From positions 82,212,001-82,276,000 of the forward strand of contig OX597824.1 in assembly GCA_951406725.2 (NCBI GenBank): a stretch of 64,000 nucleotides of DNA. Direction: 5' to 3'. Position numbers and translations under genes: made by a program. Shown one piece after another: positions 1 through 64,000 of the stretch. The notes below the pieces were generated by a model. The model ran no database searches and had not been told where the DNA came from. It saw only the letters and a program-made list of their open reading frames with translations. Position 1 is the first letter of the stretch, and every line of letters begins with the position of its first letter. Source of the DNA: Octopus vulgaris. Its lineage: Eukaryota.

Positions 1-6
1 TAAATA

Positions 7-45
<39 letters not shown>

Positions 46-672
46 GTATTTATGTATGTATATGCTTCTGCTCATGTATGCATGCACGTATGTATATTTG
101 TATATATGTGTGTGTGTGCGCGCTTATGCGCATGTATGTATATCATACACGTTTGCATGTGTGTGCATATATGTGTGCATATATGTGTGCATTTATGCGT
201 GAGTCACTGTATACAAGTGTGTGCGTGTGTGGGTGCTGGTGTGTACGTGTGTGTGTGTGTGAGTGTGTGTGTATATGCATGAAGGACAATTGCGCATTAT
301 TTACCCCCCCCCCCCGTCTTTTTTGCCCTCTATTTTGTAAACACAACGCTGATCATAAGTCTCATTAGAAAGTGCGCCAATTGCGCTACTTTTAGCTCTT
401 GTGATGACATGTGAGGCCGGGCCTATCCTCTAAGGAGCATGGCCCATGTGAATAGTAATTATGTGTCCGCACATGTGTGTGTATATATGAATGTATATCA
501 CTGTGTATGTTTGTGTATGTGCATACAAGCATAAATATGTATGTATTTATATATATACATATATATATATAGCAATTAAGGGTAAAACTAATTAATTACG
601 AAGTAATCAATAAATTTCACCAAGTAGAATTCGGTATGAAAACAGGACCGTTATACGGTAAATTCTAGTAAA

Positions 673-867
673 ACTAATATTAAGGGGTCAGCAAAAGAAA
701 TGCATCACCGCATACCGAAGTTGAGAAATACCAGCCAAAATCTAAGCCATTTCTTCTACTTAAGTAGACCCTTTTTTTTAAGTAGAAGAAATGGCTTAGA
801 TTTTGGCTGCTATTTTCTGAACTTCGGTATGTGGTGATGCAGTTCTTTTGCTGACCCCTCAATATTA

Positions 868-869
<2 letters not shown>
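673..869. repeat. Long palindrome (~90-bp arms, ~14-bp spacer) between TA tracts; Penelope-like/foldback module
   Basis: actaatattaaggggtcagcaaaag...cttctacttaa is the near-perfect reverse complement of ttaagtagaag...cttttgctgacccctcaatattagt. Confidence 0.85.
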
Positions 870-902
<33 letters not shown>

Positions 903-936
903 CATACATTATATATATATATATAATGTATGAATG

Positions 937-1102
937 TTTTTTTTTTTTATCTAGTTTCAGCTCACGAGCTGTGGCCATGCTGGGGCCTCGCCATTAAAGT
1001 AATGGAATGCTTACAGCCCCTAGGTTTCCCAAGCGGTCACCCATCTAAGTACTAACTAGGCTCGATGTTGCTTAACTTCGGCGATCGGACGAGAACCGGT
1101 GA
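937..1102 (-). mobile_element. 5S rRNA-derived SINE-like retroposon, 5'-truncated, with stem-loop tail and poly(A)
   Basis: Minus strand of 1008-1102 reads caccggttctcgtccgatcgccgaagttaagcaacatcgagcctagttagtacttagatgggtgaccgcttgggaaacctaggggctgtaagc (5S rRNA from about nt 26 to the end), then ...ccccagcatggccacagctcgtgagctgaaactagataaaaaaa. Confidence 0.8.
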
Positions 1103-1185
1103 TATGCATATGTAAGTTTATATATATATGTGCGTGTGTTTGTGTCTGAGTTTATATATACATACATATATATGTATTTATACGC

Positions 1186-1304
1186 TTTACTTGTTTCAGT
1201 CATTTGACTGTGGCCATGCTGGAGCAACGCCTTTAGTCGAGCACATCGAACCCAGGACTTATTCTTTGTAAGTCTGGTACTTATTCTATCGGTCTCTTTT
1301 GCCG
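1186..1304 (-). mobile_element. SINE family A, 3' fragment
   Basis: Matches the tail of the full copies (…ctccagcatggccacagtcaaatgactgaaacaagtaaa). Confidence 0.85.
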
Positions 1305-1422
1305 ATCTGAAAACATATATACATACGTAGGTATGTGAGACATATATATTTAAATACAAACATTTGCACATACGTCATATGAATGTCTTCATATGCATTC
1401 ATATAACTATGAAAATATACAT

Positions 1423-1479
<57 letters not shown>

Positions 1480-1648
1480 AAATGACTTAATTGCATTGCA
1501 ATTAAAAACATTTATGTATTAAGAATTTGGATACTTTACCAACAATATATTGGATAAATGATATCCCATAGTGAGTTACAACCACAACCCCTATTTTACT
1601 TTGTAGTATATATATGTATATATATTCGTATATATATGTATGTATGTT

Positions 1649-1683
<35 letters not shown>

Positions 1684-1825
1684 ACATAAATATGTATGTA
1701 TATATATATGTGTATGTGTATGCGACTATGTATGTATGTTTGTAAGTATATTGGTAAGCATGGATATTCAGCTGTTGCTGCTGCTTATTTCGTTGTTCCC
1801 CACCCTCACCCCCGATTGGATGAGA

Positions 1826-1930
1826 GGCTTTCGTGGCCTGACGCTATAGTAGAAGACACTTGCCCAAGGTGCCACGCAGTGGGACTGAACCCGGAACCAT
1901 GTGGTTGGTAAGCAAGCTACTTACCACACA
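1826..1930 (-). mobile_element. SINE family A, tRNA-like head fragment
   Basis: Reverse complement of tgtgtggtaagtagcttgcttaccaaccacatggttccgggttcagtcccactgcgtggcacc. Confidence 0.85.
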
Positions 1931-1968
1931 ATATATATATATACGTATAAATATGTGTGTGTGTGTGT

Positions 1969-2001
<33 letters not shown>

Positions 2002-2823
2002 ATATTCATAGATACATACTCGCACATGTGCATATAACTATTTGTTATGTGACTAATCGTAGCGAGTGACATAACACCCAGTAACTGCATATTGTTTTAA
2101 ACTCTATGCATTGTGTGCGATGGCGTTGGCAGGGTGTGAGAGAAAATTCTTTACTAAGCGAACTCAAACTCATGTGTGCTAATAATGTTTATTAAAAGAA
2201 TGTGTCTTTAGTGAAAATAGTTTCGTTCCATTTGGTCCCCGGTTCAAATTCCATCCCCGCACCTGTTTGAGTTGCATCTGTCATCAAATCTCCGCGGTGG
2301 GTCCAGAATGTTAAACTGTCTTGCATATGATGACATATATTCGCACATTAACCGCACACTGTTAGAGAAGGAAACCTGCACACACACACGCATAAGTTCA
2401 CACATACGTTTATAAGTAGAGAAATATATATATATATATAAACATAATCGCATACACAAAGGCAAATGTGTACAAGCGTCGTATATATATATATATATAT
2501 ATATATAACAATTTAATAAATAAAACATATGCATAAATACATACATATATGTACATACCTACATGTATATATACATGCATATATGAGTACAGGACACCAC
2601 AAATAAACGTAGAACACAACGAGTAACGAAAACATAAAACCAAACAAGGAAACGGACTTTTTTTAACAACGAAAAAACAGAGTACAAGACAAACAACACA
2701 ACGAACATTCCCCTTCTTCAGCTGCCCCTGTTTCGACCCAATGCGTGACCAGAGTAAGCGCATAAGTGCAAAACAAGATGGCAGAAATAGTACTCGTATA
2801 CCAGAGGTAGAGTGATATGCTCT

Positions 2824-2923
<100 letters not shown>

Positions 2924-3081
2924 ATATTGAGAATAACACGGTAGTCAGAATGTTGGATGATTTGGGGTTTTTTTACATATTTAGTGCTTTCTTCCGCTAT
3001 CGGATTTATCAAGAAAATGGTTTACAGTAGATTATGTATATACATATGTGTATATATTTGTGTGTGTATATATATATATAT

Positions 3082-3316
3082 AGGGAAAGTTTACGAAAAT
3101 AAACAAAAGACGAAGACAGGTGGTGTACAAAACAAACAGATGTATTAGTATAACGCTCAGGAATAGAAAAAGACTTTTACGTTTCGAGCCTACGCTCTTC
3201 TACAGAAGACAACAAAAGAATGAAAGAGACCTCGATATTATGTAAATAGAGGAATTTATCCGTGAATGTAATATGAGACAATTAATCGGTAGCCATGATA
3301 AAACTCCGAGTTTCGG
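3082..3316 (-). mobile_element. Fused fragments of two Penelope-like non-autonomous repeats with a degenerate hammerhead core
   Basis: 3082-3208 is homologous to 35830-35960 (ctgtagaa gagc gtag gctc gaaacgta on minus); 3208-3316 is homologous to 33785-33897. Confidence 0.6.
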
Positions 3317-3651
3317 ACTTATTCTTTGTAAGCCTAGTTCTTATTCTATCGGCCTCTTTTGCCGAACCGCTAAGTGATGGGGATGCAAATGCACCAACGT
3401 TGGTTGTCATACGATGTTGGGGTGGGCAAACACAGTCACAAATAACAAACACACACATACATATATGTACATCTGTATATACGACGGGCTTCTTTCAAAT
3501 CCACTCAAGGCTTTGGCCGGCCTGAGGCTATAGTAGAATACACTTGCTGAATGTGCCACGCAGCAGGACTGAACCCGGAACCATGTACTTGGAAAGCAAG
3601 CTTCTTACTACACAGCCACTCACATATATATGTATGGTTGTGTGTGTTTGT

Positions 3652-3694
<43 letters not shown>

Positions 3695-3897
3695 TGTGTC
3701 TGTATTTGTCCACCAAACATCACTTAACAAACGATGTCGGTGTGTTTACGACCCCGTAACTTAGCATTCGGCAAAAGGAAAAGATAGAATAAGTACTAGG
3801 CTTACAAAGAATAAGTACTGGAGTCGATTTGTTCGACTAAAGTCGCTGCTCCAGCATCGCCGCAGTCAAATGACTGAAACAAGTAACAGAATAGAAT
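3315..3897. mobile_element. Two diverged SINE family A pieces in opposite orientation (3315-3621 minus, 3690-3897 plus)
   Basis: Homology to full copies such as 42202-42628. Confidence 0.85.
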
Positions 3898-4375
3898 AAT
3901 ATATGTGTGTGCGTACGCGCGTGCGCGCGTGTGTGTGTGTGTGTGTATGAAATACAATTAAGATTCTGTTGAACTAGGTACTTAAATTGAGGCACCTTGT
4001 TAGGTCTGACTAACGTGCATAAAAGATCGGAGCCGATCCTTCCTCTATTGTTAGAAGTTTAGACAACTTGGTCACTTGTGTTAATTATCTCCTCCCGTTA
4101 CTATAAACACAAACAACCCTTAAATTCTTCTTTGTTTTTATCAAATATACACTTTTCTGCCAACTGAAAGCCAGCAGAATTAATGGAAATAGTTTTATTC
4201 CGTGAATTTGTTAACTTTGTCGAATGATTTGAACTAATCCTGAATTCACGTGACGATAAACGTCTTTTTTTACAATGATGTAATGATCTCATTAATCAAT
4301 TAAAGGAGTCGTTGGAAACGGTCGTAATCAACTGACAGCTTTGTTACTCACTTATATTGTGTGTGTGTGTGTATA

Positions 4376-4411
<36 letters not shown>

Positions 4412-4473
4412 TGTATGTATGTATGTATGTATGTATGTATGCATGTATGTATGTATGCATGTATGTATGTATG

Positions 4474-4504
<31 letters not shown>

Positions 4505-4746
4505 TCATATCTGTCAGACATATGGAAGAGAGTATAATTCGGCAGGGGTACTTAAACGAGATGCAAAGATACATGATGCCCAGTTACAACTACAGCCGGC
4601 TATTGCTGGTAAAGGTTTTAGCTGCCAATTCTATGCAAGACATTGTAGATCTTTAGCTGGGCTAAAGTGCCACATTCGATCAGAGCACCAATAACAGTTA
4701 AGCTTCGTGCAATGGCCACACTCGATAACGAGGGGGCAGCCATCAT
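4505..4746 (+). mobile_element. RTE-clade LINE 3' end (C-terminal C2H2-like motif plus short 3' UTR)
   Basis: Frame reads KGFSCQFYARHCRSLAGLKCHIRSEHQ*, followed by atggccacactcgataacgagggggcagccatcat and a microsatellite tail, typical of RTE/BovB ends. Confidence 0.7.
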
Positions 4747-4943
4747 GTCTGTCTGTCTGTCTGTCTGTCAGTCTGTCTGCATATATGCATGTATGTATGT
4801 ATGTGGTTATGTATGTATGTATGTATGTATGTATGTATGTATGTATGTATGTATGTATGTATGTATGTACGTATGTATGTTCGTATGTATGTATCACTTG
4901 TTTCAGTCGTTTGACTTCAACCATATTCACGAATAAACCAACA

Positions 4944-5410
4944 CTAGTGCCGCTGAGGGTAATATTCTCTGGGAATGTGCAAAAGCCCTTTTCGGAGTTA
5001 TTTACTTTGAATTGTTATCATCTCATAACTGATTATCCTGTTATTACGTGACAAGCTTCATGATTTTAGTATACATATCTTAGTATTTCCTCCTAAGTTC
5101 TATATACTCTGGGAACGCATTACAGCCCTTTTCGGGGCTACTTTATTTGAACTCTCACTATCGAGTAACTAATTTTATGTTATCAGATAACTGGCTTCAC
5201 AATTTGGGTATTCACAACTTATTGGGAATTCTTAAAACAAGATCCTGTGTAAGACAATTCGCCGTTCTCTGTAAATGCACAAAAACCGGTTTCAGGGCTA
5301 CAAACTTTGTATTGTTGGTATTGGATTAACGGAACAGTTATGAGGACGGAACCCGGGGATAAGCCCCGCTTTCCCTGGAATTCCCGGGAAGAAAAGCTTG
5401 TATAGGTATA
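4944..5410 (-). mobile_element. Possible non-autonomous Helitron-like element with an internal ~140-bp-spaced direct repeat
   Basis: Minus strand ends ...cagcggcaCTAG|t; ctctgggaa...agcccttttcgg...tttgaa occurs at 4967 and 5107; GC-rich hairpins at 5350-5390. Confidence 0.35.
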
Positions 5411-5431
5411 TATATAAGTGTGTATGCATGC

Positions 5432-5480
<49 letters not shown>

Positions 5481-5484
<4 letters not shown>

Positions 5485-5641
5485 TGTGTGGTAAGTAGCT
5501 TGTTTAGCAACCAGATGGTTCCGAATTCAGTCCCACTGCGTGGCACCTTGGGCAAGTGTCTTCTACTATAGCCTCAGGACGACTAAAGCCTTGTGAGTGG
5601 ATTTGGTAGATGGAAACTGAAAGAAGCCTGTCGTATATATG

Positions 5642-5676
<35 letters not shown>

Positions 5677-5890
5677 TTGTGTGTCTGTGTTTGTCCCCCT
5701 AGCATTGCTTGACAACCGATGCTGGTGTGCTTATGACCCCGTTAATTAGCGGTTCGGCAAAAGAGACCGATAGGATAAGTACTGGGCTTACAAAAGAATA
5801 AGTCCCGGGGTCGAGTTGCTCGATTAAAGGCGGTGCTCCAGCATGGCCGCAGTCAAATGACTGAAACAAGTAAAAGAGAAAAAGAAAAAG
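5481..5890 (+). mobile_element. SINE family A (tRNA-derived, internal TA/TG tract), near full length
   Basis: A-box tggctgtgtggtaag, B-box-like gttcagtccc, tail ending (gtaaaaga)n; more than 12 copies in the window. Confidence 0.92.
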
Positions 5891-5901
5891 ATATGTATAT
5901 A

Positions 5902-6414
5902 TCTATATATATAAAACTGTAGTTGTGTGAGTGTCTGTCTCCTTCGATTTAGATTCCTAACTACTCCCACATTTTGCGGTGCAGTTTAACCAAATTCGGG
6001 TATCTTATAGTCAGGATTCATATCGAGCCCGTCTGAGTACTAGCGCGCGTCTACGATGAGTCTACGATTTTTAAAATAATTTAACATCATTTTTTGTTCC
6101 ATTTTAATGCATAATTTTTCGTGTGTCGATGGCGGCGGAGTTGGCGTCCATGGTCACACCTGCACCTGCTTGCTTCTCCCCCTTCTTCCCTCCCTCGTGA
6201 AGCTGTGGGGAAGGGAGTGTAAGGAAATCAACGTCGTAAAGCGTTGTCAAGGAGACCAGCGTTCTTTTAGAACAACGACTTCATGGCTTGAAGACACCAA
6301 AACAGAAATGGCTAAGAAAGCCCGAATTGGCATCTATAAGGGAAGTAACTCTCTAAAAATGCTTATATAGTTATTTCCCTTACAAACCCGAGCAACGCCG
6401 GGCGATACTGCTAG
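5902..6414 (+). mobile_element. Non-autonomous Helitron
   Basis: 5' a|TCtatatatataaaactg; subterminal hairpin cccgagcaacgccggg (6387-6402); 3' CTAG|t; inserted between A and T with no TSD. Confidence 0.85.
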
Positions 6415-6813
6415 TATATATATATATATATTAACTATATATACCACACGCTCACACGGACCCCGGCCTTCTGACTGTCTGACTGACCTATATATATATA
6501 TACATCATAACTTTATGCGATCCGCTATTTTAGACGGAAACTGTACGGAAAAACCATCGGTTAGAGTCTAACTTATGGCTTTCCTTATAGCTTCCGTTAA
6601 ACTTTACGAGTGATTTGGTTAAGAGAAGCCATTTTCCCGTGCGAGAATCCAACAGATTTTTGCCTGAGGATATACAAGTGTCCGTTTATTTCCTTACACA
6701 ACAATTCAAGTATGTAGTTCCGTTGATTGAACAACTGAAAGAGTCATGAAGCAAGAATTCTAAACAACAATCTATCACGTGTGTGTGTGTGTATGTATAT
6801 ATACAAATGTATG

Positions 6814-6862
<49 letters not shown>

Positions 6863-7031
6863 TTGTGTGTGTGAATATACGCACATACACACACCCATAT
6901 ATATATATATATATATACATATATATACACATACATTCATATAAATATATATATATATATACATATAAATATATATTACATATAAATATATATTCATACA
7001 CATATATATATATACATACATATATATATAC

Positions 7032-7076
<45 letters not shown>

Positions 7077-7156
7077 TATATTTATATATATATATATATA
7101 TATATATTACATATAAATATATATTTATATATATATATATATTACATATAAATATA

Positions 7157-7277
<121 letters not shown>

Positions 7278-7398
7278 TATATACATATGTACATACATAC
7301 ATACATATATATATATTTTTATATATGCATACATACATATAAACATACACATAAATATACAAACATACATACAGAGGGGTATAGATAAATAGATAGAC

Positions 7399-7430
<32 letters not shown>

Positions 7431-7818
7431 AAAGAGTACAGAGTGAGTGAGAGTGTTTAGCACTTAAATACTTGATCTATAAAAGTCTAATAGTATCGTG
7501 TATGTATCTGTGTGTAAAGAGCTTTGTGGAGATACTATCAGAAAAGGTATTACTCCGTACTTAATAATATATTGTTTGTTTACATTATATTCCAAATTTG
7601 GTCATAAATGCTTTATTGCTAGTCCCGCTGTCGACGGCGACCTGGAGAAGTTAATAAATCGTCAGATTAAATTGCGTTGCGTCATTTTTTTTATAGCTTT
7701 TTGCCATTGGAGTTCAAGTCACGCTGATTTCTGCCTTGCCTTTCATCTTTTCAGGGTGTCAGTTACAACAGTGCAAGTAACCCCACCCTCTCTCTCTGTC
7801 TCTCTCTCTCTCTGTCTC

Positions 7819-7868
<50 letters not shown>

Positions 7869-7945
7869 TCTCTCGCTCTCGCTGAGAAATCAATCGATGG
7901 CGTTCAAATCTAGAAGAAGGATTGGCATTACTATATTTAAAATCG

Positions 7946-8310
7946 TGGAAGCTCAATGGCCCAGTGGTTAGGACAGCGAACTCGCGGTCGTAGGATCGCG
8001 GTTTCGATTCCCAGACCGGGCGTTGTGTGTGTTTATTGAGCGAAAACACCAAAAAGCTCCAACGAGACTCCGGCAGGGGGGGGGTGATCCCTGCTTTACC
8101 CTTTCATCACTCCTTCTCTCACTCTTTCTTCTGTTGGCCTGCTCGCCAACTACGATGTTTTTCTCATTTCTGCTAGTTGCGGATCTCCCAGAACGTTCGA
8201 CAATAGTGGCACATTTTCGGCCATCTTGGAAACGTCTGAAGGCTAAAACAATGCGAACGCATTGTGACCAGCGATGTGTAGCAACATCTGATGGTCTGGT
8301 CGGTCACGTA
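7946..8310 (+). mobile_element. SINE family B-type head with an alternative tail, interrupted by a mariner fragment
   Basis: tRNA-like head tggcccagtggttagg...ggtttcgattcc; tail matches the reverse complement of 25185-25306. Confidence 0.85.
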
Positions 8311-8341
8311 AAATCATTAGGTCATGCTATATTACAACGGG

Positions 8342-8726
8342 ATCGTGGAGTCGCAATGGCCCAGTGGTTAGGGCAGCGGACTCGCGGTCGGAGGATCACG
8401 GTTTCGATTCCCAGACCGGGCATTGTGAGTGTTTATTGAGCGAAAACACCTAAAGCTCCACGAGGCTCCGGCAGGGGGTGGGGTGAACCCTGCTGTACTC
8501 TTTCACCACAACTTTCTCTCGCTCTTTCTTCCTGTTTCTCTTGTACCTGTATTTCAAAGGGCCAGCCTTGTCACATTCTGTGTGTCACGCTGAATCTCCT
8601 CGAGAACTGCGTTAAGGGTACACGTGTCTGTGGAGTGCTCAGCCACTTGCACGTTAATATCACGAGCAAGCTGTTCCGTTGATCGTATCAGCTGGGACCC
8701 TCATCGTCGCAACCGACGGAGTGCTC
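8342..8726 (+). mobile_element. SINE family B (tRNA-derived), full length with 15-bp TSD
   Basis: TSD ctatattacaacggg at 8327-8341 and 8727-8741; homologous to 18799-19180 and 36866-37248. Confidence 0.93.
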
Positions 8727-9142
8727 CTATATTACAACGGGGGTGCTTTTACAAGCCTATCAAATGTTCAAGGAAGATTGTGTAACACGTTGCTACATCT
8801 GCAAAGGCAGCTCTCACTATTGTTGTTCTTCTTGTGATGGTTGGCTAACCCCAAACTCGTCTGTGTTCACGGAGACACAACGATTAAAAGATGTCGCTAT
8901 GCGTTGAGCTCTTCAACCAGTTTATTAAACAACTTAAGGGTAAAAGGGACTTTAAAGATGAAGTAGCGGGCGATCATACCTTGGATAGGGCCGTTCCCTA
9001 ACATTATAATCACCCCATTTGTATTTATCATACCAAATTCTGGTGCCTTTAACTCCCTCTACCTCTCATCTCCCGGGAATCTATATTTTTTCTAACTTCA
9101 CTATATTTGTATGTGTGTGTGTAAATATATATATATATATAT

Positions 9143-9941
9143 ACTAGGTTTGATCAATACGTATCCGGATAGTTGCCATAGTAACAAAGCTAAGGCACGC
9201 AGAATCGAGCCACTTGGCACAGATTGACCTTGAACTCTGCTGTGCATGACCACTAAGTGTTAAGGTTCTAGCTCACTTTCGCTGTTTACAGAAGTGTTTG
9301 GAAGGAAGATGTGTAGCGTGTGATCGTCGCATTGACCATTACAGAGAATGTTTTCATGGCCATACCTGCTCAGAGGCCTATGCAAAGTTGCAGAGAGTGT
9401 ATGGAGAGGAGTGTTTGAGCCGCTCATGTAAGTACGAGTAGTTCAGACGTTTCCAAGATGGCCGAAAATATGCCACTATTGACGAACGTCCTGGGAGATC
9501 CGCAACCAGCAGAACTGAGAAAAACATCGCAGATGTGCATGGAGCTGTGAGGGAAATCGTCGAATCATCGTCTGTGAGTTATGAGAGGATCTTCAGATAA
9601 GTTACGGCTCAGTTCAGTACATTATCACTAAAGATTTGGGTATGAGACGCGTGTCTGCAAAGTTTGTGCCAAAATTATTTTCAGCTGACCAAAAAAGAGA
9701 CTCGGCTTTCAGTCGAACAATATTTCCTTGATTGTGTCAAGAACGATGAAAACTTTTTGAAAACTTTGCGTAGATCTCTGAGCAGATATCGCAAAGCTTT
9801 TGGCAAAATTTGATGCAGATTCTCTACTCAACTTTCTCTGTTATGATCAATGCGACGATCATCCGCTACACACGTTCCTTCCAAGCACTGCTATAAACAG
9901 CGGAAGTGAGCTAAAGCGTGAAAACTTAGTGCAGGTGCACA

Positions 9942-9944
<3 letters not shown>
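9143..9944 (+). mobile_element. Deleted mariner derivative with long inverted arms and a degenerate N-terminal HTH region
   Basis: Reads ...EAYAKLQRVYGEECLSR...FRRFQDGR...DERPGRSATSRTEKNI...ITKDLGMRRVSAKFVPK with stops and frameshifts; 9830-9944 is a reverse complement of 9238-9349. Confidence 0.85.
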
Positions 9945-9998
<54 letters not shown>

Positions 9999-10009
9999 AA
10001 AAAAAAAAA

Positions 10010-10268
10010 AACAAGGATATCCAAGGTAGTGTAGTACAATCGCTTCATGCTACTTCATTTTATTAAACAACTTAAGTAAACAACTTTAATAAAATGAAGT
10101 AGCATGAAACGATTGTACTACACTACCTTGGATATCCTTGTTGCTTATTTTGATTATAATCACCCCATTTGATTTATATGGAAAACACCATACCAAATTC
10201 TGGTGCCTTTAACTTAAGTACCATATTCATCTGAATCTAAATTTTGCTGAACTTATAATACCATACAT

Positions 10269-10270
<2 letters not shown>
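10010..10270. repeat. Palindromic Penelope-like module (~58-bp arms, 10010-10142) plus unique tail
   Basis: aacaaggatatccaaggtagtgtagtacaatcg...ttattaaa / tttaataa...cgattgtactacactaccttggatatccttgtt; a diverged relative lies at 8921-9105. Confidence 0.75.
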
Positions 10271-10327
<57 letters not shown>

Positions 10328-10353
10328 TTTATTTAAAGCATCAGAAGATTCAA

Positions 10354-10403
10354 CAAAATCTGTTACTCTGAGTTTCTCGTTGCCGTTCATCAGACAGTTT
10401 TTG
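10354..10403 (-). ncRNA. Type I hammerhead ribozyme motif (Penelope-associated)
   Basis: caaaaactgt CTGATGA acg gcaa cga GAAA ct cag a GTA acagattttg: stem I ctgt/acag (extendable), intact core, GUA cleavage triplet. Confidence 0.7.
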
Positions 10404-10669
10404 ATAGAATGGAACCGATATATCAATTCAATCCAGACACTTACAAACGCTACACCTTTAAAAAATGGACTTGCTTGATTGGCCCTTTAGAAGTAACGGT
10501 CAATCTTCGAGCGATAAACAAAAAAATGAGCTCAAAAATATATATGTATATATATATAAAAAATTATAAAAATTATAAAATTCGAGGAAAAACCTTACAT
10601 TGAATAAAATACATATTGACGTTAATGAAGGAAATATAATTAATATATATATATATATATATATACACA

Positions 10670-10875
10670 TGATGAGGTTGCTGAAAATTTCTTGGCTTTG
10701 AGGGTGGCGCGAAAGAGCTGTTTTGAAAGTCCAAGCTCCCGATTTCTCTTAGAAAAACTGAAGGCAAAAGAAACCATGGAATACCTAGACTGAGATTCAA
10801 AGACACAGCAAAATGGAACATGAAGTGGAAAGGAACTGACCATAAGAAATGGTAAACTCAAGCAAAATAACTAAA
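10670..10875 (+). mobile_element. RTE-clade LINE ORF2 C-terminal fragment
   Basis: From 10757 reads TEGKRNHGIPRLRFKDTAKWNMK...W, resembling the RTE GKRxxGRPxLRFKD motif. Confidence 0.65.
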
Positions 10876-11037
10876 CAGTGTGAAGAAAATTTATTAAATC
10901 ATGACGAAGCCATGAACAGTCATATTCGCGACGACTGACTGCAGGGAAAAAGTATATATATATTTGTGTGCGTGTGTATGTGCGTGTGTAAACATATATA
11001 CATATATATACACACGCACACACACACACACACACAT

Positions 11038-11135
<98 letters not shown>

Positions 11136-11414
11136 TGTTGCTTTTCAAGATAATTTATTCCACATATCAATTTGCTTATTATTATGCACACATATATTAT
11201 TATTATTATACACTCACATATATACACACACACGCGCGCACACACTCACAGGCGCACATGTATATGTTTATAAATATAAATATATACATATACATATACA
11301 AATAGATATATATAGATATGTATATATATGTATATGCATCTGTATTTATGTGTGTATATATACATATATATATACATATATATATATACATATACATATA
11401 TATATATATATGTA

Positions 11415-11449
<35 letters not shown>

Positions 11450-11470
11450 GTATACATATACTTATATATG

Positions 11471-11508
<38 letters not shown>

Positions 11509-11882
11509 GATACATACATGTATATATGGATGTATGTATATGCATATGAGTATATAAAGTGTGTGTGTGTTGAGCAGTGGTAGGGGGCAGTGGGAGAGAG
11601 AGAGATCCGGGTCGATTAATGCCATGTGAATGAATTTGGTTGACGGAAACAGTGTTGAAGTTCAAGCTCTATGTGTGTGTCTGTGGGGGGACAATTTCCC
11701 ACTACCACCACCATCCTTTGACTATCGGTGACCCCTCGTATTTCCGTTAGGAAGTCCCGATGTGGGTGAGCGGTAGGGGTTCAGTGGAAACATCTTCTGC
11801 AGTCGATTCGTTGGTTAATCGTTAGTAATTTCTGTGTTGGTCAATCGTTAGTAATTTCTATGAATTGTTTTTGTAACATTTC

Positions 11883-12528
11883 AGTAGTAGTAGTAGCAGT
11901 AATAGTAGTAGTATGGGTGGAGGTGGTGGTGGTGGTGGTTATGGTTGTAGTATTAGTTAGTATTGGTGGTGGTGGTGGTGGTTGTGGTTATGTTAGTAGT
12001 AGTAGTACTGGTGGTGGTGGAGGTTATGGTAGTTGTAATAGTAGTAGTAGTATTGGTGGTGGTTATGGTAGCTGTAGTAGTAGTGGTAGTAGTAGTAGTA
12101 CTGGTGATGGTGGTGGTGGTAGTGGTGGTCGTGGTTATGGTAGTAGTAGTAGTATTGGTGGTGGTGGTAGTGGTAGTAGTTGTAGTTATTGTAGTAGTAG
12201 TAGTAGTAGTGGTGGTGGTGGTGGTAGTAGTTGTAGTTATTGTAACAGTAGTAGTGGTGGTGGTGGTAGTAGTACTAGTAGTAGTACTGTAGTAGTAGTA
12301 GTAGTAGTACTGGTAGTGGTGGTAGTACTTGTAGTTATTGTAGTAGTAGTGGTGGTGGTAGCAGTAGCTGTAGTAGTAGTAGTATTTATTGTTGTAGTGG
12401 TATTTGTAGCAGTATTAATGATGGTGGTGGTAGTGGTGGTGGCGGTGACGGTGGTGTGGTAGTTGTGTAGTTGCGGTTTTAGTGTTGCTGTGGTGGTGGA
12501 GGTGTGGAAGGGTGAGAGCAGTATTAAT

Positions 12529-12606
<78 letters not shown>
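11883..12606. repeat. Compound trinucleotide microsatellite (GTA/GGT/GCA)
   Basis: Visible directly. Confidence 0.95.
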
Positions 12607-12969
12607 CCTGGTTTCGGTTTCAATTGTTGAATTCATCTCCAACACTTCATTTCTCCAAAGTCACTTATGACGTCATCGTTAAACATGGACGTTTCTTTCT
12701 CCTTCACCAAATATTAAACCCTTTCACTTCCCCCCTCTCCCTCCCCCCCTCTCTTTCTCACTTTCATTCTCTTTCTCTTTCCTCTCTCTCTCTCTCTCTC
12801 GCTCTCTCTCTCTCTTACACACGCACACACATCTTTCGTTATTTTCTCTCCTATTTATTTTCCAAACCATTAATCCACACATACCTCATCATATATATAA
12901 ATATGGTGGGTTATGTAAATATAGATAGATAGGGAGAGAGGGAGAGATGGGAGAGAGAAAGAGAGAGTT

Positions 12970-13000
<31 letters not shown>

Positions 13001-13204
13001 GAGAGAGAGAGACCGGGTCGATTAATGTCATGTGAATGAATTTGGTTGACAGAAACAGAGTTGAAGTTCAAGCTCTATGTGTGTGTGGGGGGGGGGGATT
13101 TCCCACTACCACCACCATCCTTTGACTATCGGTGTCGGTTTCTTTACATCCCCTGTAACTGCTAGAGTAAGTACGGAACTTATGAAGCATCTACTGCAGT
13201 CGAT

Positions 13205-14275
13205 TTAGTAATTTCTTCGTTGGTCATTCGTTAGTAATTTCTTCGTTGGTCAATCGTTAGTAATTTCTGTGTTGGTCAATCGTTAGTAATTTCTTTGTTG
13301 GTCAATCGTTAGTAATTTCTTTGTTGGTCAATCGTTAGTAATTTCTTTGTTGGTCAATCGTTAGTAATTTCTGTGTTGGTCAATCGTTAGTAATTTCTGT
13401 GTTGGTCAATTGTTAGTAATTTCTTCGTTGGTCTATCGTTAGTAATTTCTTTGTTGGTCAATCGTTAGTAATTTCTGTTTGATCAATCGTTAGTAATTTC
13501 TTCGTTGGTCAATCGTTAGTAATTTCTGTGTTGGTCAATCGTTAGTAATTTCTTCGTTGGTCAATCGTTAATAATTTCTTCGTTGGTCAATCGTTAGTAA
13601 TTTCTGTGTTGGTCAATCGTTAGTAATTTCTGTTTGGTCAATCGTTAGTAATTTCTTCGTTGGTCTATCGTTAGTAATTTCTTCGTTGGTCAATCGTTAG
13701 TAATTTCTTTGTTGGTCAATCGTTAGTAATTTCTTTGTTGGTCAATCGTTAGTAATTTCTTCGTTGGTCAATCGCTAGTAATTTCTTTGTTGGTCAATCG
13801 TTAGTAATTTCTTCGTTGGTCAATCGTTAGTAATTTCTGTGTTGGTCAATCGTTAGTAATTTCTTTGTTAGTAATTTCATTATTAGTAATTTCTGTGTTG
13901 GTCAATCGTTAGTAATTTCTTCGTTGGTCAATCGCTAGTAATTTCTTCGTTGGTCAATCGCTAGTAATTTCTGTGTTGGTCAATCGTTAGTAATTTCTTT
14001 GTTGGTCAATCGTTAGTAATTTCTGTGTTTGTCAATCGTTAGTACTTTCATTGTTGGTCAATTGTTAGTAATTTCTTCGTTGGTCAATCGTTAGTAATTT
14101 TTGTGTTGGTCAATCGTTAGTAATTTCTTTGTTGGTCAATCGTTAGTAATTTCTGTGCTGGTCAATCATTACTAATTTCTTTGTTGGTCAATTGTTAGTA
14201 AGTTCCGTGCTGGTCAATCGTTAGTAATTTCTTTGTTAGTAATTTCATTATTAGTAATGTCATTGTTGGTCAATT
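13205..14275 (+). repeat. Minisatellite, 26-bp unit (gttggtcaatcgttagtaatttctNN), about 40 copies
   Basis: Head-to-tail units with no spacers; variation mostly confined to tc/gt/tt at one position. Confidence 0.95.
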
Positions 14276-14457
14276 CGACGCCAGTATCCAATCGAAATAC
14301 CAGCATCTTGGTCTATGTTAGTTTCCTGTGTTAGGAAATAAATACAGATACTAAGGTGTGGAGATATCAAGAATTTGAACGAAATATAGAAGAGAAACGG
14401 AAACAACAATAAACGTTTTTAAGAGAACCTCCTTACGTTCTTAAAATATCTTTTCTG

Positions 14458-14822
14458 TTACCTCTGCCTTTACTAAGGTGGAGGTATTGTTTTCAGTCGT
14501 GTTTGCTTGTTTGTTTGTCCGTGGACGAGATATCTCCAGAACCGTTGGATGGATTCGAATGAAACTTTCAGAGCCGTTTGACCTCGTGACTGGCACTAAC
14601 TGATTAAAGTTTGGGATCGATCCGGTACCGGACAAATATTCTGGATTATTTTTCCTGGTCTTTTAATTAATTTTTGAGAGTGGCCGGGTTACTTTTTAGT
14701 ATTCCCGTTTGTGAGAAAAGTCGAGTTTATTTCAGATATTCTCATTTTAAAAATCATTTCCGACTAATTATTGAGAGGACGTTGGTGCTGTCTTGGCGTA
14801 GGATTGCGCACTTTGAGTGTTT
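14458..14822 (+). mobile_element. Helentron-associated non-autonomous element (HINE/DINE-1-like)
   Basis: 5' ttacctctgcc..ggtggaggt subterminal IR, (gttt/gtcc) core repeat, 3' ttggcgtagg..cactttgagtg stem-loop, T-rich flanks. Confidence 0.7.
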
Positions 14823-14894
14823 TTTTTTTCATTTGTTTTATTTAACTAAATACACCAAAACAGAGGTGTATGTTGAAAACGAAGCGTATGATAT

Positions 14895-15419
<525 letters not shown>

Positions 15420-15670
15420 CTTTCAAATTTTGACACAATGAACAGTAAATACAGGTGAAGGTGTAAGTCGATTACATTTACCTATGTACTCAGATAAAAC
15501 TTAGTTTTACTTGCCCAATGTTCCACGCAGTGGGACTGAACCCAGAACCATGTGATTTGTAAGCAAGCTATTTACACACACTCGTATATTCATACATCTA
15601 CTCATACATGCATATACATGCATATGTGAGCTTGTTTGCGTATGTGTATGCGTGTGTCTGTGTTTGTGTT

Positions 15671-15724
<54 letters not shown>

Positions 15725-16280
15725 TGTGTGTGTGTGAAAAACCAAAGAATTCCACTACAAATATAAATAGAATCCTTGAACACATGAGACTTTTCTTTCC
15801 GTCTTTCCCGTAGATGTATGAGTGTATACTTGTGTGTATGTATGTATGTCTGTTTATATACGTTGTGTACGTCTATGTATGTGTTCGTTGTGTGCGTGTT
15901 TACATGTGTGTTCACATACGTCATTTGCGCATGCTTGTGCATTCAAACATAATTCATTCAAATCAATGTTATTTACCTTTGTATCGTTAAGCACGGGCTT
16001 ACGAAACTCACAACGCGCTTCCTTTCTTATAATAAAAAGACAATAGGCTACTTATAGGAAAACTACTGGCGGAAATGTTTTCAAAGCTATCCATTTGTTT
16101 GTAAAAATTATCCTAAAAATAGTCAGATATTTTACATGTCACTATTTTTAGGACAATGTTGTATGTCTATTCTCATACGTAATCCATCGAATTGTTTAGA
16201 AAATTGATTACATAATAATTCCAGTTGTAGCATGATACAAAGTGGAATTGGTTTAGAACAGCACTCTGAAGAATATTGTA

Positions 16281-16715
16281 TACTCTTTACTCTTTTACTC
16301 TTGTACTCTTTTACTTGTTTCAGTCATTTGACTGTGGCCATGCTGGAGCACCGCCTTTAATCGAGCAACTCGACCCCGGGACTTATTCTTTTGTAAGCCC
16401 AGTACTTATTCTATCGGTCACTCTTTTGCCGAAGCGCTAAGTAACGGGCACATAAACACACCAGCATCGGTTGTCAAGCAATGAATGCTAGGGGGACAAA
16501 CACAGACACACGAACACACACACGCATATATATATATATACATATATACGACGGGCTTCTTTCAGTTTCCGTCTACCACATCCACTCACAAGCCTCTGGT
16601 CGGCCCGAGGGCTTACAAAGAATAAGTCCCGGGGTCGATTTGCTCGACTTAAAGGCGGTTCTCCAGCATGGCCGCAGTCAAATAACTGAAACAAATAAAG
16701 AGTAAAAGAGTAAAG
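16281..16715. mobile_element. SINE family A (minus, head missing) joined to an inverted copy of the family tail (plus)
   Basis: 16281-16400 and 16610-16715 are reverse complements. Confidence 0.85.
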
Positions 16716-16941
16716 AGAGAGAGAGAGTAAGTGATGTCGACTGATGGGGCCGTTAACAACACTTTCATCTCTCATTTTTCACCCTCTTTCTCAGCATATC
16801 ATACGACAATTTTTTTGATGTTTTGTGTCCCCAATGTATTTTGGTGTTCCCTCTATGTAAGACCCTTATGGGTGATAAAAAATCAACAGCTCGTGATCTA
16901 CACTCACAGACCTGCAGGGCTCGAGGACAGCAGAACTCGTG

Positions 16942-17374
16942 TTCTTTTCTACTCTAGGTACACGGCCCGAAATTTTGGGGAAGGAGGCCAGTCGATTAGA
17001 TTGACACCAGTACACAACTGGTACTTAATTTATCGACCCCGAAAGGATGAAAGGCAAAGACGACCTCGGCGGAATTTGAACTCAGAACATAGAGACAGAT
17101 GAAATGCTGCTAAGTATTTCGCCCGGCGTGCTAATGTTTCTTATTTCTTTATTGACCACAATGGGCTAAACATAGAGGGGACAAACAAGGACAAACAAAG
17201 GGATTAAGTCGATTACATCGACCCCAGTGCGTAACTGGTACGTAATTTATCGATCCTGAAAGGATGAAAGGCAAAGTCGACCTCGGCGGAATTTGAACAC
17301 AGAACGTAACAGCAGACGAAATACGGCTACGCATTTCGCCCGACGTGCTAACGATTCTGCCACCTCACAGCCTT
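16942..17374 (-). mobile_element. SINE family C heterodimer with a single 14-bp TSD
   Basis: cagcaga(a/g)ctcgtg at 16928-16941 and 17375-17388; the two units have different tails. Confidence 0.85.
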
Positions 17375-17989
17375 CAGCAGAGCTCGTGATGACCTAGAAC
17401 TAATGCATTTGATTATTGGACAACAGAAGCCGTTTTGACCTATAACTAAAATATCATATTGAAGACTTGGTAATTTAAAATACATACATTCAGGATAGAA
17501 ATTTAGAATAAAGGCCAGCCGTCACAGGCGAGCGAGTAAGGCTTTCTTACGTTCAATTAGTCTTGTTCTGGAGTTAATCTAAAAAATATCATATTCAGAG
17601 CTGACGAATTTAGTATTAAGAAATGTCAGCCGTCACGGCGAGAGAATAAGGTTTGGTTATCTTCGAATCAAGAGCAGCTCAACTAGTGTTCATGTAAAGC
17701 TAAAGAAGAAAATATATTCAGGACATAGAAATTTAGAATAAAGTATATATACGTGCAAACATGGCTGAGTGTTTGCTTCCAAATATGCTGAGAAATTTGC
17801 TTTCCAGCCACATGGTCTGGCCAGTGGCTATAGCTGAAGACACTTGTCCAAGTTGATATGTGGGACTGAACCCAGAGGCATGTGGTTGGGTAGCAAGTTT
17901 TTTTTACCACACAGCCACACACACATATACATATATATATACATATATACATATACGTATACATATATGCATATACATACGTGTATAAG

Positions 17990-18152
17990 CGTAGGAGTGA
18001 CTGTGTGGTAAGTAGCTTGCTTACCAACCACATGGTTTCGGGTTCAGTCCCACTGCGTGGCACATTGGGCAAGTGTTTTCTACTATAGCTTCGGGCCGAC
18101 CAAATCCTTGTGAGTGGATTTGGTAGACGGAAACTGAAAGAAACTCGTCATA

Positions 18153-18193
<41 letters not shown>

Positions 18194-18427
18194 TTATATG
18201 TTTGTGTGTCTGTGTTTCTCCCCCCCCCCCTTCCGAACATCGTTTGACAACCAATGTTGGTGTGTTACGTCCCCTTAACTTAGCGGTTCGGCAAAAAGAG
18301 ACCGATTGAATAAGTACTAGGCTTACAACGAATAAGTCCTGGGGGTCGATTTGCTCGACTAAAGGCGGTGCTCCAGCCTGGCCGCAGTCAGATGACCGAA
18401 ACAAGTAAAAGAGTAAAAAAAAGAAAG
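17990..18427 (+). mobile_element. SINE family A, full length (head-to-head with a head fragment at 17826-17916)
   Basis: Homology to family. Confidence 0.92.
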
Positions 18428-18487
18428 TATACATTTACGTATAAATATATACATATACATACATATAACATATATACGCATGCATAA

Positions 18488-18720
18488 AAGGTGGCGAGCT
18501 GCAGAAACGTTAGCACGCCAGGCGAAATGCGTGGCCGTATTTCGTCTGCCGTTACGTTCTGAGTTCAAATTCCGCCGATGTCGACTTTGCCTTTCATCCT
18601 TTCGGGGTTCGATAAATTAAGTACCAGTTGCGCACTGGGGTCGATGTAATCGACTTAATCCGTTTGTCTGTCCTTGTTTGTCCTCTCTGTGTTTAGCCCC
18701 TTGTGGGTAGTAAAGAAATA
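18488..18720 (+). mobile_element. SINE family C monomer
   Basis: Head ggcgagctg(g)cagaaacgttag...gagttcaaattcc; core ctttgcctttcatcctttcggggtcgataaattaagtaccag (resembles the MetaSINE domain from memory); tail ending aaagaaata. Confidence 0.88.
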
Positions 18721-18798
18721 TATATACGCATGCATGTACTCATACATACAATCACCCCTCCACCACACACACTTTTAGATATTTACATACATACTAAT

Positions 18799-19180
18799 GG
18801 AAGCACTCCGTCGGTTACGCCGATGAGGGTTCCGGTTGATCCGACCAACGGAACAGCCTGCTCGTGAAATTAACGCGTAAGTGGCTGAGCACTCCACAGA
18901 CACGTGTACCCTTAACGTAGTTCTCGGTGATATTCAACGTGACACAGAGAGTGACAAGGCTGGCCCTTTGAAATACAGGTACAATAGAAACAGGAAGAAA
19001 GAGTGAGAGAAAGTTATGGTGAAAGAGTACAGCAGGGATCACCACTATCCCTGCCGGAGCCTCGTGGAGCTTTAGGTGTTTTCGCTCAATAAACACTCAC
19101 AACGCCCGGTCTGGGAATCGAAACCGCGATCCTAAGACCGCGAGTCCGCTGCCCTAACCACTAGGCCATTGCGCCTCCAC
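18799..19180 (-). mobile_element. SINE family B, full length with 11-bp TSD
   Basis: ttacatacata at 18783-18793 and 19181-19191. Confidence 0.93.
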
Positions 19181-19626
19181 TTACATACATAGAGAACGCT
19201 GCTGTAGCAGTGTTTTTCACGTGTTATGAGTGTGAGAGATCAAGTTTACTGCAGCCGGAAGCCATATGCCTCATATATCCAGATGGTGATTCGCTCATCG
19301 CGTTTTAGGTTTCATTGTACACGCACTGGATATGTGTTCGATGTCTGTGGCCTGTGTACAGTGTGTGGCGATGATTCAGTCGCTATGTGTACTTCGTAGA
19401 ACCCTCAGTAGATTGCTGTGGAAAGATCGAGTAACGATGTATGACTGAGAGTTACTTTCACATTCAATATGGCGTGGCTGTGCGGTAAGACGCTTGCTTC
19501 CCAACCACATGGGTTCGGGTTCAGTTTCACTGCGTGGCACGTTAGACAAGTGTCTTCTATTATAACCTCGGGCAGACCAAAGCATTCACAGAGCATTTCT
19601 TAGACAGAAACTGAGAGGAGCCTGTC

Positions 19627-19707
<81 letters not shown>

Positions 19708-19929
19708 TAGATAGATAGATAGATAGAAGGATATACTATAGGTTTCCATATAATTCTGGTCTAGCAAATTTACTCATAAAGCATTGGTAGACACATGACT
19801 GCCGTAGAAGACAGTTGCCCATCGTGCCGCGAAGTGGGACTGAACTTGAAACCACATGGCTGCATACTGAGCGTTTTAACCGCACAGCCATGTATCGTAA
19901 ATGCTGTATATGTCAATCCAAGTACTTCT

Positions 19930-20773
19930 TATTTCTTTACTGCCCACAAGGGGCTACACATAGACGGGACAAACAAGGACATACAAAGAGAATACATCGA
20001 CCCCAGTGCGTAACTGGTACTTTATTTAATCGACCCCGAAAGGATGAAAGGCAAAGTCGACCTCGGCGGAATTTCAACTCAGGACGGTGCGGCAGACGAA
20101 ATACCTATTTCTTTATTACCCACAAGGGGCTAAACACAGAGGGGACAAACAAGGACAGACATAGGTATTAAATCGATTACATTGATCCCAGTGCGTAACT
20201 GGTACTTAATTTATCGACCCCGAAAGGATGAAAGGCAAAGTCGACCTCGGCGGAATTTGAACTCAGGACGGTGCGGCAGACGAAATACCGCTAAGCATTT
20301 CGCCCGGTGTGCTAACGTTTCTTATTTCTTTATTAACCACAAGGGGCTAAACATAGAGGGGACAAAAAAGGACAGACAAACGGATTAAGTCGATTACATC
20401 GACACCAGTGCGTAACTGGTACTTAATTTCTCGACCCCGAAAGGATGAAAGGCAAAGTCCACTTCGGCGGAATTTGAACTCAGAACGTAACGGCAGACGA
20501 AATACCGCTAAGCATTTCGCCCGGCGTGCTAACGTTTCTTATTTCTTTATTGCCCACAAGGGGCTAAACATAGAGGGGACAAAAAAGGACAGACAAACGG
20601 ATTAAGTCGATTACATCGACACCAGTGCGTAACTGGTGCTTAATTTCTCGACCCCGAAAGGATGAAAGGCAAAGTTGACCCCGGTGGAATTTGAACTCAG
20701 AACGTAACGGCAGACGAAATACGGCTAAGCATTTCGCCCGGCGCGCTAACGATTTTGCCAGCTCGCCGCCTTA
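19930..20773 (-). mobile_element. SINE family C tandem tetramer with a single 16-bp TSD
   Basis: caatccaagtacttct (19914-19929) and caacccaagtacttct (20774-20789). Confidence 0.9.
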
Positions 20774-21317
20774 CAACCCAAGTACTTCTGTCCTCAGAGC
20801 TCTGTTTAGTTGTCACTGGGTGTGCAATGGTGGATTGTAATCATTTCCTGGTATGGCTGATAAGAGGAGATTTGGAGGAGCAACTGTAGAAATTAACTCT
20901 TGTTTTGGAGCCAAGTTTCACGTGTTGGGATCGACATAAAGCTGGAGTATTAATGGTGAAGTTATGCAGGGGAATGTTGTGAAGAGGTACGAATGATGTC
21001 ACCGATGCGCGCATGACGTTGAGTGTTATGTTTTGACAAAGCGTAGGAAAGGTCGTCGAGTCATAGAATAATAAAAAAGGAGTGGATGTGATAGAAAGTA
21101 TCCTTGTTGTACTCCTTATGGGAAAATTATTAATTCTAGTGTTTTGTTATTTGATATTTTAGACCGTGTATAGGGTTGACAACCTCTCAAAAGGTAATTT
21201 CGGTAACGACCGCAATTTTTTTTTTGTTGTTGTTGTTGTTATTGCGTTGTTTCATGGGGGAAATATTGAAGTACGTCGAAGTATCATTTGATGGCCAGGG
21301 ATGGATTCAACTGTTTT

Positions 21318-21521
21318 GATGATGATGGTGATGATGATAATGATGATGATGATAATGATGATGATGATGATACTGGTGTTGGTGGTGTTGGTGTTGGTGG
21401 GTGATGGTGGTGATGGTGGTGGCGGTGGAGATGAATATGATGGTGGTAGTGGTTGTGATGATGGTGGTGACGGTAATGATGATAACGACGACGATGACAA
21501 TGATGATGATAATGATGATGT

Positions 21522-21556
<35 letters not shown>

Positions 21557-21902
21557 GTGTTGGTAGTATTGGTGATGATGATGGTGGTGGTGGTGGTGGT
21601 GGTTTGTGATGGTGGTGATGATGAGGTGGAGGAAGAAGGATTATGATGATGATGATAACGATGGTGTTGGTAGTAGTGATGATGATGACGACGATGATGA
21701 TGATGATGATGATGATGGTGATGATAATGATGATGATGATGATGTTGATACTGGTGGTAGTGGTGATTACAATGATGAGGGTAGTGGTCTGGTGGGGGGG
21801 GGGTTATGATGACGATAAGGATGGTGATGATGATGTTGTTAGTAGTTGTGATGGGTGGTGACGGTAATGATGATAACGACGACGATGACAATGATGATGA
21901 TA

Positions 21903-21944
<42 letters not shown>

Positions 21945-22076
21945 GTGTTGGTAGTATTGGTGATGATGATGGCGGTGCTGGTGGTGGCGGTGGAGATGAA
22001 TATGATGGTGGTAGTGGTTGTGATGATGGTGGTGACGGTAATGATGATAACGACGACGATGACAATGATGATGATA

Positions 22077-22124
<48 letters not shown>

Positions 22125-22562
22125 GTGGTGATAATGATGGCGGCAGCAGTGGTGGTGGTGGTGGCGGCGGCGGCGGTGGTTCTGGTGTTGGTGGTAGTGG
22201 TGGTGGTGGTGGTGGTGGTGGTGGTGGTGGTGGTGGTGATGGTGGTGGTGGTGGCAGCGGTGGTTCTGGTGTTGGTGGTAGTAGTGGTGGTTCTGGTGGT
22301 TCTGGTAGTGGTGGTGGTGGTGGTGGTGGCGGCGGTGGTGGTTCTGGTGTTGGTGGTAGTAGTGGTGGTTTTGGTGGTGGTGTTGGTGGTGATGGTGGTG
22401 GTGGTGGCGGCGGTGGTTCTGGTGTTGGTGGTAGTAGTGGTGGTTCTGGTGGTGGTGTTGGTGGTGGTGGTGGTGGTGGCGGCGGCGGTGGTTCTGGTGT
22501 TGGTGGTAGTAGTGGTGGTTCTGGTGGTTCTGGTGGTGGTGGTGTGGTGGTGGTGGTGGTGA
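21318..22562. repeat. GAT/GGT trinucleotide field with higher-order duplicated blocks
   Basis: Block ggcggtggagatgaatatgatgg...gataacgacgacgatgacaatg recurs at ~21421 and ~21986 (partly ~21855); ggttctggtgttggtggtagt recurs 5 times. Confidence 0.9.
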
Positions 22563-22819
22563 TAGTATTAGTTCACAGTATTGTGTGTAGTTAGAATTTT
22601 GTGCATTTCTGAACCGTTGACGTATTTAGTGCACGTGTGTGAATGCATGTGGGCGCATATAAATGGTTTAAATATAAATGTGATGCAAGAGAATGGTGTT
22701 TCGGATCCGCTTTGACTTTGTGAGAAGTGGAAAATATGAGAGTTAATGACATCATGGATCGACAAGTGTTTCTAGAACGTCCGACGCTCTATAGCAGGGG
22801 TCGCGGGGGATCTTTTTAA

Positions 22820-23410
22820 CCTATTTCGTTATTACCCACAAGGGGCTAAACACAGAGGGGACAAACAAGGACAGACATAGGTATTAAGTCGATTACATCG
22901 ACCCCAGTGCGTAACTGGTACTTAATTTATCGACCCCGAAAGGATGAAAGACAAAGTCGACCTCGGCGGAATTTGAACTCACAACGTAACGCAGACGAAA
23001 TACCTATTTCTTTATTACCCACAAGGGGCTAAACACAGAGGGGACAAACAAGGACAGACATAGGTATTAAGTCGATTACATCGACCCCAGTGCGTAACTG
23101 GTACTTAATTTATCGACCCCGAAAGGATGAAAGGCAAAGTCGACCTCGGCGGAATTTGAACTCACAACGTAACGCAGACGAAATACCTATTTCTTTATTA
23201 CCCACAAGGGGCTAAACACAGAGGGGACAAACAAGGACAGACATAGGTATTAAGTCGATTACATCGACCCCAGTGCGTAACTGGTACTTAATTTATCGAC
23301 CCCGAAAGGATGAAAGGCAAAGTCGACTTCGGCAGAATTTGAACTCACAACGTAACGCAGACGAAATACCGCTAAGCATTTCACCCGGCGTGCTAACGTT
23401 TCTGCCAGCT
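22820..23410 (-). mobile_element. SINE family C tandem trimer, 183-bp period, single head
   Basis: cctatttc at 22820, 23003 and 23186; units nearly identical. Confidence 0.92.
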
Positions 23411-23781
23411 CGCCAATTATCTCAAAATATATCTATTTACGTCGACGTTACACCCTTGATGTGAAAGGTAGAAAATCATAGATTCTTTGGATTCAAAACG
23501 TTTATTGAATCTATTTACATGGAGAAAATAATTATAAATATAAAAAAGTATAAAACAAATGCACTAAAATAAGTCAGACACACAAGACATAATAACTCCA
23601 GTTGCTCCTCCAAATCTTCACTTATCAGCCATACCAGGAAACGATTACATCCCACCATTGCACCCAGTGACAACTAAACAGAGCTCTGAGGACAGAGGTA
23701 CTTGGATTGTAGCTTAGCAGTTCGTTGAAAGAGACTGATTGCATAAATACTAGTCTCAAAAGAAAAAGGAATTAAAAAAAA

Positions 23782-23830
<49 letters not shown>

Positions 23831-23904
23831 AGGATGTATAAATAAATATAAAAAGGAATTAAATGTAATGCTAACGCTACTTCGTAATAATCTTCATTTT
23901 TATA

Positions 23905-23995
23905 CCGTAGCCCCTCGACTATCGCGGGCGTTACGTTCCAAAATCAGCCCCGCAATAGGTGGAAATCGGCGAAGTAGAAACAGTACTGTACTATA

Positions 23996-24053
<58 letters not shown>

Positions 24054-24290
24054 ATTTGTACATATTTATTTTATTATAAATACAAAGTAACACTACGGAG
24101 AAATCGACATAAGCTTAAATAATAAACCGCGATACGTGAACCGCGATACGTGAACCGCGATACGTGAACCGCGATACGTGAACCGCGATACGTGAACCGC
24201 GATACGTGAACCGCGATACGTGAACCGCGATACGTGAACCGCGACAGGTGAACCGTTATAGGTAGACCGTGATATGGCGAGCGATTACTG
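23905..24290. mobile_element. Tigger/pogo-like MITE with an internal 14-bp tandem array
   Basis: ta|ccgtagcccctcgactatcgcgg ... ccgtgatatggcgagcgattactg|ta imperfect TIRs, TA flanks; (aaccgcgatacgtg) about 9 times at 24126-24255. Confidence 0.75.
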
Positions 24291-24292
24291 TA

Positions 24293-24507
24293 TACTCTTT
24301 TACTTGTTTCAGTCATTTGACTGCGGCCATGTTGGAGCACCACCTTTAGTCGAGCAAATCGAACCCAGGACTTATTCTTTGGAAGCCTAGTACTTACTCT
24401 ATCGGTTTCTCATGCCGAACCACAAAGTTACGGGGACGTAGACACACCAGCATCGGTTGTCAAGCGATGTTGGGGGGGGGGGGACAAATACAGACACACA
24501 AAGATAT

Positions 24508-24539
<32 letters not shown>

Positions 24540-24729
24540 GTATATATATATGTATATACATATATACGACGGACTTCTTTCAGTTTCCGTCTACCAAATC
24601 CACCCACAAGGCTTTGGTCGGCCCGAGGCTGTAGTAGAAGACACTTGCCCAAGGTGCCACGCAGTGGGAATGAACCCGGAACCACGTGGTTGGTAAGCAA
24701 GCTACTTACCATACAACCACTCCCGCGCC
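24293..24729 (-). mobile_element. SINE family A, full length
   Basis: Homology to family. Confidence 0.92.
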
Positions 24730-24733
24730 CATA

Positions 24734-24766
<33 letters not shown>

Positions 24767-25314
24767 GCGACAAACTTCCACACTTTCCGTCAAGCAAATC
24801 CACTGACAAGTTAATAATAGTCGACCTAGTTCACGGTGGCGTGTACTTGGATTAAACTCAAAATTACGACCTTTTTAACAATATAACATATACCTACGCC
24901 CTCTATAACGTTTCGTTTTATATCAAGTTTCCTATAAAGACAATTTAACACTGATTTGAAAGCTTACGCAACGCTTTTTAGGAGTGTACATAGTTGGTAA
25001 ATTTTACGAGGAAAAGTCTGACAGAGACTTCCAAGTTTTGGCTTGTTCAATGTCATCACATGACGAAGGGCAAGCCGAAGCATCGAAAGTATTGCTTCAC
25101 TACCATTCATATATCTTTATCATTGTAAAGATATGCATGTATGAAAATGTGTGTGTATACATACATACATACATACATACATACATCACATGATCACATG
25201 ACCGACCAGACTATCAGATGTTGTTACACATCGCTGGTCACAATGCGTTCGCATTGATTTAGCCTTCGAATGACGCCACCCCGCTGGCTAAGCGAGCAGG
25301 CCAACATACATACA

Positions 25315-25350
<36 letters not shown>

Positions 25351-25545
25351 TATATATGCATACATATATATAAATATATATAAATTAGAAAAAAAACACC
25401 TTTTATCAATTCAAAATGAACAATAAAAATGAACAATAAAATTACACCATCTAGAAAATTACATATAATAGAAATATTAAAAATAAAATAACTATAATAT
25501 ACCGATGATTAAGTAAATTGCAAAGTAATAATAATAACGTATATA

Positions 25546-26390
25546 TATTAGGGCATCTCATAAATAATGCGATGTTTTCAATTGTATGAACTAAAAGTCG
25601 GAGGGAGACGAGATAAACTACCTGCATCAACTTCCTATAAAAGCAGGTAGTAAATTTACCTTGTCTTTATTCTTAGTGCAAGTTTTGAAGAGTGCAGTTC
25701 GATTATAACAATTATTTTTTTTATAAGTTATAAGGCGCAGGAGTGGCTGTGTGGTAAGTAGCTTGCTTATCAACCACATGGTTCCGAGTTCAGTCCCACT
25801 GCGTGGCATCTTGGGCAAGTGTCTTCTGCTATAGCCCCGGACCGACCAATGCCTTGTGAGTGGATTTGGTAGACGGAAACTGAAAGAAGCCTGTCGTATA
25901 TATGTATATATATAAGTGTGTGTGTATATGTTTGTGTGTCTGTGTTTGTCCCCCTAGCATTGCTTGACAACGGATGCTGGTGTGTTTACGTCCCCTTCAC
26001 TTAGCGGTTCGGCAAAAGAGACCGATACAATAAGTACTGGGCTTACAAAGAATAAGTCCTCGGGGCCGATATGCTCGACTAAAGGCGGTGCTCCAGCATG
26101 GCCACAGTCAAATGACTGAAACAAATAAAAGAGTAAAGAGTAAAGTGACAAAGGAGCATATTTGGCATAATTTGCTTTATGAGTTCAATAAAGGCAACAA
26201 TGCAACGGAAAGTTCGAGGAATATTAATGCAGTATATGGGGATCGGACAGTAAGTGTAAGCCAGTGTCAATGGTGGCTCCAAAAATTCCGAGCCACAAAA
26301 ATACAGCCTGGAATACGAACTTCGTCCTAGAATTCCGTAAAGCACGATGAGGACGTCCTGCAAACTCTGGAGGAACAAAATCCCTACGTT
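25546..26390 (+). mobile_element. Mariner 5' part (TIR, UTR, transposase N-terminus) interrupted by SINE A at 25734-26143
   Basis: After the SINE reads VTKEHIWHNLLYEFNKGNNATESSRNINAVYGDRTVSVSQCQWWLQKFR...DEDVLQTLEEQNP, a mariner HTH region; begins ta|ttagggcatctcataa. Confidence 0.85.
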
Positions 26391-26644
26391 TATATATATA
26401 TATATATATATATACGTTTAAATATTTGTTGTGCAAGATTTTTTATGTGAAGTCGTGTGTTGAAACAGATATTGTTATATTTCGGAATGGTCATATGCGG
26501 TCACAGGAGTGTGACGAAAGAACTTTGGCCGAAATAAGATTAAGATTAATGTAAAAAATAAATATCACTGAAGCAAAATAACACCAAATATATAGTGCGT
26601 GTGTTTTTATTGGCTAAACTGGCAATATGACCATTCCGAAATAT

Positions 26645-26700
<56 letters not shown>

Positions 26701-26741
26701 GTATATATAATCTCTCTCTGTCTCTCTGTCAGATAACCGAG

Positions 26742-26774
<33 letters not shown>

Positions 26775-26872
26775 CATATATATATATATATATAATATAT
26801 TTATAATATATATAATATATATATAATATATATAATATATATATATAATATATATTTAATATATATATAGTG

Positions 26873-27043
26873 AGGGCGCGTGGCTTATATATGATAAGGT
26901 TGTATTCGATATATATCCTAGCAAGACACTTTATTTCACGTTGCTCCAGTCCACTCAGCTGGCAAAAATAGTTGTACTTGTATTTCAAAGGGTCAGCCTT
27001 GTCACTCTCTGTGTCACGCTGATTATCCCGAGAACTACGTTAA
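26873..27043 (+). mobile_element. Chimeric SINE: family D-type body with family B tail
   Basis: agcaagacactttatttcacgttgctccag (as at 50260) joined to gtatttcaaagggtcagccttgtcac (as at 8549). Confidence 0.7.
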
Positions 27044-27105
27044 GTACACACACACCGATACACCGATATGTATATATACACACATATATATATATATATA
27101 TATAT

Positions 27106-27146
<41 letters not shown>

Positions 27147-27180
27147 TTATATACATGTACACACACACACATATATATAT

Positions 27181-27241
<61 letters not shown>

Positions 27242-27758
27242 CATATATACATTGATATGTATGTACATAAATACAGAAACACGTGTGTTTATGTGTATAG
27301 ATATCTTTATAAATGTGTATGTGTGTGTGTGTGTGTGCGCGTGTGTGTAAATATGTATGTATGACCGCACGCACGCATAAATATACGCATGCATATACGA
27401 GTGTATTTAAACATATACATATGTATCTATGTACACACAGCTTAGCAACAGCTGTTCTGTAATAACATAATACGTCGACACGATTTTTCGAAAACGCCAT
27501 GAATTCTCTCACTTGATGGTAACTGTTGAAACAATCACAAGAAATTAATAGAGTAACGATAATAAATACACATTTCGACCATGATTCATCACAAAATGGA
27601 CATGCTCCAACTAATATTAGTCTAGCTCTAACCTCTACTCTCTCTCTCTCTCTCAATGCATTCATTTCAGGTCTGTGTTATGTGCTCCAGTGTCATTATG
27701 AGTCAGCGAAAGACGCGTTAAGCATTTTTGCGGGGTATTTTCATTGTAATACAATATA

Positions 27759-27915
<157 letters not shown>

Positions 27916-28049
27916 ATGTATGTATGTATGTGTGTGTGTGTATATCCAGACAGATAAAAGATAGCGTATAAGTAAACTAGTGATGGTAATGCAGCAAAAA
28001 TGTGTCTAAGATAATAAAAGTGAAATTAGAACATCTTTTACTTCATAGC

Positions 28050-28110
<61 letters not shown>

Positions 28111-28151
28111 TAATAATAATGATAATAATAATAATAATAATAATAGTAGTA

Positions 28152-28209
<58 letters not shown>

Positions 28210-28246
28210 TAATAATAATGATAATAATAATAATAATAATAATAAT

Positions 28247-28315
<69 letters not shown>

Positions 28316-28484
28316 AATGATAATAATAAGTCGCGCACATATGGTTGTGATGCATGTGTCTGGTGTACCCTTATCAGTCGGGTAGTCATGATGGGTATAG
28401 TGGGCTTCGTATATTTTACCCCAGTGTCACTTTGATGACATGCACTGCTTTCTCACTCAACAACAACAATAATAATGATGATGA

Positions 28485-28515
<31 letters not shown>

Positions 28516-28521
28516 AGTGGT

Positions 28522-29720
28522 GATGATTTCATTTATTTGCCACAAGGGATGAGGGGGACAATACAATGACAGACATAAAGTGTGGAGGTTTACATATAAT
28601 GAAATGATGGGGGGTGGGGGGAAGAAAAGAAAAAGAAGCATACAAAGGCCAAAGAAACAAAGTGGCGGGGTGGATGATACAGAAGATACAGAAAGGTCTC
28701 TCAGGATAATCGAGAAACCCCGCTGTCCAAGATTTGCCTGAAGCCCTAGCAGCAAGTGCCCTCTCCAATTACTTCACTCCGTCTCACAGGTCTACACTTG
28801 GAGAGGTAACATCCAAACTTGCCATTTTCTCAGCTGTCACCCACCTTTCAATAAACTCAATCGAGGACAGCACTTCCTTCTCCATTCTCAATTTCCTTTT
28901 CAAGTGCAACTTGAAAAAGTCAATGAGAGCTCTACCAAAGCGGAATGTATCTGTCCTCATGCTTTTCAGCCTTGTCCACCAAACCTCTTTTACCACAGCC
29001 ACCAGGCAAAGGAAAACTGCCTTTCCTGCTCGATTGAAGGAGGACGGTGGAGCGATCATCACTCTAGACTCGGCCGACAGACGGATCCGTCCCACTCGTG
29101 ACAGCAGCTGTCCAACATAACTCCACAAGGGAGCAATGCCAGGACACTGAACGAGGACGTGCAGAATGGTTTCGTCTCTCTGTGCGCACTACGGACAAGC
29201 AAGTCTGACAGCACACTCGTGCCTGTAGAGTGTATTTCGAACCGGTAGGGCCCCACCCTCACTGGTAGCACTGCCAGGCCAAGGACATCTGGAAATTATC
29301 CATGATAGTTCCCGACCGGGAAGTCCTCCGGAACAGACTAAACAGTTCGTTCTCATCGGCGCCCAGAGTCTCCCCGAGAACGTCGCTGCACTTCCCTGCC
29401 ACTGATCCTCTGAAAATTTCTAAAGCGGAGCATCCACTAATCTCATTGCCCGACTGGTTAGGGCTATGAGGGCCTGACAACTTTCTAGGTGCCAGGTCTT
29501 GGTCTTTTCTTCATCAAAGACTGCAGCTCCGTCAAGAAGGCATGCTGCGGAAAGTCGATCCGCACAAACAGAGCTCACACCCGCTCACCGTCGAGAAATC
29601 GTTACAGGTGGCATATCCTAAGAACGTGTCTGCGAATTAGGAACCGCGGCATACCTAATCCGCCACTCAAATCATGCTGGCAACGTCCCTTCCACAAGAA
29701 TTTAAATAAGAGACGATCCA
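28522..29720 (-). mobile_element. Tx1/L1-clade LINE, 5'-truncated ORF2 C-terminus and 3' UTR (pseudogenised)
   Basis: Minus strand FLWKG...GGLGMP...LWSYVGQLLSRVGRIRLSAES...VWWTRLK...FFKLHLKRKLRMEKE; ends cccttgtggcaaataaatga; homologous to 60491-61300. Confidence 0.85.
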
Positions 29721-29749
29721 ACCTAGTCAAAGAGTACTCGAATAATAAT

Positions 29750-29930
29750 GACTTCAAATTTTTCCACAAGGGCAGCAATTTAAAAAAAGGGTGCTAGTCG
29801 GTTACATTGACCCCAGTGTAGAACTGATATCTATTTTATCGGCCCTGAAAGGATGAAAGGCAAAGTCAACCTCAAAGAAATTTGAACGCAAAGACGGACG
29901 AAATGCCACAAAGCATTTTGCCCGGCGTGC
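29750..29930 (-). mobile_element. Diverged SINE family C copy
   Basis: gaccccagtg...gaaaggatgaaaggcaaagtcaacctc...cccggcgtgcta. Confidence 0.75.
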
Positions 29931-30511
29931 TATGATGATGAGGATGATGATGATGATTTTGATGATGATAATGATGATGATTTTGATGATGATGATGAAG
30001 ATGATGGTGATGACGATGATTATGATGATGACGATGATTATGATGATGACGACGACGGCGACGACGATGATGATGATGATGATGATGACGACGATTATGA
30101 TGACGATGATGATGATGATGATGATGATGATGAATATTTATACGGAAGTCATATGCGGTATGTGTATTGACATACATTTAGTAAGTTTATTAATATATTA
30201 ATCAGCCTGTGATAAACCATGCAGACTTTAGCAGCCAAGAATCTTATAATCGTACTAGTTTCATTTCTCCCCAATGTGTCGCAAGAGATAGCTTACTTTA
30301 TCTATTAACTGACAACCTTAAGTAGACTGCATCATCTTCATGAAAAAAAAACAAAGAAAAACATACAAAGATAAAGCGTGTTATCGATTTTGCATTGAAA
30401 CCTACGTTCTAAATCCGCTGCGTGAATATTACTGTTTAGGAAAATGAGAATTATGCTTGAGAAAAATGAGAAAACGAGTACCGTTGTTTCCAACTTCTGT
30501 TTTTAAAATTT

Positions 30512-30890
30512 AAGCTCTTCACTTCCTATGGAGTAGAAGCCATCGACGACTTTTCTCCACTGTTCTCGACATTGTAGTCTTTCCAGTTTCTTTCTTATTG
30601 GATCCCTGTTTTTTCTTCTGCTCTGCGCCCTTGGAACTTCCTTTCGGATTTTGCTGCTCGCATCATGTGTTTACTTGTGTGAAGGCCACCCTCGGTCTTG
30701 GTTTTGAATTGTAATCTATGCTCCTGTAACTTTTCTTTATTCTTGTTTTGGTTATTAGCCCTACGCAAACACATTTCTACGTCTGAGAACTATTCCGTAT
30801 TAGTCTGGCCGCCATGCTTTTACCTGTCCAATTTGGAAGGCCTTACCAGGAACTTGCGCTCTGCTAGTATAGCATTCAGAGTCATCCAGC
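30512..30890 (-). mobile_element. Degraded RTE-like LINE remnant
   Basis: Minus strand ends REQWRKVVDGFYSIGSEEL, like RTE C-termini; upstream part resembles RTE 5' UTRs. Confidence 0.5.
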
Positions 30891-31211
30891 AGTGTTTTAT
30901 CAAATTCATTACATCCTGAGTTCAAATTCCACGGTGTTCGACTTAGTTTTTCTTCGTTTAGGGAGCCGCTAGAGTAAGTACCAGTTCAGCACTAGTGTCG
31001 ATAGATGAGGAGCGTGGAAGCCTATACTCGCGACCCCAGTCCTGACCTGGTACTTGCCCTCAACGAAGAAAAGCCAAGTCGGAGTCGGTGGAATTTGAAC
31101 TCTGAATGTAATTAATTAGAAGAAATACCACTGAGTGTTTTGTCTGACGCTTTGACGCTCTAACGATTCTGCCAGCGAGAAAAGAGAAAGAGAGAGAAAC
31201 AGAGATATAAG

Positions 31212-31260
<49 letters not shown>

Positions 31261-31491
31261 TAGAGACAGAGACAGAGACAGGGACAGAGAAAGAGTGAGA
31301 GACAGATGGAGAGACAGTGAGATAGACTGACAGACAGGGGGAGAGAGAGAGAAAACAGATTGAGGGGAGCGAAAGATGGGTAGATTTATATATGCATATA
31401 TGTACACACACACACACACACACACACAGAGGCACATACACATGCACAGGTACGCACACACACACACACACACGCACGTACTCACTGGCAC

Positions 31492-31526
<35 letters not shown>

Positions 31527-31827
31527 GAGGTACACACACACAGACACACACACACACACATGCAATTAACATACACAGAAGCGACTTTATAGGACCTCAA
31601 TTGCGAAGATGAGTAATTATCCTAGAAATAGTTGCATAAATAAGTATATACGTGTTTGTGTGTGTGTATGTGTGAATGTGTGTGTGTGTACAAAACGCAC
31701 ACATTCATACGCTGACAGAGGCATATATATATATGTATATATATATATATTTATGTTTTTATAATTACATACGTATATACATGTGCATATTTGGAGATCT
31801 ATCTATCCTCTCTATCTATCTATCTAC

Positions 31828-32060
<233 letters not shown>

Positions 32061-32101
32061 TATATATATATTCATATACATATATGTATAGATGAGTATA
32101 C

Positions 32102-32146
<45 letters not shown>

Positions 32147-32266
32147 ATATATTCATATACATACATAGAAAATTATATTCCTATACATACACACATATAT
32201 AACTATATATGTGTGTATGTATATATATATATATATGTGCAAGTGTATATAACCATATATATGTGT

Positions 32267-32313
<47 letters not shown>

Positions 32314-32568
32314 GACATGCGTAAAGGGTGGAGGCTTGTATAAACAGACGATCGGAAAGCTGATATCTGATGAACACTGACAACAGACCATCAGTTGTCG
32401 AAATCACCCAAGTGTGCATAATAGGTTACACACTATACCCCCGTTAGTCATATGAGCTGGAAAAATCCCGGGTACCCACCGTTCACCCGTCACCTCTATT
32501 CAAAAATTTGTCGCTTCTAAAAAGGATATATATCTCTTAATTAATCTAAATATCCTGATTACTCAAAC

Positions 32569-32611
<43 letters not shown>

Positions 32612-32833
32612 ACAGAGAAGTATGATCTATAAAATGGTGGTGTTGAAATGCGTATGAATGTGTGTGTGTGTGTGTGTGTGTATGTGTGCGAGTGTGTATG
32701 TGCATGTGTATGTGTGTAAGTGTGTGTATGTATGTACGTATGCATGTAGATTTCTGTATTTATCTATCAACATATACATACACGATTTCGCATATCTGTG
32801 TGAATATATTTGTGTGTGTGCATTTTGCATGTA

Positions 32834-32887
<54 letters not shown>

Positions 32888-33537
32888 TATGTATACGCAT
32901 GTATGTATGCATACGTTCTACATTTATGCATATGTATATATATATATATATATGTGTTAAATTAGAGATAAAACCACAATTAGGCAAATCATAAAATGAA
33001 AAACTTAAGCCAATGCATAAGATTAATTAATTTATATTATTTTAAATATATATCAAAATTATTAAAAAAAGATAATTAGTATAACACTACGATCGTTTCA
33101 TATATATATTTACATATATATATATATATATACATGTGACTAAATTTCTGTTACGTTTTTGGTCCCCTAAAGAAAACGGATAGAACATGCTTTCTGTGTT
33201 ATGTCCCAAGAAGATTTTATATATTTTTATATATTTTTATATATTTTTATGTATTTTTATATAATTTTTATGACGAAAAATGCGAGCGATGTATAAGTAC
33301 GCAGGCAAAGCAGAGTTATAACAGAGTAATTTTCCCTTCATTTTTAACGGTATTTTTTCATAACGTTTTCAAATAGCCAGATAACCGAAGAGATGGTGTT
33401 GTGGATTTCCACTTCGGCATCTGAAACTCAGAGTTTTATATTGACTACCGAGTAATGTAACATATTGTATAGATAGATTTCCTCTATTTACATAATATTG
33501 AGGTCTCTTTCTTTCTTTTGTTATCTTACCGTTTTAT

Positions 33538-33620
<83 letters not shown>

Positions 33621-33625
<5 letters not shown>

Positions 33626-33846
33626 GTAAATATAATATGTGACAATTATTCGGTAGCCATGATAAAACTCGGAGTTTCGGATGTCGGGGCGGAAATCCAG
33701 GCTGCCATCTCTTCAGTTATCCGGCCATCGAAAAAATGAAGGCTAGATAACTGAAGAGATGGCGGCATGGGTTTCCGCCTCGACATCCGAAACTCGGAGT
33801 TTTATCATGGCTACCGAACAATTGTCACATATTATATTTACAGATA
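33621..33846. mobile_element. Palindromic Penelope-like module (~105-bp arms) with a hammerhead motif in each arm
   Basis: Plus arm: gataa CTGAAGA gatg...catc c GAAA ctcgga GTT ttatc (33746-33806); mirrored on minus; third degenerate copy at 33378-33535. Confidence 0.75.
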
Positions 33847-34345
33847 AATTCCTTTATTTACTTAATATCGAGGTCTCTTTCATTCTTTTGTTGTCTTACC
33901 ATTTCTATAAATATATATATATATAAAATTAGAAAAAAACCCACCTTTTATCAATTCAAAATGAACAATTAAATTACACCATCTAGAAAATTACATATAA
34001 TAGAAATATTAAAATTAAAATAACAATAAAATGTCAATGATTAAGTAAATTGCAAAAAGATAATAAAAACGTATCTAATTGGTATATATGTGATGTGTGT
34101 ATAAATTAAACAATAATGCTTTAGGAGAAATAACTCGAGTAGGTAATGGCATGTATTTGAAGAACATAGACAAATACAGGTATAACAAATACCTTACAAA
34201 ATATATTCTTGACGCACTAAAGTAATCTCCGCCTCTAGATGTGCCCAAAATCGCAACTAAGGCCAACTCCGCTTGAAAAGTGGATTCACAAACAAACACA
34301 CACGTATTCTCTCTTTCCCTCACTGTCTCTTTCTCTCCCATTCCC

Positions 34346-34376
<31 letters not shown>

Positions 34377-35030
34377 TTCTCTCACCCATACACAGACCCA
34401 CACCAGCACTCACATATATAATGTAGTAAATAAAAGAATCTGTAAAGAATAGACGCTGACAATAGTCTGGTTTTTATTAAAGGGGTAATCCGTGACAAAC
34501 GGTCTATTTGTTTCGCATGCATCAAGCTAACAGCAAAACAAATCGGTGATATGTCACGGATCACTTTCTTCAAATAAATATTATACGTTTATATGTGTGT
34601 AGCAATATCAGTATAGCATTCTATGAAATCAATTGGTGCAAGCGAACTTAAATATCGAGGTAAATAAAAATATTGTATTAAATATTCATGTATAATACGC
34701 ATTTGTGTACGCGGCGCTCCACTAATTACGGGCAGCGAAATCTAGGAAAAATATCTCACGTGTTTAATACGTATTATAGATGAGTGCTGAAATAATTGAA
34801 GTACTGGTTATACGTACATACGTAATACATACATGTATGCATATAAATATACTTGTAGGCATACACATAAAAGGTTATGTGTATAAACTTTTGTATATCT
34901 GTCTACCTATCTATCTATCTGTCTATTTATCTATCTATTTATCTATATGTATTTATGTATGTATGTATGTATGTATGTATGTATGTATGTATGTGTGGTA
35001 TGCGCATGTATGTATGTATGTACGTATGTG

Positions 35031-35302
35031 TGGAGGCGCATAGCCTAGTGGTTAGAATCAACGGACACGCGGTCGATGTGCGTGTTTATGAGCGAAACAC
35101 CTAAGCTCCACGCGTCTCCGGCAGAAGGTAATGGCGAACTTCTGCTGGCTCTTTCGCCATAACTTTCTCTCACTCTTTCCTCCTGCATCTTGCAGCTCAC
35201 CTGTGACGGACCGGCGTCCCGTCCAGGTGGGGAACCTATACGCCAAGGAAACCGGGAAACCGGCCCTTATGAGCCAGGTATGGCTCGAGAAGGAACAAAC
35301 AA
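35031..35302 (+). mobile_element. SINE related to family B with a third tail type
   Basis: tggaggcgcatagcctagtggttag...gagcgaaacacctaagctccacg shared with B; distinct 3' end ...tggctcgagaaggaacaaacaa. Confidence 0.75.
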
Positions 35303-36865
35303 ATGTATGCACTGGGACTGAATCCAGGACCATGTGGTTGGGAAACAAGCTTCTTATCATACAGCCACACCTGTGCCTGTATGTATACCTAGACACAAAC
35401 TTGAACAAAGTCTTGTAGTAGCTCTACACGGCCTCTGTTCAAGCTGTGACCATCCTTTCATGTAAGAGGTATTTTAGGCTGTATTCAATGCGCATTCTTT
35501 CGTTTTTCTATTTTTTTAACGATGACAGTGTGTGATTTGAATATAAGATATAATATACCTGGGTAAAAAGCATTACATAAACGTCACGGCTGAGGTACTT
35601 TTCAATATAGGCGGTGAGCTACCAGAATCGTTAGCACGCCGGACGAAATGCTTAGCGATAAGTCGTCCGTCCTTATGTTCTGAATTCAAATTTCCAACGA
35701 GGTAGACTTTATTTTTTCATCCTTTCGGGCGTCTATAAAATAAGTACCAGTTGAGCACTGGGGTCGACGTAATTGACTTACATATTCCTCGCTAGCCACT
35801 ACACATTCTTATTTTCTCTCCTTGCTTCTGTGTTCCTTTCTGTGGACGAGCGTAGGCTCGAAATATTAAAGACTTTTTCACTCCCCGAGCGTTATACTAA
35901 TATATGTGTTTGTTGTCTACACCACCTGTCTTCGTCTTGTTTTTTTTTTTGTGAATTCTTCCCCAATAAAAAGCTGCACCCCTCTACCAAGCCAAGTTAG
36001 ATCAGGGTGATAGAGTAGGCTCATCAAACCAGTATGATCTCAGGTTCAAATCCACGACCTCCACATCAGACTGTTTGGTGGAGACAACATGCTGAGGCTT
36101 TCGCCCTGCAGTGTACTGAACTTAGGCGATCCTGAATAGTCTTGGGTGTGGCTTGTGCGAGATTTTCTTCATATTTCCAGAGACTACATAAAGGACCTCT
36201 CTTTTTCTTTACGTCAAATCATCTTTTACATCACTTCTAAAAATACATTTTTTAGCGAACTATAGAGGGGATCCTCAACGTGGTTGCTCTACCCGTTAGA
36301 TATAAAAACCGTAATTCCCTCATATTACACTTGACTGTTAACAGTAGGGATGGGGTGAATCTTTGTCTGGTGCATCTTATTTTGGACGTTTCTAGGCAAA
36401 AGCATGTGATAAAACGGTGGCGACTACAAAGACCCTTCACCTTTTATCAACTCCATGTGGCCTGGGTTGGAGCTAATAAAATCAAAACACCATATGCGGC
36501 TGCATATGTGTGTATATGTATATGACGGTGTATGTATGTGTTTCTGTGTGTATGCGTGTATTAATATGTGTGTTGCTTCGGTGAGGCTGTGAATATGTAT
36601 GTGTGTGCGTGTATGTGTATATGTTTTTGTGCATGCATGTGTATGTTTCTGATTGCACAGCGTGTGTACTGTTAGAAATAGGGGACCTAGAAGCGTGGAG
36701 AAGTGGGCGGTTCGCCTGGTGATACTTTTATGGGGCTACAGCGTTAGGTCTACAGCATAAGCCAAGACAGCCTTATACCCCAATGGGGTATAAGGCTGTA
36801 TAGAGCTGCCCCTGTTAGGGGTGGAGATAAAGCAGAGGGCTGTCCCGGGTGGATAACACTAGATG

Positions 36866-37248
36866 GGAAGCACCCCGTCGGTTACGACGATGAGGGTTCC
36901 GGTTGATCCGATCAACGGAACAGCCTGCTCGTGAAATTAACGTGTAAGTGGCTGAGCATTCCACAGACACGTGTACCCTTAACGTAGTTCTCGGAGATAT
37001 TCAGCGTGACACAGAGAGTGACAAGGCCGGCCCTTTGAAATACAGGTACAACAGAAACAGGAAGTAAGAGTGAGAGAAAGTTGTGGTGAAAGAGTACAGC
37101 AGAGATCACCACCATCCCCTGCCGGAGCCTCGTGGAGCTTTAGGTGTTTTCGCTCAATAAACACTCACAACGCCCGGTCTGGGAATCGAAACCGCGATCC
37201 TATGACCGCGAGTCTGCTGCCCTAACCACTGGGCCATTGCGCCTCCAC
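36866..37248 (-). mobile_element. SINE family B, full length with 10-bp TSD
   Basis: ataacactag at 36853-36862 and 37249-37258. Confidence 0.93.
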
Positions 37249-37806
37249 ATAACACTAGCTACACCACTGATCATTCGCCAATATATCGGCCACTTATTTA
37301 AACAATAATGGGAAAACCAGAAAATCAATGCTTTTCGAAATTAATCATGTCCTTGATTTGGTCTACCTCTTGTAACAGACATTCCATCGTCACTGACACC
37401 ATTAGAAACGGTGTGAACCAAAGATTGGTCCATTGGAACCCTGAAATAAACGAAGCTATAGTTCATCAATCGTAAGGTGAGATTATTTAAAGAGAGCTTA
37501 AGAGGTTTGCCATGCAATTTACGAGGTCCTGAGGTCGGCCGCATTGCAGGTCACCTTTGGCAAATGTCTTCCACTATACACTGTCCAATGCTTTGTGAGT
37601 GAAGTTGGTAAACGGAAACTGCTTGGAATAGCATCGTGTAAAAATGTGTGGGTGTGCATATTTGTATGTATATGTATGTATGTATATGTATGTATGTATG
37701 TATGTATGTATGCATGTATGTATGTATGTATGTATGTATGTATGTATGCATGTATGTATGTATGTATGTATGTATTGTATGTATGTATGTATGTATATGT
37801 GTGTGC

Positions 37807-37837
<31 letters not shown>

Positions 37838-37844
37838 CATTATT

Positions 37845-38064
37845 TACATTATTTACATTTGACGGATATTTGTCCTCATCTTGTTTGTTGTTAACACAAC
37901 GTTTCGGCTGATATACCCTCCAGCCTTCTTCAGGTGTCTTGGGGGAAATTTCGAACCTGGGTTCTCATTCCAAGACACTTGATGAAGGTTGGAGGGTATA
38001 TCAGCCGAAACGTTGCGTTAACGACAAACAAGATGACAAATATCCGTCAAATATAAATAATGTA
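37845..38064. mobile_element. Palindromic Penelope-like module (~95-bp arms) with a minimal hammerhead in each arm
   Basis: Minus 37893-37938: gacac CTGAAGA aggctg...cagcc GAAAC GTT gtgtt; plus copy 37974-38019 has a C>T change in the core. Confidence 0.78.
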
Positions 38065-38123
38065 CGTAATTCCTCATCTGTTAAATATAGAACTGTAATA
38101 TATATACATATATATATATATAC

Positions 38124-38184
<61 letters not shown>

Positions 38185-38829
38185 TATATGTTTGTGTGTG
38201 TGTGTATAGAAAGACAGACAAACACACACACACATATGTCTATGCTTGTCTTCGTCTCTGTGTCTGTCGCCCACCCCAGCCGCTTGACAACCGGTGTTGG
38301 TCTGTTTACGTTCTCTATAATTCAAACCGATTCAACAAAAGAGACTAATAGAATACGTACCATAGCTTTTGCTTTTATATTGAATAAAAAAAAACAATTT
38401 AAAAAAATACAAAAATATACATATATATATTGGAGTCGATTTGTTCGACTAAAACACTTACAGGCGGTGCCCCCCAACGTGGCCGCAGTCCAATGACTGA
38501 GAAACAAATCTAAAAGATCAAAAGGCAAAAGGCATAAAACTGAAATACTTCAGCCTTACATTCTAACCGTTTTTTTTTACTTTTGTACGTAAACAAAACA
38601 CTCATCCTGTTTGCTGTACTGTTCTGTTCATTCAGCATCGATGAACCGAGTCAACACGTGCGTGTCATAACAGTTGGTTAGAACTATATTAGGGAGAGAG
38701 AAAAAAAAAATGAAAATACAGTCATTCACAAGGCTTGTAATCATCTGACATATAAACCGTTTTATTGTTGTCTGGAATACGACAAAAGAGTTTTGTTAGA
38801 ATTTTTGGTCCGTTTGGTGTTTTTTTTTG

Positions 38830-38883
<54 letters not shown>

Positions 38884-39010
38884 ATGTATAGATATAGATA
38901 TAGATATAGATATAGATATAGATATATATATAGATATATAGTTTATGGGGTGAGAGTTATACAGTTCCACGGTCTGCTGGAAATGGTAAAAAAAATAAAT
39001 AAGGTCAAAA

Positions 39011-39062
<52 letters not shown>

Positions 39063-39124
39063 CAGACGCATATATATATATATATAATAAATATAGACAG
39101 AGACAGACAGAGTGTATGTGTGTG

Positions 39125-39160
<36 letters not shown>

Positions 39161-39403
39161 CATACATATTTATATAATATATACATATATCGGTACTCCA
39201 GCATGGCCGCAGTCAAATGACTGAAACAAGTAAGAGAATAAAAGAATATATATATATATGTATGTATGTATTATATAACATATATGCATATATACATAAA
39301 TCATTTTCAATGGGACTTCCAAGTTTGGTCTTATCGGCTTGTCCAACTACGTACGTACATCTTACATGTATTTTTACTCAGCCATACATTATAGGTATAT
39401 ATC

Positions 39404-39890
39404 CAGTGCCGGATTAAGACCCGTAGAGGCCCTAAGCACTTAAAAGGTTTTGTTGGCCTCAAGTATATTTAAATGGTTCAAAATGTAAACAAAATTAACT
39501 CAAAGTGTAAACGATAATAAACCATAAAATAAATTTTTATTTTTCAAAATGAAACAAAATTCACAGTAAGATGGAGAACAATGTTTATTTTTGTACACTT
39601 CCATTCTATTTACATTTGAGAAGTTTTCTCCTTCGCTTTTTTTAAATTGCAAAATCTTCAATATCATTAAAATTAATTTTACGTAAAACTTCTGCTTCTA
39701 TACTTAGTAGAGATAAGGCATTACGAATATTATTTTAGCAAGTATAAAGTGATTTCTTTCGTGCCATAAACCATTTTCATTTCTCTGGTGCCCCCGTCCC
39801 TTGATGCCCTAAGTATATGCTTATATTGCTTAATAGAGTAAAAGAGTAAGAGAGAGTAAAGAGTAAGAATAATTGGTTAATCCAGCACTG
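39404..39890 (-). mobile_element. Non-autonomous hAT element retaining the transposase dimerisation-domain tail
   Basis: TIRs cagtgccggattaa / ttaatccagcactg; 8-bp flanks tatatatc / tatatatg; minus strand NALSLLSIEAEVLRKINFNDIEDFAI*KKRRRK. Confidence 0.82.
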
Positions 39891-39942
39891 TATATATGTT
39901 AGCATATCTGCGTGTGTGATAATTGTTTCGGAGTCGATATAT

Positions 39943-40220
39943 ATTTCTTTATTGCCCACAGGAAGCTACACACAGAAGGGACAAACAAGGACAGGCAAAG
40001 GGATTAAGTCGATTACATTGACCCCAGTGCGTAACTTACTTAATCAACCCCGAAATGATAAAAGACCAAGTCGACCTCGGCGGAATTTGAACTCCGAACG
40101 TAACGGCAGACGAAATACCTATTTCTTTACTACCCACAAGGCGCTAAACACAGAGAGGACAAGCAAGGACAGACAAACGGATTAAGTCGATTATATGGAT
40201 CCCAGTGCGTAACTGGTACT
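39943..40220 (-). mobile_element. SINE family C partial dimer
   Basis: Same gaaatacctatttc junction as the other arrays. Confidence 0.85.
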
Positions 40221-41304
40221 GACAGAATGCCAGTTACTAAAGTATTTTCTATCAAAACTAAGTACACTACAGTATATATGCCAAAGGTTTATTCCGAAAA
40301 ACTGGAGGGTCCACCGTTTCGTAGAGGCTATCGGTTTTGTTATATGTTGGACGTTTGAAAATGTGTTTCTATATATTTATAGATGGCGGGTTTGGTTCGA
40401 AATTATTAAGCTTGGTGTGGATTTGGTTATTATTTTGTAGTTTATTTTATATCTGTGAATGGAGATGATGCTTGTGTGTATGCGAACTTGTGTGTTTATG
40501 TGGGTATGTTTGTGCCTTTTAAGTTAGAATATAGTTTTATTTATTTATTTTGTTTGATTTTTTGCTGAAATGAATATGGTTTGTACCGAAGAAGTCTGAA
40601 CTAGCTATTAACAGCAATGTGGAAAGTAAAAACAAAAAACGAAATTATTAATTCGATAATGTACAAGAGATAACAAAGTTTTAAGTAAAATAAATCTATA
40701 TTTGAAGGTCACTGGTGTTAATGAATAATAAATGGAATAGTTTTTATTGTAAGACTTGAGTGAGATGTAGGAGATATTGTGATGGATTTAAAGCCTGGTG
40801 CCTGTGTGGCAGGTTGAGTGGATGTGAGGAGAGAGGAACGTGGTGGTGCTCGACGTTTCAAACAAATGGCCTTTGTTGGGGCTTAAAATAGATACGGGCA
40901 CATACATACGCACACATAAACAAAAACAAACATACAAACAGCCCGCATATACATACATAAACATTTGATATATATATAACAGACACATATTATACATATA
41001 AGCATATATGAACAAACACATATATATATGTGTATATAAACAAATATTTAACATATATAACCAAATATATAAACAAATATTTAACATATATAACTGACAC
41101 ACATATACAAATATATGAACAAGCATAGGTATACACATATACGTACGAATATTTAATATATATATAACATACACATATACATATACACATATATTAACCC
41201 TTCTCTGTATACATAGATAACATAGAACTATATATATATCTAATATATACATTGTGCACGTCTGATTTTTGTTGATTTTTGCCTTTTATTTTGATTTGCT
41301 TATA

Positions 41305-41528
<224 letters not shown>

Positions 41529-41559
41529 TATATATATATACACTCTCTTATCATAATTC

Positions 41560-42366
41560 AACTGGTGACGCCAGAAATAGCCATTCTTTGGCTAATTGCG
41601 GCAGCGATGACAGACATCGAGGAAAACTCAAGAATCCTTGAAGCCTACAGGACCAAAAAGGAAAATTGGTCTGGAATGCTCATAGAACTCCTCATACAAA
41701 CGACACAAAAAAATCAGGATCTCATCCCGAACCAGATCCTTCTTCCTGGAGGCAGCATAATTCCAGTCAGGGTAAGTGGATGGAAAGCAAAGTGCCACGT
41801 TTGTTTTTCAATTTACCATTTGAAAGTCTCTTGTCCGAGACTGAAGGAAAAAGAGAGACGGACACCACTCCTTCCTACACTAACAACGGCTACCAGAACT
41901 CCAGCGACAACAGCAGCAGCACCATCATCATCAGCATCAGCAGATTCAACTATGGCACCACCAACACCAACAACCATAACAACACCGAGTTTCCCCAAAT
42001 ACTTCTCAGCGCCCGAAGATGTTCCAGTTCCCGATGCAGAGCGGGTGGACATCACGGGTGGAGAGTCAGGGACCGCAATGATGAATGGAAGATAAAATTT
42101 TAAAAAAGTGGGGAACAGAAAGAAAAGTAAGCATATGGTCATTAGACAACAACAATCCTCACCAACATAAGAAGTAAAAAGAAAAAAATATCGAAACAAC
42201 AGGCGCAGGAGTGGCTGTGTGGTAAGTAGCTTGTCTACCAACCACATGGTTCCGGGTTCAGTCCCACTGCGTGGCACCTTGGGCAAGTGTCTTCTACCAT
42301 AGCCCCGGGCCGACCAATGCTTCGTGAGTGGATTTGGTAGACGGAAACTGAAAGAAGCCCGTCGTA

Positions 42367-42412
<46 letters not shown>

Positions 42413-43165
42413 TGTGTCTGTTTGTCCCCCTAGCATTGCTTGACAACCGATGCTGGTGTGTTTATGTCCCCGTTACTTAGCGGTTCGGCAAAAGAGACCG
42501 ATAGAATAAGTACTGGGCTTACCAAAGAATAAGTCCCGGGGTCGAGTTGCTCGATTAAAAGGCGGTGCTCCAGCATGGCCGCAGTCAAATGACTGAAACA
42601 AGTAAAAGAGTAAAAGAGTAAAAGAGAGTAACAAAAGTAAATACACCCCAAAACAAACACTGCATCTACACCACCACCTCTAACACCTGAAACACGAGCT
42701 ATCCCACACACGCAAACACAACAATAATCACAACCACCACCACCACCACAACAGCAATAACAACAACAAACACAAATTGAAGATACTAATATTACAAACT
42801 ACTTGACAGACATGCACAAAAAGCAATGAATTAATGAAGTACATATTAACACACACAAACATTACACCAAAAAGATTTTGTCACACCCACATTGTCTCTG
42901 CCAGCACACATACATATCATTCAAACAGCACAAAACACATACACACACTTAAAAACCCAATTCCCACATGAAATCGAAGATTCTCGAGGGAATATCACAA
43001 AGTGAATTGTTGGTGATTTCCGGCTGGAGACACACCAAGACAACAGGAGGGACGTGCAATCCACCCCTCCAAACAAAGCGTTTTCCTTTTCTTTTCTTTT
43101 CTTTAAAATTGCTCGGGGGTCACATTTGGTCCGCGGACCTCCAGATGGACAAAAACTGCGATTAT
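41560..43165 (+). mobile_element. Tx1/L1-like ORF1 (gag-like) fragment with CCHC zinc knuckle, interrupted by SINE A at 42202-42628
   Basis: ORF 41565-42095 contains IPVRVSGWKAKCHVCFSIYHLKVSCP (CX2CX4HX4C) followed by a T/P/A-rich then K-rich low-complexity region. Confidence 0.7.
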
Positions 43166-43173
43166 AATTATTA

Positions 43174-43285
<112 letters not shown>

Positions 43286-43485
43286 TATTATTATTATTAT
43301 TATTCAGTAGTTTTATTTTTATAGCGTGCTTTCATGATCTATCTGCTGTCAGCACCCGCTGTGTGGTGGCCTGGGAATGCCGTGGTTGATGATGCGCTAA
43401 CATGCGCTGAGGTTGCGACATCTCCAGTGATTCCTAGACGGTAACAGCTGTGGTCGTCGTTTGCCAGACACGTTTTATGTTGTTA

Positions 43486-43555
<70 letters not shown>

Positions 43556-43624
43556 CATTATCATCAACATTATTATTATTATCATTATTATTATTATTAT
43601 TATCATTATTATTATTATTATTAT

Positions 43625-43697
<73 letters not shown>

Positions 43698-43734
43698 ACT
43701 ACTACTACTACTACTACTACTACTGCTGCTGCTG

Positions 43735-43777
<43 letters not shown>

Positions 43778-43850
43778 AACTGTCATTGTCATTGCTATTG
43801 TGATTGTTGTTATTATTATCCTTACTGTTGTTGTCGCTGTTATTATTGTT

Positions 43851-43885
<35 letters not shown>

Positions 43886-44369
43886 TCATATTTAAGAAAA
43901 AAGATACACCTGATTATAAATAAACTCCGCTCACGGTGATTGCACCAAGGTGAAACAAGCTTCGCTTCCCACATCGACGACATGTGGAAGAAACAATCGC
44001 AGAACACACAATACGTAACGCCAACACGCAAAACACAAGAAATACGAAGACGCGAATCCGATTGGTGAGATTCTGTTGCCAAGTGAGATTGTGCAAATTT
44101 TATTTTTACCTTTTGTTATTGCTTCGTATTTTTTCTTTTTTTTTTGTTTATATATTTTTGTTCATTTCTTTCTCTCTCCTTTTAACTTAACTTCTTTTTC
44201 CTCTTCTTTCATTCGAAAGAGTAAATGATTTAACGACGAGAATCTATGAAACAGACAAGCCTCGGTTTCGCGGTAACCTGATCCGCCATTTTGAAACTGT
44301 CTGAACAAGATGGAGTTGCTTTCGTAAATGTGTAAGCTTCACATTATTATTCGCTATTATTATTATCAC

Positions 44370-44420
44370 TGTTGCTCTTTGTCCCTCCTCATCCTTCGCC
44401 CTTGTGGCAAATAAATGATA
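44370..44420 (+). mobile_element. Extreme 3' end of a Tx1-like LINE within an (ATT)n tract
   Basis: ttgtccctcctcatccttcgcccttgtggcaaataaatga matches the 3' end of the 28.5-kb element. Confidence 0.7.
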
Positions 44421-44492
44421 TTATTATTATTATCATTATTATTATTATTATCATTATTATTATTATCATTATTATTATTATTATTATTATCA

Positions 44493-44526
<34 letters not shown>

Positions 44527-44631
44527 CATTTTTATTATTATTTTCATCATCATCATCATCATCATCACCACCCCCACCCCCACCACCACCACCGTCATTA
44601 TCATCGTTATCATTATTTTTAGCATTATATT

Positions 44632-44726
<95 letters not shown>

Positions 44727-44754
44727 GTTTTCATTATTATTTTCATTATTATTC

Positions 44755-44788
<34 letters not shown>

Positions 44789-45164
44789 TAAATTATTATT
44801 ATTATTTCCATCATCATTATCATTATTGTTATTGATATTATTATTGTTGTTGTTGTTGCAATTGTTATATCATTATTGTTGATGTGGTGGTGACGGTGGT
44901 TGTGTGGTGGAGGTGTTGGTGCAGTTTGTCTTTGTTTCATCTTCATTATTCCTTTTAGATATAGTTTCCTTTTCTCTACCTATCTAAACTTCCTACCCCC
45001 GTCTCCATCTTCCAGCGCACCCCCACCTCGAGCTTGTTTTCTTTCTTCCTTTCTGCTTTTGTTTACCTCGTGTACAAGAGAATGCGTTCCTTCATTTCAT
45101 CTTCATGGTATGTTTACATTATAGAAAGTGTGACTTGAAAAGAAAAAAAAGAGTGAAAAGTGGG

Positions 45165-45650
45165 GGAGGTAGAGAAGGAGGAGGAGGAGGAGAAGAAGAA
45201 GAAGAAGAATAAGAAGAAGAAGAAGAAGAAGAAGGAGGAGGAGGAGGAGGAGGAGGAGGAGGGTAAGTAGAAGAAAAAGCAAAAGAAAAGGAAAGAAGAA
45301 GAGGGTGAGGAGGAGGAGGAGAAGAAGTAGAAGTAGTAGAAGAAGAAGAAGAGACTGAAGTAGAAGAAGAAGAAGAAGAAGAAGAAGAAGAAGAAGAAGA
45401 AGAAGAAGAAGAAGAAGGGGAAGTAGAAGAAAAAGCAAAAGAAAAGGAAAGAAGAAGTAGAAGAAGAAGAAGAAGAAGAAGAAGAAGAAGAAGGGGGAAG
45501 TAGAAGTAAAAGCAAAAGAAAAGGAAAGAAGAAGAGGGGGAGGAGGAGGAGGAGGAGGAGAAGAAGAAGAAGAAGAAGAAGAAGAAGAAGAAGAAGAAGA
45601 AGAAGAAGAAGAAGAAGAAGAAGAAGAAGAAGAAGAAGAAGAAGAAGAAG
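45165..45650. repeat. Polypurine (GAA/GAG) tract with a thrice-repeated spacer unit
   Basis: aagtagaag(a/t)aaaagcaaaagaaaaggaaagaagaag at ~45265, 45421 and 45498. Confidence 0.9.
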
Positions 45651-45962
45651 GGCGGCGATGGGATGAATAAGAAAGAGAGAGGGTAACGTTGAAAGTGTAG
45701 TGAGTGATGGTGGGTGACTTGACTGAAAGGAATAGAAATTAACATAAATAAAGAATAATGAATAATGCGTAATGAAGAAGAACAGCGTGAAGAGATAATA
45801 AGAAAGAAAATGAAAGCAACGAACCGACTAAGAAAGGAAGATTAAAAAGAAAAGATACTTAAAAGAAAAGCAGAAAGGTGCAAACATTGATAAGGAAAGT
45901 ACGTGCTGCGTGAGAGAATGAATAGAGATGCAGGTAGGTAGATATATGTGTGTGTATATATA

Positions 45963-46050
<88 letters not shown>

Positions 46051-46162
46051 TATATACATATATATATGTTTATATATATATAGATATATATATATATAGA
46101 TAGCGTGTGCATATATATATATAATGCACTCTATATATATAATTATATAGATATATATATAT

Positions 46163-46204
<42 letters not shown>

Positions 46205-46306
46205 ACAAACAGACAGAAAGACCGACAGATAGATGGGAAGGGGGAGAGGGGATAGATAAATAGAGAGTGAGAATGAGGAAGTAGGTACAAATACATATAT
46301 ATATAC

Positions 46307-46422
<116 letters not shown>

Positions 46423-46455
46423 GGAGATAGATAGATAGATAGATAGATTGGTAGG

Positions 46456-46533
<78 letters not shown>

Positions 46534-46836
46534 TGATAGTGCTGGAGCTCATATCGACTTCGAAAATATATATTTTGCAGTTATTTGAACTTCATTTAAT
46601 TATAATAGATGTGGTTGAAGTTTCTACTGAGACACGAAATCGTATTGCTGTATCCGGGCACAATTACCTTGGTTTTATGTGCACATAGAAGTCTCTTTTG
46701 AAATACTGACAACAGTCCATCTGTAATTAAAATATCTTACAGCATTTAAGTTTCCCTAGCACCTATTACGTCATTCCGGAGTGGAGCGACCTTGAGACGA
46801 TGTATTACAAAACTTTTGAAATATATCTAGACTCTA

Positions 46837-47535
46837 AAGCGGCAAGCTGGCAGAAACGTTAGCACGCCGGGCGAAATGCTTAGCGGTATTTCGTCTGTTG
46901 CTACGTTCTGAGTTCAAATTCCGCCGAAGTCGACTTTGCCTTTCATCCTTTCGGGGTCGATAAATTAAGTAACAGTTACGCACTGGGGTCGATGTAATCA
47001 ACTTAATACCTATGTCTGTCCTTGTTTGTCCTCTCTGTGTTTAGCCCCTTGTGGGTAATAAAGAAATAGGTATTTCGTCTGTTGCTACGTTCTGAGTTCA
47101 AATTCCGCCGAGGTCGACTTTGCCTTTCATCCTTTCGGGGTCGATAAATTAAGTACCAGTTACGCACTGGGGTCGATGTAAACGACTTAATCCGTTTGTC
47201 TGTCCTTGCTTGTCCCCTCTGTGTTTAGCCCCTTGTGGGTAGTAAAGAAATAGGTATTTCGTCTACTGTTACGTTCTGAGTTCAAATTCCGCCGAGGTCG
47301 ACTTTGCCTTTCATCCTTTCGGGGTCGATAAATTAAGTAACAGTTACGTACTGGGGTCGATGTAATCGACTTAATACCTATGTCTGTCCTTGTTTGTCCC
47401 CTCTGTGTTTAGCCCCTTGTGGGTAGTAAAGAAATAGGTATTTCGTCTACTGTTACGTTCTGAGTTAAAATTCCGCCGAGGTCAACTTTGCCTTTCATCC
47501 TTTCGGGGTCGATAAACTAAGTACCAGTTGCATAC
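46837..47535 (+). mobile_element. SINE family C tandem array (head plus ~3.5 units), 184-bp period
   Basis: ggtatttcgtct at 46885, 47069, 47253 and 47437. Confidence 0.92.
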
Positions 47536-48498
47536 TGGTGCCTAGAGTACAAAATAATATCTATACAGAGACATCTTTTTCTTCGAAGTCGAATACTACT
47601 GCAAATGCCTTTTACCGTGTGCAGGAGTGTTAAAATTTTATAAAAACGTACACATATACACACATTCACGTACACACTCACACAGACACACACATAAATA
47701 TATTCATATATATGTGTGTGTGTACGTGTGCATACAAATATATACAATTGTGTGCGCAAGGGTGTGTATTCTAAAATTGAATAATATTGCGAAAGAGCTC
47801 AATATAAGATGGTGCTTAACCTGTGAATAGCCGTAATTTTATATGAATTACGTTAGTTGTTCAACAAAAACAATATCAAGATAAGCTACAGCTGCGTGAA
47901 AAAATAAGTCTAATGTCATGGGAAAACTATTGCAAAGAAAATTATATAAATGGAAACAACATGTGGTTGTTGAAATGTTGAGTTTTCCCACCTAAAGGTC
48001 AAATTCCTTGAGAAAAACTGTGTACCGTAACGTGTCTTCTAGCAGCAAATCAATAAGCAACACGTGACTTACAAAGCTCTCCTACAAAATTCCCCGTCAG
48101 AGTCACAATTTTTCTGTTTCTCTGCCTGAAAATCTCGTTTGTAAACTGCAAACACTCATTCCGACATCACCAACGGGGGGGGGGGGGGACAAAAGTGACT
48201 TTCAAGGTAGTTTTCGAAATCGATCGACATAGACAAGACTATCAGTTTTCACAGAAGGGTTAGTAGAGTTAGATAAGGGACAGTTATAAAGGAACATATG
48301 GCTTCTAGATATAAAGGGATATATGGCTTCTGTCCTACGGTGAAACTCCATATCATTCGATACTCTACTACAATCTTAAATAAAAACACCCAACTAAATG
48401 CACATACGCACACACACACTCACACACAAACATATATATATATATATATATACATATATATAAATGTATATATATACACACACACACATACACAAACT

Positions 48499-48576
<78 letters not shown>

Positions 48577-48721
48577 CAAACACAAAGTACGGGGATTTAG
48601 TTCATAGGTGATCTAAACGATTAGGTACGCTAGGTAAGATTTTGAATTTCTTCCTATAATAATATTGTATACGACTTGAGATGTTTGCCTTTCCTTAATG
48701 TTTGCTGTCCTGTTTAACAAG

Positions 48722-48775
<54 letters not shown>

Positions 48776-48945
48776 TATGTATACATATGCACATATATAT
48801 AATGTAATGGACGCAGGTTGTGTGTCAAATAGCTAGCTTGAGGCGGTAGCCTCTTGGAGCTAATCAGCGACAGCTTTAGTCTTATATTTATAAGACTGCC
48901 ATATTAGTATGGCGATAACTATATATATATATATATATATATGCA

Positions 48946-48976
<31 letters not shown>

Positions 48977-49227
48977 ACAATATGCGCACACACGTTTCTG
49001 TGTTTACATGGGTTAGCATGCTTTTGACTGTATTTATGTCTTCGAGTACCTAGAGTAAAAGCAAAATCTTAGTACTTTAATAGTACTTAGTTGTTTTGTT
49101 GGTTGAGGCGGTTCTTTTTTATACTCTTATAGGTATTTATTTTCATCTTTTGATTTATATTACTTTTCCAATTGTAATACAAATAAAAAAAAAAACCAAC
49201 CAAGCATCTTTTTAATGTTTCTTCTCA

Positions 49228-49580
49228 AGGAGTGGATGTGTGGTAAGTAGCTTGCTTACCAACCACATGCTTGGGCAAGTGTCTTCTACTATAGCCTCGG
49301 CCCGACCAAAGCCTTGTGAGTGGATTTGGTAGACAAAAACTGAAAGAAGCCTGTCGTATATATATTTACGTTTGTGTGTCTGTGTTTGTAGCCCACTACC
49401 ATCGCTTGACAACCGACCTTGGTGTGCTTACGTCCCCGTAACTTATGGTTCAGCAAAAGAGACCGATAGAATAAGTACTAGGCTTATAAAGAATAAGTCC
49501 TGCGGTCGATTTTTTCAGCGAAAGGCAGTGGTCCAGCATGGGCGCAGTCAAATGACTGAAACATATAAAAGAATATATAA

Positions 49581-49614
<34 letters not shown>

Positions 49615-49845
49615 ATCTATGTATGCCTGTCTGCATTTGTCTCCCCTCTACCGCTTGGTGTTGGTGTGTTTATGTCCACATAATTTAGCGGTTCGGCAAA
49701 TGCGATTGATAGAATAAGTTCCAGGCTTAAAAAAAAAGTCTGGGACCTATTTAGTCGACTAAAAAATTCTTCAAGGTCGGGCCCCAGCATGGCCACAGTC
49801 TAATGACTGAAGCAACTAAAACACAAAAAGATTAAAGATAAAAGA
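49228..49845 (+). mobile_element. SINE family A with an internal head deletion, followed by a diverged second tail
   Basis: aaccacatg|cttgggcaag lacks the B-box segment. Confidence 0.85.
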
Positions 49846-50175
49846 TATAACATGACTGAAACATAAATGTATCATGTGACTAAAACCAAATTATTAGATG
49901 ATCAAGGGTGCAGCTCCTTTCGTTTCGTTACTCGTCTGCTCGATTAGAAGTAGCCTAGGGTTAAACGACGGGAGATAAAGATATGACAACAAAGTGTCCT
50001 TGAAATAATGCTGAACGTAAAAAAAAAATAATGGAAAAAAACACGCACCAACTGAAACTGGGTTAAAAAATGCTGATATTGTTGCCGCACCTTTTTTGTT
50101 CTTGTTATTTTTTATATTTTTTTCTCGTTGTTGTTGTGCTTGTTTTGGTTGTTTTATGATAGCATACTTACTGAA

Positions 50176-50505
50176 GGCTTACAGTGGTTAGAGCGTCGAG
50201 CTTACGATCGTGAGGTTGTGAGCTCGAATCCCGGACCGGGCTGCGTGTTGTGTTCTTGAGCAAGATACTTTATTTCACGTTGCTCCAGTTCACTCACCTG
50301 TAGAAATGAGTTGCGACGTCACAGGTGCCAGGCTTATTCGGCCCTTGCCTTTCTCTTGGACAACATCGGTGACGTGGGGAGGGGTGGCCGGTATGCATGG
50401 GCGACTGCTGGTCTTCCATAAAACAACCTTGCCCAGACTTGTGCCTCAGAGGGTAACTCTCTAGGTGCAAACCCACGGTCAGTGTCTGACCGAACGGGGT
50501 CACCA
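50176..50505 (+). mobile_element. SINE family D (tRNA-derived)
   Basis: cagtggttagagcg...gagctcgaatccc head; homologous to 59097-59400. Confidence 0.85.
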
Positions 50506-50679
50506 CCACTTACTGAATTAGATAGAAGTATGCTGGGCTATATTATACATCGTCCATACAAGTATGCATGTACGCATGCCTCGTTATATATGTGTGTGTG
50601 TAGATATATGCATATATATATCTGTATGAGTGTGTACAAATATATACATACACACAAATATATACGTGTATACATATAT

Positions 50680-50723
<44 letters not shown>

Positions 50724-50806
50724 GTTTATATGTATATATAAATATGTATATATATATACTTACATATACATATATATATACTTACATATACATATATATA
50801 TATACT

Positions 50807-50857
<51 letters not shown>

Positions 50858-50871
50858 ACTACACGTCTATG

Positions 50872-50914
<43 letters not shown>

Positions 50915-50945
50915 ACTACACGCCTATGTATATACATATATACAG

Positions 50946-51130
50946 AGGCGTTGGAGTGGCTGTGTGGTAAGTAACTTGCTTACGAACCACATGGTTCCGG
51001 GTTCAGTCACACTGCGTGGCACCTTGGGCAAGTGTCTCCTACTTATAGCCTCGGGCCGACCAAAGCCTTGTGAGTGGATTTGGTAGACGGAAACTGAAAG
51101 AAGCCCGTCGTAATATATGTATATATATAT

Positions 51131-51196
<66 letters not shown>

Positions 51197-51197
51197 G

Positions 51198-51231
<34 letters not shown>

Positions 51232-51436
51232 TGTATGTATGTGTGTGTATATGTTTGTGTGTCTGTGTTTATCCCCCCAACATCGCCTCCCCGTAACTTA
51301 GCGTTTCGGCAAAGGAGCACGATAGAATAAGTACTAGGCTTACAAAGAATAAGTCCTGGGGTCAATTTGCTTGACTAAAGGCGGTGGTCCAGCATGGCCG
51401 CAGTGAAATGACTGAAACATTTAAAAGAATAAAAGA
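50946..51436 (+). mobile_element. SINE family A with an internal deletion
   Basis: Homology to family. Confidence 0.9.
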
Positions 51437-51480
51437 ATATACATACATACATATATATATATATATACATACATACATAC

Positions 51481-51571
<91 letters not shown>

Positions 51572-52142
51572 CGGGGAAGGAACCAGAGAGTAGATATGAT
51601 GTAGATAGATAAATAAGAGGGCAGAAAATATTGCAAAATGAATTACGAAATCAAAGAGGTATATGTATATATATTTACATTTATATATACATACATCCAT
51701 ATGTGCTTGCGTATGTGCGTCAGTGTGTGAGTTGTGTGTGTACATATAAACATATATATGTATATATATTTATATACGCAATTACATAAGTCACACGGAG
51801 AATATAGACAAAATGCAAATGGTAAACAGTTCCATAGCAAAAATCTTAGACATTAAGCCTTAAGCTATCTAAAATGTCAATGTTCTAAGACTAATCTCTC
51901 CTGCAGAATATTCCAGTTCTAAAGAAATTCAGAGAACAGATTCTGAAAAAAAAAAAACGGTAATTTAATATAGCGTAAAAGAGTGTGTAAAATATTGAAT
52001 ATTCTTAGGAATTCGATGTAAAAATGAAATAGAACGAGTTTTCAGATATATAAAAAAAGGTAGGAAAGATTAGGAACACGCACGCTAATATAAGTGTGTG
52101 TATGTGTGTGTGTGGAAACACAAAAGCAGACACAGATAAAAT

Positions 52143-52201
<59 letters not shown>

Positions 52202-52252
52202 CGTAATCTTACGAACTACATGTATACATACATAGGTACGTACGTACATATA

Positions 52253-52319
<67 letters not shown>

Positions 52320-52320
52320 G

Positions 52321-52367
<47 letters not shown>

Positions 52368-52368
52368 G

Positions 52369-52436
<68 letters not shown>

Positions 52437-52481
52437 GTATATATATGTATGTATATGTATATATATGTATGTATATGTATA

Positions 52482-52522
<41 letters not shown>

Positions 52523-52565
52523 GTTTATGTATGTATATGTTTATGTATGTATATATATATGTATG

Positions 52566-52596
<31 letters not shown>

Positions 52597-53067
52597 ATAT
52601 ATACTTAGACACACACACGTTTTTGTGTATGTGTGTGTAGTGGGTTAAAGTTGTGTTTATAGAAATACATAAACATGTGGTTATGTCTACCTTGTATATC
52701 GTGCTGTGTTCTTTCCATGTTGGTTTTTTTTTCCATTGTTTTGAGTACTTACTTTTTAAAATTTGCATTGTATATGAGTGTAGGTGTACGTCTGCACATA
52801 CAAGCATCCATACTTATATGCATTGATGCGCGTATATATCTCTGTGTGTACAAATATACATATATATATATATATATACATATATATGCATATTTATATA
52901 TGTACGCATGTACATACGTATCTAGAGATATAAAAAGTGATACAAACGAGACACATTATCATACATAATATTTATATTTGTGTTAATACGTACTGCAGTT
53001 CTTCGTATAACGAATTCTATATTTAAATTTCAAATACATATATATGTGTGTGTTTCTGTACGTCAGG

Positions 53068-54795
<1,728 letters not shown>

Positions 54796-54805
54796 TAATG
54801 GTGGT

Positions 54806-54853
<48 letters not shown>

Positions 54854-55300
54854 CGGACGAAATGCCTCTGATATATATATATATATATATATATACCACA
54901 CTATATTGATTTGTAGACACGTATTCAATAACAATTTAGTTTCTAACATGAAATTTAAGTCATTAATGGTGGTTTCTAACTTGTTCTGATAAAGATTAAG
55001 AGAATGTTGACAACTTCTGACGTCGGTTACCAAGATTGTAAATACCAGACAACACAGCAATAGCCATGATACTACATCCTGAACATAATATATTTTCGCT
55101 AAATAAAAATACGAGTTTCCTATCGGAAATTCTCTACCGAGACATCAAGAAACCCCATATACTCACATGTACAGTCTCACGTTCCTAGGATCACTGGTAG
55201 GGTTGAATTTTGGTGTTCCCTTAGTATATATTCATAATTTACTGTAAATTTCCTATCAATCTGAAAACCCTGGTTCAAAAACAACGAAAGGATTGCAATA

Positions 55301-55718
55301 GGCGCAGGAGTGGCTGTGTGGTAGGTGGCTTGCTGGCCAACCACATGGTTCCGAGTTCAGTCCCACTGCGTGGCATCTTGGGCAAGTGTCTTCTGCTATA
55401 GCCCCAAGCCGACAAATGCCTTGTGGGTGGATTTGGTTGACGGAAACTGAAAGAAGCCCGTCATATATATGTATATATCTATATATATGTGTGTGTGTGT
55501 GTTTGTGTGTCTGTGTTTGTCCCCCTAGCATTGCTTGACAACCGATGCTGGTGTGTTTACGTCCCCGTCACTTGGCGGTTCGGCAGGGGAGACCGATAGA
55601 ATGAGTACTGGGCTTGCAAAGAGTAAGTCCCGGGGTCGATTTGCTCGACTAAAGGCGGTGCTCCAGCATGGCCGCAGTCAAATGACTGAAACAAGTAAAA
55701 GAGTAAAAGAGTAAAGAG
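55301..55718 (+). mobile_element. SINE family A, full length, A>G hypermutated copy
   Basis: 11-12 A>G differences relative to sibling copies (see findings). Confidence 0.9.
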
Positions 55719-55765
55719 TAATAGTCTTGAATTTCGTTTCGATTTTTAAAGGTGATTAAACGGTA

Positions 55766-56190
55766 GGCGCAGGAGTGGCTGTGTGGTAAGTAGCTTGCTA
55801 ACCAACCACATGGTTCCGGGTTCAGTCCCACTGCGTGGCACCTTGGGCAAGTGTCTTCTACTATAGCCTCGGGCCGACCAATGCCTTGTGAGTGGATTTG
55901 GTAGACGGAAACTGAAAGAAGCCTGTCGTATATATGTATATATATATATATATATGTATGTATGTGTGTGTGTATGTTTGTGTGTGTTTTTGTCCCCCCA
56001 ACATCGCTTGACAACCGATGCTGGTGTGTTTATGTCCCCGTTACTTAGCGGTTCGGCAAAAGAGACCGATAGAATAAGTACTGGGCTTACAAAAGAATAA
56101 GTCCTGGGGGCGAGTTGCTCGACTAAAGGCGGTGCTCCAGCATGGCCGCAGTCAAATGACTGAAACAAGTAAAATAGTAAAAGAGAGAGA
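55766..56190 (+). mobile_element. SINE family A, full length, near consensus
   Basis: Homology to family. Confidence 0.93.
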
Positions 56191-56268
56191 AAAGGGGTAG
56201 ATGGTTATGGTGCTGGCGAGTGGTACTTTGGTCTGGTACCAACTGACTGAATGGAAACGGCCTTAGGG

Positions 56269-57160
56269 AAACTCGATTGGGTAGCCATACTCCAAGTAGT
56301 ATATTTCTTTTAAAATTAAGTAAAGACGACAGTTTTTCGTTATCAGCACAGCAATATAAATTATCTGTGCAGTGTGTCATAGTCACATGTATTCAGTCAC
56401 ACATTAACAGCTTTGGATTCTACCATCTTGTTTAATGATAATTCAAACGGCGAAAGGAACTTTGTTCATATTTGTTATCTGTGAAACTACTTCAAACGTC
56501 AGAGGGGATTCGTTGGTGTTTGCTATCTGTGAAAGTTCAAAATTAGTTTTCTTATCTTGCATTGATTACACAATTGGGTATCTTTTGTGCCATTTTTCTT
56601 CTCTCGCAATCAGGCAAGGTCTGCTCCTTAATCTGGAGCACCATGAATCTGATCCTCTAAAATCATTGATGACATTCTTCAGTGTTATTAGTCAATAAAC
56701 TATGACTATGACACACTGCACAGATAATTTATATTGCTGTGCTGATAACGAAAAACTGTCGTCTTTACTTAATTTTAAAAGAAAGATACTACTTGGAGTA
56801 TGACTACCCAATCGAGTTTAGGATCATGTCAATTTGAAGGATTGGACAGGTGATAGAGGAATGAAATCGTGTGCAAAGTATTGTCCATGTGTTCCAGTAG
56901 GTTATTAAAGAAACCTACCCTTAATAGATTGTGACCTATTTCGAGTAAATAGTCTTGCGGTTGCTAGAAACGAAATGGGACAAATGAAGATTCGGTTGAC
57001 TCTTACTGTAGAAGGTCTAAACCAGCTACTTGCTACTTTTAGGTGGTTTCAATGAAGAAACCATTGGAAATATTGATTAGGAAGTGGTAAAACAAAATGG
57101 CTGCGGGCTTCATATTTTGAAATGGCACCACTGTGAAGAGGGAACAGGCCTAGTGTAATA
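56269..57160. pseudogene. Rearranged pogo/Tigger-family DDE transposase relic
   Basis: Minus 56386-56700: DFRGSDSWCSRL...FELSQIANTNESPLTF; plus from 56703: THCTDNLYCCADNEKLSSLLNFKRK...LKKPTL...EGLTSYL, matching the pogo motifs NMDEVPLTFD, CCADGTKLPP.IFKRK and GGLTSQLQPLD. Confidence 0.7.
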
Positions 57161-57436
57161 CACGTGCGTAATTGAGGGAAATTTCGTGCGAAGCTGTAAA
57201 AGAAGAGGTAGTTAATGAATAGTTGAAAACGTTGTAGTATTACTAATACTAGTGATGGTACTGGGGACAACTTTTTGTTTAACAAAATAAAGATAGTCCA
57301 GATCATATTGTAAAAAATTCCGTGACCAAGAGAAAATTACTCATCCATCAGTGAAAATATGTTTTAAGGGACATAAGGATGTTGGTTTATCTGGTGGTTC
57401 TAGGATGATGATTTCCTATAGGATACGAGACGACAT

Positions 57437-57744
57437 GCCACAGACGTCTTGCCAAAACCATTTTGACACAACCGTCTTGACAGAGCCATCTTGCCACAGC
57501 CTTCTTGTCACAGCCGTCTTGTCACAACCGTCTTGCCACAACCGTCTTTCCATAGCCGTCTTGCCACAGCCCTCTTGCCATAGCCCTCTTGCCATAGCCG
57601 TCTTGCCATAGCCGATTTGCCACAGCCGTCTTGCCACAACCGTTTTGCCATAGCTATCTTGCCACAGCTGTCTTGCCACAATCGTTTTGCCGCAGCCGTC
57701 TTACCACAGCCGTACTGCCGCAGCCGCCTTGTCACAGCCGTCTC
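57437..57744 (+). repeat. Minisatellite, 14-bp unit gccacagccgtctt, 22 copies
   Basis: Strict 14-bp register with substitutions only. Confidence 0.93.
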
Positions 57745-58508
57745 CACCCCGATTGTTTAGTGTCACTGATTCGACGCTGACTTATTTGACATCAGGCGTT
57801 TTAAGGTCTCACCCGTTTTAATGCTTATTTCATTCTTTCTCTTCCACTCATCCCTCTCTTCTCTCTCTCTCGCTCTCATTCTCCCTCTCTCTTCACATTA
57901 CGCCAACTCTCTCTCTTTATGAGAGTGAATATCTAGCTCTATTTTATCAATGTGTAATGTCTTGCTCTCTTTCTTCTCTATATACCTATGTATACATATC
58001 TACGTGTGTGTGTGTTTCCCTCAAGTGCCAAAACGTACTATCATCAAAAACAAATTCAATGACCAACCGTTTCACTCCCTTTGCTATATTCGCCAGAAGA
58101 TGATTAATAAAACTACATACATACATACATACATACATATGAAACTGCTGCGTACGAAGTAGCTTATACTATTCAATAAAATTTCAGTTTCTATTCAAGA
58201 ATGTATTCAATTTTATTCCTGTTGCATGCTGTGTTATTTATATTAGCGAAATATTTGCTATATCTGCTTCTATTGTATTCCTTCACATTTATCGTACGTT
58301 GCTGATAGCTTTGTACAATATTTCAAAGATATATTTCCTTTGTCTGCGTCTATCATTATTCTCTGATATCAATGTTTGATGGGTTTTATTATTTTTTTTT
58401 TTACTTTTTGTTTAGTTAATCTAATATATTTTCTTTTCCAGGTTAGTATACTGCGATATTGTATATGACTTCGAAGTTAGCATACTGTTATATATATATA
58501 TATGTATA

Positions 58509-58564
<56 letters not shown>

Positions 58565-58596
58565 TAGATAGATAGATAGATATTAAATGAATATAT

Positions 58597-58641
<45 letters not shown>

Positions 58642-58655
58642 TAGATAGTTTAAAT

Positions 58656-58699
<44 letters not shown>

Positions 58700-58870
58700 G
58701 CATGTATGTATGTATATATATATGTATGTATGTATGTATGCATGTATGTATGTATGTATATATATAATTCTGTATTTAAAATCATTTTAAAATCGTTTCC
58801 ATACACTGTATAATGATGTATTTTAATTTTTTCCCTCCAAAATATCTTTGTAAATAGCAGGTGCGCATGT

Positions 58871-58914
<44 letters not shown>

Positions 58915-59096
58915 ACGCGCACGTATGTGTACATATGCGTGTGTGTGTGTGTGTGTTTTAGACATTAGAAATAAGAATCGAGAATTATGCATCCTCAAAA
59001 GCCTATTCATTACAGCGGAACTCCAGCATGGCCGCAGCTAAATGAATAAAACAAGTAAAATAAGAGAATATATACATAGAAAATGCCAAGTGTTTT

Positions 59097-59400
59097 ACTC
59101 AGTGGTAAGAGCGTCAAGATTACGACCGTGAGGTTGGGAGTTCGAATCCTGGACCGGGCTGCGTGTTGTATTCTTGAGCAAGACAGTTTAGTTCGCGTTG
59201 TTGCAGTTCACTCAGCTGTAGAAATGAGTTGGTGTATTGCTCTTTGCCTTTTCATTGGATGATATCGGCGGCACGGAAAGGGGAGTTTGGTATGCACAGG
59301 CGACTGTAGGCCTTCCATTAACAACCTTGCCCGGACTTGTGCCCGGAGGGTAACTTTCTAGGTGCAATTCCATGGTTGTTCGTGACCGAAGGGGGTCACC
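59097..59400 (+). mobile_element. SINE family D
   Basis: Homologous to 50176-50505. Confidence 0.85.
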
Positions 59401-59403
59401 GCA

Positions 59404-59567
<164 letters not shown>

Positions 59568-59581
59568 GATAGATAGATAGA

Positions 59582-59732
59582 TATGATTGTTTATTAGCCA
59601 CACAGGGCTGCACACAGACGGGACAAATTACAAGGTAGAGCTTTTCTTTTGGGGGATAAAAAAGGGGGTTTAGTTTTCGATCAAAAGGGATCGTAAAAGG
59701 AAAGAAAGAGGAAAGAAAACAAAAAAGGGGGG
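59582..59732 (-). mobile_element. Tx1-like LINE 3' UTR fragment inside (GATA)n
   Basis: Homologous to the reverse complement of 61135-61300. Confidence 0.85.
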
Positions 59733-59794
<62 letters not shown>

Positions 59795-60343
59795 TGTGTA
59801 TACATACACCCACGTATGTATAAATATAGCATGCACATGTGTGATATATGTGTGTGTGTGCGATATATGCGATATGAGGGTGTGTGCACATACAGTATAT
59901 ATGTATGCATGTGCACACAATCATACATACATATATACATGTATACATACATGTATGTATGTGCATACGTACATGTATGTATGTTCATACATACATAAGA
60001 ATGTATGTATGTATGTATGTATGTATGTATGCACCTGCACACACATACACATGACACGCATATAGTTTATACGTCTACATGTGTAATATATACATATAGA
60101 TAGGTACACATATATACATGCACGCAATGTGTGTGTGTGTGTGTGTGAATCCTGATTTTTACTTTGTGTGTTACTATTAATAAAGACACGATTTCGAGTT
60201 CAAAAGCATTCATTAAGGATTTTTCTGATTTCTTTAATAAAAAATGTTAAGCTTCATCGCCGAGTCTTTAATTAATAACTGACAACGCGGAACAAAATAC
60301 CGACCAAGAATCAGGACAAGTCAAATATATCATTATATCTCTC

Positions 60344-60445
<102 letters not shown>

Positions 60446-60490
60446 CATCTATCTGTCTATCTATCTATCTACCTATCTATCTATCTATCC

Positions 60491-61300
60491 ATGGTCAGAG
60501 CGACGAAACCGTTCTGCACGCACTCGTTCAGTGCCCAACAATTTCCGACCTGTGGGCTTATGTCGAACAACTGCTGTCACGTGTGGGACGAGTCGGTTTA
60601 TCAGCTGAGTCTATCGTCAATATTGTCACGCCTCCTTCCTTCAAACGGGAAGGAAGAGCTATTTTCATCATCCTTGTGGCTATGGCGAAAGAATGTATCT
60701 GGTGGACGCGTCTGAAAGGATTGGAGACAAACACTTTCCTCTCTGGTCAATCTCTCATCAACTTCTTCAAGTACCACTTGAAAAGGAAAGTGAGAGTAGA
60801 GAGGCAAGTTTTGTCTAGCGAATGTTTTAAAAATAGATGGGTGAATGTAGCAAGAATGGCACGTATGAATGACGAAGCCACCTTGAGCATAGTCCTATGA
60901 ACCCAGAAATCGAAAACAGAGAGTTGCTTATTTGCAAAAAAAAAAAAAAAAAAAGAAATATAAAATGTGACTTCATTGACCGAGGTTACCGTGGTCTTTT
61001 CCGTAGGCTTTTCTTTCCACGGGTAAACCTCACCTGTCCTCCCCTTTACACTTCATATTGACATTTCTGTGATAACGATCCCTATTGATCAATTTTTTTT
61101 TTTTTTTTTTTTTTCCTCTCCCCTTTTTTTTTTAACCCCCCTTTTTTTGTCCTCTTTCTCTCCTTTTACGATCCCTTTTGATCGAAACTCCCCCTTCCTT
61201 TTTTTTTTTTTTTTTTTTTTTTTTAAACCTTCAAAAGAAAAGCTCTACCTTGTAATTTGTTCTATCTGTGTGCAGCCCTGTGTGGCTAATAAAGAAACAT
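60491..61300 (+). mobile_element. Tx1/L1-clade LINE 3' fragment (ORF2 C-terminus plus T-rich 3' UTR) inside (ATCT)n
   Basis: ETVLHALVQCPTISDLWAYVEQLLSRVGRVGLSAES...IWWTRLK...FFKYHLKRKVRVERQ...* (stop at 60900); ends ccctgtgtggctaataaagaaacat. Confidence 0.88.
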
Positions 61301-61308
61301 ATCTATCC

Positions 61309-61361
<53 letters not shown>

Positions 61362-61416
61362 CCTATCTACCCATCTATCTATCTAGGTCTCTCTCTCTGT
61401 CTATCTATCTAGGTCT

Positions 61417-61473
<57 letters not shown>

Positions 61474-62378
61474 ACACACGTATACATTCATACATACATG
61501 GATAAACATACACTTGTATAAATATATGTTGTATATGCACATATGCATACATTCATATATACATGCATAAATACATACATATATATGTGTGTATATATAT
61601 ATGCACATATATACATGTATATATATATATATATATATACATGCACACAGACGCGCACAAACACACTCACACACTCACATCATATATATACATTCATACG
61701 TATGTTTATATGTATGTACTTACATTTATATATATGCATATATATTTGTATATGTGTGTGTGTATATATAAAATATGTATATATATGTACATGTACATAT
61801 ATATATGTGTGTGTGTGTATATATATATGTACATGTACATTTATATATATGTATAAATATATATATATATATATTTATAAAAAAGGAGTTTGAAAATGTT
61901 ACTATATAAGATAAATTTTAATTTTCTTATATATATATATATGTACATGTATATATATATATATATATTTGTGTGTGTATATATATATATATATATGTTT
62001 GTGTGTGCGTGTGTGTGTGTGCATGTATGTATATGTACATGTATGTAAGTACGTATGTATCTATGTATGTACATATGTGTGCATGTATGCGTGTGTGCAC
62101 TTTAAAATGTAGATCCGCATGCCAGCATTAGTATTTTTTTTTTTATCAAATGTATTTAGCATATAAGGAAAATCGTGTCAAGTGGCGAGGAAGGAGGTGA
62201 AGTGGGTAATGGTGAGAGCGACGTAGAAAGAACACGACGGAGTGTGTGAGAAAGGGGGAGTTAGAGCCAACCTTGACAGAGAAAGAGAGAGAGAGAGAAA
62301 GAGAGAGAGAGAAAGAGAGAGAGGGGCAGACAGAGGACAGGAGAAGGAATGTGTGTTTGTTTGGTTCGTGTAAATGAG

Positions 62379-62458
<80 letters not shown>

Positions 62459-63443
62459 GGAGAGATAGATAGATAAGCCGACAGACAGAAAGAGAAAGAG
62501 TGAGAAATAAGTCAGGGGCCGTGAGAAAAGAAAAGAAAACGAGAGATGTAAATTGAACGATAACAAAAGAAGATCTGTGTATAAAAAAGAGAAAAAAATA
62601 TGGCTTAGTTTTTTAAGAGTAAAATCTTTGCACATGCGCTCTGACGCAATAGACGGCAATATTTCATCAGATCTAAAAATAAATTCGATCCTAACGCTAA
62701 GTACGTGTCTCCTTTTAGCGAAAGTCTAGATTATTCTCGGCAAGGAAATGGTCACACTTTTTGAAAACTTCGTTTTTCCGCTCATTAATCATTTTCCCAA
62801 ATGTTATATGAGTGTTTTATGTTTTATTATATCTTTTGTTAGTCGGCCTTGTCTCTTTTTTTTTTTTTTTTTTTACTTTTGTTGTTTGCTATATGTATAA
62901 CCCAGATATATAATACATATAGATATATATATATACATGTTTTTTTTTCTCTCACACGTGTACACTGTAGACAAAGGAGCGTGTACTTTCTGATTGACTA
63001 GACGAGCTGGGGTAAGCACACGCCTTGGTCATAAAATAGCAGTCAATGTAAAAAACAATAATAATAACAGTAACAACGCCTCACTCGAGTACAATGTCAC
63101 GATCTCTTTTTTTGAAAGGGTGTATACAGCATATATGCAACTTTATAGACACTGTTTTTACCCAACCCGCAGATTAATGGAAACGTAAAACTGTGACCTT
63201 GGAATTTTATACGGGAGAGAGAAGGGGTATAGACAGGATCTGCATTCATGTAACAGGGGAAAGACGACAAGGATAGTCCTGACTATAAAAGTACCCGTTT
63301 GTATATTGAAGGTTATCTTATATTACAAAGAGAAAGGGGTTATGGTAGGGGTGACGATTAACTGTTCATTCATACAGAAAGTGTATCACAAATGGCTTTA
63401 CGGGACTTGTTGTAATGGGTGCATAGCCATATATATATTTATA

Positions 63444-64000
63444 TTGGGTTGTCCGTAAAGTTTGTGCCGATTTTTAAAGGAAAGAAAAATGTCAATAAAT
63501 ACTTGCCATTACATCTTTAATCAATCAATTAGGAACCATTTTGTTGCACAATGCGTCTCCATCTTTCCTTTAACTTGAAAATACCCTTTTTCCAGAATTG
63601 ATGTGGTTTCATGGCAAGGAATTCATCAATATATCTTTTTACGTCATCCAAGGAATTGAAATTTTTACAATTAAGACTATTCTGCAGAGACCTGAATAAG
63701 TGGAAATCCGAAGGAGCAATATCTGGTAAATATGGAGAGTGGGATAACACATCCCAGCCGAGCTGCAGCAATTTTTGCCTGGTTCCCAAAGCATCAAATG
63801 CCGAAAATGAACTTTCTTATCTTCCATTTTAAAGGGTTACAGAATTAACACAGGTTATAGGAACATAAATCTTCTCCCACGAAAACATAACTTAAACTGT
63901 GCTCTAAATGGAGGTGTAGTCAAATCCTATTTTATGAACTCAACCATGTTCTAAAACAAGTCGAAAGGTAAGCTACTATAAATCGGCACGAATATTCCGG
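63444..64000 (-). mobile_element. Internally deleted mariner element with both TIRs (second TIR runs off the window)
   Basis: ta|ttgggttgtccgtaaagtttgtgccgattt vs aaatcggcacgaatattccgg; N-terminus MEDKKVHFRHLMLW joined to the C-terminus ...GWDVLSHSPYLPDIAPSDFHLFRSLQN...LKERWRRIVQQNG. Confidence 0.92.

Follow-up and report, generated by a model that had tools for sequence, protein, structure and literature searches.

The window, meaning the whole stretch of 64,000 nucleotides of Octopus vulgaris DNA that was analysed, is rich in microsatellites and SINE-like repeats, and a Pfam search with 16 of its long open frames gave no match above cut-off. Within it lies a full-length SINE copy that carries a burst of A>G changes on its sense strand (Table 1). 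The copy belongs to a dispersed, high-copy family of short elements with a simple-repeat tail, in which an unedited 19-mer motif has 56,823 exact matches genome-wide and whose size is estimated at ∼2e5 copies (from 20/79). Octopus SINE families were reportedly named by Ohshima and Okada in 1994. The head of the copy contains what we take to be RNA polymerase III A-box-like and B-box-like stretches, matched by eye to the consensus; for this head ARAGORN found 0 tRNAs and Rfam gave no tRNA match. The 3′ end, with its small hairpin and repeated tail, is likely the priming end for the LINE reverse transcriptase. The nearest downstream sibling has the same orientation and therefore cannot pair with the focal copy within one transcript. 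Opposite-orientation family copies, adjoining or overlapping, occur in the window at 16294-16717 and 3315-3896 and form natural inverted pairs, which would be RNA-editing substrates if transcribed.

Table 1. Features in and around the focal SINE copy, in window positions.
Feature	Position	Strand	Basis
Possible target-site duplication, left copy, 4 bases, short and weak	55297..55300	+	flank comparison
Full-length SINE copy, 12 A>G changes on its sense strand	55301..55719	+	sequence and sibling alignment
SINE head, A-box-like 55311-55321, B-box-like 55354-55364	55301..55375	+	by eye
First A>G cluster (55324, 55327, 55335, 55336)	55324..55336	+	comparison with sibling majority
Isolated A>G with 5′ neighbour G, edit or later mutation	55426..55426	+	comparison with sibling majority
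Central (TA)n/(TG)n microsatellite	55463..55512	+	sibling comparison
Second A>G cluster (55574, 55586-55588, 55603, 55616, 55623)	55574..55623	+	sole changes in the aligned 3′ half
3′ end free of edits, with a small hairpin and a repeated, purine-rich tail	55654..55719	+	sequence, sibling alignment
Possible target-site duplication, right copy, 4 bases, short and weak	55720..55723	+	flank comparison
Unedited sibling, same orientation, 46 bases downstream of the focal copy	55766..56190	+	alignment

The focal copy was compared with the majority base of its 29 nearest genomic siblings, chosen by likeness to its edited 3′ half, and shows 19 differences from it over 365 aligned sites: 12 A>G, four G>A (55354, 55406, 55407, and 55463), one C>A (55414), one A>T (55438), and one T>C (55459). 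The 11 sites listed in the original prediction, and 55335, which it gave as possible, are all G in the focal copy and A in the sibling majority, while the other substitutions, put there at about five, number seven. The claim of some CpG decay is borne out by two of the four G>A changes, which sit in CpG, and the claimed lack of a T>C excess also stands, since the lone T>C is at a subfamily-variable site and none is left after masking. Once CpG sites and sites that vary between subfamilies are masked, A>G accounts for 11 of 15 changes (p = 4e-9, under a null in which A>G makes up 9.3% of changes, as in 124 unselected copies), and in the 3′ half all seven changes are A>G. All seven non-A>G changes fall within 55354-55463 in the 5′ half and none in the 3′ half (p 0.004), a crowding that possibly reflects a chimeric origin or partial conversion. 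The predicted preference for a 5′ T or A was found at 11 of the 12 edited As compared with 37 of 75 unedited As (p = 0.01); the single site with a 5′ G, as had been claimed, is 55426, and this change may be an ordinary later mutation.

An old subfamily with the same Gs at diagnostic positions would give a similar picture, and the sibling comparison speaks against it. Among the 29 nearest siblings, 23 have one of the 12 Gs, five have two, and one has three; because no best-scoring sibling has more than three of 12, the Gs are not subfamily markers. The best relatives of the 5′ half, at nine loci, are 94-96% identical to the focal copy and have at most one of the 12 Gs in common. The A>G burst is confirmed as real in the assembly.

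The whole assembly (2.8 Gb, 227 contigs) was searched with family motifs carrying G in place of two or three selected As, with matched T-to-C controls, and each match was scored outside its selecting motif. A triple A>G motif gave 15 matches, where 0.16-1 were expected by chance, and a second gave 16, while the triple T>C controls gave 0 and 1, the lone match having a flat spectrum. In unselected flanks, unedited control motifs occurred at about the frequency of the test motifs (16 vs 15 and 44 vs 40). Double motifs gave 31 and 31 A>G matches and 44 T>C matches. The 93 A>G matches were reduced to 91 aligned over the motif and, after nine repeat captures were merged, to 82 unique copies; the 44 T>C matches gave 41 loci and 42 alignments, one locus giving two. 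Two of the 16 second-triple A>G matches and three of the 44 T>C matches did not align over the motif and were left out.

A copy was called hypermutated when it had at least five further A>G changes outside its motif (p < 0.001), and this was the case for 25 of the 82 A>G-selected copies, none of the 42 T>C-selected alignments (p = 9e-6), and none of the 124 unselected copies, so that A>G-rich copies are far commoner than T>C-rich ones and not, as the original prediction had allowed, no commoner. The unselected copies have A>G at 101/8215 and T>C at 116/7988 sites, with outliers in neither direction. Each of the 25 copies has 8 to 30 A>G changes (352 in total); pooled outside the motifs, A>G affects 259 of 1749 sites (14.8%) and T>C 18 of 1792 (1.0%), and other substitution types are near or under the unselected level. 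GC-biased conversion or a general weak-to-strong bias was considered and rejected on this spectrum, T>C, A>C, and T>G not being raised. The copies come from 16 contigs, with 12 copies on the plus strand and 13 on the minus strand, and belong to several subfamilies; the six most alike pairs have no private non-A>G change in common, and the bursts arose independently of one another. The focal copy is one of a class and not a one-off. Because all members were found through chosen motifs, the counts are minimum values and the profiles by position carry a bias; recapture estimates of class size are 21-89 (Chao1 46) and likely low, and the class amounts to ∼0.01-0.05% of the family, or roughly 1 in 2,000-10,000 surviving copies. 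A test of clustering within copies (18/21) is inflated by the selecting motifs and was not relied on.

The extent of editing differs widely among copies, from a patch of ∼20 nt confined to the tail (L229) to ∼280 nt with 39% of As changed. The most edited copy, L034 (the same as L083 and L170; G000:C6:107342765-107345783, ∼1430-1785, minus strand), has 30 of 76 As changed to G with one other masked change; all 19 changes in its 5′ half are A>G, its TA repeat has become TG, and its editing ends after a 41-base deletion. At the TA-rich start of the microsatellite, the focal copy keeps the family standard and the most edited relatives (L170, L142, and L176) have TG, but no overall TA-to-TG excess was found in the microsatellite (18 vs 93 copies, p 0.66), the change being limited to these three heavily edited copies. 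In the numbering of the focal copy, hot spots of editing lie at 55574, 55588, 55438, and 55559. In the 3′ tail of the 24 other copies 9 of 197 As are edited, compared with 16-41% elsewhere, a difference biased by motif position. Two young, near-unchanged copies outside the 25, L229 and L209, have A>G only in their last 20-30 bases (around 1500-1520; seven and four changes, respectively). The strong form of the idea that the tail must stay unedited for retrotransposition was rejected, as these two are edited almost solely there. A search with a tail motif gave 100 matches, of which 40 were fetched and 29 aligned, and most of these are older or unrelated copies with no A>G excess.

A second SINE family in the window has a single head followed by three and a half head-to-tail units of a 195-base body (46835-47540). 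Searched with one motif pair, this family gave one A>G and one T>C triple match and hence no signal, the copy of the T>C match itself failing the alignment filter. The A>G match, L245 (1291-1690), has seven A>G and no T>C among 15 changes, three of them forced by the motif, and is possibly an edited copy outside the main family.

Deaminase-domain exons of ADAR type occur at four loci of the genome. One of them has human ADAR2 as its best PDB match (E 2e-102) and contains the ADAR catalytic motifs CHAE, PCG, and SCSDK intact. Calculated per available A outside the motifs in 24 copies, the A>G rate depends on the 5′ neighbour in the order T (63/239, 26%), A (110/544, 20%), C (32/351, 9%), and G (16/300, 5%), and on the 3′ neighbour with G highest (94/435, 22%) and the others at 12-15% (C 34/234, T 25/198, A 68/567). 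With the focal copy left out, a site-level test places 5′ T/A above C/G (p 3e-4), and no 5′ preference was found in background copies (p 0.23). The 5′ order matches the published ADAR preference: in every metazoan studied, octopus among them, U and A are favoured 5′ of the site and G is disfavoured, and in most a 3′ G is favoured (PMC9989829). Invertebrate hyper-editing has the same upstream depletion of G, while its raw downstream preference is A and not G (PMC5625713); the 3′ G favoured here per available site fits that raw motif less well.

The strict sense polarity places the changes on SINE-sense RNA that had yet to be reverse-transcribed or, with lower probability, on the second DNA strand. 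Copies that start at or within five bases of the canonical 5′ end make up 18 of the 25 edited and 22 of 30 unselected copies, and such starts fit polymerase III transcripts. The reading preferred here, with a probability of about 0.78, is that ADAR-edited SINE RNA was reverse-transcribed and inserted into germline DNA, which would explain at least 25 sense-only A>G copies; an ADAR origin by either route, new insertion or in-place write-back, is somewhat more probable still. In outline, the polymerase III transcript of a source copy would become double-stranded over a patch of 20-280 nt, the partner most probably being antisense SINE RNA supplied in trans by read-through transcription, or else sequence at the source locus, ADAR would deaminate up to ∼40% of the As in the patch, and the LINE reverse transcriptase would read inosine as G and insert the copy, which would then age like any other. 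The original prediction of a retrotransposed hyper-edited SINE RNA thus gains from Gs that are not subfamily markers, from the asymmetry between A>G and T>C, and from ADAR-type neighbours, while its suggestion of an APOBEC-like restriction mechanism found no support, the copies forming so small a fraction of the family. The process would then amount to editing leaking rarely into the genome, and not to a demonstrated defence.

The partner strand was sought in the element and in its surroundings. Editing has no link to the predicted self-fold, with 117 of 412 paired As (28%) and 142 of 477 unpaired As (30%) changed, and the best hairpin of the focal copy, a UA repeat, looks unedited; the self-fold was rejected as the ADAR substrate because paired and unpaired As are edited alike. 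A local inverted partner was also rejected, the association being borderline at 1.5 kb and absent at 5 kb (21 of 25 loci): within 1.5 kb, inverted neighbours accompany 11 of the 25 edited copies and 45 of 182 others (p 0.054) and same-direction neighbours, also borderline, 13/25 and 65/182, and over 5 kb, at those 21 loci, there are 22 inverted and 32 same-direction neighbours, the latter serving as the sole control, an internal one. No inverted family copy lies within 5 kb of the focal copy, and the most edited copy has no inverted neighbour over 5 kb. At one locus (L140, the same as L031, copy at 1434-1847) the flanks are reverse complementary over ∼30 bases, so that an edited SINE sits inside an inverted repeat. 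Two published observations count against the proposal: human ADAR1 is described as editing mainly polymerase II and not polymerase III Alus (review, PMC5974252), and no editing was found in L1 RNA (PMC5224506).

A sequencing, consensus, or polishing artefact, with the Gs absent from the animal's DNA through edited RNA reads used in polishing or through context-dependent base-calling error, is rated very unlikely, because such an error would need to track the orientation of the SINE, reproduce the neighbour order of ADAR, and leave antisense copies untouched. Polishing with RNA predicts T>C bursts in antisense copies, which occur in none of the 42 alignments, and the polarity tracks the SINE and not the chromosome strand, as the division of the 25 copies between strands shows. 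An artefact could draw on the marginal enrichment of inverted neighbours within 1.5 kb, but those neighbours have no excess themselves (T>C 27/1281 vs A>G 20/1356), over 5 kb they are outnumbered by same-direction ones, and the most edited copy has none. Deletion events run at 1.7 vs 0.9 per kb, from few events, and clustered mismatches of one type can be sequencing error, as described for G-to-A in traces (PMC2873906); against this, other substitution types are not raised. As regards the animal's DNA, the contigs of all four public runs used, out of 24 listed and under three organism labels, cross the 5′ junction of the focal copy but break off at 55321, the first G lying three bases further on, so the insertion is common to the samples. 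None of the pieces listed for these four runs carried the edited stretch, which would suit an artefact, and contigs drop rare variants; the share of words found in the runs is 0.60-0.71 of 48, a measure blind to whether edited words are included. Upstream, at 54961-54982 of the window, 20 assembly bases are missing from the contigs of three of the four runs.

Error-prone LINE reverse transcription, which would place C opposite A in bursts without a deaminase through nucleotide-pool imbalance or primer-template slippage, would give the same strand polarity and one-time origin, and slippage in particular predicts the 3′-G preference and changes of A runs to G such as that at 55586-55588. Slippage is opposed by the 5′ order, which persists when only As whose run ends before a base other than G are counted (T 0.25, A 0.18, C 0.11, and G 0.03); TAC, AAC, and AAT are among the most changed sites, and 30 of 76 As changed beside one other masked change also sits poorly with an error-prone enzyme, so that this explanation is held slightly less likely again than an artefact. 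Write-back in place, in which the edited transcript of a resident copy is reverse-transcribed and converts its own locus with no new insertion, is given the same low standing as an error-prone enzyme. Provided that priming depends on the 3′ end of the SINE, it too would leave target-site duplications and sense polarity intact, and partial conversion could explain the crowding of the seven other changes in the 5′ half of the focal copy. Nevertheless, the A>G changes of this copy cluster in both halves, and host transcripts as the route should leave T>C bursts and have inverted partners close by, neither of which was seen. The remotest of the alternatives is that some other adenosine deaminase worked on RNA in single-stranded form, or on the second DNA strand as insertion took place. 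It would suit the failure to find a duplex partner in the self-fold or in local inverted copies, the genome has several deaminase-domain loci, and ADARs can edit DNA in DNA:RNA hybrids according to a review (PMC12925331); editing of first-strand cDNA in a hybrid, however, would read as sense T>C, which is absent, and the bases next to the changed sites follow the order known for ADAR acting on RNA.

If edited SINE RNA was indeed inserted, ADAR would encounter in the germline the very RNA that retrotransposes, and the copies would yield the past neighbour preference of ADAR and a simple scan for any species. The role of ADAR in SINE and Alu subfamily evolution and in suppressing retrotransposition by mutation was described as not determined in a 2016 review by Goodier (PMC4982230), and independent genomic SINE copies with an ADAR signature make the question testable from genomes alone. 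A wider proposal, held at roughly even odds, is that ADAR editing in the germline can be read from SINE families, that polymerase III RNAs hyper-edited there through pairing in trans are still retrotransposed and make A-to-I edits heritable, and that the copies described here are only the extreme of a broader, low-level supply of A>G changes to new copies and to their TA-to-TG microsatellites. On that view the copies would record past germline ADAR activity and specificity in datable form, as an RNA-side counterpart of APOBEC G>A fossils, and possibly as the visible leak of a restriction pathway. Genomic repeat copies of this kind can also mimic edited RNA reads in hyper-editing pipelines, which calls for caution.

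An earlier screen for retrotransposon editing was reportedly made by Carmi et al. in 2011. No report of ADAR fossils in genomic SINE copies was found in the open full-text literature; further background is given in PMC4758252, PMC3820591, and PMC7615088. The closest published design is the screen of LTR elements for APOBEC G>A editing by Knisbacher and Levanon, in which other mismatch types were rare and invertebrates were devoid of editing (PMC4866542). The edited LTR retrotransposons resemble the present class in being rare copies, detected against their family, with strand-specific, context-biased bursts of a single type fixed at insertion; the SINE copies differ in their sense A>G changes, non-LTR nature, invertebrate host, and likely RNA substrate. 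They also lack the G>A excess that defines the APOBEC type (43/1770 in the 25 copies vs 75/2100 in unselected ones).

ADAR-type A>G hypermutation is recorded in a review for Rous-associated virus as well as avian leukosis virus, where A-to-I edits in retroelement RNA likewise pass reverse transcription and affect nearly 50% of the As in a patch (PMC12925331). Those cases are infectious retroviruses with an identified inverted repeat, whereas the present ones are non-autonomous SINE copies in an assembly and represent at least 25 independent events. In the restriction of LINE-1 by ADAR1, ADAR also contacts retrotransposition intermediates, but the restriction is editing-independent and no edits were found in the L1 RNA (PMC5224506), whereas edits are seen here. 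The signature itself is that of SINE RNA hyper-editing, in which, according to three reports, A>G changes are clustered, 5′ U/A is enriched and G avoided, SINEs are the main target, and the transcriptome level is very high in octopus (PMC5625713, PMC9989829, PMC9068888). That editing is described as confined to RNA and arising mostly in inverted pairs transcribed by polymerase II, while the changes described here are genomic and lie on the SINE sense strand only.
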